DNA of 64,000 nucleotides from Pontimonas sp. (GTDB lineage: Bacteria; Actinomycetota; Actinomycetes; Actinomycetales; Microbacteriaceae). The translations under genes and the position numbers were made by a program. Under the pieces are notes generated by a model that searched no databases, had not been told where the DNA came from, and saw nothing but the letters and a program-made list of their open reading frames with translations. The stretch's first letter is position 1; each line of letters begins with the position of its first letter. The stretch spans positions 15,870 through 79,869 of the forward strand of contig JBIIRH010000001.1 of the NCBI GenBank assembly GCA_044341675.1, in the 5' to 3' direction. Below are positions 1-64,000 of the stretch, one piece after another.

Positions 1-845
1 CAGGACACCCATCCGGTTGCGGGCGGCAGTGGCATCAGCCCATGGCCAAATCCCATACCGATTGTGATTGTGGCGGCGGCCTCATCCACGTGAGTGATCA
101 GCGCCCTCGCCGCCATTACCGGGGCGAACCCGAGGTCCTTGGCGCTTCGATCGTCAAACGGGCTAACCCCAAAGGCGATAATGCCAATTCGGACCATGTC
201 CAATCTGGCCTCGGGGACGTCCTCGGCCGCCGCGGAAGCGGCGATATGAGTGATGGTGGGGGAGAGTCCAGCGGCCCGCGCCACCCTGAGGGCGTCGTGA
301 AAGCGCTCGAGTGAGCGCTGATCTTCTTCCAGAGACGTGTCTGCGAGGTGTGACCAGATTCCTTCGACCACGATGAGCCCGGCGGCTTCGAGTTCCCGAG
401 CCTGGGCGACGAGAGCGGGCCACAGCGATGGCAGACAGCCGTTTCGGTGGAGTCCGGTGTCGATCTTGAGGTGAACTGTTGTGGTGAGGCCTTGGCACTG
501 CTGTGCAATCGCATCCAGCTGCCAGAAATGTGAAATTCCGAGAGTCAGATTCGCGCGGCTGGCAGCCAGAAAGTCATCGTGGGGCGAGATGAGCCAGGCC
601 AGCATGGGGGTGGTGGGAAGTTTTTCTCGAAGAGCGATGCCGGTGGGAATATCGAGCACAGCGAGCGCATCCGCCCCCGCCGCAACAGCTGCCTCCGCTA
701 TGGCGACTCCGCCGTGACCATAGGCTTCTGACTTCACCGCAATCATCAGCCTGGCGTCACCGGCAAGCTGTAATCGCGCTTGGGCAACGTTGGCCCGAAA
801 GTTTGCGAGTGAAATATCGACCCAGAATGGTGTCTCTAGTGCCAT
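1..845 (-). CDS. Alanine racemase-family protein, PLP-lysine-bearing subunit; runs off the left edge; catalytic Tyr loop absent
   Basis: Not in ORF track; translated by hand from ATG at 845: MALETPFWVDISLANFRANV...AVKSEAYGHG...HLKIDTGLHRNG...EGIWSHLAD...HIAASA...DMVRIGIIAFG...PVMAARALITHVDEAAATITIGMGFGHGL. All Alr barrel motifs present. Confidence 0.9.
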   Translation of the reverse strand, partial: MALETPFWVDISLANFRANVAQARLQLAGDARLMIAVKSEAYGHGGVAIAEAAVAAGADALAVLDIPTGIALREKLPTTPMLAWLISPHDDFLAASRANLTLGISHFWQLDAIAQQCQGLTTTVHLKIDTGLHRNGCLPSLWPALVAQARELEAAGLIVVEGIWSHLADTSLEEDQRSLERFHDALRVARAAGLSPTITHIAASAAAEDVPEARLDMVRIGIIAFGVSPFDDRSAKDLGFAPVMAARALITHVDEAAATITIGMGFGHGLMPLPPATGWVS

Positions 846-1492
846 GACCTCACCACCCGCGAGCCCAGGTGGGCGAGCAACGCAGCCTCTGGTCGCTGGG
901 ACCATGAGCTCCACTGGGCCAGGGAGGGGGAGTCCCCCCAGATCATCGCTCGGTCGCCAACCGTGACTGCTGCGTTCCCGACGTCCACCACGCACTGGTC
1001 CATAGCTATGCGACCGGCGATGGGGAAGAGAGCTCCGCCGAGGGCGATCCTGGCGCCTGGGACTCGGGGAACACCATCGGCGAAGCCGGCGCTCACCAAA
1101 GCCAGCGTGGTGTCGCTGGTGGTGGTGTATTCATAGCCGTAGGACACGGGGGTCCCAGAGGGCACAGCCTTAACAGAAATAACGGTGGCGCTGAAGGCCA
1201 CCACTGGGCCTCCTGGGCCGTCCCACCAGCCAGACACCGCGGGTGTGCCAGGCGCAGCGGCATGAAGACCAGTAGGTGCCAGTTGTGAAGAATCGATGAG
1301 GCAGTGCCGAATGCCGACCTCCTGGGCCACTGCGCCCACTTCCGCCAGACCGCAACCGAGAGCGTCGGCCCGGAGATCAAGAACGACGTCGTCCCCGTGC
1401 TCGGCTCGAAGTGCAGTGAGGTTGGTAGTGAGCGCCACACGCGAGAGCTCGGCGCTCCGCAGGGGAGGGCCTGACTTAGTGCGCGCGGTCAT
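836..1492 (-). CDS. Alanine racemase C-terminal-domain protein with vestigial N-terminus (no PLP Lys)
   Basis: VKAVPSGTPVSYGYEY, AGFADG and GRIAMDQ are Alr C-domain motifs; N-terminal LDLRADALGCG aligns to VVKADAYGHG with K->R; only 218 aa. Confidence 0.88.
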   Translation of the reverse strand: MTARTKSGPPLRSAELSRVALTTNLTALRAEHGDDVVLDLRADALGCGLAEVGAVAQEVGIRHCLIDSSQLAPTGLHAAAPGTPAVSGWWDGPGGPVVAFSATVISVKAVPSGTPVSYGYEYTTTSDTTLALVSAGFADGVPRVPGARIALGGALFPIAGRIAMDQCVVDVGNAAVTVGDRAMIWGDSPSLAQWSSWSQRPEAALLAHLGSRVVRSWH

Positions 1493-1709
1493 CCCGCAGT
1501 CGGTCTGTTTCGTCGTGCCACTTGACGATCTTGTCGCCGAGAGACTCGCGGTATTTCGACGCGTGGTGACCGCAGAAGAGAAGCTCTCCTGCGCTGAGCG
1601 TCACACGAACATAGGCCTGTGCACCGCAGCTGTCGCAAACGTCGCCGGCGCCCAGTGGCGCGACAATGTCGAGAGCGCTGTCGGTGGTCTCGGTTGCTGC
1701 GTAAGACAT
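1476..1709 (-). CDS. Small conserved actinobacterial zinc-ribbon protein
   Basis: CDSCGAQAYVRV...LLFCGHH (CxxC...CxxH); AGGAG upstream of ATG at 1709. Confidence 0.8.
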   Translation of the reverse strand: MSYAATETTDSALDIVAPLGAGDVCDSCGAQAYVRVTLSAGELLFCGHHASKYRESLGDKIVKWHDETDRLRDDRAH

Positions 1710-1788
1710 TGTCTCTCCTTGGCCCGGTGTTGTTGTTCTGGAACATTTCATCACGACTGTGCTGTGATTCGTGGTCAGACTCTCCCAG

Positions 1789-1804
1789 GTTCGCCTACCG
1801 CGTA
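1789..1804. promoter_or_regulatory. Candidate ClgR operator
   Basis: GTTCGC-CTACC-GCGTA matches the actinobacterial ClgR motif GTTCGC-N5-GCG, in the divergent intergenic region. Confidence 0.5.
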
Positions 1805-1891
1805 GTTACGAATCTCGGCGGTGTGAGCGTGCCTTGTCCCACCCCAGGCCTATGCTCGGGGGTGCGTTACAACACAAGGAGTTCCCAGACC

Positions 1892-3973
1892 GTGGCAAGT
1901 TCAGACTATTCAGCCAGGCATCTCTCAGTTTTAGAAGGCCTCGAGGCTGTCCGAAAGCGCCCCGGCATGTACATCGGTTCTACCGATGCCAGAGGCCTCA
2001 TGCACTGCCTCTGGGAACTCATCGACAACTCTGTCGACGAAGCGGTGGCCGGTCACGGCACAGATATCTCGGTCATGGTTCAGTCTGATGGCAGCGTTGA
2101 GGTGCACGACCGAGGGCGCGGTGTTCCTGTTGATATCGAGCCAAAATCGGGCCTCACCGGCGTGGAATTGGTCTTTACCAAGCTTCACGCGGGTGGAAAG
2201 TTTGGGGCTGGGTCCTACGCAACTTCCGGAGGTCTTCACGGCGTCGGCGCCTCGGTAGTGAACGCTCTTTCGGAGCGACTCGACGTCGAGGTCGACCGCG
2301 ACGGAGTCACCTGGGGCATGTCCTTCAGGCGGGGCGAACCCGGCATCTTCACCGACGTGGAGGGGGCGAAGGGTCCGGGTTCAGCGTTTGAGCCTTTCGT
2401 GGACAACAGCGAACTTGCCCGCCTTGGAAAAGTCGCCAAAGGTGTGACCGGAACACGGGTCCGTTTTTGGCCAGACCCTCAGATCTTTGGCAAGACGGCG
2501 TCCTTTGCCTCTCCTGAACTCGCCGAGAGATCCCGGCAAACAGCCTTTTTGGTCCCAGGGCTGACAATCCAGGTTCATGACCGCACCGGCGCGGAGGAGT
2601 CTGTTGTTACCTACTCTTCCGAGGGTGGTCTCCGGGACTTTCTCGAGTTTCTGGCCCCCGACCAACCGGTCGTTGGCCCGTGGCATTTTTCTGGCTCTGG
2701 CCAATTCGACGAGACAGTTCCCATGTTGGACTCCCAGGGGCGCTTGGAATCCACTGATGTCACACGGGACGTGCACGTGGATGTTGTGGTCCAGTGGGGC
2801 ACCGGTTACGACACGGTCGCGAAAAGTTTTGTGAACATCATCCAGACCCCGAAGGGTGGCACCCACCAGGCGGGCTTCGATGCGGGGCTCGTCAAGGCCA
2901 TCCGTGGAGAGATTGACAAGAATGCGCGCCGCCTCAAGGTCGGCAAAGACAAGGTCGAGAAGGACGACATCGTCGCCGGCCTGACCGCGATTGTTGCCGT
3001 GCGGGTACCTGAACCACAGTTTGAAGGCCAGACCAAAGAGGTGCTCGGCACTCCGGGCATTAAGGCCATTGTGCACGCGGTTGTTGCCGAGGGCCTTGCC
3101 CAGAAGTTTGCGTCTAGCAAACGGGACGACAAGGCAGCGAGCGCGCTCCTCCAGGAGAAGATCGTTGCGGAAATGAAGACTCGTCTCTCCGCCCGGGCTC
3201 ACAAAGAGACCCAGCGTAGAAAAACGGCGCTCGAGTCCTCCACTTTGCCCACCAAGCTGGTGGACTGTCGCACCAAGGACGTGGAAGGCACTGAACTGTT
3301 CATCGTGGAGGGCGATTCAGCGCTGGGCACCGCGAAGCTTGCCAGGGACAGCAATCATCAAGCGCTGTTGCCGATTCGAGGCAAAATCCTCAATACCCAG
3401 AAGGCTTCCGTCCAAGACATGCTCGACAACCAAGAGTGTGCTGCCATCATCCAGGTTGTCGGCGCCGGATCTGGCCGAACCTTCGATCTCACGAGCGCTC
3501 GCTACGGGAAAATCATCATCATGTCCGATGCTGACGTCGATGGCGCCCACATCCGAACCCTGCTACTCACCCTGTTCTTTCGCTACATGCGCCCCCTTGT
3601 TGAGGCGGGACGCGTGTATGCCGCGGTTCCGCCCCTCCACCGCGTGATTGTGCAGGGCCGCGGCAAAGCGGGCAACGACGTCATCTACACCTACTCGGAA
3701 GAGGAACTGATGACTGTTCTGGCTTCGCTCAAAGCCGCTGGCAAGACCTACCAGGAGCCCATTCAGCGCTACAAGGGCCTTGGCGAAATGGATGCTGATC
3801 AGCTTGCTGACACCACGATGAATCCCGCTGGGCGGACCCTGAGACGGGTCAGGGTCTCTGATGCCCAAGCGGCCTCAGACGTGTTCGAGCTGCTGATGGG
3901 CAACGATGTTGCTCCCCGCAGGGACTTTATTGTCTCTGGGCCAGGCCTATCCCGGGAGCGAATCGACGCTTAG
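1892..3973 (+). CDS. parE: Type IIA DNA topoisomerase subunit B (topoisomerase IV-type)
   Basis: [64 protein letters not shown]; AAGGAG before GTG 1892. Confidence 0.93.
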
Positions 3974-6408
3974 GCCAGCGCTTCGCCAAAGGCCTCGGGG
4001 CTCTCTGGTGCTAGTGCGCCAGAAGCATCTCGCTTTGCCTCCTGTAGGTCGAGCTCGAGAGGCACTCCCTGGGAACCAAGCGCCAGAGGCGTTTTCCCGA
4101 CAAAGGCCCTCACTAGGACATCTTCGCCCTTCAAGAACGTGTGTGCTCGCACGCCACCGGTCGCCCTCCCCTTGGAGGGGAACTCGGCTAGGGGTGTGCG
4201 CTTGATCCTGACCGCCTCAGTGCCTGGCAGGACCTGGGACGAACCAGACACTGTGATTACGGTGGCATCCTTCGGTGAGAGGGCTCCGGCCCACATCACC
4301 CCAGCCCCCTCGCCGAGCGCAATTCCCGCCATTCCCGAGGCGCTTGGGCCCTGAGGCCGCACCGCCGTTGCGGGGAAGTGCAGAAGCTGGCCGGTTGAGG
4401 TGATGAACACGCAGTGCGTGTCATCGCCGGCGATTCCAGCGCCCACGACAGTGTCACCGTCTTTGAGGGCAATGAGGCTGTGGTGGGTTTTCTCCGGAAG
4501 GCCGGAGAGCGCGATGCGCTTGACGATTCCGGCAGCGGTGCCGAGCATGACTGTCGGGGAATCATCGAGATTCACGACTCCCACAATGGTGCCATCGCTC
4601 TGACCCAGACCTAGGAACTCGTGGAGCGAGACGCCTTCAGCGAGCTTCGGTCGGGTCGGGTCAAGCTCGGGGAGGTCCATCGGTTGGAACACGTGCATGT
4701 TTCCGGCGCTGGTCAGAGCACCAAGCGAGCCCCGCAGGCGGGAGGAGGTCCTAGCCAAGAGTGCATCATGGGCACTTCGGCTGCTGAGCGCAGTCACCGC
4801 ACCCTCTAGCCACACAACGCGAGCGGCCTTGCCGCTGGCCGATACGAGAACATCGCAGGGGGCGTCAGTGATCTCGAGGTTGGCAACGGTCGGCTTTGCT
4901 CGTGCCACAGGAGCGGTTACGCCCGAGAGCACACTCCGGCGTGGGGTTCCATACGCCTCGGACATAGCGGCCAATTCATCCGAGACCGTGCGTCGAATCA
5001 GTTCGGGGTCGGCGAGCAGGGCCTTCAAGTGGGCGATCTGTTCTCGAAGTGCGTCGCGCTCAGTTTCCAGCTCGATCGTGGACATGCGCGTGAGGCGACG
5101 AAGACGAAGCTCCAAGATGTAGTCGGTCTGCTCGAGGCTGAGCGAGAAGACCTCCTGAAGGCGGGTGCGGGCCGCGGCGACGTCGTCGGAGGAGCGGATT
5201 ACCTGAATGACTTGGTCAATGTCGGTCATCGCAATGAGAAGACCTTCAACCAGGTGCAAACGCTGCGTCTTTTGGTCGAGCCTGAAAACGGATCGCCTCG
5301 TCACCACGGCCACCCGGTGCTCCAGGAAGACTTCGAGCAACTCTTTGAGGCCAAGCGTCTGTGGTTGTCCGTTAACCAGTGCCACCGAGTTGATGGAGAA
5401 GTTCTCTTCCAGGGGCGTCAGTCGGTATAACTCAGCCAAGACCGCTTGGGGATCAAAGCCACTCTTCAGGCTAATGACGAGTCGCAGCCCGTTGTGTCGG
5501 TCGGTGAGGTCTGTCACATCGCTGATGCCGGTGAGCTTCTTGCTGTTGACGGCGTCCTTGATCTTGTCAATGACGCGCTCGGGTCCAACAAGGTAGGGGA
5601 GTTCGGTGATCACCAGGCCGGTTTTCCTGGGGCCAACGTTTTCAACACTGACCGTCGCCCGGGTTTTGAAGCTCCCGCGACCTGTTTCGTAAGCCTCTGT
5701 GATGCCCTCGAGGCCAACAATCGTTCCACCGGTGGGAAGATCTGGGCCTGGCAGGAAAGCCATGAGCGATTCGAGTGTGGCATCGGGGTGGTCGATAAGG
5801 TGACGCAGCGCTTCGACAACTTCACCGAGGTTGTGGGGTGCCATATTGGTGGCCATACCCACGGCGATACCGCTGGCTCCATTGACGAGAAGATGGGGAA
5901 TCGCAGCTGGCAACACACTCGGTTGAAGAAGCTGGTTGTCGTAGTTGGGTACAAAATCCACGACGTCCTCGTCGAGGTCGGCGACCATGGCCATGGCCTC
6001 GGGCCGTAAACGGGCCTCCGTATACCTGGCGGCTGCGGGCCCATCATCCAGTGAGCCGAAGTTGCCGTGTCCATCCACCATGGGGATTCTCAGGCTGAAG
6101 TTCTGAGCCAAGCGCACGAGTGCGTCATAAATCGCACTATCGCCGTGCGGGTGAAGCTTTCCCATGACCTCGCCAACTACGCGGGCGGACTTGACGTGTC
6201 CCTTTTCTGGGGAGAGCCCCATCTGGGCCATCTGGTAGATGATGCGACGCTGGACGGGTTTGAGGCCGTCTCTCGCGTCGGGGAGGGCCCTGGAGTAGAT
6301 GACCGAATAGGCGTATTCCAGGAAGGAGCCCTGCATCTCATCGGTCAGTTCGACGTCGACGATTCGTTCTGAGGGCAGGGCAGGGGAGGGAGAAGTCGGG
6401 GCAGTCAT
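3970..6408 (-). CDS. parC: Type IIA DNA topoisomerase subunit A (topoisomerase IV-type)
   Basis: [28 protein letters not shown] (catalytic Tyr), [12 protein letters not shown], beta-pinwheel repeats with no clear GyrA box; start taken at MTAPT (6408). Confidence 0.92.
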
Positions 6409-6420
6409 AGGATGGCGCCT

Positions 6421-7548
6421 ATGGTACTGGTTCAGGCGTCGACGCCACTGAGGCTTGCCGACGTGCTGGAGAGTTGCCACCGCGCAGTCCTCGGCGAGGA
6501 GAATCCGCTGGGTCTGGGCCGAGTTAACAAGGCCGCGGTGTTGGTTGTCGATGGTCTTGGTGCTGCAAATCTTCGCGATCGCAAGGGCCACGCACGCTGG
6601 CTGCACAGTGCCTGGTCGACGAGAGGCCTTGTCGCGGACTCCGGTTTCCCTTCCACAACCGCCAGCGCTCTCACATCGCTGACCACCGGCGTTGGTGCTG
6701 GTCGGCACGGAATCGTCGGGTACACAATCCGGGACCCAATATCCGGCATGATGATCAATCACCTGAAGGACTGGGCTCCCCACGTGGACCCCGACACCTG
6801 GCAGTTACGACCCACGATTTTCGAGACCGCTGCCGGGCAAGGGATCCCCTCGTTAGCGCTCGGGGAAGCTCGGTTTCACGGCAGCGACTTCACCAAAGCC
6901 GTCTGGCGCGGAGCTACTTTTCGAGGTGTGAAGACGCTCGAAGAACAGGCAGAAGCAATGCGGGAGTTTTTTGATCGCAACGATCGGGCATTGGCCTATC
7001 TTTACTGGCCAGCACTTGATCGCACTGGCCACTCCCAAGGTGTTGCCTCAGAATCCTGGACCCACCGCCTGGAGGAGCTCGATGCTTCTCTGGAAGCCAT
7101 GTCGGCCTTGCTCCGGGACGATGAAGGCCTGGTCATCACAGCTGATCACGGCATGATCGACGTTCCGGAGGAACACAAGCTGATCATCGCGGAGGGCTCC
7201 CCATTGCTCCAGCACGTCGCTGCGTGGGGTGGTGAACCACGGGTTCCCCAGCTTTACTTGGACAGCCCTGATGCGCTGGCTGACGTCCACGCTGCGTGGG
7301 ACGAGGGCCTCGGTGGCGCGGCGAAAGTGATGACGAGAGAACAGCTTGTTGACGAGGGGTGGCTAGGGCCAGTGGCTGATGGCGTGCTCGAGCGAGTCGG
7401 TGACATTACGGTCGCCTGCATCGACAGCCTTGTTGCCTACAGAGAATCCACCGCCTCAGCGACCTCCATGGCGATGGTGGGACAACACGGTTCGCTGACC
7501 GCGCGAGAAAGAGAGATCCCCGTCATTCCGATCGGGGCTTGGGCCTAA
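6421..7548 (+). CDS. Alkaline phosphatase-superfamily protein (nucleotide pyrophosphatase/phosphodiesterase-like)
   Basis: VVDGLG, FPSTTA, LDRTGH, ITADHG, GQHGS metal and nucleophile motifs; start at 6421 (alternative 6412). Confidence 0.85.
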
Positions 7549-8534
7549 GCCGGGTCGTCGTCGCTTCTGGCACCAAAGACAATGTCGTCCCAGCTTGGCA
7601 TTGCTGGGCGGGTCTTCTTAGTGGTGGGTGGCGGCTCGGGATCGTCGTCAGAATCATCGTCGCTGGTATGCCCGATGGGGGTGACCTCTGCGGTGTGGCT
7701 GTCATCCTCAACCAGGTGGATGCCACCTGTGGAGGGGTGCCCGGCACGCGAGGTGTCCGGTTCGCTCTCCTGGACTACATCGCGCTCGCCACGCTTGCGC
7801 CGCAAAACCTCAAGCAGATCGGCGGTATCTGCCATCCGGTCGCCATCTGGGCCATCACCCTGCCGGCCATAGGGCACTGGCTCGAGCATGGGGCCGGTTT
7901 CCCCCAGGTCGGAAGCTTCAAAAATGTCTGAATCGAAACGCTCTGGGCGGTCAGCCGAAGGGACGGCGCTCAGCTTGGGGATGAGAGTGGTGGGCATGGG
8001 TTCGTGCCGGGACAACACAGCGGCGTCATCGTTGACGGGCGAGATGAGGTGCTTCCTGGGATCGAAAGCCCAGCGCGCACGATGTTCGACATCGCCTTCG
8101 TGAAAGAGCAGCTCAACTTGCCAGCCGGATTCTTCTTTCCATGCTGACCATGAGTCTTCGGCGGCGGTGATGTCCTCAAGCCTGGCTCGCACCGCAGTAC
8201 CAAAGGACATTTCGGGGCCATTCTTCTGAGTGACGGTCACAGCGAGCGCTTGATCCACAACGAACTGTCGCTCAGCGAGAACTGGGCCTTCAAATTTTTC
8301 GATGTAGGGGAGCTCTTCACCCGTGAGATCAGCCACTTGGCGGGCTGTGAGACCGCGCCGGATGTGAGCCTGAATGTCCTTGGGGCTTGAGCGGTGGGTG
8401 GCACCAGGACCGGGGGATGGCGCGCGAAGTGCACCCAGAAGAGCATCGTTGATGGGGACCTGGAAGCGCTCCCCGTCGGAGGAGACGAGGATGATGTGGC
8501 CGTCGTTTGCGCCCACAATGCTCAGGTTCTCCAT
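7545..8534 (-). CDS. sepH: Septation protein SepH (DUF3071)
   Basis: SPKDIQAHIRRG HTH, EKFEGPVLAER, C-terminal MPSWDDIVFG; AGGAGG upstream of ATG 8534. Confidence 0.85.
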   Translation of the reverse strand: MENLSIVGANDGHIILVSSDGERFQVPINDALLGALRAPSPGPGATHRSSPKDIQAHIRRGLTARQVADLTGEELPYIEKFEGPVLAERQFVVDQALAVTVTQKNGPEMSFGTAVRARLEDITAAEDSWSAWKEESGWQVELLFHEGDVEHRARWAFDPRKHLISPVNDDAAVLSRHEPMPTTLIPKLSAVPSADRPERFDSDIFEASDLGETGPMLEPVPYGRQGDGPDGDRMADTADLLEVLRRKRGERDVVQESEPDTSRAGHPSTGGIHLVEDDSHTAEVTPIGHTSDDDSDDDPEPPPTTKKTRPAMPSWDDIVFGARSDDDPA

Positions 8535-8744
8535 CTGACCTCCCCCTCCTTGCGCGGTGTAGTAGTAGCTTGTCACGCTAGCCCAAGAGATATCGAAATA
8601 TTTTTGGGTGTGGCGCGACCCAGATTCTCCCGGGCCGGCTACCCTAAACCGGTGTTGGGACGTGCGTTTTGGATTTTCCAAGGTTTATCAGGCAAACTAA
8701 CGCCGCACATTCCCACCACCTGACCCGAGGGAGCGAGCGCCACA

Positions 8745-9038
8745 ATGGCAACCGACTACGACGCACCGCGTAAGTCCGAAGAAGATACTGAATCTATCCA
8801 GGCACTCCAGGAGCGCGTGCCAGACAAACTCTCTGGGGTCGTTGACGCCGAGGACGCCGATAACCTCGGTTCCCTTGAGCTTGCCGGTCAGGATCTTGCC
8901 AATGTTGAACTCGACGTTGTCGTACTTCCTCCGCAGGCAGACGAGTTCACCTGTGTGGAGTGCTTCTTGGTCAAGCACCGCTCGCAGCTCGATCACGACA
9001 CCAAACTTGGCCCCGTGTGTTCGGAGTGCTCTAGGTAG
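8745..9038 (+). CDS. DUF4193 family protein
   Basis: MATDYDAPRK...PQADEFTCVECFLVKHRSQL...CSEC signature. Confidence 0.88.
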   Translation: MATDYDAPRKSEEDTESIQALQERVPDKLSGVVDAEDADNLGSLELAGQDLANVELDVVVLPPQADEFTCVECFLVKHRSQLDHDTKLGPVCSECSR

Positions 9039-9474
9039 TTTCGCCCGCCCGCCATGCGGCAATGAAACGCTCGGGATTTCGGGACGACACGATCCAGTAG
9101 GGCGTGGGGTCTTGTGGGTCAGAGATTGTTACTTTGACCACCGCATCGACCCACGGGCGAATCACAAGCCACGCTCTGGCGTCGAGTCTGGGTCCGCGCT
9201 CCTGGCGGGCCTCCTCACGGTGGAAGGCTTCTAACCCGGTCACAAACTTCCGCTCGATCTGAGCGCGCCCGGCCATGATGGTCTGCCCGTTGGTCGAAAT
9301 CGTGGGGGAGAGGGCCCAGAGCAGGCCAATCGAACCGCCCCACAGCGCTGCCCCAACACCCAGCCCCAGAGGGATACTCAGGGGAAGAAAAATGAGTGTG
9401 GTGGCGGGGAGAAAAAGCCCGGTTGCCACGACCATCCACCAGGACGGGCTTAGCTTCTCGCGATAGACGTTCAT
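9031..9474 (-). CDS. DUF3093 family membrane protein
   Basis: YREKLSPSWW, two TM helices, DPQDPTPYWIVSSRNP; usual position next to dut. Confidence 0.85.
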   Translation of the reverse strand: MNVYREKLSPSWWMVVATGLFLPATTLIFLPLSIPLGLGVGAALWGGSIGLLWALSPTISTNGQTIMAGRAQIERKFVTGLEAFHREEARQERGPRLDARAWLVIRPWVDAVVKVTISDPQDPTPYWIVSSRNPERFIAAWRAGETT

Positions 9475-9506
9475 GGCTCTATTGCACCACGTATACCCTG
9501 GAGACT

Positions 9507-9947
9507 GTGGAAGAGACGCAAAGCCCCGACGTTTTGGTGGTCGGAAACGTTCCGCGGTATGCCAAGCCAGGCGATGCCGGTTGTGATTTGACGAGCAGTG
9601 AGTCCCTCACGCTGGGGCCTGGCGAACGTGCCGTCGTGGCCACCGGAACGTCCATTGCTCTTCCGCAGGGATTCGTCGGCTACGTGATGCCTCGCAGCGG
9701 TCTCGCCGCTAAACACGGCATTAGCTTGGTCAATGCACCGGGTGTCATCGACGCGGGATATCGCGGGGAGATCAAGGTTGTCCTTATTAATACAGACCTC
9801 ACCGAGAGTTTTATTGTGGAACCGGGCGACCGGATTGCCCAGCTGGTAGTTTCTCCCATGGCGCAGGCACGTTTTCACGAGGTGGAGCGTTTGCCGGGAA
9901 CCGAACGTGCTGCCGGAGGATTTGGATCAACCGGGCAGCACGCCTGA
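9507..9947 (+). CDS. dut: dUTP diphosphatase
   Basis: GDAGCDL, PRSGLA, GVIDAGYRGEI, RIAQLV, RAAGGFGSTG. Confidence 0.95.
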   Translation: MEETQSPDVLVVGNVPRYAKPGDAGCDLTSSESLTLGPGERAVVATGTSIALPQGFVGYVMPRSGLAAKHGISLVNAPGVIDAGYRGEIKVVLINTDLTESFIVEPGDRIAQLVVSPMAQARFHEVERLPGTERAAGGFGSTGQHA

Positions 9948-9962
9948 TACGAGGAGAACCCA

Positions 9963-10586
9963 GTGACAGACATTCCCACCACGGTTGAGGGCTTCGAGGG
10001 CGACTACCCGAAGTCCGCTCCCGCTGACCGCCAACTGACTGGCCCGCTCGATGACAGCGAGGCCGGCTCCGTGAAGCCCTCCGTCGATCTGGGAAGTCTG
10101 CGCATCGACCCCAAGCGCGGCATGCAGTTGCGCCTCGAGGTGGAAAAGAGTTCGCAGCGAGTTATCGCTGTGACCCTCGAATATGAAGGCTCAACCCTCC
10201 AGATTCAGCCCTTTGCTGCTCCCCGCTCCAGTGGCCTCTGGCACGGTATCCGGGCGCAGATCATCGACCAGATCACCAAACAGGGTGGTAGGGCACTTGA
10301 GCACGACGGTCCCTTTGGGCCCGAAGTCAATGCAGACGTCCCCGTTCAAGCGGGCAGTTCTTTTAGCTCGAGAAAGGTGCGCTTCGTCGGAATTGACGGT
10401 CCGCGCTGGTTCCTGCGCGGGGTCATTGGTGGCACGGCCGCAACAAACCCCGAGGCAGCCGAGGTGATTCATGCCATGCTGCGCAGCGTTGTCGTGGTGC
10501 GAGGCGAGGTCCCGATGCCGCCAAGAGAACTCTTGCCCCTGAGGGTGCCGACGAATAACGCCCCTGGCGCGACCGAGGAGGTCTAG
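9963..10586 (+). CDS. DUF3710 family protein
   Basis: DLGSLRI, FAAPRSSGLW, RFVGIDGPRWFLRGV, PMPPRELLPL; follows dut. Confidence 0.85.
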   Translation: MTDIPTTVEGFEGDYPKSAPADRQLTGPLDDSEAGSVKPSVDLGSLRIDPKRGMQLRLEVEKSSQRVIAVTLEYEGSTLQIQPFAAPRSSGLWHGIRAQIIDQITKQGGRALEHDGPFGPEVNADVPVQAGSSFSSRKVRFVGIDGPRWFLRGVIGGTAATNPEAAEVIHAMLRSVVVVRGEVPMPPRELLPLRVPTNNAPGATEEV

Positions 10587-10589
10587 CCG

Positions 10590-11273
10590 GTGGAAACACC
10601 CGAGTCGAATCGGGTGGCCAAGGCGCTCGGCGAGTCGGCCTTTGGCACCGTAAGACCGGGTGAAGCGCCCACCAGCGAAGCGCTCTGGGCGGCAGTGGGA
10701 AGGACGCGGGGAGTCATTGAGGCGCTGTTGCCCGGTATTGGCTTTCTCGTTGTTTACACCCTGACTCAGGATCTTGTGTGGTCGGTCAGCGCGCCATTGG
10801 CCGTTGCGGTTGGTTTTATCTTCGCCCGCTTGCTCCAGAAATCCCCGCTGATGCCTGCCCTTGCCGGGCTCGTGGGAATTGCTGCTTCTGCTGGGGTGGC
10901 GCTGTGGTCGGGGCGAGCTGAAGACAATTTCCTGCTCGGTTTTCTCGTCAATGGCCTCTGGGTGGTGGGGCTCCTGGTTTCGCTCGCAGTGCGACGACCA
11001 CTCGTTGGTGTTTTCGCCGCGGTGCTGGTCGGTGATGAGTCGTGGCGCAGTGACCCGGCCACTCGCCGGGTAGCAACGAGCGCGACCTGGCTCTGGGTGG
11101 GTGTGTTCTCGGCGCGCTTGGCCGTGCAGTTGCCGCTCTATTTTGCGGGACAAGTGAGCGCACTGGCGCTCGCCAAACTCATGATGGGAATCCCGCTCTA
11201 TGCAGCAGCACTCTGGTTCACCTGGCTGCTGATGAGGGCGGTTTATCGAGGCCGTGAAGCCAAAGCCCAGTGA
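10590..11273 (+). CDS. DUF3159 family membrane protein
   Basis: Multi-TM, RLAVQLPLYFAG and KLMMGIPLY motifs; conserved after DUF3710. Confidence 0.82.
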   Translation: METPESNRVAKALGESAFGTVRPGEAPTSEALWAAVGRTRGVIEALLPGIGFLVVYTLTQDLVWSVSAPLAVAVGFIFARLLQKSPLMPALAGLVGIAASAGVALWSGRAEDNFLLGFLVNGLWVVGLLVSLAVRRPLVGVFAAVLVGDESWRSDPATRRVATSATWLWVGVFSARLAVQLPLYFAGQVSALALAKLMMGIPLYAAALWFTWLLMRAVYRGREAKAQ

Positions 11274-11280
11274 TAGTATT

Positions 11281-11298
11281 TGTCTTGATGTCAAGATA
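11281..11298. promoter_or_regulatory. Palindromic operator upstream of acnA (TamR/UrtR-like MarR site)
   Basis: TGTCTTGA-TG-TCAAGATA inverted repeat immediately after a TAGTAT -10 hexamer (11274-11279). Confidence 0.6.
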
Positions 11299-11330
11299 AC
11301 TGCGCATTTCGCAGACAAGGAGAATCCCTC

Positions 11331-14021
11331 GTGAGTTCACTCAACAGCTTTGGCGCCAAGGCCACACTGAACGTCGGGGGCAAAGACTTCGAGATTTATC
11401 GCACGAGCAGCGTCGAGGGCCACGAGACGTTGCCGTTCAGCCTCAAAGTGCTCTTAGAGAATCTCCTGCGTACTGAAGACGGCGCCAACATCACCAAGGA
11501 CCAAATCAGTGCGCTGGGCAGTTGGGATCCGAAAGCCGAACCCTCCACCGAGATTCAGTTCACACCAGCACGTGTTGTGTTGCAGGACTTCACCGGTGTT
11601 CCGTGCATCGTGGACCTTGCGACCATGCGCGAGGCAATTGTTGATTTAGGTGGCGACCCCAGCAAAGTGAACCCGCTGTCGCCCGCCGAACTGGTCATCG
11701 ACCACTCGGTTATTGCTGATCTTTTCGGGCAGCCGGACTCCTTCACCCGCAACGTCGACATTGAGTATGAACGAAATGGTGAGCGCTACCAGTTCTTGCG
11801 GTGGGGTCAGACTGCATTCAACAACTTCAAGGTGGTGCCCCCTGGCACCGGAATCGTCCACCAGGTGAACATCGAGAACCTGGCCAAGGTGACCTACACG
11901 AAGGACCTCGGAGGAGTCACCCAAGCCTTCCCCGACACCTGTGTGGGAACCGACTCCCACACCACGATGGTGAATGGTCTCGGTGTTCTGGGTTGGGGTG
12001 TTGGCGGAATCGAAGCCGAGGCGGCCATGCTGGGCCAGCCCGTGTCGATGCTCATTCCTCGCGTTGTGGGATTCAAGCTCACCGGAATGATCCCGGCAGG
12101 CGTCACCGCAACCGACGTGGTTTTGACCATTACTCAGATGCTCCGGGCGCACGGAGTTGTGGGCAAGTTTGTTGAGTTCTACGGAGCTGGCGTTGCTCAC
12201 GTGCCACTGGCGAACCGCGCGACGATTGGAAACATGAGCCCGGAGTTTGGCTCCACGGCGGCAATGTTCCCGATTGACGAGGTCACGCTGGATTACTTGC
12301 GCCTCACCGGCCGCAGTGCAGAGCAGATCGCTTTGGTAGAGGCCTACTCCAAAGAGCAGGGCCTCTGGCACGACCCCGCCATTGAGCCTCGCTACAGCGA
12401 ATACATGGAGCTTGATCTTCAGACTGTCGTGCCGAGCATTGCTGGGCCTCGCAGACCCCAGGATCGTATTGCTTTGGATCACGCCCAGGATCAGTTCCAC
12501 AAGGACCTGGAGGGCTTCTTGTCCAAGGAAACCGCAACCACGGGCGTCCCTGTGACGGTCGGGGGTTCGAACTTCGAGTTGGAAAACGGTGCGGTCACCA
12601 TCGCAGCAATCACATCGTGCACCAACACCTCAAACCCCTCGGTGATGTTGGCCGCGGGTTTGCTCGCACGCAACGCTGCTAAGAAGGGCCTGAAATCCAA
12701 GCCCTGGGTCAAAACAACTCTCGCTCCCGGCTCGAAAGTGGTCACCGACTACTACGAGAAGGCGGGGCTGATGGATGACCTGGAAGCTCTTGGCTTCTAT
12801 CTGGTCGGCTATGGCTGCACCACCTGCATTGGTAACTCCGGCCCGCTCGCCGATGAGATCTCGCAGGCCATCAACGACAACGACCTTGCGGTTACTGCGG
12901 TGCTCTCGGGTAACCGGAACTTTGAGGGTCGGATTAATCCAGACGTGAAGATGAACTACCTCGCAAGTCCACCCCTCGTCATTGCCTACGCTCTGGCCGG
13001 CACGATGGACTTCGATTTCGATGCTCAGCCCCTCGGCCAAGATCAGCAGGGCAAGGATGTCTTCCTGGCCGATGTGTGGCCGGATGCCGCTGAGGTTCAA
13101 GCCACCATCGACTCGTCGATCGACACCGACATGTTCCTCAAGCAGTACGCGAGTGTGTTCGATGGTGATGACCGCTGGCGCTCATTGCCCACTCCCACCG
13201 GTGACACGTTTGAGTGGGATGAGGCATCGACCTATGTCAGAAAACCCCCGTATTTCGAGGGTATGACCAAGGCGCCGGCGGCGGTCACCGACATTTCCGG
13301 AGCCCGGGTTCTCGCTTTGCTGGGTGATTCTGTCACCACCGACCACATCAGCCCCGCTGGTTCGATCAAGGCCGACAGTCCTGCCGGTCGTTACCTCAGC
13401 GACCGCGGAATCGACCGCTTGGACTTCAACTCCTATGGTTCTCGCCGCGGAAACCACGAGGTCATGATTCGCGGAACATTCGCGAATATCCGCCTGAAGA
13501 ACCTCCTGCTGCAGGGCGTTGAAGGCGGCTTCACGAGGGACTTCACCACAACCGACGGTTCACAGGCGACCATCTACGACGCCTCGGAGAGCTATGCCGC
13601 TGGCAGAACACCGCTCGTGATCCTTGCCGGCAAAGAGTACGGCTCTGGATCCTCCAGGGACTGGGCGGCAAAGGGCACGAGTCTCCTGGGTGTTCGCGCA
13701 GTGATCGCCGAGAGCTTCGAGCGCATCCACCGATCAAACTTGATTGGCATGGGCGTTGTTCCCCTGCAGTTCCCGGGTGGTCAGAACGCCTCATCGCTGG
13801 GCTTGGATGGCACGGAAGAGTTCAGCATTGAGGGCATCGTTGCCCTCAATGACGGTCCTGTTCCCGCCACGCTCCGAGTGAGCGCCAACCCCACCGATCA
13901 CTCGGCGGCGGGCAAGGCACCGGTTACCTTCGACGCGGTGGTCCGTATTGACACCCCCGCGGAGGCTGACTACTACCGAAACGGTGGAATCCTCCAGTAC
14001 GTGCTGCGTTCTTTGCTCTAG
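11331..14021 (+). CDS. acnA: Aconitate hydratase A
   Basis: [55 protein letters not shown]. Confidence 0.97.
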
Positions 14022-14078
14022 GCGAGGCCACAGCTTGCCGGTTGGCACCTCCCAAGTCTTAGGTCGTAGGCTTAGGGC

Positions 14079-16040
14079 ATGTCGTTGTTGAGCTCAATTT
14101 CCACCCCCCGGGACCTGGATGCTTTGAGTTCCGCCCAACTCGACGAGCTAGCGGACGAGATTCGGCAATTCCTCATCACCGAGGTTGCAAAGTCCGGCGG
14201 GCACTTGGGCCCAAACCTTGGTGTGGTGGAGCTGACCATTGCTTTGCACCGAGTTTTTGATTCGCCCAGGGACCCCTTCATCTGGGACACCGGACACCAA
14301 TCGTATGTTCACAAGCTCCTGACCGGGCGCCAAGACTTCTCGGGGCTTCGCCAAAAAGGCGGCCTTGCCGGTTACCCACAACGCTCCGAGTCGGAGCACG
14401 ACATTGTTGAGAGCTCCCACGCGTCGAGCTCCTTGAGCTGGGCCGAAGGAATCTCTCGCGCTTTTCACATGACCGGCGAGCGCGACCGCTATGTGGTCGC
14501 CGTTGTCGGGGATGGTTCGCTCACCGGTGGCATGACGTGGGAGGCGCTCAACAACATTTCCCACGACAACGAGCGCAATCTCATCATCGTGGTCAACGAC
14601 AATGGCCGCTCCTATGCACCGACCATCGGGGGCATGGCCAGGTTCCTCGGCAATGTCCGCGCCAAGGGCTCTTATCGGGTCTTCAAATCCACCGCGGAGC
14701 GATTCTTTGGCCTCTTTGGCGCCCCAGGAAAGGCTGTGTTCCGGGGGTTGCGTGGTGGTACCCGTGGCTTCCTGTCTCGTTTTGCCAACAACGACCACCT
14801 GTATTCGAACCTCGATATCAAGTACTTGGGTCCAGTCGATGGCCACAACATCGAGGATGTTGAGCGAGCGCTTCGTCAAGCCAAAGCGCGCAAAGCTCCG
14901 GTCATTGTTCACGTCATTACCCAAAAGGGTCGCGGTTACCAACCGGCCCTTGACGATGAGGCCGATCAGTTCCACGCGGTGGGCCAGATTGACCCCCTTA
15001 CCGGAGAGAACCGAGAGTCCTCCAACACGATGTCGTGGACTGGGGTGTTCGGCGACGAGATGCTGCATATCGCGGGGGAGAACGACAAGGTAGTGGGAAT
15101 CACCGCTGCCATGCTGCGGCCCACAGGCCTGCACCGCATGGCAGCTCAGTATCCCGAGCGGGTGCTCGATGTTGGTATTGCCGAACAGCACGCCGTCGCA
15201 AGTGCGGCAGGACTCGCTTACGGCGGTATGCACCCGGTCGTTGCCGTCTATGCCACGTTTATCAACCGCGCATTTGATCAGGTGCTCATGGATGTCGCGC
15301 TTCACAAAGCGGGTGTCACATTTGTATTGGACCGAGCTGGCGTCACCGGCCCCGATGGCCCCAGTCACCACGGCATGTGGGATCTCTCGATCCTCCAGGT
15401 GGTTCCGGGTATCCGCTTGGCGGCTCCGAGAGATGCCAAGCGCTTACGCGAAGAACTTAAAGAAGCCATTGCCATCGATGATGCGCCCACAGTGTTGCGG
15501 TTCCCGAAAGGATCTGTCGCACCAGAGTTGGAGGCGCTGCGGCGGACCAAGGACGGAGTCGATGTTCTCGCGGAGGCTGCACACAAGGACGTCCTGATTG
15601 TTGCTGTTGGCCCGATGGCGCACTTAGCTCTTGAGGTGCGCGAGCGCTTGGCGGATCAGGGTATTGGTGCCACCGTCATTGACCCACGCTGGGTAGTTCC
15701 AGTAGCACCGAGCATCATCACGATGGCGAGAGACCACCGCATTGTCATCAGCATTGAAGATGGTATCCGAGTCGGCGGCGTGGGCACAAGAATCCGCCAA
15801 GAACTTCGGGCCGCTGGAGTAGACACCGCAGTGGATGAAATCGGGCTCCCCGATCAGTTCCTTGACCATGCTGAGCGCTCTGAGATACTCACTGCTGTCG
15901 GACTCACGTCCCAGACCATCGCCCGCAATGTCGTGGCGCAGGTGCTCGGCATGAAAGTCCCGGTCGCACGCCCCCTGCCGGCGGAGAGCTCCGGCGACAC
16001 AGCGATCACTGCTCACCCTGAAACCGAGAACCGGCGGTAA
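14079..16040 (+). CDS. dxs: 1-deoxy-D-xylulose-5-phosphate synthase
   Basis: GGHLGPNLGVVEL, WDTGHQSYVHK, GDGSLTGGMTWEALNN, GIAEQHA, DRAGVTGPDGPSHHG. Confidence 0.97.
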   Translation: MSLLSSISTPRDLDALSSAQLDELADEIRQFLITEVAKSGGHLGPNLGVVELTIALHRVFDSPRDPFIWDTGHQSYVHKLLTGRQDFSGLRQKGGLAGYPQRSESEHDIVESSHASSSLSWAEGISRAFHMTGERDRYVVAVVGDGSLTGGMTWEALNNISHDNERNLIIVVNDNGRSYAPTIGGMARFLGNVRAKGSYRVFKSTAERFFGLFGAPGKAVFRGLRGGTRGFLSRFANNDHLYSNLDIKYLGPVDGHNIEDVERALRQAKARKAPVIVHVITQKGRGYQPALDDEADQFHAVGQIDPLTGENRESSNTMSWTGVFGDEMLHIAGENDKVVGITAAMLRPTGLHRMAAQYPERVLDVGIAEQHAVASAAGLAYGGMHPVVAVYATFINRAFDQVLMDVALHKAGVTFVLDRAGVTGPDGPSHHGMWDLSILQVVPGIRLAAPRDAKRLREELKEAIAIDDAPTVLRFPKGSVAPELEALRRTKDGVDVLAEAAHKDVLIVAVGPMAHLALEVRERLADQGIGATVIDPRWVVPVAPSIITMARDHRIVISIEDGIRVGGVGTRIRQELRAAGVDTAVDEIGLPDQFLDHAERSEILTAVGLTSQTIARNVVAQVLGMKVPVARPLPAESSGDTAITAHPETENRR

Positions 16041-16060
16041 CTTCCTGCTGAACCCTCGTA

Positions 16061-17302
16061 CTACTGGGGTTCGTTGGAGGGTGGTTCGGCTTCGCCGGCG
16101 TCCCGAAATGCCTCGCTGAGAGCTTGCGCAACAATATCCACCTGCCACACCCTGGCGCCCCTGTCGAGAAGCGCTTGGCGTATTCCTGAGGCAGAGATGT
16201 CGGTGGGCGCATCCCAGCAGAGCCTGCGGAGAAAATCCGGGGTGAGCAGGTTCTCGGAGGGAATCGATTGCTCCTGACTAAGGCGGGTGAGTTCTTCTTT
16301 AGACGCGTTCAAGCGAGCCCACGCCACAGGGTTCTTCTCCTGCCAGACCCGGGGAGGCGGAGGGCCCTCGGATGTTGAGCGTGCTTCTGGGAGGCTTTCC
16401 GTTGTGCGCCCTCGTTCGATGGCGTCCCACCAGCGGTCCAGTTCTGATCGTGAGGCCCTGCCGTTGAAAGACTTGAGTCCTGCCAGCTCTCTCTTGGTGG
16501 GAGGGTCTGCCAAGACCGCTGCCACAAGGGCACGGTCGGGGACCAGTCGACCCGGTGCTGTGTCAATCGCTTCGGCGTATGACTCACGGGTCTCCCACAA
16601 CTCGCGGGCAATCGCGAGCTTTCTGGGTCCACGAATCTGGTGGAGACCAGAAAGCCTGCGCCAGGGTTCCGACCGGGGAGTGTTAGGGGTGAGAGACAGT
16701 TGGGCCTGGAACTCCTCGGCGGCAATGCCCCATTTATCTTGCTCGGAGAGTATGCGGTGAATTTCGTCGCGAACCTGGGGGAGGTATTCCACGTCCAAGG
16801 CCGCATAGGTCAACCACGGTGCAGGAAGTGGGCGGGTTGACCAGTCTGCGGCGGAGTGTTCTTTGGCGAGGCTGAGGCCAAGGACATCTTCCATGACACC
16901 TTGGAGTCCGACCCGGGGGAGACCCGCGAGCCTGGCGCCGAGTTCAGTGTCAAAAAGCGTCACGGGGTTCACCCCGGCTTCACGAAGGCAGGGAAGGTCT
17001 TGGTGGGCCGCGTGAATAATCCATTCGAGGTCTGAGAGTTCATGCGTTATGTCATCAAGAGCCCCCACGCCCACGGGGTCAATCAGATAGTTGGGCGTTC
17101 CCTGCCGGTGTGCCTGAACCAGGTATGCCCGAGAGGAATAGCGGAAGCCACTGGCGCGCTCAGCGTCGAGGGCGAGTGGACCTGAACCCTCCAGCAGGCC
17201 ATCCAGAGCGTGGCGGAAGGCGGTTCGGTCCTCGACGAGGACAATGGGCGCTTGGGCAATAGCGGGTGGGAGCGGAGGAGTCTCTTCTAAGGTTTCGCTC
17301 AT
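16061..17302 (-). CDS. rnd: Ribonuclease D (DEDD exonuclease plus HRDC)
   Basis: LDAERASGFRY, HAAHQDL, FDTEL, SAADWSTRPL, YAALDVE; start MSETLEE. Confidence 0.92.
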   Translation of the reverse strand: MSETLEETPPLPPAIAQAPIVLVEDRTAFRHALDGLLEGSGPLALDAERASGFRYSSRAYLVQAHRQGTPNYLIDPVGVGALDDITHELSDLEWIIHAAHQDLPCLREAGVNPVTLFDTELGARLAGLPRVGLQGVMEDVLGLSLAKEHSAADWSTRPLPAPWLTYAALDVEYLPQVRDEIHRILSEQDKWGIAAEEFQAQLSLTPNTPRSEPWRRLSGLHQIRGPRKLAIARELWETRESYAEAIDTAPGRLVPDRALVAAVLADPPTKRELAGLKSFNGRASRSELDRWWDAIERGRTTESLPEARSTSEGPPPPRVWQEKNPVAWARLNASKEELTRLSQEQSIPSENLLTPDFLRRLCWDAPTDISASGIRQALLDRGARVWQVDIVAQALSEAFRDAGEAEPPSNEPQ

Positions 17303-17892
17303 GGGGCCGAGCGTTGCGGCGGCAGGGCTGCCACTCCATCGGGGGTGGGTGGGAAACCTGCCAGCATGCAGAGAAACTCTGACCATGCCTCGAGATGAGG
17401 CTTGAGGTCACTGGACGTTGGGCTCCAGGAGGCGCGAACTTCAACCTGGGCGCCCTGACGATCGCCCGCGAGTTCGCCAAATCCTGTGGAGAGCACGGTC
17501 GTGGTGGTGCCAGCCGCGTGGTCATAGGCAGCACCGCGGATATCCAGTGCATCCATGAGCCACGACCAGGCGACATTCGGCAGAAATTGGTCAGCACCCA
17601 TCGACGGGTCAACGGGAGCTTGGGCGAAGACCACCATGCGATACGCCGAGCCCCAGGCTTCTGGACGCTCCGGGTCGCACAAAAACACGAGACGCCCCGT
17701 TCCATATTCCTCGTCCGAGGTGGTCTGGGAGGGCTCAACGTCGGCGGCCCACGCCAACTGGTAAGGGGCCAGACCCTCGGGCGCAGCCGTTTCCACCACA
17801 CGAAGCTCAGGCCGGAGCGTTGCCTGTGCTGCCGAGGCGACAGCGTCACTGAACTCCTTGGGCACCTCTCCTGCGGGGGCAGCCTGAATCAT
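17299..17892 (-). CDS. DUF3000 family protein
   Basis: GTGRLVFLCDP..PEAWG, VAWSWL, EVRASWSP, AGFPP; overlaps the rnd start. Confidence 0.85.
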   Translation of the reverse strand: MIQAAPAGEVPKEFSDAVASAAQATLRPELRVVETAAPEGLAPYQLAWAADVEPSQTTSDEEYGTGRLVFLCDPERPEAWGSAYRMVVFAQAPVDPSMGADQFLPNVAWSWLMDALDIRGAAYDHAAGTTTTVLSTGFGELAGDRQGAQVEVRASWSPTSSDLKPHLEAWSEFLCMLAGFPPTPDGVAALPPQRSAP

Positions 17893-17896
17893 GTTT

Positions 17897-18649
17897 TTAG
17901 CGTAAAGCGCTGGAGTCACGGAGGCCCGAGGGCGCGCCGCGGATGCCGGTTTGGTAGCGGTGGTAGAGCATCTTGGCATCATCGGTCATCAACGAGGTCA
18001 GCTGCCACGAAGACGTGTCCAGCGGCCACCACGAGGGAATTCCCCGGTGGTGGTCATTCGGAGGCGGGGCAACGGACAGGGCCACTTCGTCAATCAGGTC
18101 AACCCAGGATTCCCAAATGCTGCGGCCTCCCTCCAAGAGGAACGTCTTTGCGCCGAGTCTCTCGCGCAGCGCGTTGCGAACCTCTGTCGCCGGAATAAAG
18201 CCCTCGCCATCTATTGTGATGATCTCTGCCGTGATGTCGCCCAGTGTCTCCTGAACTGTGGCAGCGGCCCCAGGTCGTGTGACAACGACTAATTGGCTCC
18301 CCGGCGTGACCAGGAGCTGGTGCCCGCTTAAGTCACCGGAGGTCGTGACGACCGCCAGGGGAGTGGTCTGCGGAACGGGAATGCGTTCACGCCTGGCTGT
18401 TGTTGCACCCATCACAATCACGTCAAATGCAGCGCGCTGGAGCCCAAGAAGTTTCCGGTCCACACCTGAGGTAAGGCTGCCGCTCGTGCCATCCAGGCCT
18501 TCTGTGTCGCCAAGCGCGTTAGTGACCAGGACGGCCCTTACCCAAGCGGTGGCCGGAGGGGCGAGATCAGCAGCAACTGGTGCCAGGTCAGATTCATCAC
18601 CGAGGTCGAATGCTTGGGGTGGCGGTGGGAGCACCCGGTAGAGATTCAC
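17897..18649 (-). CDS. RibD C-terminal / dihydrofolate reductase-family protein
   Basis: GTSGSLTSGVDR, DVIVMGATTARRE, LLEGG, DEVALSVAP. Confidence 0.78.
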   Translation of the reverse strand: MNLYRVLPPPPQAFDLGDESDLAPVAADLAPPATAWVRAVLVTNALGDTEGLDGTSGSLTSGVDRKLLGLQRAAFDVIVMGATTARRERIPVPQTTPLAVVTTSGDLSGHQLLVTPGSQLVVVTRPGAAATVQETLGDITAEIITIDGEGFIPATEVRNALRERLGAKTFLLEGGRSIWESWVDLIDEVALSVAPPPNDHHRGIPSWWPLDTSSWQLTSLMTDDAKMLYHRYQTGIRGAPSGLRDSSALR

Positions 18650-19087
18650 TCAGGACAGGCTCTCGTCAACCTGGCGCTTGATACGCCACAACATCCCCGA
18701 CATTCCTCGGAGGCGAAGCATGCTCACGGCGTTTTGGAGTCCGAGAAGCAGAGGAAAATCAGCAGGAACCGCCTTTACCTGCTCAGGGGTCATGCCGCGA
18801 AGACCATGAACCAAGATGGAAGCAAATCCCCTCGTGGTCGGAGCTTCAGCGGGGGCCGTTGCGTGGACCACCACAACGTCCGGGGTCGCATCAACCGAGA
18901 TGAAGACAGGGGACTGGCATTCCTCTACTCGCTCCCATTCGTCGGAGGCAACCAACCCTTCTGGGACTTCCGGGAGGGAATCGGAGAACTCCAGCAGAAG
19001 CTGAAGTCGGTCAGGAACGTCCAAGGCGAGGAAATCATCGCGAATCGCCTGGAGGGAGGGCGGCAGGGCTGCCACGGTGTCGCCCAT
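18650..19087 (-). CDS. sufE: SufE family sulfur-acceptor protein
   Basis: RLQLLLEFS, RVEECQSPVF (Cys), EAPTTRGFASIL, LRLRGM. Confidence 0.9.
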   Translation of the reverse strand: MGDTVAALPPSLQAIRDDFLALDVPDRLQLLLEFSDSLPEVPEGLVASDEWERVEECQSPVFISVDATPDVVVVHATAPAEAPTTRGFASILVHGLRGMTPEQVKAVPADFPLLLGLQNAVSMLRLRGMSGMLWRIKRQVDESLS

Positions 19088-19089
19088 GG

Positions 19090-19983
19090 TTAGGGGGCAA
19101 CGCCTGGCAGATCGCCGGTTGCAATGGGGACGCGCACAGCGCTTCCCCATTCTGTCCAGGAACCGTCGTAGTTGCGCACAGAGTCGACACCGAGCAGATA
19201 CTTCAGAACGAACCAGGTGTGGCTCGAGCGCTCTCCAATGCGGCAATAAGTAATGACGTCGTCAGAGGCCTTGATTCCCTGTCCCTCGAGGTAAAGCTCA
19301 ACAAGAGCGGCGTGGGGCTTGAAGGTTCCGTCCTCTGCCGCTGCTTTCGCCCAGGGGACGCTACGCGCGGTGGGAATGTGACCGCCGCGCAAGGCGCCTT
19401 CTTCAGGATATGAAGGCATGTGAGTGCGTTCGCCGCTGAACTCTTCGGGGCTTCGGACGTCAATCATCGGCTTCCCAAAGTGTCCGAGGACGTCTTCCTT
19501 GAACGCGCGGATCTCTGAATCATTGCGCTCAACCGCCGGATAAACAGAGGCCGGCCGGGTCGGAAGCTCCTTCGTGAGCTCGCGCCCCTGCGCGACCCAT
19601 GCATCACGGCCGCCGTTGAGAAGCCGAACATCCGTGTGACCAAAGAGCGTGAAGACCCACAGAGCGTAGGCTGCCCACCAGTTGCTCTTGTCTCCATAAA
19701 TGACGACGGTATCGTCACGAGAAATTCCCTTGCGTGACATCAGGGCTGCAAATCCTCCGCCATCGACATAGTCGCGAACGACTGGGTCATTAAGCTCGGT
19801 GTGCCAATCGACCTTGATTGCCCCTGGAATGTGGCCGGTCTCATAGAGCAGCACGTCTTCGTTTGATTCGACAATCGCCAGACCTGGAGATGACAGGTTG
19901 TCGGCAAGCCACGCGGTTGTCACCAGACGCTCGGGGTTTGCGTAGTCCGCAAGCTCGGGGGAGGGATCAGCGGGAAGGCTCAC
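19090..19983 (-). CDS. sseA: Thiosulfate sulfurtransferase (tandem rhodanese)
   Basis: [39 protein letters not shown]. Confidence 0.93.
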
Positions 19984-20092
19984 AGTGGAACTCCTTGGGT
20001 AGTACACGTGATCGGATGGTCCAGGCCGGTACGCTGGAACCTGGTGCCTATTCTCGCACTCGCCCCTGAACGTTGTCGCCGAATGCTACGAA

Positions 20093-21160
20093 GTGAGTCA
20101 GATGAATCCCCCTACTCCTGGGACTAGCACGCCGGCGAGCCTCTGTGACCGGCACCCGGAGCTCTCCGTTGAGGACATGTTGCGCCACTTTGTGCCACCG
20201 GCACAGTTCGAGACAGCAAGTCTTGATAACTACACTCCGGATCCCCAATACCCCTCTCAGATGCAGGCGCTCGAGAGCGCAAGAGCGTTTGTCGCCGCGT
20301 CCGCGCCCGCCCGGGCTTCGGGGTGGAAATTTGGTGGGGCGAAAGCTTCGCCAGCACCAGTAAAGCCCGGTATCTACCTTGATGGGGGCTTTGGGGTGGG
20401 GAAAACCCACCTGCTTGCTGCCATGTGGCACCTCATTCCTGGCCGCAGCTACTACGGCACATTCATTGAATACACGGCACTGGTCGGAGCACTGGGGTAC
20501 CGAGGCGCAGTGGATCACCTCAAGGGCGCATCTTTTCTTGCCATTGACGAGTTTGAATTGGATGACCCGGGCGACACCATGGTGATGTCGCGGTTACTGG
20601 GCGAGCTTGTCGCTTCGGGAACTCGGCTGGCTGCGACGTCCAACACCCCACCCGCAGCACTTGGCGAGGGTCGCTTCGCTGCTGAAGATTTCCTCCGGGA
20701 GATTACCGCCCTGGCCGATAAGTTTCTGACGGTTCGTATTGACGGCGAAGACTATCGCAGGCGGGATTTCGAAGGTCATGCCGTCGTTGTTGCGCCGGGA
20801 AAAGTTCAGTCGACCCTTGCAGCTTTGGGGGATTCGGTCACACTAGACGAGTTTGGCGACGTCATTGCCCACCTCGCCACCATCCACCCCAGTCGTTACG
20901 TCGGCCTTGTGGAGGGGCTCCAGGGTGTGGCGTGGACCGGGGTTCACCAGTTACACAGTCAGGCAGAAGCACTGCGGTTGGTGGCCTTAGTTGACCGCCT
21001 GTATGACGCGCGCGTTGCGATTGTTCCTAGTGGAGTCCCGCTTGACGAAGTCTTTGACGAGACCATGCTCTCTGGCGGGTACCGCAAGAAGTATCTTCGC
21101 GCCGTATCGCGCATGATCGCTCTCACGCGACTTGCCGCAAATCCCCGGGAGACGCTCTAG
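20093..21160 (+). CDS. zapE: Cell division ATPase ZapE (AFG1 family)
   Basis: GGFGVGKTHL Walker A, IDEFE Walker B, ATSN, DGEDYR, LVDRLYD. Confidence 0.88.
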   Translation: MSQMNPPTPGTSTPASLCDRHPELSVEDMLRHFVPPAQFETASLDNYTPDPQYPSQMQALESARAFVAASAPARASGWKFGGAKASPAPVKPGIYLDGGFGVGKTHLLAAMWHLIPGRSYYGTFIEYTALVGALGYRGAVDHLKGASFLAIDEFELDDPGDTMVMSRLLGELVASGTRLAATSNTPPAALGEGRFAAEDFLREITALADKFLTVRIDGEDYRRRDFEGHAVVVAPGKVQSTLAALGDSVTLDEFGDVIAHLATIHPSRYVGLVEGLQGVAWTGVHQLHSQAEALRLVALVDRLYDARVAIVPSGVPLDEVFDETMLSGGYRKKYLRAVSRMIALTRLAANPRETL

Positions 21161-21209
21161 GTGCTCCTCTAAACTGAGGGCGTCCGAGACCACCCCTAGG
21201 AGCGTGCGC

Positions 21210-22559
21210 GTGGCGAGCAACGAATCACCAGTCCAGGCCACTCCGGGCCGGGGCGAGTATCTCGAGTCGTTGTGGATTGAGAAGATTTTGCGCCGCGAGA
21301 CCATCGGTGGTCTCATCATTGTGGGCGCAGCGTTCCTTGCGGTCATCCTGGCGAATTCGCCTCTCGCCGATGCTTACTTTGGGCTTCGCAGCACGTACCT
21401 GAGCATTGGGTTTGGCGATGCGGCGATGAAGATCAGCGTTGGTCACTTCACTGCAGATGGCTTGCTCGCCATCTTCTTCTTTCTCGTGGGCCTTGAGCTC
21501 AAGCGCGAGTTCATCTCCGGCGAGCTGAGGGACCCCAGGAAGGCTATTGTGCCAGTGATTGCCGCTGTGGGCGGGGTAATCGTTCCCGCGGTCATCTACG
21601 TGAGCATTACCCAGGCCATGGGTGTCCCGGAGGCGGCGCGAGGTTGGGCAATCCCCATTGCCACCGACATCGCCTTCGCCCTTGCGGTGTTGGCACTGGT
21701 GGGAACGTGGTTGCCGCTTGCGTTGAGGACATTCCTTCTGACGCTTGCCGTCGTGGACGACCTCATTGGAATTACGGTGATCGCCATCTTCTATGCCGAT
21801 GACCTTCATATAGGGAACCTTGCCTTGTCCCTCGCCGTCGTTGTGGTGTACGGGTTTCTCGTTCAGCGCTATCAGAATTTCTTCGCGGAACGCTTTGGTG
21901 CCGCGTGGTTGATTCTCTTGCCGATGGGAATCGTGGCCTGGTTCTTCATGTACGGCTCCGGTGTGCACGCCACGATTGCGGGCGTGCTGTTGGCGTTTAC
22001 GGTTCCAGTTCTGCGCCCCCGCGCCGAGCGTAAAGTGGAACCGAGCGACCCGGCCGATGGCCTTGCCGGGATCTTCGAGCACAGGTTCCGGCCTTTCTCC
22101 GCTGGAGTTGCGGTGCCGCTGTTTGCCTTCTTTGCAGCCGGTGTGAGCCTGGGATCAGGGTCACAGTTTGTGGAGTTGCTGTTCTCCCCGGTCTCGGTGG
22201 GAATCATCGTGGCGCTGGTGGTCGGCAAGACCGTTGGGGTCGTCGTTGCGACATGGCTGATTACACGGCTTCCCGGCCTTTCTCTGCCCCGCGGCATGGC
22301 CTGGATTGACCTGGTCGGAATCGCCCTGCTCGCAGGGATTGGTTTCACCGTGTCGCTGCTGATTGGCGAGCTCAGCTTTGGCCTGGGCACCGTCTTTGGA
22401 GACGAAGCCAAACTGGGAATTCTTGTCGGTTCTGTGATTGCGGCCCTCCTGGCTGCAGTCATACTTGGTGGCCGCAATCGCTATTACCGCAGCGCGGCTG
22501 AGGACGACGCGCGTGACGACAATAATGACGGCATCCCGGACGTTTTTCAGAAGGCCTAG
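21210..22559 (+). CDS. nhaA: Na+/H+ antiporter NhaA
   Basis: GLELKRE, GWAIPIATDIAFAL, LAVVDDL, GVHATIAGV, GIGFTVSLLI. Confidence 0.95.
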   Translation: MASNESPVQATPGRGEYLESLWIEKILRRETIGGLIIVGAAFLAVILANSPLADAYFGLRSTYLSIGFGDAAMKISVGHFTADGLLAIFFFLVGLELKREFISGELRDPRKAIVPVIAAVGGVIVPAVIYVSITQAMGVPEAARGWAIPIATDIAFALAVLALVGTWLPLALRTFLLTLAVVDDLIGITVIAIFYADDLHIGNLALSLAVVVVYGFLVQRYQNFFAERFGAAWLILLPMGIVAWFFMYGSGVHATIAGVLLAFTVPVLRPRAERKVEPSDPADGLAGIFEHRFRPFSAGVAVPLFAFFAAGVSLGSGSQFVELLFSPVSVGIIVALVVGKTVGVVVATWLITRLPGLSLPRGMAWIDLVGIALLAGIGFTVSLLIGELSFGLGTVFGDEAKLGILVGSVIAALLAAVILGGRNRYYRSAAEDDARDDNNDGIPDVFQKA

Positions 22560-22606
22560 GAAACACACTCTTAACACGGCGCGCTAGCCCGAAATAGTTT
22601 CGAAAC
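22560..22606. promoter_or_regulatory. Candidate GlnR boxes upstream of amtB
   Basis: GAAAC-N6-TTAAC (22560-22575) and GAAAT-N6-GAAAC (22591-22606) resemble the GTNAC-N6-GAAAC GlnR repeat. Confidence 0.6.
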
Positions 22607-22704
22607 ACGCGCGGTCCTGGCGAGAAACCTCTCCCCGCAACACTGGGGCTACAGCACGGTGAATCACCGTGGGTCCATGTCGGTGTTACCAAGGGAGAGA
22701 ACTA

Positions 22705-23925
22705 ATGGATACAGGCCAGTTAGCCTGGGGAATCACGGCCACCGCACTGGTGCTGCTGATGACCCCTGGCGTTGCTTTCTTTTATGGCGGTCTAGTCAAG
22801 GCCAAGAGCGTCGTCAGCATGATGATGATGAGTTTCGGTGCTCTCGCGCTGGTCGGGGTGCTCTGGATTCTCTACGGCTGGAGCATGTCGAGTGTGGGTA
22901 GCGCTGCCCAATTCGCCGGCAATCCGCTCAGTGGATTCGGTCTTGCCGGGCTTGATAACGAAGGGCTTCTTGGCGCAGCCTTCGGCGCAACGTTTGCGAT
23001 CATTACGGTCGCTCTGATTTCCGGTGCCATCGCGGACCGCGCAAAGTTCGGTTCCTGGATGGTCTTTGTTGGTATCTGGTCCACCCTGGTCTACTTTCCT
23101 GTGGCCGCGTGGGTTTGGGGTGGCGGCTGGATTCTGAATCTGGGGGACCTCCTCGGTGGGCTTCCGAGCGTTATTGACTATGCCGGTGGAACTGCCGTGC
23201 ACATTAACGCGGGTGCGGCCGCTCTAGCCCTCTCCATCGTCTTAGGGCGTCGCGTCGTGTTCCAGAAGGGCGCTCACAAGCCACACAACGTTCCTCTGGT
23301 GTTGCTCGGTGCCGCGTTGCTCTGGTTTGGGTGGTTCGGTTTCAATGCCGGCGCTGAGTTCCTCGCAGAGGGCATGCCAGGTGTTGGACTGATTGTCGTC
23401 AACACCCTCGGTGCCACGGCAGCTGCAATCCTCGGCTGGATGGTCATTGAGAAGCTGAAGGACGGCAAAGCCACTGCTGTTGGCGCTGCATCTGGCGCTG
23501 TGACTGGTTTGGTCGCCATCACTCCAGCGTGTGCGAACCTGACTCCTGGTTTTGCTCTTCTCCTCGGTGTCGTTGCTGGCATTCTCTCGGCGCTCTCGGT
23601 CGACTTGAAGTTCAAGTTTGGCTACGACGACTCGCTGGATGTTGTCGGCATCCACTTGGTTGCCGGCCTTGTGGGAACCCTCTATCTAGGGTTCTTCGCG
23701 ATCGACACCGGCCTGTTCACCGGTGGCGACTTCGGTCAACTCGCAGTGCAAGCCATCGCAGCCTTTGCGGTGCTGGCCTACTCGTTCGTGGTTGCTCTGA
23801 TCTTGGGCTTCGCAATTGAAAAGACCATGGGCTTCCGTGTCACCAGTGAAGATGAGGTCGCAGGAATCGACACCATCGTCCACGGCGAAGAGGGATATCA
23901 GCTCGAAGCGGATGAGCGCGCCTAA
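22705..23925 (+). CDS. amtB: Ammonium transporter
   Basis: MTPGVAFFYGG, DYAGGTAVH, LWFGWFGFN, GLVAITPA, DDSLDVVGIH. Confidence 0.96.
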   Translation: MDTGQLAWGITATALVLLMTPGVAFFYGGLVKAKSVVSMMMMSFGALALVGVLWILYGWSMSSVGSAAQFAGNPLSGFGLAGLDNEGLLGAAFGATFAIITVALISGAIADRAKFGSWMVFVGIWSTLVYFPVAAWVWGGGWILNLGDLLGGLPSVIDYAGGTAVHINAGAAALALSIVLGRRVVFQKGAHKPHNVPLVLLGAALLWFGWFGFNAGAEFLAEGMPGVGLIVVNTLGATAAAILGWMVIEKLKDGKATAVGAASGAVTGLVAITPACANLTPGFALLLGVVAGILSALSVDLKFKFGYDDSLDVVGIHLVAGLVGTLYLGFFAIDTGLFTGGDFGQLAVQAIAAFAVLAYSFVVALILGFAIEKTMGFRVTSEDEVAGIDTIVHGEEGYQLEADERA

Positions 23926-23936
23926 TTAGCTAGCAC

Positions 23937-23966
23937 TGTGGGGCCAGCCATCGGGCCGGCCCCACA
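23937..23966 (+). terminator. Stem-loop after amtB (probable terminator)
   Basis: TGTGGGGCC/GGCCCCACA perfect 9-bp stem 11 nt after the stop; weak T tract. Confidence 0.55.
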
Positions 23967-24052
23967 TCGCTTTCCTGGGGCTCAAGAGTGTCTGGCCTCT
24001 GGCAGCAGCATGGTGCGCGCCGGCAGGCCAGACCCAGGCGTAGTATTGCCCG

Positions 24053-24691
24053 GTGCCAGAAACCACCGCGTTGCTCTCGTTTATGGTTCTGGCGCTCGTG
24101 GTCATCGTTGTTCCGGGCCCCAGTGTTGTCTTTGTGATTGGTCGCGCCATGATTCTTGGCACCCGTGGCGCCGCAATTAGCGTCCTGGGAAACGGGATCG
24201 GCGTGGGGATTCAAATCCTCGCGGTCGCGCTTGGCGTCGGCGCCGTGGTGTCTCAGTCCGAGGTGCTCTTTGGTGTGGTGAAGGTCGTCGGGGCGGCGTT
24301 TCTCATCTACCTAGGCATCGAAGGAATTCGCCATCGGAGGGTATTTGCCAAGGCCCAGGAGGATGAGCCCTCAGTCTCTACCAGCCGGCTTCTACTGGAT
24401 AGTTCCGTGGTGGGCATCACGAACGCGAAGACACTGGTGTTCTTCATTGCCTCTTTCCCATTGTTCGTGGACCCAGCCAGGGGATCGGTCATAGTCCAAA
24501 TGCTCGTTCTTGGCGGGTTCTTCTGGGTGGTCGGTATTGCTAGTGACTTAGTGTGGGCGGTTGCTGCCGGGAGCGCCAGGGCATGGCTGTCACGCTCTGC
24601 CACCAGGTTGGAGTGGGTGCGCGCATGTGGCGGTCTTGCCTTGATAGGTCTTGGTGCTTATCTCGGGCTTTACAGCCTCGACCTACTCTGA
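24053..24691 (+). CDS. LysE/RhtB family amino-acid exporter
   Basis: VPGPSVVFVI, GAAFLIYLG, TNAKTLVFF; about six TM segments. Confidence 0.9.
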   Translation: MPETTALLSFMVLALVVIVVPGPSVVFVIGRAMILGTRGAAISVLGNGIGVGIQILAVALGVGAVVSQSEVLFGVVKVVGAAFLIYLGIEGIRHRRVFAKAQEDEPSVSTSRLLLDSSVVGITNAKTLVFFIASFPLFVDPARGSVIVQMLVLGGFFWVVGIASDLVWAVAAGSARAWLSRSATRLEWVRACGGLALIGLGAYLGLYSLDLL

Positions 24692-25753
24692 CGAGGGCAG
24701 CGGCACCTGCGCCCAACTGTGGAAAGACACCGTGCAGTAGTCGGGAATGAGCTGCTCGGGTGAGAGGCCCGTTTCTCTCAGGTCGCGCATAAACCGTGCC
24801 AGGTGAGGCGAGAAGAGATTCCCAAAAGATCCATACGCGACGCGTTCCGGGTAGTGGTGAGCGAGGAAGCACCCGTAGGCCTCGTAGTCGCCGAGGTCTC
24901 GGCCGATGGGATCGGTTGATGACTTCCACCATTCCAAAAGCGACTCGGAGCCCTGAGGAAACATCCTCCGCATAACTTCTGGCTGCATAAGTTGATGGTG
25001 AGTGATGAAGCTGAGTCGGTACTTTTTCGGAACGCCGAAATACATCAGGACGTGGCGCATAAAGTCGGCGTGATACTCGTTAGCAATCTGGAGAAGCTGG
25101 CGCTTGTCCCGTCGAATCCAGGTCTTGGGGGAGAGCATCACGGTGTCTGCGTCGAGAATCAGCGCCCCTACCTCGGTCGATTGGTGCGCAGCAGAGAGTT
25201 TGATCAGTTGCTGCATGACCCATCCTGCATTGCGATCACCCTTGCCGAAACGGGCGTTGAGCTCATTTAGCAGAGCAGTGCCGAGGATGTCTTGGTCGAA
25301 GAGAACCCTCACGTCCGGGTTGTTCGTGAGAATCATTTCCAACCCTTTTGGTGACTCCGGCGAGGAAAACCTCGGCCCCAGCCCATCGGCACCTCGTGGA
25401 GTAATCAGCGTGACTGTGGCGAGAGGGTTTCTGATGTTGCGTTTTGCGGCAGCAAGAACGATGGGGAGCGCCGCCAGATCTTTTTCTACAAAGGGAATGA
25501 CCAGCTCAATCGGGGGAAGCCGGCGCGCCCTGCGCAGGGGGTCAATGGGCTGGCACAGTGAAATCAGTGCACGAACTGGGAGTGGAAGGTGCTTCTTCCG
25601 GAAACGTTGGGAAACCAGCTCGACGAGGCGCGCTGAGGCTCCAAGAAGGCCACTGTTACCCAGACGCAGAAGGTTTCGCAGCCCGTGGAGAAACGTGTCG
25701 CGCAGGGAGCCCCGAACGTGGGCCGAGTAGTTCCTTGTCTGACGCTGGGGCAT
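24683..25753 (-). CDS. Hypothetical glycosyltransferase-like protein (GT-A fold; DUF6492-like)
   Basis: IELVIPFVEKD, GWVMQQLIKL, ILDADT (DxD), SFITHHQLM, DYEAYG; start uncertain (25753 or 25807). Confidence 0.6.
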   Translation of the reverse strand: MPQRQTRNYSAHVRGSLRDTFLHGLRNLLRLGNSGLLGASARLVELVSQRFRKKHLPLPVRALISLCQPIDPLRRARRLPPIELVIPFVEKDLAALPIVLAAAKRNIRNPLATVTLITPRGADGLGPRFSSPESPKGLEMILTNNPDVRVLFDQDILGTALLNELNARFGKGDRNAGWVMQQLIKLSAAHQSTEVGALILDADTVMLSPKTWIRRDKRQLLQIANEYHADFMRHVLMYFGVPKKYRLSFITHHQLMQPEVMRRMFPQGSESLLEWWKSSTDPIGRDLGDYEAYGCFLAHHYPERVAYGSFGNLFSPHLARFMRDLRETGLSPEQLIPDYCTVSFHSWAQVPLPSSE

Positions 25754-25867
25754 GAAGCCGAATCTCTCTGTGAAGCTTCGCTGATGGGGGAAGCGAGTGT
25801 CCCACATTAGGTTAGACGACTGGCCTCGAACATGGCGGATCTCTAGTCAGCCGAGGCCTGCATACTC

Positions 25868-25942
25868 TGGTGGGCGATACTGGGTTCGAACCAGTGACCT
25901 CTTCCGTGTCAGGGAAGCGCGCTACCACTGCGCCAATCGCCC
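25868..25942 (-). tRNA. tRNA-Val(GAC), CCA encoded
   Basis: GGGCGATTGGCGCAGTGGTAGCGCGCTTCCCTGACACGGAAGAGGTCACTGGTTCGAACCCAGTATCGCCCACCA folds into a cloverleaf. Confidence 0.97.
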
Positions 25943-25963
25943 ATTTCTCTTAGTTATCAACCG

Positions 25964-26034
25964 AGGTGGCGACGGGATTCGAACCCGTGTAAACGGCTTT
26001 GCAGGCCGCTGCCTCGCCTCTCGGCCACACCACC
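25964..26034 (-). tRNA. tRNA-Cys(GCA)
   Basis: GGTGGTGTGGCCGAGAGG...GCGGCCTGCAAAGCCGT...GGTTCGAATCC...GCCACCT. Confidence 0.96.
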
Positions 26035-26068
26035 ACCGTCTGTGAGGCCCCACCTCAGGGCTTCACCG

Positions 26069-26140
26069 AGCGGATGACGAGATTCGAACTCGCGACCCTC
26101 ACCTTGGCAAGGTGATGCGCTACCACTGCGCCACATCCGC
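26069..26140 (-). tRNA. tRNA-Gly(GCC)
   Basis: GCGGATGTGGCGCAGTGGTAGCGCATCACCTTGCCAAGGTGAGGGTCGCGAGTTCGAATCTCGTCATCCGCT. Confidence 0.97.
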
Positions 26141-26272
26141 ACTCACACGTCTTCGCGTGAACCTTGACTCTAGCCGATGTCATCGAGGAGACACAAATGT
26201 TTGGACCGTGTCGCAGAAGACCGCCATTTCTGGTTGAGCGTGCCGATGCCATGTGTGGCAAGATTGCGGTGC

Positions 26273-26344
26273 GGGCGATTGGCGCAGGGGTAGCGCGCTT
26301 CCTTCACACGGAAGAGGTCACTGGTTCGATCCCAGTATCGCCCA
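26273..26344 (+). tRNA. tRNA-Val(CAC)
   Basis: GGGCGATTGGCGCAGGGGTAGCGCGCTTCCTTCACACGGAAGAGGTCACTGGTTCGATCCCAGTATCGCCCA. Confidence 0.96.
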
Positions 26345-26415
26345 CAACAAGCCATTGGCCACTGGCCCCACTAAGGTGGTGAGCAGAGTTTCCGCCTTCA
26401 GAAAGCGCTATTGAC

Positions 26416-28413
26416 GTGAGTTCATCTTCCTCAGAGTCCGCCACAACCGTGGCCAATGACACCTCCGGGGACCAACTCTTTCCGGATGCCTCGGTTGTGG
26501 CGATTGTTGTGAATGGGCACCTCACTGATCTCTACTCACCGGTGCGCTCGGGTGATGTTGTAACGCCTGTTCACCTCGACTCGCCACAGGGGCTCGAGAT
26601 TCTCCGCCACTCGACAGCCCACGTCTTGGCTCAAGCTGTTCAGAAGGTCAATCCGGATGCGAAATTGGGCATCGGGCCGCCGATAACGGATGGCTTCTAC
26701 TACGACTTCGATGTGGCAGAGCCGTTCTCGTCTGAGGATCTAGCGGCGCTCGAGAAGCAGATGAACTCCATCATCAAGAGCGGGCAACGTTTTGTAAGGC
26801 GAGTTGTCAGTTCCGAAGAAGCTCGTACAGAGCTTGCTGGTGAGCCTTACAAGCTCGAACTTGTTGAGCTCAAAGGCAGCGCCGGTGTGGATGCAGCGGC
26901 CGAAGGCGTTGAAGTAGGCGAGGGCGAACTCACCGTCTATGACAACATCGACACTCGCTCAGGGGAGCGTGTCTGGGGCGACCTCTGCCGAGGCCCGCAT
27001 TTGCCGAACACCCGCCTGATTGGCAAGGGTTGGAAGCTCACCCGGGTCGCAGCAGCGTATTGGCGAGGCAGCGAGAAGAACCCGCAACTTCAGCGCATTT
27101 ATGGCACCGCGTGGGCCACGGAGGAAGACCTGGCCGACTACGTAACCCGTCTGGAGGAGGCAGCGAGGCGAGATCACCGGAAGCTCGGTGTTGAGCTTGA
27201 CCTGTTCTCGTTCCCCGATGAAATCGGGTCGGGGCTTGCCGTCTTCCATCCCAAAGGCGGCGTTATTCGCCGCGTAATGGAGGACTATTCGCGTCAGCAG
27301 CACGAACAGGCCGGCTATGAATTTGTCTATAGCCCGCACATCACCAAGGGCGAGCTTTTTGAGACCTCGGGTCACCTTTCTTGGTACAAGGAGGGGATGT
27401 TCCCTCCAATCCAGATGGATGAGCAGCGCGATTCCACGGGAGCCATCACCAAGCAGGGCGTCGACTATTACCTGAAGCCGATGAACTGCCCCTTCCACAT
27501 TCTGATTTTCCGCTCGCGACAGCGCTCCTACCGGGAACTTCCGCTCCGACTATTTGAATTTGGCACCGTCTATCGCTACGAGAAGAGTGGTGTCGTTCAC
27601 GGGCTCACCCGCGTTCGGGGCCTCACCATGGACGATGCCCATATCTTTGTGACCCCCGACGACCTCGAATCGGAGTTGACGAGCCTTCTGGACTTTGTGC
27701 TTCGGCTGCTGGGTGATTTTGGCCTCACTGACTTCTATCTGGAGCTCTCGACCCGGGATGAAAGTAGCGACAAGTTTGTGGGCTCCGATGAGCTATGGGA
27801 GCGGGCGACTAGCACCCTGGAATCAGTGGCTACTCGCTCGGGCCTCACCCTTGTTCCAGACCCCGGTGGAGCAGCGTTCTATGGCCCAAAGATTTCAGTC
27901 CAGGCCAAGGACGCCATCGGACGTAGTTGGCAGATGTCCACCATTCAGCTCGATTTCACCCTTCCCGAGCGTTTCGATCTGGAGTATCAAGCCGCAGATG
28001 GCACCAGGCAGACGCCCATCATGATTCACCGTGCTCTCTTTGGTTCGATCGAGAGATTCTTCGGGGTCCTGACTGAGCACTATGCCGGAGCGTTCCCCGC
28101 CTGGTTGTCTCCCGTTCAGGTGGTGGGAATTCCTGTGGCCGAGGAGTATGCCGCCTACATGGGCGAGATCATTGACCAGTTGTCAAAGCGCGGTGTCAGG
28201 GCACAGCTCGATGCCTCTGATGACCGGATGCCCAAAAAAATCCGCACCCACACGATGGACAAGGTGCCCTTCCTGCTGATAGCTGGCGAAGACGACAGAG
28301 CCAGTGGCGCGGTGAGCTTCCGGTATCGAGATGGTTCCCAGAAGAACGGCGTCGCCATTCAGGACGCCATCGACGAGATTGCGGCAGCCATCGAAACCAG
28401 GGCGTATGCCTAG
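26416..28413 (+). CDS. thrS: Threonine--tRNA ligase
   Basis: [49 protein letters not shown]. Confidence 0.97.
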
Positions 28414-28972
28414 TTCGCCTGAGGACGACTTTTCCACTCTTGACGCAGCATCCCTGCCAGGCGTGCCGGATGCTTTCCAGCGTCTGTGGACCCCCCACCG
28501 CATCGCCTATATCCAAGGCGAAACCGCGCCTCTGGATGGCGGATGCGTTTTTTGTATAGCCCCGGACATGGACGAGGCGGAGTCCCTCGTAGTGGCCAGA
28601 GGGAAGCACGTGTATGCGGTGTTGAATCTTTACCCCTATAACGCTGGCCACCTCCTGATCTGCCCTTTTCGCCACGTTGCGAATTATGACGAGATCACAC
28701 CGGACGAGATTGCCGAGATGGGGGAGTTCGTTCAGATTGCGATGAAGACCCTTCGCGCGGTCTCTGGTGCGCACGGATTTAATCTTGGTGTGAACCAGGG
28801 AAGTGTTGCTGGTGCTGGGATCGAAGCCCACCTGCACCAACACGTCGTGCCACGCTGGTCACAGGATTCCAACTTCTTCCCGATTGTCGCGAGGACAAAA
28901 GCGATGCCCCAGTTACTGGGCGACATGCGTACAATTCTGAGGGACAGTTGGCCCACAGGTTTGACCGGCTAG
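28406..28972 (+). CDS. HIT family protein (Ap4A phosphorylase-like)
   Basis: [30 protein letters not shown]; follows thrS as in other Actinobacteria. Confidence 0.9.
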
Positions 28973-29036
28973 ACTTTCGCTCTAGTTTTCATCACCCCCA
29001 CTGTGCGCAGCACTACGAGAGGAACCTCAGTAGCTC

Positions 29037-29939
29037 ATGGCTGAAAAATCGAACTCCGCAGTTTCAGGAACGGCTCGCGTTAAGCGCGGTCTTGCTGAGA
29101 TGTTGAAGGGTGGCGTCATCATGGACGTCGTAACCCCTGAGCAGGCTCGCATTGCCGAGGACGCCGGAGCGGTCGCGGTTATGGCCCTCGAGCGTGTCCC
29201 CGCCGACATCCGCGCCGAGGGTGGTGTCGCTCGCATGAGTGACCCCGACCTCATCCAGGGAATCATCGACACTGTCTCTATCCCGGTGATGGCGAAGGCT
29301 CGCATTGGGCACTTCGTCGAGGCTCAGGTTCTCGAGGCCCTCAAGGTTGACTACATCGACGAGTCCGAAGTCTTGAGCCCCGCCGACTACGTGAACCACA
29401 TCGACAAGTGGCGCTACACCGTGCCGTTTGTCTGTGGCGCAACCAACCTGGGCGAAGCGCTCCGACGCATCACGGAGGGTGCCGCAATGATCCGCTCGAA
29501 GGGTGAAGCCGGTACCGGGGACGTGTCTGAGGCGACCAAGCACATTCGCACCATTAGGGGCGAAATCGCTCGCTTGAGCGCCATGTCACCCGACGAGATT
29601 TATGTTGCCGCAAAAGAGCTTCAGGCCCCTTACGACTTAGTTCTCGAGGTGGCAACGACCGGCAAGCTTCCCGTCGTCCTCTTCACTGCTGGAGGCATTG
29701 CAACGCCTGCCGACGCCGCAATGATGATGCAGTTGGGTGCTGATGGTGTGTTTGTCGGCTCTGGCATCTTCAAGGCTGGAAACCCCTCGGAGCGCGCCGC
29801 CGCAATCGTGAAGGCAACAGCTCAGTACACCGACGCTTCGATCATTGCTGAGGTGTCGCGTGGGCTTGGCGAGGCCATGGTCGGCATTAACGTCAGCGAT
29901 CTCCCAGCACCTCACCGTCTCGCTGAACGTGGCTGGTAG
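29037..29939 (+). CDS. pdxS: PLP synthase lyase subunit
   Basis: [47 protein letters not shown]. Confidence 0.97.
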
Positions 29940-30558
29940 TAACGCCCCACGAATCGGGGTTCTCGCACTTCAGGGCGACGTGCGCGAGCACAGTGTCGTC
30001 CTGCGCGAGCTTGGTTGCGAGGTTGTCGAAATCCGTGTCCCAGCTCAGGTGGAGGGCATCGACGGGTTAGTTATCCCCGGCGGAGAGTCCAGCGTGATGG
30101 ACAAGCTCGCTCGCATCTTTGGGTTGGCGGAACCCCTGCGAGAGGCCATCGCCGCGGGGCTTCCCGTACTGGGCACGTGTGCTGGCCTGATCATGGTCGC
30201 GAATCACATCGAGGACGCTATTGCGGGGCAAGAGAACTTCGGCGGTCTGGATGTGACGGTTCGCCGCAATGCGTTTGGTGCCCAAGTCGATTCTTTCGAG
30301 ACTTCCGTCACTGTTGAGGGTCTGTCCGGGCCCGCGCTCGAGGTGGCCTTTATTCGGGCGCCCGAGGTCACTGCGGTCGGACCTGGCGCACGAGTGATTG
30401 CCTCCCTTGGTGATGGCCGAGTGGTTGGGGTTGCTGGAGGCAACATCATCGGGGTGGCATTCCACCCCGAGATCACTGGTGAAGACCGAATTCACCGGAT
30501 GTTCCTTGAGGTAGTCGCGCAGAGGTCGCTCCAACGGCAAGCCGCCCTCGACGCCTAA
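29929..30558 (+). CDS. pdxT: PLP synthase glutaminase subunit
   Basis: [37 protein letters not shown]. Confidence 0.96.
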
Positions 30559-30585
30559 GATGGACAGGTAATCCGGGGGAGGGAT

Positions 30586-31350
30586 ATGTCCGGCCACTCT
30601 AAATGGGCGACCACGAAGCACAAGAAGGCTGTCGTCGACGCCCGGCGCGCGAAGTCTTTCGCCAAACTCATCAAGAACATCGAAGTTGCCGCAAAAGTCG
30701 GTGGCCCTGACCCTTCGGGTAATCCCACGCTTGCTGATGCGATTCAGAAGGCAAAAAAGACCTCTGTTCCCAATGACAACATTGACCGCGCTGTCAAGCG
30801 TGGTGGTGGTCTCTCCGGCGAGACCATCGACTACCAGACCATCATGTATGAGGGTTATGGCCCGGGCGGCGTTGCTCTCTTGATCGAATGTCTGACCGAT
30901 AACCGCAACAGGGCGGCGGCCGAGGTTCGCATCATCATGAGTCGCAACGGCGGTCAGATGGCTGACCCCGGCAGTGTCGCTTACAACTTCGCTCGTAAGG
31001 GTGTGGTGTCCATCACGAAGGTCGATGGACTCACTGAAGACGACGTTGTGGCCGCAGTATTGGATGCTGGCGCGGAAGAAGTGATTGACCGGGGAGCAGG
31101 CTTCGAAGTCGTCGCTGAGCCTTCGGATTTGGTTGCTACCCGCGTGGCAGTTCAAGCCGCCGGGATTGACTACGACGCTGCCGACATTGAGTTCCTGGCC
31201 GCCGTGAGCGTCTCGCCCGAGCTCGATATCGTCTCTAAGGTGTTCAAGCTCATCGATGCCCTGGATGACTGTGATGACGTTCAGAACGTGTTCACCAACA
31301 TGGAGCCCTCAGCAGAGGTTCTCGAGGCGCTTGACCAGGCCGAGGGCTAA
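30586..31350 (+). CDS. yebC: YebC/PmpR family protein
   Basis: [29 protein letters not shown]. Confidence 0.95.
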
Positions 31351-31359
31351 GTCGCTGCC

Positions 31360-31932
31360 ATGACCACCATTCTCGGCGTGGACCCCGGTCTCACCCGATT
31401 GGGTGTCGGAGTTATTTCCCATGGGCCCGGGAGAAACGTGAGCCTCGTGCACGTTGAGGTGTTCCGCACTCCAGCTGACGACGAGTCGAGCGCGAGGGTC
31501 GGCGGAATGGCCAGACTTCTTGCTCAGGTCTTCGATGCTCATCAGCCCGATGTGATTGCGCTTGAAAGGGTTTTCGCGCAACACAATGTGCGCACAGTGA
31601 TGGGGACCGCTCAAGTCAGCGGTGTCGTCTTGGCCCTGGCGTTTGAGAGGGGCATACCTGTGTCGATGAGGACACCGAGCGAGGTTAAGGCGGCCGTGAC
31701 CGGCTATGGCAGGGCGAATAAGGCGCAGGTGGGCCACATGGTCCAGAGAATTCTGGGGCTTTCGGAAATCCCCCAACCGGCTGATGCGGCAGATGCTCTC
31801 GCCCTCGCAATTACTGAGGCGTGGCGTGGGGTTCCCGCCTCCGGCTCGCAGCCCGGCTCATCGACGACTCCTGCACAGCAGGCGTGGCGGGACGCCGAAG
31901 CCAAAGCTAGGAGACCTAGGCTACAAAGGTGA
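31360..31932 (+). CDS. ruvC: Holliday junction resolvase
   Basis: ILGVDPG, ALERVF, VKAAVTGYGRANK, DAADALA. Confidence 0.96.
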   Translation: MTTILGVDPGLTRLGVGVISHGPGRNVSLVHVEVFRTPADDESSARVGGMARLLAQVFDAHQPDVIALERVFAQHNVRTVMGTAQVSGVVLALAFERGIPVSMRTPSEVKAAVTGYGRANKAQVGHMVQRILGLSEIPQPADAADALALAITEAWRGVPASGSQPGSSTTPAQQAWRDAEAKARRPRLQR

Positions 31933-32558
31933 TCGCATCGATTCGGGGAACGCTGCTCAGGCGCACCGGCAATGACCTGATTATCGATGTTTCCGGGATT
32001 GGTTACCGCGTCACCGTTGCTGATCGTCTGGCCTTGGGTGTCCGGGAGGGCGAGGATGTCGTTGTTCACACCGCGTACATCCCCCGTGAGGATCAGGTCT
32101 CGCTTTACGGGTTTGATACCCCCGAAGAGCTAGACATGTTCGACCTGTTGCGCAGCGTCACGGGCGTTGGCCCCAAATCCGCGATGGCTGTGCTCAGCCA
32201 GCTCTCGGCGGAGCAAATCTACGACGCGATCGCTCACGAGGACGACTCTGCCTTCCGATCTGTCAGTGGAATTGGACCGAAGACAGCGAAACTCATCGTG
32301 TTGTCGCTTCAGGGCTCCTTCGAACGTAAACCTGTCCGCGCTTCGGCTTCTAGCAGCGCCGGGTCAACCACCGACGACATTGTTCGCCACTCGGTCGTCC
32401 AGGCGCTGGTTGGCCTGGGTTGGTCGGAACGTGTAGCAAAAGACGGTGTCCAGCGCGCCCTTGAGGCTGACTCTGATGCACCTGTGGAGGCGAACACTCT
32501 TCTGCGCCAGGCTCTGACTATCCTTGGGCCTCACACCAACCGGGAGGCAAGGTCGTGA
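31929..32558 (+). CDS. ruvA: Holliday junction branch migration protein A
   Basis: [32 protein letters not shown]. Confidence 0.96.
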
Positions 32559-33565
32559 GCGAAAATCCTCTGGAACCCTCGCTGGAATCCGACAACGAGG
32601 TCCAGTATGAAGGTGCGTTGCGACCCCGCACTTTGGACGATTTTGTCGGTCAGGCCAAAGTGCGAGAGCAACTTGTGTTGTTGCTCCAGGCGGCGCAGAA
32701 GCAGAATCGGACACCAGACCACATTCTGCTCTCGGGCCCTCCAGGCCTTGGCAAAACCACGTTGGCGATGATTGTTGCTGAGGAGACAGGACAATCTCTT
32801 CGAATAACGAGCGGTCCGGCCATCAACCACGCCGGTGATTTAGCCGCGGTGGTGTCCTCCTTGGTCCCTGGCGAAGTGTTGTTTATTGATGAAATCCACC
32901 GCATGGCTAGGCCAGCCGAAGAAATGCTCTATCTCGCGATGGAGGATTTTCGCATCGACATCATGGTGGGCAAGGGTGCTGGAGCGACAACTTTGCCCCT
33001 CGAGCTCGCGCCTTTTACCTTGGTCGGCGCAACCACCCGTTCAGGGCTGTTGCCAGGGCCTCTGCGTGACCGTTTCGGGTTCACAGCACATCTGGAGTTC
33101 TACTCCGAGGACGAGCTCACGACGGTTCTGGAGCGCTCCTCCAAGGTGCTGGGACTCTCGTGGCCCAGTGCTGCGCTCAACGAAATAGCGGGACGCTCAC
33201 GGGGAACTCCTCGAATTGCGAACAGGCTCTTGAGGCGGGTGAGGGATTACGTGTTGGTTCACGATGCCCCACCCACGATTGCCTCCGTCCAGGCCGCGCT
33301 TAAGGTCTATGACGTGGATGAGTTGGGGCTTGATCGATTGGACCGCGCAGTGTTGGAAATCCTGATCACTCGATTTGGTGGCGGTCCAGTGGGGCTTGGC
33401 ACCCTGTCGGTCTCAGTGGGGGAGGAAGCCGAGACCATTGAGTCAGTGGTGGAGCCATTCCTTGTCCGGCAAGGATTCATTCAGAGAACGCCTCGCGGTC
33501 GACTCGCTACGTCTGCTGCTTATACCCACCTGGGGCATGAAGCTCCAGGCCGGAATGACCTATAG
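32555..33565 (+). CDS. ruvB: Holliday junction helicase B
   Basis: [39 protein letters not shown]. Confidence 0.97.
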
Positions 33566-33619
33566 TTACTGGGTACCCTGAACTTCGTATTGGTGTAATC
33601 GAAAGGCTTGTGGTTCCTC

Positions 33620-33928
33620 ATGGATCCTATTTCGCTGTTTATGATCGCAGTCCTCGGATTGCTCATCTATTTCATGATTCGCAACTCACGCAAGCAGCGT
33701 AAGACCCAAGAGGAGCTTGCTGAAAAGCTCAAGCCTGGCGCCGAGGTCATGACGTCCTTCGGTCTCTATGCAACGGTCCTCGAGATTGACGAGGACAAGA
33801 ACATTGCGGTTTTGGATGTCGGTCAGGGTGTGAAGGTTCGCGTTCACCGCCAAACACTGACCAAGGTGGTCGAAGAGGAAGAAACTGACGGCGCCTCTAC
33901 CGAGGTCGCCTCAGACAAGAAGTCCTAA
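33620..33928 (+). CDS. yajC: Preprotein translocase subunit YajC
   Basis: N-terminal TM, LKPGAEVMTSFGLY; upstream of secD. Confidence 0.92.
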   Translation: MDPISLFMIAVLGLLIYFMIRNSRKQRKTQEELAEKLKPGAEVMTSFGLYATVLEIDEDKNIAVLDVGQGVKVRVHRQTLTKVVEEEETDGASTEVASDKKS

Positions 33929-33961
33929 GCTCGCCAGTCCTCCGATAGAGAGAATTCCCTC

Positions 33962-35650
33962 GTGGTATCAAACTTCCGTGTCGCTGGAGCGTGGAAACGC
34001 TTCGCGTGGCTGGCCGTGATTTTCGGCGTTCTCATCGGTGGGAACGCGTGGTCAGTATGGCAAGAGGGTGGCTCCTGGACGCCCAAGTTGGCTCTCGACC
34101 TGCAGGGTGGAACCCAGATTATCTTGGCTCCTCAGCTTGCTGAGGGACAGACGGTTACAGAAGAGCAGTTGAATCAAGCCGTTGCCATCATCCGTCAGCG
34201 CGTAGATGCCGGTGGGGTGGCAGAGGCAGAGGTGACCACCCAGGGCGGCGCCAACATCGTGGTTGCCATTCCCGGGACTCCTGACGCGGCAACGCTTGAG
34301 CGGATTCGCTCCTCAGCAAAGCTTGAGTTCCGCCCGGTTCTTCAGACCACTTTTGTGGCGGAGGAAGCGCCAGCGGAGGGCCCAGCCAGCTTCAACCCCT
34401 ATGACGAGCCTGCGCCCGATCGAGTCCCCGAGAGCGCGAGCGATTTGGCCTGGATTACCCCCGGTATTGATCGTGCATACAACGAACTCTCCTGTGATCA
34501 GTTGGATGCTCTCGGCAGCAACGTGGCTGATCCCGAACGCCCGCTCGTGATTTGTTCAGCCGATGGGTTTAGCAAGTTTGTTCTTGGTCCCGTTGAGGTG
34601 GGCGGCGAGACCATTCAAGACGCTATTTCCGGTTTGGTGCCAGGTCCGCAAGGAACGGTCACCACAGAGTGGGGCGTCTTCCTCGAGTTTGATGAGGCTG
34701 GGACCGCAGGCTTCCGGTCGGTCACAGAGCGCCTCGTTGGCCTGGAGGGTGTGCAAAACCAGTTTGCGATTGTTCTCGATGGCCGTGTGATTAGCGCGCC
34801 TCGAACCCTTGCTGCGATTACCGATGGACGTCCTCAGATCAGCGGGTCGTTCACCCAGGAATCTGCGGAAACCCTCGCGGATCAACTAAAGTTTGGCGCC
34901 CTGCCCATTGGATTCGAGGTTCAGAGCGCCGAAACCATCACGGCAACACTGGGTCTTTCCCAGCTCCAGAGTGGTCTGCTCGCCGGCGCCATTGGTTTGG
35001 TGCTCGTGGTGGTGTATTCGCTCTTCCAGTATCGGGTGTTGGGCTTTGTCACGGTCTTCTCTTTGACTACAGCCTTCGCGCTGACCTATTTGCTGATTAC
35101 CTACCTCTCTAACGCGCAGGGCTATCGCCTCTCGCTGGCCGGCGTCGCCGGTCTGATTGTCGCAATCGGTATCACCGCCGACTCTTTCATCGTCTTCTTC
35201 GAGCGCATCCGTGATGAGCTGCGAGACGGGCGAGTTGTTGGCTCGGCGATTTCGGCGGCATGGAAACGCGCCTTTAGGACCATCATTGCCTCGGACGCGG
35301 TGGGATTCCTCGCCGCTGCTGTGCTGTTCATTTTGGCGGTCGGCAACGTGCGTGGATTTGCGTTCACGCTCGGATTGACCACGATCGTTGACCTCATCAT
35401 CGTTGCGTTGTTTACTCATCCTTTGATGCAGGTGCTCGGGCGCACGAGGTTCTTTGGCGAGGGTCACCCACTCAGTGGGCTCGACCCCAAGGCCCTGGGT
35501 GCTGTGTACCGGGGGCGCGCGAAGTTCCGTGACCCCGTGGATGTAGCTCCTGTTGCCAGGAAGAAGAGCGCTCAGGAGGCCAAGCGCCGTCAGACGATTG
35601 CCGAGCGCAAGGCTGCAGAAGCAGCAGCCCTGGAAGGGAAGAAGAAGTAA
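33962..35650 (+). CDS. secD: Protein translocase subunit SecD
   Basis: LALDLQGG, FAIVLDG, KFGALP, ADSFIVFFERIRDE, VRGFAFTL. Confidence 0.96.
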   Translation: MVSNFRVAGAWKRFAWLAVIFGVLIGGNAWSVWQEGGSWTPKLALDLQGGTQIILAPQLAEGQTVTEEQLNQAVAIIRQRVDAGGVAEAEVTTQGGANIVVAIPGTPDAATLERIRSSAKLEFRPVLQTTFVAEEAPAEGPASFNPYDEPAPDRVPESASDLAWITPGIDRAYNELSCDQLDALGSNVADPERPLVICSADGFSKFVLGPVEVGGETIQDAISGLVPGPQGTVTTEWGVFLEFDEAGTAGFRSVTERLVGLEGVQNQFAIVLDGRVISAPRTLAAITDGRPQISGSFTQESAETLADQLKFGALPIGFEVQSAETITATLGLSQLQSGLLAGAIGLVLVVVYSLFQYRVLGFVTVFSLTTAFALTYLLITYLSNAQGYRLSLAGVAGLIVAIGITADSFIVFFERIRDELRDGRVVGSAISAAWKRAFRTIIASDAVGFLAAAVLFILAVGNVRGFAFTLGLTTIVDLIIVALFTHPLMQVLGRTRFFGEGHPLSGLDPKALGAVYRGRAKFRDPVDVAPVARKKSAQEAKRRQTIAERKAAEAAALEGKKK

Positions 35651-36645
35651 TGTCCCGTCTCACACAGTTCGGAAATGCCCTCTACACGGGGGAGAAGTCC
35701 TTTGATTTTGTCGGCAACCGCGTCCGCTGGTATTTGATTGGTGGGGCAGTTGTTGCTCTGGCTATTGTTCTCACCATTTTGCGCGGTGGCTTCAGCTTCG
35801 GAATTGAGTTCCGTGGGGGCTCTGAGTTCCGCGTGTCACAACCACCCGTGCTCTCCGAGCAAGTTGCGCTCGACACGGTTCACGAGGTCGTCGGCCAGGA
35901 CTCAAACCCGAGAGTGTCGATTGTTGGTGGCGACTCGATTCGCGTTCAGACCGAGCAGTTGACCGACGCAGAAACCACCGGCCTGAGGACTGACCTGGCA
36001 GAGGCGTATGACGTGTCGGTGGAACAGGTCACGGCGTCTTTTGTGGGCGCCACCTGGGGCCAGGACATCACCCGGCAGGCGCTTATAGGCCTTGCGGTGT
36101 TCCTGGTTCTCGTGTCGATTGTCATGGCCTTCTACTTCCGCACCTGGAAGATGTCGCTCGCGGCACTCATCGCTCTGGCCCACGACCTGGTGATCACGGC
36201 AGGCTTTTATGGTGTGCTCGGGTTCGAGATTACGCCGGCGGCAGTGATTGGCCTTCTGACAATTCTTGGTTATTCGCTCTATGACACGGTTGTTGTCTTT
36301 GACAAGGTCAGGGAAAACACCCAGCAAGACGGTGAAGAAAGTCGGCGAACATTCGCTGAGTCAGTGAACCTCGCTGTCAATCAGACCCTGGTTCGCTCGA
36401 TTAACACCTCCGTTGTCGCCGTGTTGCCGGTGGGCTCGATTCTCTTTATCGGTTCAGTGCTCTTGGGTGCTGGAACTCTGCGCGATATTGCCATCGCGCT
36501 GTTCGTGGGAATGATTGCTGGAACTTATTCCAGCGTGTTCATCGCCGCTCCGCTGTATGTCCACCTCCGTGAGAACGAACCGGAGCACCAGAAACAGGGA
36601 ACCAAAGTCAAGGCGCCCAGGCCAGCTACCGGCGCGGTTCGCTAA
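35650..36645 (+). CDS. secF: Protein translocase subunit SecF
   Basis: GIEFRGG, LAHDL, GYSLYDTVVVFDKVRE, NQTLVRSINT. Confidence 0.96.
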   Translation: MSRLTQFGNALYTGEKSFDFVGNRVRWYLIGGAVVALAIVLTILRGGFSFGIEFRGGSEFRVSQPPVLSEQVALDTVHEVVGQDSNPRVSIVGGDSIRVQTEQLTDAETTGLRTDLAEAYDVSVEQVTASFVGATWGQDITRQALIGLAVFLVLVSIVMAFYFRTWKMSLAALIALAHDLVITAGFYGVLGFEITPAAVIGLLTILGYSLYDTVVVFDKVRENTQQDGEESRRTFAESVNLAVNQTLVRSINTSVVAVLPVGSILFIGSVLLGAGTLRDIAIALFVGMIAGTYSSVFIAAPLYVHLRENEPEHQKQGTKVKAPRPATGAVR

Positions 36646-36705
36646 CACTCACCGACTTAACGGCCCCTCCTCGTAGACTGATGCCAGCGCGAGAGGGGGT
36701 GCCCA

Positions 36706-38955
36706 GTGACTGAACTGCAAACTCCCGCGCCCTCGAGCCTGCGTTCGCTTTTGCCCAGGCTTTTCTCGAAGTCTTCGGCATCTCAGGGCCTTGACGCGCT
36801 CATTCGGACCGTTCGCAAGAATCACCCCAAGTCGGACACCGGCCTGATAGAGCGGGCCTACAAGGCCGCTGAGAAGTCTCACGAGGGTCAGACCCGCCAA
36901 AGCGGTGAGCCCTACATCACCCATCCTCTAGCCGTCTCTCAGATTCTCGCCGACCTGGGAATTGGCCCCGTCACCATCGTTGCTGCTCTGCTGCACGACA
37001 CAGTGGAAGACACTGACTACTCGCTCGATCAACTCCGTAAAGACTTTGGTGAAGAGATTGCCATGCTCGTCGATGGCGTGACCAAGCTCGACAAGGTCAA
37101 GTACGGTGACCACGCGCAGGCCGAGACCGTCCGCAAGATGATCGTGGCGATGTCTAAGGACATCCGGGTTCTTCTGGTGAAACTCGCCGATCGTTTGCAC
37201 AACGCCAGAACCTGGGGGTTTGTGAGCCCCGAGTCTGCAGCGAAGAAGGCCCAGGAAACCCTCGATATTTATGCACCATTGGCGCATCGCCTGGGTATTC
37301 AGAGCGTGAAATGGGAGCTTGAGGATCTCGCGTTCGCCGTCTTACACCCCAAGATCTATGTGGAGTTGGAGTCACTGGTCAAGAACCGCTCTCCCGAGCG
37401 CGACGCTTACGTTGAGCGAGTTATTGACGCTGTTAACGACGACCTGCGCCAGGCAAAGATCAAGGCCGAGGTCAGTGGTCGCCCTAAGCAGTTCTATTCC
37501 ATTTACCAAAAAATGGTGAGTAGAGGCCGCGACTTCAACGATATTCACGACTTGACCGGCATCAGAATCCTGGTGTCGTCGATTCGGGACTGCTACGCGG
37601 CACTGGGTGCGGTCCACGCGCGGTGGAATCCGATGCCTGGACGCTTCAAGGACTACATCGCAACACCCAAGTTCAACCTCTATCAATCCCTACACACCAC
37701 CGTTTTTGGCCCGGAGGGCCGGCCCGTAGAGATTCAGATTCGCACTGTGGAGATGCACCAACGGGCAGAGTTTGGTGTTGCAGCGCACTGGAAGTACAAA
37801 GAGCGCACCGCCAGTGGCAAAGACAAGGATGCCTTCGCTCACGAGACGGACATGGCGTGGCTGGCACACCTGTCGGACTGGCAAGCAGAGACCACAGATC
37901 CCACGGAGTTCCTGGAGACCCTGCGCTACGAAATCGGTGCCAAAGAGGTTTACGTCTTTACCCCACAGGGCAAAGTCATTGGGTTGCCCTCCGGAGCGAC
38001 CCCGGTCGACTTCGCCTATGCCGTCCACACCGAGGTCGGGCACCGCACCATGGGCGCCAAAGTCAACCAGCGTTTGGTGCCACTAGATACGCCACTCTCC
38101 AGTGGTGACTCCGTGGAAATCTTCACGTCCAAGAGCCCCGACGCAGCACCTAGCCAAGACTGGATGAACTTTGTCACCAGCCAGCGAGCCAGGAGCAAAA
38201 TCCGCCAGTGGTTCACCAAAGAGCGCCGCGAAGAAGCCATTGAACAGGGCAAGGACGCCATCGCTCGCGCTATGCGCAAACAAAATCTGCCGCTCCAGAA
38301 GCTGATGAATCAGGAGTCTGTGGCAAGTGTCGCAGCGGCACTGAAGTTCCGTGACGTGGAGGAGCTCTACGCGGCTGTTGGCGAGGGCCACGTGTCCACC
38401 CAGTCAGTCATTGAGAAGGTCGTGGGTGTTGTCCACTCAGACCAGGACGCTGATGATGACGTTTTCGCCGGTCCAGCCAGAGGGCGAATTCCCGCCCGTG
38501 TGAGCCAGTCCGGCGTGCTCGTCCGCGGAGCACCAGACATCCTGGTCAAACTCGCCCGGTGCTGCACGCCGGTCCCCGGCGACACCATCGTCGGGTTTGT
38601 CACCCGCGGAACCGGGGTTTCTGTTCACCGAGGAGACTGCACCAACATCGGATCTCTGCAGGGCAGTCCCGACCGGATGATCGAGGTTGAGTGGGCACCC
38701 ACCAAGGGAAGCGTCTTCCTCGTGCACATTCAGATTGAGGCTCTTGACCGTCCCGGTCTACTTTCTGATGTGACTCGGGTGCTCTCCGAACACCATGTGA
38801 ATATCCTCTCCGCCACGGTGAACACTTCGGATAATCACTTGGCGTTGTCCCGCTTTGTCTTTGAGATGGGTGATGTGACCCACCTCGACCGCGTGCTGAA
38901 CGCTGTGCGCCGCATTGATGCGGTCTACGACGTTTACCGGGTGATGTCGGGATAA
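36706..38955 (+). CDS. relA: Bifunctional (p)ppGpp synthetase/hydrolase Rel
   Basis: GEPYITHP, LHDTVED (intact HD), KLADRLHN, YQSLHT, EIQIRT, TGS, ARCCTPVPGD, ACT domain. Confidence 0.97.
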   Translation: MTELQTPAPSSLRSLLPRLFSKSSASQGLDALIRTVRKNHPKSDTGLIERAYKAAEKSHEGQTRQSGEPYITHPLAVSQILADLGIGPVTIVAALLHDTVEDTDYSLDQLRKDFGEEIAMLVDGVTKLDKVKYGDHAQAETVRKMIVAMSKDIRVLLVKLADRLHNARTWGFVSPESAAKKAQETLDIYAPLAHRLGIQSVKWELEDLAFAVLHPKIYVELESLVKNRSPERDAYVERVIDAVNDDLRQAKIKAEVSGRPKQFYSIYQKMVSRGRDFNDIHDLTGIRILVSSIRDCYAALGAVHARWNPMPGRFKDYIATPKFNLYQSLHTTVFGPEGRPVEIQIRTVEMHQRAEFGVAAHWKYKERTASGKDKDAFAHETDMAWLAHLSDWQAETTDPTEFLETLRYEIGAKEVYVFTPQGKVIGLPSGATPVDFAYAVHTEVGHRTMGAKVNQRLVPLDTPLSSGDSVEIFTSKSPDAAPSQDWMNFVTSQRARSKIRQWFTKERREEAIEQGKDAIARAMRKQNLPLQKLMNQESVASVAAALKFRDVEELYAAVGEGHVSTQSVIEKVVGVVHSDQDADDDVFAGPARGRIPARVSQSGVLVRGAPDILVKLARCCTPVPGDTIVGFVTRGTGVSVHRGDCTNIGSLQGSPDRMIEVEWAPTKGSVFLVHIQIEALDRPGLLSDVTRVLSEHHVNILSATVNTSDNHLALSRFVFEMGDVTHLDRVLNAVRRIDAVYDVYRVMSG

Positions 38956-39470
38956 CGCCGTCGTAGTGACTCAACAGCCGCTAGGAGTATCTCTAGTCGG
39001 TGTCGTTGACCAGGCGTCGTTCGTCTCTCCAAACAGTGCTGCCTGAGCAGCTCTGTGGGGGTTCCACTCAGCATCATCACCTGTGCGCTGGCAGTGTCAG
39101 GGCAGTCATCTCGAAGCAAAATGTCGACAACCGTGGCTTCTGGGGCAACAAGCGCCAGACCCTCGAGTCTTTCCACCGCATGGTGGACAGGGTTCACGGT
39201 CCTCGCTCCCCACTCCATCCGATCAAGAGGTGATGGCGCGGGTGTGACGGGCCTCAGCACATTCCAGGGCTGTGGGAGGCCCATTCCAGTCCACACCCAC
39301 CCGGCGGTGCGACCACTGGCGATGGCCCAGGAGGGAATGAGACTAGCGACGAGCGCGGCGCGTTCATGAATGGTGGGAAAGTAGGGGCGTGGCCACACAA
39401 TCGATCCAATCCGCAGAGCGTTTCCAGCGCGCAGGGCTGAGTACTCCAGCTGGTCGATGCTCATGGGCAC
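38934..39470 (-). CDS. Hypothetical protein with AbiEi-like (type IV antitoxin-like) features
   Basis: ERAALV...AIASGRTAGWVWTG...LVAPEATVVDIL resembles AbiEi-family SxxSAAxxWG and TxPxRTxxDL motifs; fills the gap between rel and DUF349. Confidence 0.55.
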   Translation of the reverse strand: MPMSIDQLEYSALRAGNALRIGSIVWPRPYFPTIHERAALVASLIPSWAIASGRTAGWVWTGMGLPQPWNVLRPVTPAPSPLDRMEWGARTVNPVHHAVERLEGLALVAPEATVVDILLRDDCPDTASAQVMMLSGTPTELLRQHCLERRTTPGQRHRLEILLAAVESLRRRYPDITR

Positions 39471-39529
39471 ATCATGTAGCAGGCGGTTACCTGCAGATCA
39501 GGGGAGCGGCAAGCTGTGGAGAAGTGGGT

Positions 39530-40744
39530 CTAGTTGAGTACTGCGAGCCAGGCTTTTTTGGTGGCGAGCTCGGACTCGAGGTCTGCCTTCTCGGTTCCAC
39601 TAGCCCCCTGGATTTTTGACTCAAGTTCTTCGATTGCCGCAGTCAATTGGCCGGTCATCGACTCGCTGCGCGCCTTCTTCTCGGGGTCGTTTTTGGTCCA
39701 GAACTCTTGCTCCAGAGATTTCACGTGCGTATCGAGTTTCTTGACCTGATCGTCAATCGTGCGGAGATCCTTCTTGGGGACGGGGCCCAGTGCTGCGAAG
39801 CGGGTGTGGAAGGTGCGCAGGCGCTGACTTGCCTGGTCACGGTCGCTCAGGGTGAGAATGTCAGCAAACTCTGCCAGCAGGGCCCGTTTGCTCTCGGCAT
39901 TGACTGAGTTGGTCTCGTCGTCGCGCTTTTCTTCCTCGGCCTTGGCTCCATAGAGAGCGTCGCCCGCCTTCTTGAACTGCGCCCACAAGCCATCTTCGAC
40001 AGACTTTGAGGCCCGGGGGGCCTCTTTCCACTTGTCCAGGAGGTTTCTGTAGCCAGAAATCCCAGCGGCGCCCTTCTCGACGAGGGCTTCCGCCGCTGCA
40101 ATGAGTTCCTTCTTGACGGTCTTCGCCTCTTTAGAGGCTTTGTCCAACTCTTGGAAGTACGCGCGGCGGGCCTTTTCCAGTGTGTTACGTGCAGTTCGGA
40201 ACCTGCCCCAAAGCTCATCAGCAGTCTTCTTGGGGACTCGCGGACCTGTCTGCTGGTGGCTCTGCCACGCTTCAAAGAGTTCGGTCATGGTCGTGGTGGC
40301 CTGCTTCCAGCGAACCTTGCTGGGGTCCTGGGCCGCGATGGCCTCCATGTCGGCAACAATTTTTTCGCGGTGGGCGAGAGCCTCGGCTACTGCTGCCTGG
40401 CTAGCTTCATCCTGCTTCGCTTCGAGGGTAGGGAGCTTCTCACGAAGGGCCTGAACGCGCTCGCGCAGAGCGACAATGTCGCCCACGGCCGCTGGCTCAA
40501 CGAGATCCTTATCCAGTCGGTCGAGCTGCTTGGTGATATCCCTGACGGCCGCTCCAGCCTTCACTCGCTGTTCGGCAAGAGACACGGTGGCCTCAAGGTC
40601 CTCAAACTTCCTCGTGAAATAGGCGAGTGCCTCCTCGGGGGTGCCATCGGGAAAGCTTCCGACCGGACGCCAGGTTTGGCCTTCACGAACAGAGACAGTG
40701 CCGTCGTCGTCAACACGACCAAAAGCGTCAGCGCTTGTTGCCAT
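39530..40744 (-). CDS. DUF349 domain protein
   Basis: FGRVDDDGTVSVR, EALAYFTRKF, repeated 'LWxxF' helical units; GAGGAG RBS. Confidence 0.88.
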   Translation of the reverse strand: MATSADAFGRVDDDGTVSVREGQTWRPVGSFPDGTPEEALAYFTRKFEDLEATVSLAEQRVKAGAAVRDITKQLDRLDKDLVEPAAVGDIVALRERVQALREKLPTLEAKQDEASQAAVAEALAHREKIVADMEAIAAQDPSKVRWKQATTTMTELFEAWQSHQQTGPRVPKKTADELWGRFRTARNTLEKARRAYFQELDKASKEAKTVKKELIAAAEALVEKGAAGISGYRNLLDKWKEAPRASKSVEDGLWAQFKKAGDALYGAKAEEEKRDDETNSVNAESKRALLAEFADILTLSDRDQASQRLRTFHTRFAALGPVPKKDLRTIDDQVKKLDTHVKSLEQEFWTKNDPEKKARSESMTGQLTAAIEELESKIQGASGTEKADLESELATKKAWLAVLN

Positions 40745-40825
40745 GGCTCCTCTATGCGGGTGGGGGACTAGCCGGCGATTAGCCTACTCCAAGGCTTGGA
40801 CGCGAGAGGGCCTAAAGACCAAGAC

Positions 40826-41542
40826 TTATCGGATTGTGATGGTTCTGATATCAGCGGCCACAACAGGCGCACCGTTGGGGACCTCGTCGATGGTTCCCGG
40901 GGTGGCATAGGTCTCCACGAATTCCTCCAAGCCAGAGGTGACACGGCCCAGAACGGTATAGCCTCCGACCTCATCGTTGGGGAGGGTGCTGTCCTCATAG
41001 ACGATGAAGAACTGGCTGCCTTGGCTTTCGGCGTTGTTTCCGATTCGCGACATGGCGATGGTGCCGGCTGGGTATCTCTGATCGACAGGGGCGTTTTCAA
41101 TCGGACCGAAGCGGTATTCGGGGCCGCCGGTTCCGGTGCCCGTCGGGTCGCCACACTGCATGACAAAGACGACCTCAACGCTCAGGCTGTGACAACTTAC
41201 GCCGTCATAGAAACCCTTGGTCGCCAGATCGACGAAGTTTGCAGTTGCCTGGGGAGCGTTGATGCCATCGAGAACTATTCCGACCTCAATGTCGCCAAAC
41301 ATGATTTCGCCAGTCCACTCGCGGTTCTCACTAATCGCTATATCTGGTGCCTTCGCAGGGGCGCCGGGGCCGAGCGTTACATAGCCAAAGACTGCGAGAG
41401 AGGCGAGCGTTACGGCTACGAGGGCTCCGCCGATTGAGAGCCACTGGTCTTTGCGCAATCTGCTCTTTTTGGAAGCCTGGAGAACTTGGCGGGCTTGGTA
41501 GACGCGAAGCTGGTCACGCTTTGCGCGATTGTCACTGGCCAC
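40826..41542 (-). CDS. Membrane-anchored cyclophilin-type peptidyl-prolyl isomerase
   Basis: N-terminal TM, APQATANFVDL, GFYDG, QCGDPTGTGTGGP, GTIAM, GSQFFIVY; GGAG before GTG 41542. Confidence 0.9.
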   Translation of the reverse strand: MASDNRAKRDQLRVYQARQVLQASKKSRLRKDQWLSIGGALVAVTLASLAVFGYVTLGPGAPAKAPDIAISENREWTGEIMFGDIEVGIVLDGINAPQATANFVDLATKGFYDGVSCHSLSVEVVFVMQCGDPTGTGTGGPEYRFGPIENAPVDQRYPAGTIAMSRIGNNAESQGSQFFIVYEDSTLPNDEVGGYTVLGRVTSGLEEFVETYATPGTIDEVPNGAPVVAADIRTITIR

Positions 41543-41621
41543 AAGGACTCCCTCAGAAGGATTGGTTCCAAACATCCCCATCCTAGATGGCCCACGGGAG
41601 GGCCTTGACTAGCATGGCCTT

Positions 41622-42962
41622 ATGGTCCAGGAGAGTTTGTGGAAAGCACCGCTACCGCTGGCGGTTGCTTTGCGTCCGCAGACCCTTGATGACGTGATTG
41701 GCCAAGACCGCGCCTTGGTGGCCGGTGGACCGCTGAGAGCGCTGGCTGACCCGTCACATCGCGGATCCGCCAGCTCCGTACTTCTCTGGGGCCCTCCGGG
41801 TACGGGTAAGACCACGATCGCCAGCGTCATTGCCCGATCTTCCGGGCGAGAGTTCGTCGAACTCTCCGCTGTGACAGCGGGTGTTAAAGATGTGCGCGAC
41901 GTGCTCGCCAATGCTCGAGCAATCGGCGACACCACCGGTGTGGCCCCGGTTCTCTTCCTCGATGAGATTCATCGGTTCTCGAAGGCCCAGCAGGACGCGC
42001 TGTTACCGGGGGTTGAGAACGGGGTCATTGTCTTGGTGGCGGCAACCACGGAAAACCCCTCGTTCTCCGTTATTTCCCCGCTTCTGAGCCGCTCGATTGT
42101 GGTGACGCTCTCCTCATTGGAGCCCCACGACATTGAGAACGTCCTGGCTAGGGCTATCGCTCACCCTCAGGGTTTGGCTGGAGCCTTCGAGGTTGGCCCG
42201 GAAGCCATTGAGCTGCTTGTCAGGCTCTCTGGTGGAGACGCCAGAAAGGCGCTCGGCTCACTCGAAGCAGCCGCGATGGTGGCCTCTGGTTCCGACGAAT
42301 CACGACGAATCAGCGCGGAGCACGTGGCCTTGGCGGTGGACCGAGCGATGGTCCGCTACGACCGCGATGGGGATGCGCACTATGACGTGGTCAGTGCGTT
42401 TATCAAGTCGGTGCGAGGCAGTGACGCCGATGCGGCTCTGCACTATCTCGCTCGGATGATCGAGGCGGGGGAGGACCCCCGATTCATCGCGAGGCGTCTC
42501 ATCATCTTGGCCTCGGAGGATGTTGGGTTGGCTGATCGCACAGCACTGTCAATCGCGGTAGACGCGGCTCAGGCGGTGGCATTAATCGGAATGCCAGAGG
42601 GCAGAATTCCCCTCGCCGAGGCCACTATCTATCTTGCCCTCGCCCCAAAATCCAACCGCGCTTATTTGGCAATTAATGAGGCGCAGTCCAGTATTCGGGC
42701 AGGCCTACTTGGTGAGGTACCAGCGCATCTGCGGGACACTCACTACGCGGGCGCTGAGGGGCTGGGCCACGGTCGCGGCTATCTCTATCCCCACGACGCT
42801 GACGCTGGAATTGTTGCCCAGGCTTACGCCCCCACGGCAGTACAGGGGGCCTCGTTCTATAAGCCAGGTTCCAGGGGTTTCGAGGGCGAACTCGCCAAGC
42901 GTCAGGCTGCAATTCGTGCCATCCTCGATGGCACCACAGCACCATCGAGCACAGAAGAGTAA
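41622..42962 (+). CDS. rarA: Replication-associated recombination protein A (MgsA)
   Basis: GPPGTGKT, LDEIHRF, ATTENPSF, SAFIKSVRGSD, ASEDVGLAD, YLYPHD. Confidence 0.95.
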   Translation: MVQESLWKAPLPLAVALRPQTLDDVIGQDRALVAGGPLRALADPSHRGSASSVLLWGPPGTGKTTIASVIARSSGREFVELSAVTAGVKDVRDVLANARAIGDTTGVAPVLFLDEIHRFSKAQQDALLPGVENGVIVLVAATTENPSFSVISPLLSRSIVVTLSSLEPHDIENVLARAIAHPQGLAGAFEVGPEAIELLVRLSGGDARKALGSLEAAAMVASGSDESRRISAEHVALAVDRAMVRYDRDGDAHYDVVSAFIKSVRGSDADAALHYLARMIEAGEDPRFIARRLIILASEDVGLADRTALSIAVDAAQAVALIGMPEGRIPLAEATIYLALAPKSNRAYLAINEAQSSIRAGLLGEVPAHLRDTHYAGAEGLGHGRGYLYPHDADAGIVAQAYAPTAVQGASFYKPGSRGFEGELAKRQAAIRAILDGTTAPSSTEE

Positions 42963-42965
42963 TTG

Positions 42966-43120
42966 TGCTACCGTTATTGCTGGTCACAGACCAGATAACC
43001 GTGCGGCTGCGCGTTTCTGATCTGCGAAGGGCACGCTGTAGCCGCGGCCCCTCCGCCAATTCCCTCACTTGTTATGTCTCAGGCGTTAGGCGCCAACCAC
43101 GTATCTAGGAGAAATTTTTC
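42966..43120 (+). promoter_or_regulatory. rpsD promoter (extended -10) and structured 5' leader
   Basis: TG-C-TACCGT at 42966-42974; stems CTGGTC/GACCAG, GCGGCTGC/GTAGCCGC and GCGT/ACGC; AGGAG before the start. Confidence 0.55.
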
Positions 43121-43750
43121 GTGTCAACTCGTTCACGTACCAGAAGCAAGACCAGACTGTCCCGGGCGCTGGGTATTCCCCTTACACCCAAGGCAGCCAA
43201 GTACTTAGAAAAGCGCCCCTACGCTCCCGGTGAGCACGGTCGTACCAAGCGCAAGACCGACAGTGACTACGCTGTCCGTCTTCGTGAGAAGCAGCGCCTG
43301 AGAGCCCAGTACGGCATCCGCGAAGCACAGCTGCGTCGCGTCTTCGAAGAGGCCCGCAAGAGCCAGGGCCTCACCGGTGAGAACCTGGTCGAGCTTCTCG
43401 AAATGCGACTCGATGCGCTTGTCTTGCGCTCCGGATTTGCTCGCACCATGGCTCAGGCACGTCAGATGGTCGTTCACCGCCACATCTTGGTCAACGGTGA
43501 GTTGGTTGACCGTCCTTCATTCCGCGTGAAGCCTGGCCAAATGATCCACGTCAAGCCTCGCAGCGAGGAGACGGAGCCTTTCCAGGTTGCCGCCGCTGGT
43601 GGTCACGTCGATGTGCTTCCCCCAACCCCCTCGTACATTGAGGTCGAGTTGGACAAGCTGCAGACCGTTTTGGTTCGTCGACCCAAGCGCGCAGAGGTCC
43701 CCGTGACCTGTGAAGTGCAGCTGGTCGTCGAGTACTACGCGGCCCGCTAG
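43121..43750 (+). CDS. rpsD: 30S ribosomal protein S4
   Basis: PGEHG, LREKQRLRAQYG, LEMRLD, ARQMVVHRHI. Confidence 0.97.
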   Translation: MSTRSRTRSKTRLSRALGIPLTPKAAKYLEKRPYAPGEHGRTKRKTDSDYAVRLREKQRLRAQYGIREAQLRRVFEEARKSQGLTGENLVELLEMRLDALVLRSGFARTMAQARQMVVHRHILVNGELVDRPSFRVKPGQMIHVKPRSEETEPFQVAAAGGHVDVLPPTPSYIEVELDKLQTVLVRRPKRAEVPVTCEVQLVVEYYAAR

Positions 43751-43801
43751 AAAACCTCTACTGTGGTGGGGGAGCTTACGCTTCCCCACCACAGTGGTTT
43801 T
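43751..43801 (+). terminator. Intrinsic terminator after rpsD
   Basis: ACTGTGGTGGGGGAGC-TTAC-GCTTCCCCACCACAGT 16-bp stem flanked by AAAACC and GGTTTT. Confidence 0.85.
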
Positions 43802-43833
43802 CGGGCCTGGGTGAGGATGATGAAGGAGGACAT

Positions 43834-43989
43834 GTGGGTCGGTTCATTACCGCTCTTGTTGGCGTCATAGCCGGTTTCGTGCTTGCGCATGTGGTCAACC
43901 AGACCCCCCAGGGTCGCGAGTTCTTCGGCCGCGCCCGTGCCACGCTGTCCTCCTTTGTCGAGGGTTTCAAGCAGTCGTACCGCGGTTGA
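43834..43989 (+). CDS. 51-aa small membrane protein upstream of alaS (not in ORF track)
   Basis: AAGGAGG then GTG; MGRFITALVGVIAGFVLAHVVNQTPQGREFFGRARATLSSFVEGFKQSYRG*; fills the rpsD-alaS gap. Confidence 0.75.
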   Translation: MGRFITALVGVIAGFVLAHVVNQTPQGREFFGRARATLSSFVEGFKQSYRG

Positions 43990-44014
43990 GTCAGCGCAGC
44001 TAGAAGAGGGATTC

Positions 44015-46675
44015 ATGGAAACCGCAGACATTCAGCGCCGTTGGCTCACCTACTTCGGAGACCGCGGCCACACGGTGGTGCCCTCTGCATCTCTGGTGAG
44101 CGATGATCCGACGCTGATGTTCACCGTTGCGGGAATGGTTCCCTTCATCCCGTATTTGACCGGTGTGGTCCCAGCGCCCTACCCCCGGGCAACGAGCGTG
44201 CAGAAATGTATTCGCACCCTTGACATTGAAGAGGTCGGGAAAACCACCCGTCACGGAACCTTCTTCCAGATGAATGGAAACTTTTCGTTCGGGGACTATT
44301 TCAAGCAGGGAGCCATCGAGTTCGCGTGGGAGCTGCTCACGATGTCAGAGTCGGATGGCGGTCTTGGCTTTGACGAGAGCAAGCTGTGGGTGACCGTCTA
44401 TGAAGACGACGATGAGGCCGCCGGTATCTGGAAATCTGTTGCAGGGTTGCCCGATACCCGCATTCAGCGCATGGGGCGTGAAGACAACTACTGGTCGACG
44501 GGCCAACCTGGACCAGCGGGTCCCTGTTCCGAGATCTACTTTGACCGTGGGCCCCAGTACGGGCCAGATGGCGGCCCGGCCGTTGATGACACCCGGTACA
44601 TAGAAATCTGGAACCTCGTGTTCATGCAGTACCTGATCGACAATGTGCGCAGCAAAGTCGACTTCGACATCGTTGGCGAACTGCCCCAAAAGAACATCGA
44701 TACCGGTATGGGCATGGAGCGCGTCGCTTTCCTCAAGCAGGGCGTTGCCAACATGTATGAAATCGATCAGGTCCGGCCTGTTCTCGACAAGGCAGGCGAG
44801 CTCTCGGGCCGTCGCTACGGGGCAAACGTCGACGACGATGTGCGAATGCGAGTCATTGCTGACCACATCCGCTCTGCTGTGATGTTGATGACCGATGGCG
44901 TTGTGCCCGCAAACGATGGCCGTGGATACGTGTTGAGGCGCCTGCTGCGTCGAAGTGTTCGCTCTATGCGCCTTCTGGGTTACCACGACGCAAGTTTCCC
45001 GGAGCTCTTCCAAGCCTCCAGGGACGCTATGTCCGCGAGCTACCCGGATGTGGCCACAGAGTTCTCTCGGGTCAGCCAGCTGGCAATCGCCGAAGAGGAG
45101 TCATTCCTCAAAACTTTGGAGGCAGGCACCAGCATCGTCGACCTCGCTGTGGCTGACACCTCTGCCAAGGGCGAAAAATCACTCTCTGGTGACACTGCGT
45201 TCTTGCTTCACGACACCTACGGTTTCCCGATTGATCTCACTCTGGAAATGGCCGCTGAAGCCGGCCTTAGCGTTGACCGCGAGGCGTTTGACACCCTGAT
45301 GTTGGCGCAACGCGACCGCGCAAAGACAGACGCTAAGTCCAAGAAGAGTATCCGAGCGGATGTGTCTGTCTATGGCGAGTTCAGGGCTTCGGGAGAGACG
45401 GTGTTTGCCGGCTATGAACTCCTCGAGCTCGAGTCGACGGTGCTGGGTCTTCTGGTTGACGGAGAATCGGTCAACCGGGCAGGCGCGAGCCAGGTCGTCG
45501 AGGTGATTCTTGCTGAAACACCCCTCTATGCGGAGTCGGGTGGCCAGGTTTCAGACCAAGGTGTCCTTGAAGGGCCAGGATTCCGCGCTGTGGTCTCCGA
45601 TGTTCAAAAACCAGTCCCGGGTTTGATTAGCCACACCGTGACCATTGCCGAGGGAGAGATTGGTGTCGGCGACGCCGTAAAGGCCGTTGTTGACCCCGTC
45701 ACCCGTTACGAAGGCGCTCGCGCTCACTCAGCAACCCACTTGATTCACGCAGCGCTTCGGGACACCCTTGGCCCGAACGCAACCCAGGCCGGTTCGCTGA
45801 ATCGCCCCGGCTATATGCGACTCGACTTTTCGTGGAACCAAGCCCTCTCTGAAGACGCGCAGTCGGGAATCTCAGAGATCACGAACAACGCGATCCGGGA
45901 TGACTTGGAGGTCTCGACAAAGATTCTTCCTGTCGCCGAAGCAAAAGCTGCCGGAGCAATGGCACTGTTTGGAGAAAAATACGGCGACGTCGTTCGTATG
46001 GTCGACATTGGTGGCCCATGGTCGAGAGAACTCTGTGCTGGAACCCACGTGGGCCGCTCCTCTCAGATTGGCGTGGTGACGCTTCTCGGAGAGTCCTCGG
46101 TGAGCTCGACCGCTCGGCGCATTGAGGCCCTTGTCGGAAGCGCCGCGGTTGCAGACTTCTCTGTGGAGAAGTCGATTGTTCGACGGCTGACCCAGCTCTT
46201 GAAGACTCCGCGGGAAGAGTTGCCCGGCCGCATCGAAGACCTTCTCGGTCAGGTGAAGACACTGGAGCGTCAGGTCGCAAAAACTGCTCAGGCAGCAACG
46301 GGAGCTCTGGCTCCCGCGCTGATAAAGAGCGCGACCGATCGTGCCGGTGTCTCCGTCGTTGCCGAAGTGCTCTCTGAGAGCCTCGGCGCCGATGACATTC
46401 GCGTTTTGGCGACTAGCGTTCTCTCCGGCCTTGGTGATGCTCCGGCAGCGGTGGTGCTGGGTTCGGTTGCTGAGGGCAGAGGAACCATCGTGGTCGCAGC
46501 AAACCCAGCCGGCGTTACCGCCGGTGTCCACGCGGGCAATCTCGTGAAGACCGCATCAACCATCATGGGCGGTGGCGGTGGCGGTAAGCCCGGTCTCGCC
46601 CAGGGTGGCGGCCCTGAGGGAGCTTCTCTCCCAGCAGCGCTGGAAGCAGTAGTGGCGGAGTTGGGGAAGTCCTAG
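44015..46675 (+). CDS. alaS: Alanine--tRNA ligase
   Basis: FTVAGMVPF, RHGTFFQM, EIWNLVFMQ, IDTGMGMER, HSATHL and ELCAGTH editing site. Confidence 0.97.
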   Translation: METADIQRRWLTYFGDRGHTVVPSASLVSDDPTLMFTVAGMVPFIPYLTGVVPAPYPRATSVQKCIRTLDIEEVGKTTRHGTFFQMNGNFSFGDYFKQGAIEFAWELLTMSESDGGLGFDESKLWVTVYEDDDEAAGIWKSVAGLPDTRIQRMGREDNYWSTGQPGPAGPCSEIYFDRGPQYGPDGGPAVDDTRYIEIWNLVFMQYLIDNVRSKVDFDIVGELPQKNIDTGMGMERVAFLKQGVANMYEIDQVRPVLDKAGELSGRRYGANVDDDVRMRVIADHIRSAVMLMTDGVVPANDGRGYVLRRLLRRSVRSMRLLGYHDASFPELFQASRDAMSASYPDVATEFSRVSQLAIAEEESFLKTLEAGTSIVDLAVADTSAKGEKSLSGDTAFLLHDTYGFPIDLTLEMAAEAGLSVDREAFDTLMLAQRDRAKTDAKSKKSIRADVSVYGEFRASGETVFAGYELLELESTVLGLLVDGESVNRAGASQVVEVILAETPLYAESGGQVSDQGVLEGPGFRAVVSDVQKPVPGLISHTVTIAEGEIGVGDAVKAVVDPVTRYEGARAHSATHLIHAALRDTLGPNATQAGSLNRPGYMRLDFSWNQALSEDAQSGISEITNNAIRDDLEVSTKILPVAEAKAAGAMALFGEKYGDVVRMVDIGGPWSRELCAGTHVGRSSQIGVVTLLGESSVSSTARRIEALVGSAAVADFSVEKSIVRRLTQLLKTPREELPGRIEDLLGQVKTLERQVAKTAQAATGALAPALIKSATDRAGVSVVAEVLSESLGADDIRVLATSVLSGLGDAPAAVVLGSVAEGRGTIVVAANPAGVTAGVHAGNLVKTASTIMGGGGGGKPGLAQGGGPEGASLPAALEAVVAELGKS

Positions 46676-47136
46676 TGCGGGAGGGCATCCGGCTGGGGAT
46701 CGACGTTGGTCAAGCTCGAGTTGGTGTTGCCCGGTCGGATCCACAGGGCACGATGGCAGTGCCTGTCGCGACTATGGCGCGGGGAACAGCGCTCGTGGAG
46801 ATCGCTGAGCTAGCAAGAGAATATTCGCCACTCGAGATTGTTGTGGGCCTGCCCATCAATCTTCAAGGTGAGAGGACCCCCTCCACCGAGGATGCAGAGG
46901 GTTTTGCCCGAGAGATTGAGGCACTTGGCTTGGCGCCAGTTCGCATGGTGGACGAGCGTTTGAGTACCGTCTCAGCAACCAGCGCGCTCCACAGCGCGGG
47001 GCGGTCCTCTCGATCACATCGCTCGGTCGTGGACCAGGTTGCCGCTGTTATCCTTTTGCAACATACATTGGACTCAGAGCGCAGTCAGGGGGTGCCAGGC
47101 GGGTACGTGCTAGATAACCCGAGAGCCCATGACTAA
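46675..47136 (+). CDS. ruvX: RuvX/YqgF family nuclease
   Basis: LGIDVGQARVGVA, VVGLP, DERLST, VDQVAA. Confidence 0.93.
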   Translation: MREGIRLGIDVGQARVGVARSDPQGTMAVPVATMARGTALVEIAELAREYSPLEIVVGLPINLQGERTPSTEDAEGFAREIEALGLAPVRMVDERLSTVSATSALHSAGRSSRSHRSVVDQVAAVILLQHTLDSERSQGVPGGYVLDNPRAHD

Positions 47137-48316
47137 TGACGCCGACTTCGATCGTATTTTCAGCACCCTGCCACCTCTGACACCGCAGAACTCTGGGGTC
47201 GCTTCGCCGCCACGGCGAGAGCTGCGCGAGCAGAAGCCGCCTCGTCAATCCGGTGGCAGGACAGTCTTCACGATCGTGGCAGTCCTGGTCCTGGTGTTGA
47301 GTGGCTCTGGCGTGTGGCTTCTCTGGAACGAATACGGGACTCGAGTGGTTGACTATTTCGCCGCCGAGGAAGTTGCCGATTTCGAGGGCTCGGGGGCGGA
47401 ACCGGTCATTGACATTGTTGTTGCCCCTGGCGACATAGGGGAGACCGTCGCCCGGAAACTGGCCGAGGCCGGTGTGACCGCGTCGTTTGAAGCCGTCTAT
47501 TCGATTCTGCTCACCGACACCACGATTGTTTTCCAACCTGGCACGTATCGATTACTGACAGGGATGTCGGGGGAGGCCGCGATTGCCGCTCTACTGGATC
47601 CGGCAAACCGCTTTGAGGTGAAGTTCACCATCCCCGAGGGCAAGACCCTGGAGCAAGCCATCGAGATTATGGCTGTTGCTGCGGACCTTCCGACGTCCGA
47701 TTTCGTGGACGCTGTGGCCGACCCAGCGGCGTATGGCATCGACAGTCCCACCGGAACGCTGGAGGGCTACCTTTTCCCCGCCACCTACACTTTTGAGCCC
47801 GGTGTCACAGCCAGTGAAATCGTTGACCAAATGGTGCGCGAGATGGTCAGCAGACTTGAGGCCAGCGGTGTGGCGCCCGAAGACTGGCACGAGGTGTTAA
47901 CCATGGCCGGCCTGATTCAGCGCGAGGCGCGGTTTGAGCAGGACTTCTATAAGGTTTCCAGGGTTTTCACGAACCGTCTTGAGGTGGGAATGGCACTTCA
48001 GTCCGATGCCACTGTCACCTACTGGACCGGACTTTATGACGGTGCCGGAACCTCGGATGCTGACCGAGCTGATGAGGAAAACCCCTACAACACCTACGTG
48101 ATTTCCGGACTTCCCCCCGGCCCCATCTCTCTCCCCGGGGAGCTCGCTATTGACGCGGCGATCAATCCGGTCGAGGGACCGTGGTTGTATTTCGTCTCGG
48201 TCGATCTCCGAACCGGCGAGACCGTTTTTTCTGAGACCTACGCCGAGCACAACCGCGCCAGAGATCAGTGGCTCGAGTGGTGTCGGGCTAGTGAGGAGAA
48301 CGGTGCCTTCTGCTAG
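47129..48316 (+). CDS. mltG: Endolytic transglycosylase MltG
   Basis: TM anchor, TIPEG, LEGYLFPATY, IQREA, LQSDAT, PYNTY..GLPPGPI. Confidence 0.94.
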   Translation: MTNDADFDRIFSTLPPLTPQNSGVASPPRRELREQKPPRQSGGRTVFTIVAVLVLVLSGSGVWLLWNEYGTRVVDYFAAEEVADFEGSGAEPVIDIVVAPGDIGETVARKLAEAGVTASFEAVYSILLTDTTIVFQPGTYRLLTGMSGEAAIAALLDPANRFEVKFTIPEGKTLEQAIEIMAVAADLPTSDFVDAVADPAAYGIDSPTGTLEGYLFPATYTFEPGVTASEIVDQMVREMVSRLEASGVAPEDWHEVLTMAGLIQREARFEQDFYKVSRVFTNRLEVGMALQSDATVTYWTGLYDGAGTSDADRADEENPYNTYVISGLPPGPISLPGELAIDAAINPVEGPWLYFVSVDLRTGETVFSETYAEHNRARDQWLEWCRASEENGAFC

Positions 48317-49145
48317 GCCCTGGGCCGAAGTGTGGGGCTCACCCATTAGCCACTCGCTCTCACCGACTCTCCACCAGGCTGCCTACGGTGCACTAGGGCT
48401 CGACTGGGACTACCGAGCCAGAGAGGTCACGCTCGCAGGGTTGCCAGATGAGTTTGCTGCGCTGAGGGAGGGCGCCAGGGGTCTTTCGCTGACCATGCCC
48501 CTCAAAGAGGGCATCCTCGGACTCGTGGCTGCCCGCGAACCGGTCGTGGATGTCTTGGGTGTTGCTAACACGGTGGCGTTCGGGCCAGATGGTCCACTGC
48601 TCACCAACACTGATCCGCTGGGTGTCAGTGGCGCTCTGGACGACGCTGGAGTTGAGCCGGAGATCGCCTGGATTATTGGCGCTGGCGCCACCGCGCGCGC
48701 CGTGGGATATGCGCTGGCGCAGCGGGGAACGCGTCAGATTATCCTCGTGGTGCGCGACGCGGCCCGGGCCGAAACCACCGCGGACGTTCTGCGCGGCTGT
48801 GGAGCCACGGTCACAATGATTCATCATGATCGCGTGGCTGATGCGCCTTTCCCCGGACTTGTGGTGAGCACTCTGCCCGGAGGCGCTGAGTTTCCTCTGC
48901 AGCCAGCAACAGCGCTGGTGAAGAACAGCGTGCTGTTCGATGTCGCTTATCACCCATGGCCATCGCCAGCTGCCACCTTGTGGCTCGCGGAGGGCGCCAC
49001 GGTCATTTCAGGTCTCTCGATGCTGGTTCATCAGGCACTTCATCAGATCCGATGGTTCGTCCAGGGCACCGGAGAGCAGCCACTCCCCACAGAGAATACG
49101 GTCTTGAGCTCGATGATGCGCTCCGTGGGGCTGCCCGCGTCGTAG
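48303..49145 (+). CDS. aroE: Shikimate dehydrogenase
   Basis: GSPISHSLSP, SLTMPLK, NTD, IGAGATA, DVAY, GLSMLVHQA. Confidence 0.93.
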   Translation: MPSARPWAEVWGSPISHSLSPTLHQAAYGALGLDWDYRAREVTLAGLPDEFAALREGARGLSLTMPLKEGILGLVAAREPVVDVLGVANTVAFGPDGPLLTNTDPLGVSGALDDAGVEPEIAWIIGAGATARAVGYALAQRGTRQIILVVRDAARAETTADVLRGCGATVTMIHHDRVADAPFPGLVVSTLPGGAEFPLQPATALVKNSVLFDVAYHPWPSPAATLWLAEGATVISGLSMLVHQALHQIRWFVQGTGEQPLPTENTVLSSMMRSVGLPAS

Positions 49146-49175
49146 GGAGAGCGCTTGGCATGGAAGAATAAGACC

Positions 49176-50372
49176 ATGTTGCGTTGGCTAACGGCGGGTG
49201 AATCTCACGGCCCCGAATTGATCGCTTTGCTCGAGGGCTTTCCCGCTGGCGTGCCCATCACTATGGAGATGGTGCAGGCTGATCTTGCCAGACGCCGTCT
49301 TGGCTATGGCCGCGGCGCTCGCATGAAGTTTGAGGCGGACGACGTATCACTTTCTGGTGGCATCCGGCACGGGCTTAGTCAGGGCGGCCCCGTTGCGTTG
49401 CGTATTGCCAATACCGAGTGGCCCAAATGGGAAACCATTATGAGCCCGCACCCCGTGGCTGCGGAAGAGCTGACGGGCGGTCGTGCCACCGCGCTCACCC
49501 GCCCCCGCCCAGGTCACGCCGACCTTACCGGCATGCAGAAGTACGGTTTTGACGATTCACGGCCGGTACTGGAGCGCGCTTCCGCTCGCGAAACAGCTGC
49601 CCGCGTAGCGCTCGGTGCAGTTGCCCGAGCTTTCCTGCGCGAACTTGGTATTGAGGTGCTCTCGCACACCGTGGCTATCGGTCCTGTCGCTGTCCCTGAG
49701 GACGTCGAATTGCCAACACCCTCCGATGTTGCCAGGCTTGACGAGGACGCTTTACGCTGTGCACACCCAGAAACGGCGGCGCTTATGGTCGCAGAGGTTG
49801 ATGACGCACACAAAGAGGGCGACACGCTCGGCGGTGTCGTCGAAGTTGTCGCCTACGGCTTGCCCCCAGGGCTTGGGTCCTATGTTCACTGGGATCGACG
49901 CCTTGATGCGAAGCTGGCTGGCGCTCTCATGGGCATCCAGGCCATCAAGGGCGTTGAGGTGGGCGATGGATTCCTCACGACCAGGCGCAGGGGTTCCCTC
50001 GCTCATGACGAAATCGTTGCCAGTGACGAGGGGGTTATCCGCACGAGTGATCGCGCGGGTGGCACCGAGGGCGGAATGAGCACGGGCGGAGTATTGCGAG
50101 TCCGTGCGGGTATGAAGCCGATTTCAACCGTGCCCCGTGCGCTTCGTACCATTGACACAACGACGGGCGAAGAAGCAGTTGCTCACCACCAGCGCTCTGA
50201 CGTGTGCGCGGTTCCTGCCGCCGGTGTTGTCGCCGAGGCCATGGTCATGCTGGTTCTCGCAGACGCCCTGGTGGAGAAGTTTGGTGGGGACTCACTTGCA
50301 GAGATTAAACGCAACTTGACTAGCTACCTCGATTCGATTCCCGAGGCGATCGCCCCGGTCAGACACCGCTAA
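49176..50372 (+). CDS. aroC: Chorismate synthase
   Basis: [37 protein letters not shown]. Confidence 0.97.
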
Positions 50373-50881
50373 TGGCGAAGGCGGCACCCCTTGTGGTCCT
50401 CGTGGGTCCACCAGCTGCCGGAAAAACGCGCCTGGGCAAAAGAGTCTCCAAGCTCCTTGGCGTCGAATTTCTTGACACCGACGCCCTGGTTGCTTGTCGA
50501 TACGGCCCAATCCCTGCGCTCTTTGCCGCCGAGGGTGAAGCCTCTTTCCGTGAAAAAGAGCGTGCCGCAGTAGTTGAGGCCTTGGACACCACTGGTGTTG
50601 TTGCACTCGGTGGCGGTGCCGTGATCAACCCCGACACCAGAGCAGACCTTCTCTCCCATCGAGTGGCGCTTGTCTCCATCACCGCGGAGGCCGTGGAACC
50701 GCGGCTGAACTCCTCCAAGCGCCCACTGCTCACCGGAGGTCTTGAGAGTTGGGTGTCCCTGGTTGCGGCAAGGACAGCGTGGTACGACGAAGTGGCGACT
50801 GCGACTTTCGACACCTCGACCACCCCACTCGATACTGTTGCTGAGAACATCGTTGAGTGGATCAAGAGCGAGGCTGTCTAA
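50372..50881 (+). CDS. aroK: Shikimate kinase
   Basis: GPPAAGKT, LDTD, EGEASFRE, LGGGA, RPLL. Confidence 0.94.
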   Translation: MAKAAPLVVLVGPPAAGKTRLGKRVSKLLGVEFLDTDALVACRYGPIPALFAAEGEASFREKERAAVVEALDTTGVVALGGGAVINPDTRADLLSHRVALVSITAEAVEPRLNSSKRPLLTGGLESWVSLVAARTAWYDEVATATFDTSTTPLDTVAENIVEWIKSEAV

Positions 50882-51975
50882 TGGCTGGTGTCCCGGAGAC
50901 CATCACTGTGTCAAACTCGCAACAGGGCGACTATCCGATTGTCGTTCGACGTGGAGTCATTCACGATGCCGCATCCTTTCTGCCAGGCGATGCCAGCAAG
51001 GTACTGATTATCCACGCGCCGGCGCTGGCGACTATCGCTGAGGCTCTCCGAGCAGAACTCTCAGAGACAAAGCAGGTTTTTCTCGCCGAGTTGCCCGACG
51101 CCGAGGGCGCGAAGCGCATCGAAGTTGCCTCTTTCTGCTGGGGCATTCTCGGCCAACTCGATTTTCACCGTAACGACGTCATCGTTTCCCTCGGCGGTGG
51201 CGCGACCACCGATGTTGCGGGTTTTGTCGCCGCAACCTGGCTGCGTGGAGTTCCGCTTGTGCACATACCGACCACCGTGCTCGGCATTGTGGATGCAGCT
51301 ATCGGCGGCAAAACGGGAGTGAACACTCAAGAGGGAAAGAACCTTGTCGGAGCGTTTTATGCCCCCAACGCGGTTCTTGTTGACCCTGACGTGCTCGCTG
51401 GCCTGTCTGAGAACGAGGTGAAGGCAGGTTTCGCGGAGATTGTGAAGGCTGGATTCATCGCGGACCCACGGATATTGGAGCTGATTGAAGCCGACCCAGC
51501 GGCCGCCATTGACACTGCAAGCGAGGTCTTCGAAGAGCTACTGGCACGGGCCATTGCGGTTAAGGCACGGGTGGTGGGGGATGACTTCATGGAGCAGGGG
51601 CTTCGTGAGATTCTCAACTACGGGCACACGCTAGGCCACGCGATCGAGCACGCTGAGCGCTACCAGTGGCGCCACGGTGTGGCGGTGTCGATCGGGATGG
51701 TCTTCGCGGCCGAGCTGTCGCGTCTCGTGGCTGGTCTCGATGACGACAGCGTGGACCGCCACCGATCCATCCTGAACTCTCTGGGTTTGCCTACTACCTA
51801 TCCAGCGGATCGGTGGCGGACGCTTCTGGCCACCATGCAGAAGGACAAGAAGGCTCGCGGTGGTGTGCTTCGCTTTGTGGTGCTGGATGCTGTAGGTAAG
51901 CCCCGTGTTCTTGCTATTCCCGATGAATCAATGCTGTTTGCGGCATATGCCGAGCTTGGCCAGTCCGCACAGTAG
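50881..51975 (+). CDS. aroB: 3-dehydroquinate synthase
   Basis: GGGATTDVAGF, PTT, DAAIGGKTG, LNYGHTLGHAIE, DKK. Confidence 0.96.
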   Translation: MAGVPETITVSNSQQGDYPIVVRRGVIHDAASFLPGDASKVLIIHAPALATIAEALRAELSETKQVFLAELPDAEGAKRIEVASFCWGILGQLDFHRNDVIVSLGGGATTDVAGFVAATWLRGVPLVHIPTTVLGIVDAAIGGKTGVNTQEGKNLVGAFYAPNAVLVDPDVLAGLSENEVKAGFAEIVKAGFIADPRILELIEADPAAAIDTASEVFEELLARAIAVKARVVGDDFMEQGLREILNYGHTLGHAIEHAERYQWRHGVAVSIGMVFAAELSRLVAGLDDDSVDRHRSILNSLGLPTTYPADRWRTLLATMQKDKKARGGVLRFVVLDAVGKPRVLAIPDESMLFAAYAELGQSAQ

Positions 51976-51984
51976 GCTTGCTGC

Positions 51985-52428
51985 GTGAACAGTGTCCTGA
52001 TTCTTAATGGCCCAAATTTGGGTCGTTTGGGGTCTCGTGAGCCTGAAATTTACGGCTCTTTGAGCCTTGCCGATATCGAGTCACGCCTCCGTACCGAAGC
52101 TCCAGACGGTGTCGCGCTGCGCTTCGAGCAGACGGACGATGAGGCGACGCTCATTGGCTTCCTCCACGAAGCACTGGATGCGCGCATGGGCGTGATCATC
52201 AATCCCGCAGCGTTCACTCACTACTCGTATGCCATCCGAGACGCATGTGCCATGGTGACAAGCGCTGGGCTTCCATTGATTGAGGTTCACCTGTCCAATC
52301 CCCACTCTCGCGAGGAGTTCCGGCACCGCTCTGTGATCTCCGGTGTTGCCACTGGTGTAATTCTGGGCTTCGGTGCTGATTCCTACACGCTGGCAATGAC
52401 CCAGATGATGACTCTCTTAGGAAGGTAG
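51985..52428 (+). CDS. aroQ: Type II 3-dehydroquinate dehydratase
   Basis: [39 protein letters not shown]. Confidence 0.96.
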
Positions 52429-52432
52429 CCCC

Positions 52433-52999
52433 ATGGCCACGACGAACGATATTAAGAATGGCAGCGTGCTGAACCTCGACGGCCAGCTGTGGGCTGTGGT
52501 GGAGTTTCAGCACGTCAAGCCCGGTAAGGGTGGGGCTTTTGTGCGGACCAAGCTCAAGAATGTCCGCTCCGCCAAGGTCGTCGACAAGACCTTCAACGCG
52601 GGCACCAAGATCGACTTCGCCACTGTGGACCGTCGTGACTACACCTTCCTCTATGAGGATGGCAGCGACTTCGTGTTCATGGATCAGGCCAGTTACGAGC
52701 AAGTCAATGTCCCGAAAGTGGTAGTCGGGGACGCTGCGAACTTCTTGCTCTCCAACCAAGCAGCGACCATCGCCATGCACGAGGGCGAAGCGCTCTACAT
52801 CGACCTGCCTGCCTCGGTGACTCTGCTGATCACCTACAGCGAGCCAGGACTGCAGGGCGACCGCTCAACGGGTGGAACTAAGCCCGCCACACTGGAGACC
52901 GGATTCGAGATTCAGGTTCCCCTCTTCGTTGAGCAGGGCACCACGGTAAAGGTGGACACCAGAACCGGCGAGTACCTGGGCCGCGTGGCCGACGAGTGA
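52433..52999 (+). CDS. efp: Elongation factor P
   Basis: [35 protein letters not shown]. Confidence 0.97.
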
Positions 53000-53415
53000 G
53001 CGCCAGGCGCAAAGCGCGGCGCAGGGCACTCGACATTCTCTTTAGCGCGGACGTCGCCGAGGTTGACTTAGCGGATGCTCTGGTCGCTGCGACCGAGCAG
53101 GCCATCGGCGATCCACAGCGGGCTTCTAGCTGGGACTATGCCAGGCAGATTGTCAGCGGAGTGATCGAGCACCGCGACCAGATTGACACCTTGCTCTCTG
53201 GCACCAGCACGACTTGGCCACTAGATCGCATGCCTGGCGTCGATCGTGCACTGCTCAGGCTTGCCGCGTGGGAAATCCTCCACAACCCTGAGGTTCCCTC
53301 CGCCGTGGCGATTTCCGAGGCGGTAGCAATGGCTGGGGAGCTCAGCACAGAAGCATCGGGTGGTTTTGTGCACGGGATTCTTGCCTCTATCGCGCAGACA
53401 CACGCAACCTCCTAG
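52996..53415 (+). CDS. nusB: Transcription antitermination factor NusB
   Basis: [35 protein letters not shown]. Confidence 0.94.
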
Positions 53416-53454
53416 CGCGCCTGGCGCCAGGTGCGCTACAGTGATGACGTACGA

Positions 53455-53493
53455 CCTGCTTTAACCAGCGTCCTGTGAGGCGCGGAAGGAGGG
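53455..53493 (+). promoter_or_regulatory. PyrR-binding RNA leader overlapping the pyrR ribosome-binding site
   Basis: CTTTAA...GCGTC-CTGTGA-GGCGC...AAGG matches the PyrR-binding hairpin pattern; -10 TACAGT at 53437-53442. Confidence 0.8.
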
Positions 53494-53497
53494 CTCG

Positions 53498-54028
53498 ATG
53501 ACTGCGCGTGCAGTTCTCTCGGAGTCAGATATCGACCGAACTCTTCGGCGTATCGCTCACGAAATCATCGAGGCTTCTCCCGAGACTTCTGATCTTGTCC
53601 TCCTCGGTGTTCCCACCAGAGGCGTCGTCCTCGCGCATCGACTGGCCGCCTACATCTCAGACATAGCGGGCATTGCGGTTCCCGCGGGATCTCTCGATGT
53701 GACGATGTATCGCGACGATCTCTCGACCGGCGGGCACAGAACCCCAGCGCCGACGGAAGTTCCAGATGGCGGAATCGACGGCCGGGTTGTGGTCCTAGTT
53801 GACGATGTTCTCTACAGCGGGCGGACAGTGCGGGCCGCTCTCGACGCACTCACCGCAATCGGGCGGCCGCGCCTGGTGCGCCTTGCAGTCCTCGTTGACC
53901 GTGGCCACCGAGAGCTCCCGATCCGAGCCGACCATGTTGGAAAGAACCTCCCCACGCACCACGGTGAGCGCATCAGTGTGAAGTTGCGCGAGATCGATGG
54001 CGCCGAAGAAGTGCAGGTGGTCGAGTGA
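53498..54028 (+). CDS. pyrR: PyrR regulator / uracil phosphoribosyltransferase
   Basis: [38 protein letters not shown]. Confidence 0.96.
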
Positions 54029-54963
54029 AACATTTGCTCTCCACCAGGGACCTCGATGTTGATCAGGCACTGACCCTCCTCGACACCGCAGAGGAATTCC
54101 AGTCGGTTGCAAACCGCCAGGTTCCCAAACTCCCGACTCTCCGGGGTGTCACGATGGTCAACCTGTTCTTCGAAGATTCGACCAGAACCCGGCTTTCCTT
54201 CGAGGCCGCTGCGCAGAGGCTCTCCGCGGACATCATGACCTTCCAGGTCCAGGGCTCGAGCGTCTCGAAAGGCGAGAGCCTCAAGGACACGGCCCAGACA
54301 CTGGAGGCGATGGGAGCCGACATCATTGTGATTCGCCACCCGGCATCGGGTGCCGCCGCAACCCTCGCCCACTCAGGTTGGGTGGGCTCCAGCATCATCA
54401 ACGCTGGCGATGGCGCGCACGAGCACCCCACCCAGGCGCTTCTCGACGCGATGACACTGCGCCAACGATTCCATTCTGAGCCAAGGGGAGAGCTACTCAC
54501 CGGACTGTCGGTTGTGATTGTGGGAGACATCGTCCACTCGCGCGTGGCACGCTCCAACGTCTTCCTTCTGACCACCCTCGGCGCCTCGGTCACACTTGTT
54601 GCCCCGCCCGCACTCATGCCCCAGAGGGTTGAGGACTGGCCGGTGGCACACACCCACGATCTTGATCACGCCATCGACGCCGGGCCGGATGCCGTCATGA
54701 TGTTGCGGGTCCAACGCGAGAGAATGGGCGATGGCTCTCTGATTAGCCATAAGGACTACGTGCGCAACTATTCGCTGAGTGTGGGTCGGGCCAACCGTCT
54801 TCCAGCTTCCAGCATCGTGATGCACCCGGGACCGATGAACCGAGGCGTCGAGATCGCCTCGCAGGTCGCCGACTCGTCACGCTCGGTGATCCTCGACCAG
54901 GTCCGAAATGGTGTGTCTGTGCGAATGGCTGCGCTCTATGAACTTCGGGGGAGCGAGGCATGA
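54025..54963 (+). CDS. pyrB: Aspartate carbamoyltransferase
   Basis: [37 protein letters not shown]. Confidence 0.97.
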
Positions 54964-56270
54964 CGAGTTATCTGATTTCAGGCGCCGAGCTTGCCACTGG
55001 AGGCCGGGCCGATGTGGCTATTCGCGATGGACACTTCGTGGACCCCAAGGATGTGGTGGGCAAGAAGGGCACCGTTGCAGTGGACGCCAGTGGGCTTGTG
55101 GCACTGCCCGGCCTGGTCGACCTCCACACGCATCTGCGCCAGCCAGGCCTTGAACAAGCCGAGACCATACTGTCCGGCTCACAATCCGCTGCCCTCGGAG
55201 GGTTTACAGCAGTCCACGCCATGGCCAACACCGACCCTGTTGCTGACACTCCAGGCATCACCGATGCTGTTGCGAGAATGGGCCGTGAGGCCGGTTATGT
55301 GACGGTGCGTCCGGTGGGAGCGATTACCAAAAGCCTTGCCGGTGAAGAACTCTCGGCCATGGCAGCAATGGCTGCCGGCAGTGGCGCCGTTCGGGTTTTT
55401 TCCGACGATGGGAAATGTGTCCATGATTCGCTGGTCATGCGCCGCGCTCTCGAGCAGGCCAAGGCGTTGGGAGCCGTGGTTGCTCAGCATGCCCAGGATC
55501 CAAGACTCACTATCGATTCTCAGATGAACGAGGGGGCACTGTCCTCCCGGCTTGGTTTGACTGGCTGGCCGGGCGTTGCCGAGGAGAGCATTATCGCCAG
55601 GGATGTCCTCCTGGCGGAATATGTCGGCGCCAGGCTGCACGTCTGTCACCTCTCCACCGCTGGCTCTGTGGATGTCATCCGGTGGGCCAAGAAGCGGGGA
55701 ATTGCTGTCACAGCAGAGGTCACCCCCCATCACCTGCTTCTCACAGAGGACCTCGTTAGTGGCTTTGACCCTCTCTTCAAGGTCAATCCGCCACTGCGCA
55801 CCACCGAGGACACCATTGCCCTCCGAGAAGCCCTCGCGGAGGGAATCATCGACATCGTTGCCACAGACCACGCACCTCACCCCAGTGAGTCCAAGGAGTG
55901 CGCCTTTGGCGAGGCAGCCTTTGGAATGTTGGGCCTGGAAATGGCCCTACCGGTCGTGATTGAGACTCTGGTCAAGCCAGGGTTGATGGCCTGGTCTGAT
56001 GTGGCGCGAGTGCTCTCGAGTGCTCCTGCGACTATCGGGTCGCTCGCAGGTTACGACGCTCCGCTGGCGATTGGATCCCCGGCGCATCTCACTCTGGTGG
56101 ACCATTCGACGATGTCTCTGGGCCCCAGGGGGAGCCTGAGCTCGAATAACCCTTACCCAGATAACGCTCTGCCTGGTCGAGTGATGTTTACCTTCCACTA
56201 CGGCGTTGCCACTGTGATCGGCGGCGAGCTTGTTGAGGCCCACGTGGTGAGCGCGGGAGGGCCCCAATGA
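54960..56270 (+). CDS. pyrC: Dihydroorotase
   Basis: DLHTH, MANT, FSDDG, EVTPHH, KVNPPLR, ATDHAPH. Confidence 0.96.
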
Positions 56271-56755
56271 CCCAAGAAATCGCCGGTTCGATGATGATTG
56301 CGCTGATGGTGTTGAGCCTGGGGCTCGCACTCTGGGGATGGCGCCGGCGAGTTGTCCGGTATCGGGGCGAGGCTGAAGCGCTTATGCGTGATGTCCCCGC
56401 AAGTGCGGCCGACTTTGTCATCGACGCCCTCTACGTGGCGACCACTGAAGCGGGGGACCCCCTGCAGAGAGTCGCCGCTGGGCCCCTAAGCTATCGGGCC
56501 AAAGCCCGCCTCGCTGTGCATTCGGAAGGTCTGGTTGTTCGGATTCCTGGTGAGGACGCTGTGGTATTCCCCGCAGAGGGACTCGAAGCAGGCAGAGCAA
56601 CGTGGACCATTGACCGAGTAGTCGAATCAGACGGTCTTGCGATGGTGCGCTGGAGACTTGCCGGTCGGGATGTGGATAGCTATTTCCGGATTGTCGATGG
56701 CGATGCAGGAATCTTTATTGATGCCCTCGGGCGTGTGGGGAGAGGAACCAAGTGA
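56267..56755 (+). CDS. Conserved membrane-anchored protein of the actinobacterial pyr operon
   Basis: N-terminal TM then GWRRR, LYVATT, LQRV; overlaps pyrC and carA by 4 bp each. Confidence 0.8.
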
Positions 56756-57903
56756 ACCAAGGTCGTGCAGTTCTCGTTCTAGAAGACGGTCACCGCTACG
56801 AAGGGAAGGCCTGGGGAGCCACAGGCGAGACGTTGGGTGAGGTGGTCTTTCAGACGGGAATGACGGGCTACCAAGAGACCCTCACCGACCCCAGTTACGC
56901 CGGTCAGATCGTTGTGATGACTGCCCCCCACATCGGCAACACGGGAATCAACGACGAGGACCCAGAGTCACGCCAAATTTGGGTCGAGGGGTTTGTGGTG
57001 AGGGACCCTGCGAGAAGGCCTTCGAATTTTCGCTCTGTCCGGAGCCTGGACGATGAGTTGGAAGCGCAGCAGATTGTCGGGATTTCCGGTGTGGACACGA
57101 GGGCCATCACGTTGGTTTTGCGCGAAGCGGGCGTCATGCGTGGGGGGATTTTTAGCGGGGAGGCCTATGCCCTCCCACCTGCCGAGCAGCTCTCCCGCGT
57201 GGTGAACCAGGAGTCAATGGCGGGGCGCAATCTCTCGACCCTGGTCAGCGTTGGCGAAGTGCGCGTGGTGGACCCTGTCGGGACACCACTGGGAAATCTT
57301 GCGGTGATCGACTTGGGCATCAAGGAGTCGACCGTCCACCACCTGGCGGCCAGAGGATTCCGGGTTCACGTCCTGCCCGCCGACTCAAGCTTCGCGGATG
57401 TCCAGGCGATTGATCCCGTTGCCTTGTTCTACTCCAATGGCCCCGGTGATCCTGCGGCCAGTGACGCGCAGGTTGGTCTCTTGCAGAGCGCCCTTCGATC
57501 GGGCTTGCCCTTCTTTGGAATCTGCTTTGGTAACCAACTCCTCGGTCGAGCGCTGGGGTTTCCCACCTACAAGCTCAAATACGGGCACCGAGGAATAAAC
57601 CAGCCGGTGGTGGACAAGGCCACCGGCCACATTGAAATTACGGCCCAGAACCACGGCTTCGCCGTTGACGCACCCCGCGAGGGCGTGGTGGAGTCGCCCG
57701 AGGGCTTTGGACGAGTCGAAGTCAGCCACATCAGCCTGAACGACCAAGTCGTTGAGGGCATCCGGGCACTCGATATCCCCGCGTTCTCAGTTCAGTATCA
57801 CCCCGAGGCCGCTGCTGGCCCCCACGACAGCACCTACCTCTTCGACCGGTTCAAAGACATGGTCGAAGCGCACATGACCCCCACTACCGGAAGCGCGGCC
57901 TAA
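56752..57903 (+). CDS. carA: Carbamoyl-phosphate synthase small chain
   Basis: [39 protein letters not shown]. Confidence 0.97.
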
Positions 57904-60900
57904 TGCCCAAGCGTTCAGACATCTCTAGCGTCCTCGTTATCGGATCGGGGCCGATTGTGATTGGCCAGGCTGCTGAATTCGACTACTCTGGCACGCAAGC
58001 CTGCCGCGTGCTGCGCGAAGAGGGTGTGCGGGTAATCCTCGTGAATTCCAACCCTGCGACGATTATGACGGACCCTGGTTTCGCAGACCAGACATACATC
58101 GAGCCCATCACCACTGCAGTGCTCGAAGCGATCATCAAGAAGGAACGGCCCGATGCGATCCTGCCGACGCTCGGTGGCCAAACCGCTCTCAATGCCGCCA
58201 TGGCGCTTCACAACGAGGGGATCCTTCAGAAGTACGACGTGGAACTGATTGGGGCCTCGTTCGAGGCCATCCAGCGCGGCGAAGATCGCCAGATTTTCAA
58301 GGATCTCGTGATTGAGGCGGGCGCTGACGTGGCAAAAAGCTATATCGCCACCACGGTGGAGAATGCGATCGAGTATGCCGAAGACCTTGGTTACCCCCTG
58401 GTCATTCGGCCGTCATTCACGATGGGTGGTCTTGGTTCGGGTTTCGCTCACAACCGTGATGAGCTGATTCGGATGGTCACCGACGGTCTCCATCAAAGCC
58501 CCACCACCGAGGTTCTGTTGGAAGAGTCGATTCTGGGGTGGAAAGAGTATGAGCTCGAACTCATGCGGGACGCGGCGGACAACACCGTGGTGGTCTGCTC
58601 CATTGAGAATGTCGACCCAGTAGGCGTCCACACGGGTGATTCGATCACAGTCGCACCGGCTCTAACCCTCACAGACCGTGAGTACCAGCGCCTCAGAGAC
58701 ATCGGGATCACGGTCATTCGTCTGGTCGGTGTTGATACTGGCGGGTGCAACATTCAGTTCGCGGTGAACCCCGAGACCGGGCGCATCATCGTGATTGAAA
58801 TGAACCCTCGAGTCTCCAGAAGCTCGGCTTTGGCCTCCAAGGCGACCGGCTTTCCGATTGCCAAGATCGCGGCGAAGCTGGCGCTGGGATATCGCCTCGA
58901 CGAGATACCCAACGACATCACGCGGGTCACACCGGCCTCCTTCGAGCCAACATTGGACTATGTCGTGGTGAAGGTGCCGCGCTTTGCGTTTGAGAAGTTC
59001 CCACTAGCTGATCGTCAGCTCACGACCACCATGAAGTCCGTTGGCGAAGCTATGGCCCTCGGGCGGAATTTCTCCCAGGCACTCAATAAGGCGCTTCGCT
59101 CTCTTGAACAGCGGGGGAGCTCGTTCCACTGGGGAACGCAGGGGCTTAACAAGAAGGAACTCATCGAGAAGGCGAAGATGCCCACCGATGGTCGGATCGT
59201 GACGGTTCAGCAGGCTCTGCGCGCCGGTGCAACGATCGAAGAGCTCTTCGACGCCACGGGCATCGACCCCTGGTTCCTCGATCAGATTGCACTAATCAAC
59301 GAGGTAGCCGAGGAGGTCGCCAAAGCGTCAGAGCTCGGCACGGACGTGCTGCTCTATGCAAAAGAGCACGGACTCAGTGACAGCCAGATTGCTGAGCTCA
59401 GGGGCTTGGTTGAGCACGAAGTGCGCGCCCAGCGCTACTCCGAGGGCATTCGCCCAGTCTTCAAAACCGTGGACACCTGTGCTGGCGAGTTCCCCGCGCT
59501 CACCCCTTACCACTACTCCAGCTACGACCTGGAGTCAGAGGTCACTGTGTCTGACCGTCAGAAGATCGTCATCTTGGGCTCTGGCCCGAACCGCATTGGC
59601 CAAGGCATTGAGTTCGATTACTCCTGTGTTCACGCGGCGTTTGCCCTGGCGGATGCCGGATACGAGACCATCATGATCAACTGCAACCCGGAGACGGTCT
59701 CGACCGACTACGACACCAGCGACCGGCTCTACTTCGAACCTTTGACGCTGGAGGATGTCCTTGAAGTCATCCACCAGGAGTCCTCCCGGGGCGAGTTGCT
59801 GGGCGTTCTCGTCCAACTGGGAGGCCAAACGGCATTGGGTCTAGCCCAGGGCCTCAAGGCCGCGGGTGTTCCTATTCTGGGAACAACGCCGGATGCTATT
59901 GATCTGGCAGAAGAGCGCGGGTCTTTCGCCCGTATTCTCGGCGAAGCGGGTCTTATCGCTCCGAAGAACGGCACGGCAACGACGCTCGAGGGGGCGAGGG
60001 CAATTGCTGCGGATATCGGTTTCCCGGTGCTGGTGCGACCAAGCTATGTGCTCGGTGGGCGAGGTATGGAAATCGTCTATGACCAGGAGAGCATGGTCGA
60101 CTACTTCCGCCGCATCAAGGAGTTCGCCATCGTCGGCGAGGACGCACCTCTGTTGGTGGACAGATTCCTCGACGATGCTGTGGAGATTGATGTTGATGCC
60201 ATCTATGACGGCAAGCGCCTCTATATCGGCGGGGTGATGGAACACATTGAAGAAGCAGGTATCCACTCGGGAGACTCAGCCTGCACCCTGCCACCAGTGA
60301 CGCTCGGCCGCACGATTGTCGACGAGGTGTGTGACGCTGTGGAGCTTCTGGCTAAGGGCATAGGCGTCCGGGGTCTAATCAACGTCCAGTTCGCAGTGGC
60401 GGCGGGGGTTCTCTATGTTCTTGAGGCGAACCCGCGAGCCAGTCGGACGGTCCCGTTCGTCTCCAAGGCACTGGGTATTCAACTGGCCCGTGCGGCAGCG
60501 CTGGTAATGGCTGGTTCTACTATCGATCAACTGATCGCCTCTGGGGAACTGCCCGAAAAAGATGGCCGCGTCGTTCCTCTCGATGCGCCCATTGCGGTGA
60601 AAGAGGCGGTTTTGCCCTTCAAGCGGTTCCGGACCCCTGCGGGAGAGATTGTCGATTCCATCCTGGGCCCAGAAATGCGCTCCACCGGCGAGGTCATGGG
60701 CATTGATACGACATTCCCCAGAGCTTTTGCCAAGAGCCAGGACGCCGCCTACGGCGGCTTGCCTCGCTCGGGCACAGTGTTCGTCTCGGTGGCGGATAAA
60801 GACAAGCGCAGTGTGGTCTTGCCGGTTCTGCGACTCAGTCAACTCGGCTTTTCGATTATCGCCACTGAGGGCACCGCGGAAACCCTTGCGCGATATGGCA

Positions 60901-61187
60901 TTGCCGCCCGCGTGGTCCGCAAACACACTGATGTTGACGGCGCGAATCAGGGGCCGAGCATCGTTGAGCTCATCGCAAAGGGCGAGATTGATATCGTCAT
61001 CAACACTCCACGGGGACGAAGCGCCCGTGCTGATGGTTACGAAATTCGGACAGCAACCGTGGCCGCTGACAAGGCGTTGTTCACCACCATCGCCCAGGTT
61101 GGTGCCGCTGTTGCCTCCCTCGAGGATCGTCCGGAGACACCGAGTGTGACAAGCCTCCAAGAGTATGCGGCGGCGAGGGCTCTCTGA
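57903..61187 (+). CDS. carB: Carbamoyl-phosphate synthase large chain
   Basis: [42 protein letters not shown], duplicated ATP-grasp, MGS domain. Confidence 0.98.
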
Positions 61188-62014
61188 TGTCCTATGCGAG
61201 CAGGCTCGAAGCCCTGACCGGCTCTGGTCCTGCGCTCTGCGTGGGAATTGATCCTCACCCCGCCCTTCTCGAGTCGTGGGGCTTCGGGGACACCACTGGT
61301 GGCCTCGAGAGCTGGTCGCGCCTCGTCGGCGAGATAGTGGAATCCTCCGGAGTTGAGGTGGTCAAGCCTCAGGTTGCTCTCTTTGAGCGCGCTGGAGTCG
61401 CCGGCATGAGTGTCCTGTCTGCTGTGTTGGGTTCTCTGCGTCAGGCCGGACTTCTGGTGATTGGTGATGCCAAGCGCGGTGACATTGGGTCCACAATGCA
61501 GGGCTACGCCGATGCCTGGTTGCGCCCAGGCTCTGATTTTGAGGTGGATGCCCTTACCGTGGTGCCCTACCAGGGTCTCGGCGCACTGGAGCCCGCGCTG
61601 GAGCGCGCGCATACCCACGACAAGGGCATCTTTGTTCTGGCAGCGACATCAAACCCCGAGGCTCGTGTGACGCAGAGCGCGCGACGCCATGACGGCCACA
61701 CCGTCGCAGGCGGGGTTGTGCATGACCTGCACGGGTGGGTTAGTGCCAAGGGCGCCAATCCGGAGAACTATGGCGTCGTGGTCGGTGCGACAGTAGACCT
61801 TGGCGCGCTCGGCGTTGAGCTTGGAGGGCATCCCGGTATGCCCGTTCTCGCGCCTGGTTATGGCGCTCAGGGAGCGGCACTCCGTTCCGCTCGTGGCGAT
61901 TTCCCTGGCACTCGCCACGTTATCCCTGTGGTCGCCAGATCGGTTCTCGAGGCGGGCCCTGATGGGTTTGCCCAGGCGATTGAACAAGCTCTCTCCGAGG
62001 TGGGCTCCGCGTGA
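61187..62014 (+). CDS. pyrF: Orotidine-5'-phosphate decarboxylase
   Basis: CVGIDP, KPQVALFE, DAKRGDIGST, ATSNPE, APGYGAQG. Confidence 0.95.
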   Translation: MSYASRLEALTGSGPALCVGIDPHPALLESWGFGDTTGGLESWSRLVGEIVESSGVEVVKPQVALFERAGVAGMSVLSAVLGSLRQAGLLVIGDAKRGDIGSTMQGYADAWLRPGSDFEVDALTVVPYQGLGALEPALERAHTHDKGIFVLAATSNPEARVTQSARRHDGHTVAGGVVHDLHGWVSAKGANPENYGVVVGATVDLGALGVELGGHPGMPVLAPGYGAQGAALRSARGDFPGTRHVIPVVARSVLEAGPDGFAQAIEQALSEVGSA

Positions 62015-62919
62015 CTGCGTTCGACGCAAAGGCTCTCTCAGCCAAGGGCGCCGCGCTGCGAAGCGCACGGGCCAAGCTGAAAGCAGAGATTTCGGCCGGT
62101 CGGCACCCGCTCATTGAACTCTTTGACAAAGCGGGGGAGACCGAGTGCGAACCGGTTCTTGCAGGCCTGCGGGTGGAGTGGTTTCTGCGCTCGATTCCAG
62201 GATTTGGTGTGACGAAGGCCGCGCGGCTACTCGAGCGCTTGGAGATCAACCCCCGAGCCACGCTCGGCGGTTTACGTGTTCGCCAGCGCTCTCTCCTGCG
62301 ACGGGAAGTCGTCGCGTTACATCGGCACTACTTCGCCCACTCGAGAGGCCAGCTCGTGGTCTTGGTGGGCCCTTCTGGGGTGGGCAAAGGCACAATCGTC
62401 TCCTGGATTACCGAGCACGACCCGCGGTTTGTCGTGAGCATCTCAGCAACAACGAGAGCGCCGCGGGCCGGTGAGAGCGAGGGCATTCACTACTTCTTCG
62501 TGACCGATCAACGCTTCGACCAATTGGTGAGAGATGGAGAGCTTCTTGAGTGGGCAAGCGTTCACGGCCAGCACAGATATGGAACACCCCGAGAAGCGGT
62601 CGAAGAGCAGATGGACGCGGGATTAAACGTCATTCTCGAGATAGACATTCAAGGCGCCAGGCAGGTCAAACGGGCGATGAAGAGCGCACTCAGTATCTTC
62701 GTTGCTCCTCCGAGTTTTGATGAGCTCGAGCGACGGTTGACTAGTCGTGGCACCGAGAATGATGCAGAGCGAGCTGTCCGGCTCGCTACTGCCCGGTCGG
62801 AGCTCGCGGCTTCGGGGGAGTGCGACCACACCGTTGTTAACGACCGCGTGGACGCTGTGGGCGAAAGCATCGTAGACTTAGTGATTGCGTCGACTTCGAC
62901 GGCGCCCAACAAGGAGTGA
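62011..62919 (+). CDS. gmk: Guanylate kinase with N-terminal mIHF (H2TH) domain
   Basis: Residues ~1-105 mIHF-like (ARAKLK...[12 protein letters not shown]...LEI...LGGLRVRQR); then [28 protein letters not shown]. Confidence 0.93.
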
Positions 62920-62921
62920 GT

Positions 62922-63179
62922 ATGTCCCTGCACCGCGACGGAATCATTAGGCCCCCCATTGATGAACTGTTGACCACTGTGGACTCGAAGTACCAGCTGG
63001 TTATCTTTGCTTCGAAGCGTGCGCGCCAGATCAACGAGTACTACTCCGACCTCGGCGATGGCAACCTCTATGACCACGTCGGCCCCCTGGTGCCCTCGAC
63101 CATGGACGAGAAGTCCCTCAGCATTGCCCTTCGTGAAATCAACGAGGGCAAGCTCGTTCTCCACCGCGCGACTGCCTGA
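62922..63179 (+). CDS. rpoZ: RNA polymerase omega subunit
   Basis: [37 protein letters not shown]. Confidence 0.95.
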
Positions 63180-63183
63180 GCCC

Positions 63184-64000
63184 ATGTCACACGCCGATCA
63201 GGCGATGAAACCCCCTTCGATAGTCGTGGGGGTCACCGGTGGTATCGCAGCGTATAAGGCGGTCACGCTTGTTCGTGAACTAGTCCGCGGCGGCGCTCAC
63301 GTCACAGTGATTCCGACCGCCTCAGCGCTCAAGTTTGTTGGCCTGCCCACCTGGGAGGCAATCTCCAGAAACCCAGTTCATACCGGTCTATTCGATGGCG
63401 TCGCCGAGGTTCGCCATGTGGCACTGGGCCAGAGCGCGGATCTGGTCATCATCGCACCGGCGACAGCACACGCCCTGGCGCAGTTGGCCGGCGGGTTTGC
63501 CGGTGACCTCCTCGGCACCACAGTGTTGGCAAGCAAAGCCCCTCTGTTGATTGCACCGGCGATGCACACCGAAATGTGGGGAAACGCTGCCGTTGTGCAC
63601 AACGTTGAGACTCTCATTGGCCGCGGTGTTCACCTGGTCGGCCCCGCCGCGGGCGAACTGACTGGAGGAGATAGCGGTGTGGGCCGCATGGCGGAGCCTG
63701 AGGACATCGCCGCACGTGCCTTCGAACTTCTTCGCCCTCAGGCCTGGGCTGGTCGGAAGGTCCTAATCTCCGCCGGTGGTACGAGAGAAGCTCTCGATCC
63801 GGTGCGGTTCATCGGAAACCGTTCTACCGGCGCGATGGGCGTTGCCATCGCGCGGGCGGCTCTGCAGCAGGGGGCCGTCGTAACCCTGGTGCACGCCCAC
63901 TTGGAAGTCCCCGTGCCCCGAGGAGTTGAGAGCGTTCCTGCTGGCACTGCTGCCCTAATGCGAGAGGCCATGCTTTCGCATGCGCCGGAGGCGGACGTCA
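63184..64000 (+). CDS. coaBC: Bifunctional CoaBC (partial, runs off the right edge)
   Basis: Hand translation: VVGVTGGIAAYKA, APATA, APAMHTEMW, GRMAEPE, ISAGGTREALDPVRFIGNRSTG. Confidence 0.95.
   Translation, partial: MSHADQAMKPPSIVVGVTGGIAAYKAVTLVRELVRGGAHVTVIPTASALKFVGLPTWEAISRNPVHTGLFDGVAEVRHVALGQSADLVIIAPATAHALAQLAGGFAGDLLGTTVLASKAPLLIAPAMHTEMWGNAAVVHNVETLIGRGVHLVGPAAGELTGGDSGVGRMAEPEDIAARAFELLRPQAWAGRKVLISAGGTREALDPVRFIGNRSTGAMGVAIARAALQQGAVVTLVHAHLEVPVPRGVESVPAGTAALMREAMLSHAPEADV

What the first reader, a model, noticed from the sequence alone, without database searches (positions are those of the whole stretch)
1..1492. Split alanine-racemase pair with reciprocal active-site losses: candidate obligate heterodimeric racemase
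Seen: two overlapping minus-strand Alr paralogues. Gene A (1-845) has the full barrel with the PLP lysine (AVKSEAYGHG), but its C-domain runs PVMAARALITHVDEAAATITIGMGFGHG, so the 'GxxVSYG' loop is deleted. Gene B (836-1492) has that loop (GTPVSYGYEY) and GRIAMDQ, but the lysine is replaced (LRADALGCG) and most of the barrel is missing. Established: in Alr homodimers the PLP-Lys of one subunit and the Tyr of the other subunit's C-domain form one active site. Inference: neither protein works alone, and an A+B heterodimer rebuilds one complete site. Two independently decaying pseudogenes would be unlikely to lose exactly complementary parts. The substrate may not be alanine; a diamino acid (Dab, Orn, Lys) for the B-type peptidoglycan bridge of Microbacteriaceae is plausible. 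I cannot tell whether this has been described before.
Basis: partly seen in the sequence, partly recalled or inferred. Interest (0 to 1): 0.85.

Follow-up and report, generated by a model that had tools for sequence, protein, structure and literature searches.

The report
Two-part racemase with one shared site
Two neighbouring alanine-racemase-like genes each keep only the half of the active site the other has lost, and are found together across many Microbacteriaceae; they likely form one two-protein enzyme that likely makes the D-diamino acid these bacteria use to cross-link their unusual cell wall.

Summary
Confirmed and extended. Gene A (355 aa, runs 222 nt past the window) keeps the PLP lysine and the same-subunit site residues but lacks the catalytic-Tyr loop. 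Gene B (218 aa) keeps the partner-subunit residues (Tyr265', Arg290', Arg309', Met312') but lacks the lysine. An intact alr lies elsewhere.

The pair occurs in 49 of 150 family genomes; no lone member was seen. All 46 aligned A keep Lys and lack Tyr; all 46 B show the reverse. dN/dS is below 1, and five in-frame B-A fusions exist. A predicted A:B complex scores 0.94 versus 0.01 for controls (possibly from likeness to solved homodimers).

A belongs to a clade with Asp/Glu replacing the gate Tyr354; intact members occur in 17 other genomes, never with the pair. The clade is absent from 31 Agromyces (L-Dab bridge) and 26 Cryobacterium genomes and present in D-Orn/D-Lys/Dab genera, which suggests a diamino-acid racemase for group B peptidoglycan. 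A second, independent split hit the canonical Alr and is the only Alr found in four genomes.

No activity was measured. Ten literature searches found no prior description. Heterodimer about 0.9; diamino-acid substrate about 0.7.

The parts
1..845 (-). Gene A, PLP-bearing subunit (355 aa; continues to window -222 = G000:C51:15647). Keeps K38, Y42, R134, H166, R219, E339; acidic D169 and D338 (Tyr354 position); Tyr265 loop and GRxxMD lost.
732..734 (-). Codon for A Lys38, the PLP Schiff-base lysine (Lys39 equivalent)
339..350 (-). A H166-L-A-D169: PLP-site histidine and clade-specific acidic residue (Asn/Gly in canonical Alr)
836..1492 (-). Gene B, Tyr-donor subunit (218 aa): short barrel remnant with Lys replaced by Arg, plus intact C-terminal beta domain; its stop overlaps the start of A by 10 nt
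1139..1141 (-). Codon for B Tyr118, the catalytic Tyr265' equivalent (VSYG)
998..1015 (-). B GRIAMD motif (Arg309', Met312', Asp313' equivalents)
1370..1372 (-). Codon for B Arg41 in place of the PLP lysine (LRADALG)
1476..1709 (-). DUF7455 small protein; conserved marker of the locus (144 of 151 genomes), not specific to the pair

Best explanation
Genes A and B are reciprocal halves of one Alr-family (PLP fold type III) racemase that likely assemble as an A:B heterodimer with a single active site and likely racemise a diamino acid (Dab for this Asp-type copy; ornithine or lysine for Glu-type copies) for the group B peptidoglycan bridge. SHOWN from sequence: A holds every same-subunit active-site residue and B every partner-subunit residue; the pair is coupled, conserved and under purifying selection; fusions exist. 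ESTABLISHED: an Alr site is built from the barrel of one chain and the beta domain of the other, with Lys and Tyr' as the two bases. INFERRED: A binds PLP on Lys38, B supplies Tyr118 as second base, and the second site is dead. Asp169 and Asp338, in place of the neutral residue and the Tyr gate, would admit and bind a distal amine. The D-diamino acid would then be joined to the D-Glu carboxyl by a neighbouring amide ligase (here MurT with a glutaminase-dead GatD). Likely origin: a tandem of canonical alr plus an intact acidic-gate paralogue decayed reciprocally, more than once.
For: Residue partition: A 46/46 K39, Y43, R136, H166, S204, R219, E355 and 0/46 Tyr265; B 0/46 Lys and 46/46 S-Y265-G, R290, G-R309, M312. 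This matches the unprimed/primed split described for Alr (PMC3146814 passages). Pair in 49/150 family genomes, 34/96 genera. B stop and A start overlap by 4 nt in 39/45 pairs; dN/dS 0.10-0.56. In-frame B-A fusions: G093, P0003, P0004, P0005, P0208. B shrinks from 384 to 169 aa while keeping the Tyr domain. Complex score 0.94 vs best control 0.01; runs agree in at least 92% of contacts; partner pLDDT at least 91; the mark was reached by 116/157 solved and 2/215 mismatched pairs; the interface includes A 38-40, 131-136, 338-339 and B 114-120, 142-144, 163-166. Proof of principle: an independent A'-B' single chain of the canonical Alr is the only Alr C-domain gene found in G017, G109, G063 and G146 (single origin rejected, p-AU 8e-5). 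Substrate: D/E at both gate positions in 46/46 A and 11/11 intact paralogues versus 0/35 canonical. Pair and intact paralogue never co-occur (49 vs 17 of 150, overlap 0). None found in 31 Agromyces genomes (A. aureus bridge is L-Dab, PMC5217419) or 26 Cryobacterium genomes; 39 of 51 Microbacterium genomes have an A-length hit, in a genus split between D-Orn and L-Lys. Glu-type intact copies are named Frigoribacterium (D-Lys), Frondihabitans (Orn) and Curtobacterium; Asp-type are named Clavibacter, Herbiconiux, Subtercola and Cnuibacter. 42 of 48 pair-genome loci carry an amide-ligase gene; one has the pair followed by an ectB-type Dab transaminase.
Against: No biochemistry. The complex pass may come from likeness to solved Alr homodimers, and A:A, B:B or A with canonical Alr could not be run for comparison. 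Chemotype is tied to genus, not to the genomes searched, and the DL-Dab status of Clavibacter, Leifsonia and Subtercola, D-Orn of Curtobacterium and L-Dab of Cryobacterium are recalled. murT-gatD is convergent on the pair, is absent from 16/49 pair loci and is present in 48/84 genomes without the clade. A Dab transaminase passes its cut-off in only 25/151 genomes, does not track the Asp type and was not found in this 82%-complete genome. Asp-type members also carry names such as Pseudolysinimonas and Conyzicola, so Asp = Dab may not be strict. Genomes are related, so counts are not independent.
Confidence: 0.65

Rival explanations
1. A:B is an obligate heterodimer, but its substrate is alanine, serine or another neutral amino acid (a second or catabolic Alr), unrelated to the peptidoglycan bridge.
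For: A passes the TIGR00492 alr cut-off (183.7 vs 168 bits). The canonical, Tyr354-bearing Alr has undergone the same split, so the architecture alone says nothing about substrate.
Against: An intact alr is present in this genome. Both gate positions are acidic in 57/57 aligned clade members and in 0/35 canonical. Presence follows D-diamino-acid genera.
Confidence: 0.17
2. A works without B, as a homodimer doing Tyr-independent PLP chemistry (aldolase, eliminase, decarboxylase) or by borrowing Tyr from the canonical Alr; B is a regulator or a partner of the canonical Alr.
For: A keeps a whole barrel and a shortened C-domain. Alr Tyr265Ala is known to gain retro-aldolase activity (recalled). 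Cross-dimers with the canonical Alr were not modelled.
Against: No A without B was seen where the locus was complete. B keeps the catalytic Tyr loop invariant in 46/46, which a mere regulator would not need. Five B-A fusions.
Confidence: 0.1
3. The heterodimer is a racemase or epimerase acting on a different substrate in wall synthesis, for example homoserine, glutamate, hydroxyglutamate or an acetylated Dab, rather than free diamino acid.
For: The neighbourhood is a variable slot for amide ligases. Group B stems hold several unusual residues (recalled).
Against: Two added acidic residues argue against an acidic substrate. PLP chemistry needs a free alpha-amine.
Confidence: 0.06
4. Two decaying pseudogenes whose complementary losses are chance.
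For: B has lost most of its barrel and varies from 169 to 384 aa.
Against: Open, coupled frames in 49 genomes of 34 genera; invariant catalytic residues; dN/dS below 1 throughout.
Confidence: 0.02

Closest known systems
Alanine racemase Alr (EC 5.1.1.1; TIGR00492; closest solved: Streptomyces 1vfh, 5fac)
   Same: Fold, PLP lysine motif, and the Lys/Tyr' two-chain active-site residues when A and B are taken together.
   Different: Two genes instead of one; one predicted site instead of two; Asp/Glu at Tyr354 and at His166+3; B lacks most of the barrel.
Alr-fold racemases with wider specificity (VanT serine racemase, Bsr/lysine racemases, Alr2; hits)
   Same: The Tyr354 gate is changed. A paper title links Tyr354 to substrate specificity (seen in the reference list); the VanT and Bsr substitutions are recalled.
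   Different: Those are homodimers with both bases in one gene. A and B score far below the VanT and PRK13340 cut-offs and form a Microbacteriaceae clade next to actinobacterial Alr.
Engineered intragenic complementation of Alr Lys and Tyr mutants (Strych and Benedik 2002; title seen, text not held, content recalled)
   Same: Two inactive half-site chains rebuilding one active site.
   Different: Here it is natural, fixed in separate genes or fusions, with large deletions.
Eukaryotic serine palmitoyltransferase LCB1/LCB2 (recalled)
   Same: Natural PLP heterodimer in which only one subunit carries the PLP lysine and one site is formed.
   Different: Fold type I, C-C bond formation; the lysine-less subunit is not known to me to supply a second catalytic base.

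Membership tests
Alanine racemase (Alr, EC 5.1.1.1) | PLP lysine in the VKAxAYGHG motif on an alpha/beta barrel | tested here: met
   Met by A only (K38; 46/46 orthologues); B has Arg41 (0/46 Lys)..
Alanine racemase (Alr, EC 5.1.1.1) | Catalytic Tyr265' loop in the same gene product as the lysine (homodimer with two sites) | tested here: not met
   A lacks the loop (0/46 Tyr); only B has it (46/46)..
Alanine racemase (Alr, EC 5.1.1.1) | Tyr354 gate of the alanine-specific entryway | tested here: not met
   Asp338 in A; D28/E18 in 46 orthologues, versus Tyr in 34/35 canonical copies.
Alanine racemase (Alr, EC 5.1.1.1) | TIGR00492 curated cut-off | tested here: inconclusive
   A 183.7 bits passes 168; B 92.1 does not; the genome's own alr scores 271.4.
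Alanine racemase (Alr, EC 5.1.1.1) | Racemises alanine | not testable with these tools
   Needs an assay.
VanT / broad-spectrum (Bsr, PRK13340) racemases | Family profile cut-offs | tested here: not met
   A scores 140 vs 460 (VanT-G) and 50.5 vs 434 (PRK13340-type).
Obligate heterodimeric half-site enzyme | Reciprocal retention of same-subunit and partner-subunit catalytic residues under selection | tested here: met
Obligate heterodimeric half-site enzyme | Genetic coupling: co-occurrence, overlap, fusion | tested here: met
   49/150 genomes with both and no lone copy seen; 39/45 overlap by 4 nt; five fusions.
Obligate heterodimeric half-site enzyme | Physical binding, and activity only when both are present | not testable with these tools
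   Model supports binding (0.94 vs 0.01) but may reflect likeness to solved homodimers.
Diamino-acid racemase for group B peptidoglycan | Distribution follows D-diamino-acid bridges | tested here: inconclusive
   Agrees at genus level; not tested strain by strain; several chemotypes recalled; the Dab transaminase proxy was uninformative.
Pseudogene pair | Neutral dN/dS, broken frames, loss of conserved residues | tested here: not met

The most novel reading that the evidence does not exclude
Microbacteriaceae have repeatedly turned the symmetric Alr homodimer into a one-site enzyme whose two catalytic bases come from different genes or from two halves of one chain, ending in forms where a bare Tyr domain is tethered to a single barrel. 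The A:B pair is the missing D-Dab/D-Orn/D-Lys racemase, and it sits in a swappable cassette where glutaminase-dead MurT-GatD or a CofE-like/ATP-grasp ligase attaches that D-diamino acid to D-Glu, which would be the genetic basis of the group B peptidoglycan bridge.
Probability: 0.45. Interest if true: 0.88.

Novelty: new variant of a known kind. Interest (0 to 1): 0.76.

Why it matters
Alr is the textbook symmetric homodimer. A natural version in which the two catalytic bases are encoded by different genes, seen at every stage (intact tandem, full-length dead partner, eroded partner, fusion) and arising more than once, is a clean case of reciprocal subfunctionalisation at an active site. It also names specific genes for the D-diamino acid of group B peptidoglycan, and a candidate ligase beside them, so a chemotype long used to classify Microbacteriaceae becomes testable and perhaps predictable from genomes. 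These proteins are annotated only as 'alanine racemase' or 'C-terminal domain-containing protein', so each alone would be expected to assay as inactive.

Tried and rejected
Pseudogene decay: rejected. A Tyr equivalent beyond the window edge: none. The pair as the cell's only Alr: rejected, intact alr on C39.

The genome-contig scan used patterns too general and returned mostly canonical Alr from other phyla; only about ten loci were useful. The Dab transaminase (TIGR00709) as a chemotype proxy was uninformative. A single-sequence AlphaFold model of the G093 fusion had mean pLDDT 38.7 and was discarded. The C-domain tree (94 columns) only weakly suggests that B descends from the upstream canonical copy of a tandem (supports 80-89); I treat that as a lead. 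The ESM Atlas gave only automatically named C-domain clusters. murT-gatD adjacency as specific evidence is weak.

Five look-ups of earlier scan findings returned nothing. Ten paper searches returned no listing describing a two-gene Alr or this locus; subscription journals are not covered. Schleifer and Kandler 1972 and Strych and Benedik 2002 were not held. Supplementary files were not opened.

Full report
OBSERVATION. The window lies in G000:C51 (1.16 Mb, 82% complete). Gene B (836-1492, minus, 218 aa) overlaps gene A by 10 nt. A starts at 845 and ends 222 nt beyond the window edge, at 355 aa. A aligns along its length to Streptomyces Alr structures, with K38, R134, H166 and R219 in place, the GxxVSYG loop deleted, GRxxMDQ changed to TSVELDH and TIGYE to TIGDE. 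B matches only the Alr C-domain, with VSYG (Y118) and GRIAMDQ, and has Arg at the lysine position. An intact alr sits on C39 between acpS and tsaE. The local order is rpoD-murT-gatD, then convergent A, B and DUF7455, then divergent parE.

CO-OCCURRENCE. I searched 150 family genomes for the Alr C-domain and for DUF7455 (143 of 150 matched). I fetched 8 kb at that locus for 131 genomes. Eleven were judged from short loci with gatD directly adjacent, one lay at a contig end, and seven had no marker. An A profile over all 150 and follow-ups added four pairs. Result: the pair is in 49 of 150 genomes and 34 of 96 genera. In two of these B is cut by a contig end. No lone A or lone B was seen. Extra Alr copies examined kept both Lys and Tyr, except one divergent copy in G016 that aligns with Asp at the Tyr position; extra copies in pair-bearing genomes were not all examined. 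Among 234 genomes from other families of the order most gave a single match, and the 12 top loci inspected were intact Alr. No pair was found in those searched.

RECIPROCAL LOSS. In one alignment of 46 A, 46 B, 35 canonical and 11 intact paralogues, A keeps K39, Y43, R136, H166, S204, R219 and E355 in 46 of 46 and has Tyr265 in none (45 gaps). B has Lys in none and S-Y265-G, G287, R290, G308-R309, A311 and M312 in 46 of 46. The S. pneumoniae Alr paper (PMC3146814, passages read) lists Lys40, Tyr44, Arg136, His165, Ser203, Arg218 and Tyr352 from one monomer and Tyr263', Tyr282', Arg288' and Arg307' from the other. The A/B division follows that split, even inside the C-domain: A keeps the tail that lines its own site and B has lost it. 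B lengths run from 169 to 384 aa, a series from full-length dead barrel to nearly bare Tyr domain.

SELECTION, COUPLING, FUSION. dN/dS was 0.10-0.56 in the 28 of 30 pairwise A or B comparisons with measurable dS; two A comparisons were saturated. B's stop overlaps A's nearest start by 4 nt in 39 of 45 pairs. In-frame B-A fusions occur in G093 and in database proteins P0003, P0004, P0005 and P0208. The A:B model with PLP scores 0.94 against a best control of 0.01. The runs agree in at least 92% of contacts and partner pLDDT is at least 91; calibration is 116 of 157 solved and 2 of 215 mismatched pairs and holds only roughly here. The interface brings A 38-40, 131-136 and 338-339 and B 114-120, 142-144 and 163-166 into contact. 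Because Alr homodimers are solved, this pass may show likeness rather than binding.

RELATIVES THAT EXPLAIN THE ORIGIN. Seventeen of the 150 genomes carry an intact paralogue (F), with both Lys and Tyr, in tandem after the canonical alr. F shares A's acidic residues at His166+3 and at Tyr354, and A plus F form one barrel clade (SH-aLRT 97). No genome and no genus has both F and the pair. Monophyly of A without F is rejected marginally (p-AU 0.038), so the split probably happened more than once, or F was rebuilt. G030 has acpS-B-A-tsaE, the pair in the tandem's place. A second, independent event hit the canonical, Tyr354-bearing Alr: A'-B' single chains in G017, G109, G080, G063 and G146, and a two-gene form in G054. 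These barrels fall inside the canonical clade (95), and a common origin with A is rejected (p-AU 8e-5). In G017, G109, G063 and G146 (99-100% complete) this is the only gene found with an Alr C-domain. That argues that the half-site architecture is active, unless D-Ala comes from another route, which I did not test.

SUBSTRATE (inference). Both gate positions are Asp or Glu in 46 of 46 A and 11 of 11 F and in none of 35 canonical copies, which suits a substrate with a distal amine. Genus samples centred on named loci: Agromyces 0 of 31 and Cryobacterium 0 of 26 have A or F (30 and 25 top loci checked by motif). In Microbacterium 39 of 51 have an A-length hit, 35 with B visibly adjacent, and 12 have none. 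These samples may overlap the family sample and are not added to it. A. aureus has a D-Glu-L-Dab bridge (PMC5217419, passages). Microbacterium species carry D-Orn, L-Lys or DAB, and the cluster containing M. phyllosphaerae, which has a Glu-type pair, carries D-Orn (PMC10757982, passages). Glu-type F proteins are named Frigoribacterium (D-Lys), Frondihabitans (Orn; both PMC7033078 table 3) and Curtobacterium (D-Orn, recalled). Asp-type F are named Clavibacter, Herbiconiux, Subtercola, Planctomonas and Cnuibacter. B proteins nearest to Asp-type pairs are named Leifsonia, Diaminobutyricibacter, Schumannella, Antiquaquibacter and Pseudolysinimonas; their Dab chemotypes and isomers are recalled. 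The window's A is Asp-type, hence Dab is the first guess. Against: the Cryobacterium isomer is not given in the table read; a Dab transaminase passes its cut-off in only 25 of 151 genomes and was not found here; and no strain-level test was possible.

NEIGHBOURHOOD. The GatD next door has Gly where S. aureus GatD has its catalytic Cys, and none of 94 GatD-like proteins from these loci has Cys there. MurT keeps its P-loop and the DxSWIxD motif. Across 131 loci the slot holds either murT/gatD (82) or a CofE-like ligase (15), never both, often with an ATP-grasp gene; 42 of 48 pair-genome loci have one of these ligases. In G062 the order is CofE-like, B, A, ectB-type transaminase, ATP-grasp on one strand. 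This fits a cassette for bridge assembly, but murT-gatD is convergent on the pair here and is also present in 48 of 84 genomes lacking the clade, so it is supporting context only.

COMPARISON AND NOVELTY. It works like Alr but fails two defining Alr features (both bases in one gene; Tyr354). It is not VanT or Bsr by profile. Ten searches (listings seen) found no description of a natural two-gene Alr-family racemase or of this locus; subscription journals were not covered. A review of PLP allostery (PMC9081730, passages) mentions heterodimers only for ODC-antizyme. Engineered complementation of Alr mutants and the SPT heterodimer are recalled analogues.

VERDICT. The heterodimer reading is well supported (about 0.9), the diamino-acid role is likely (about 0.7), and both together about 0.65. 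It is a new variant of a known kind; interest 0.76.

Noticed in passing
L001:7789-9788 (just beyond the window's left edge, window -2211 to -212): murT-gatD pair whose GatD lacks the catalytic Cys (Gly here; 0 of 94 family GatD-like proteins have Cys) while MurT keeps its ligase motifs; candidate amino-acid ligase for the group B bridge rather than an amidotransferase.
   Followed up: partly
L316:700-2589, L332:754-2562, L338:703-2568, L334:580-2469, L333:775-2757, L325: Canonical Alr independently converted to an A'-B' single chain; in G063 and G146 it is barrel plus bare Tyr domain plus TsaE; in G054 it is two genes with the Tyr domain fused to TsaE.
   Followed up: yes
L110:547-5362 (G062): Same-strand run of CofE-like ligase, B, A, ectB-type Dab transaminase and ATP-grasp. 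CofE-like and murT/gatD are mutually exclusive at this slot in 131 loci.
   Followed up: partly
L199-L207, L289-L294, L297: Intact acidic-gate Alr paralogue in tandem with canonical alr (17 genomes), fused to TsaE in several named Clavibacter and Subtercola proteins.
   Followed up: yes
L301-L308, L313-L315, L318, L320-L323: Scattered further Alr paralogues, many with His at the Tyr354 position, away from both conserved loci; substrate unknown.
   Followed up: no
window 1476-1709: DUF7455 small Cys/His-rich protein, near-universal in the family (144 of 151 genomes) and divergent from parE; function unknown.
   Followed up: no
L070, L080, L083, L085, L089, L116, L123, L090: Eight genomes carry a distinct GatD-like family with His at the nucleophile position, several next to an ATP-grasp gene.
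   Followed up: no
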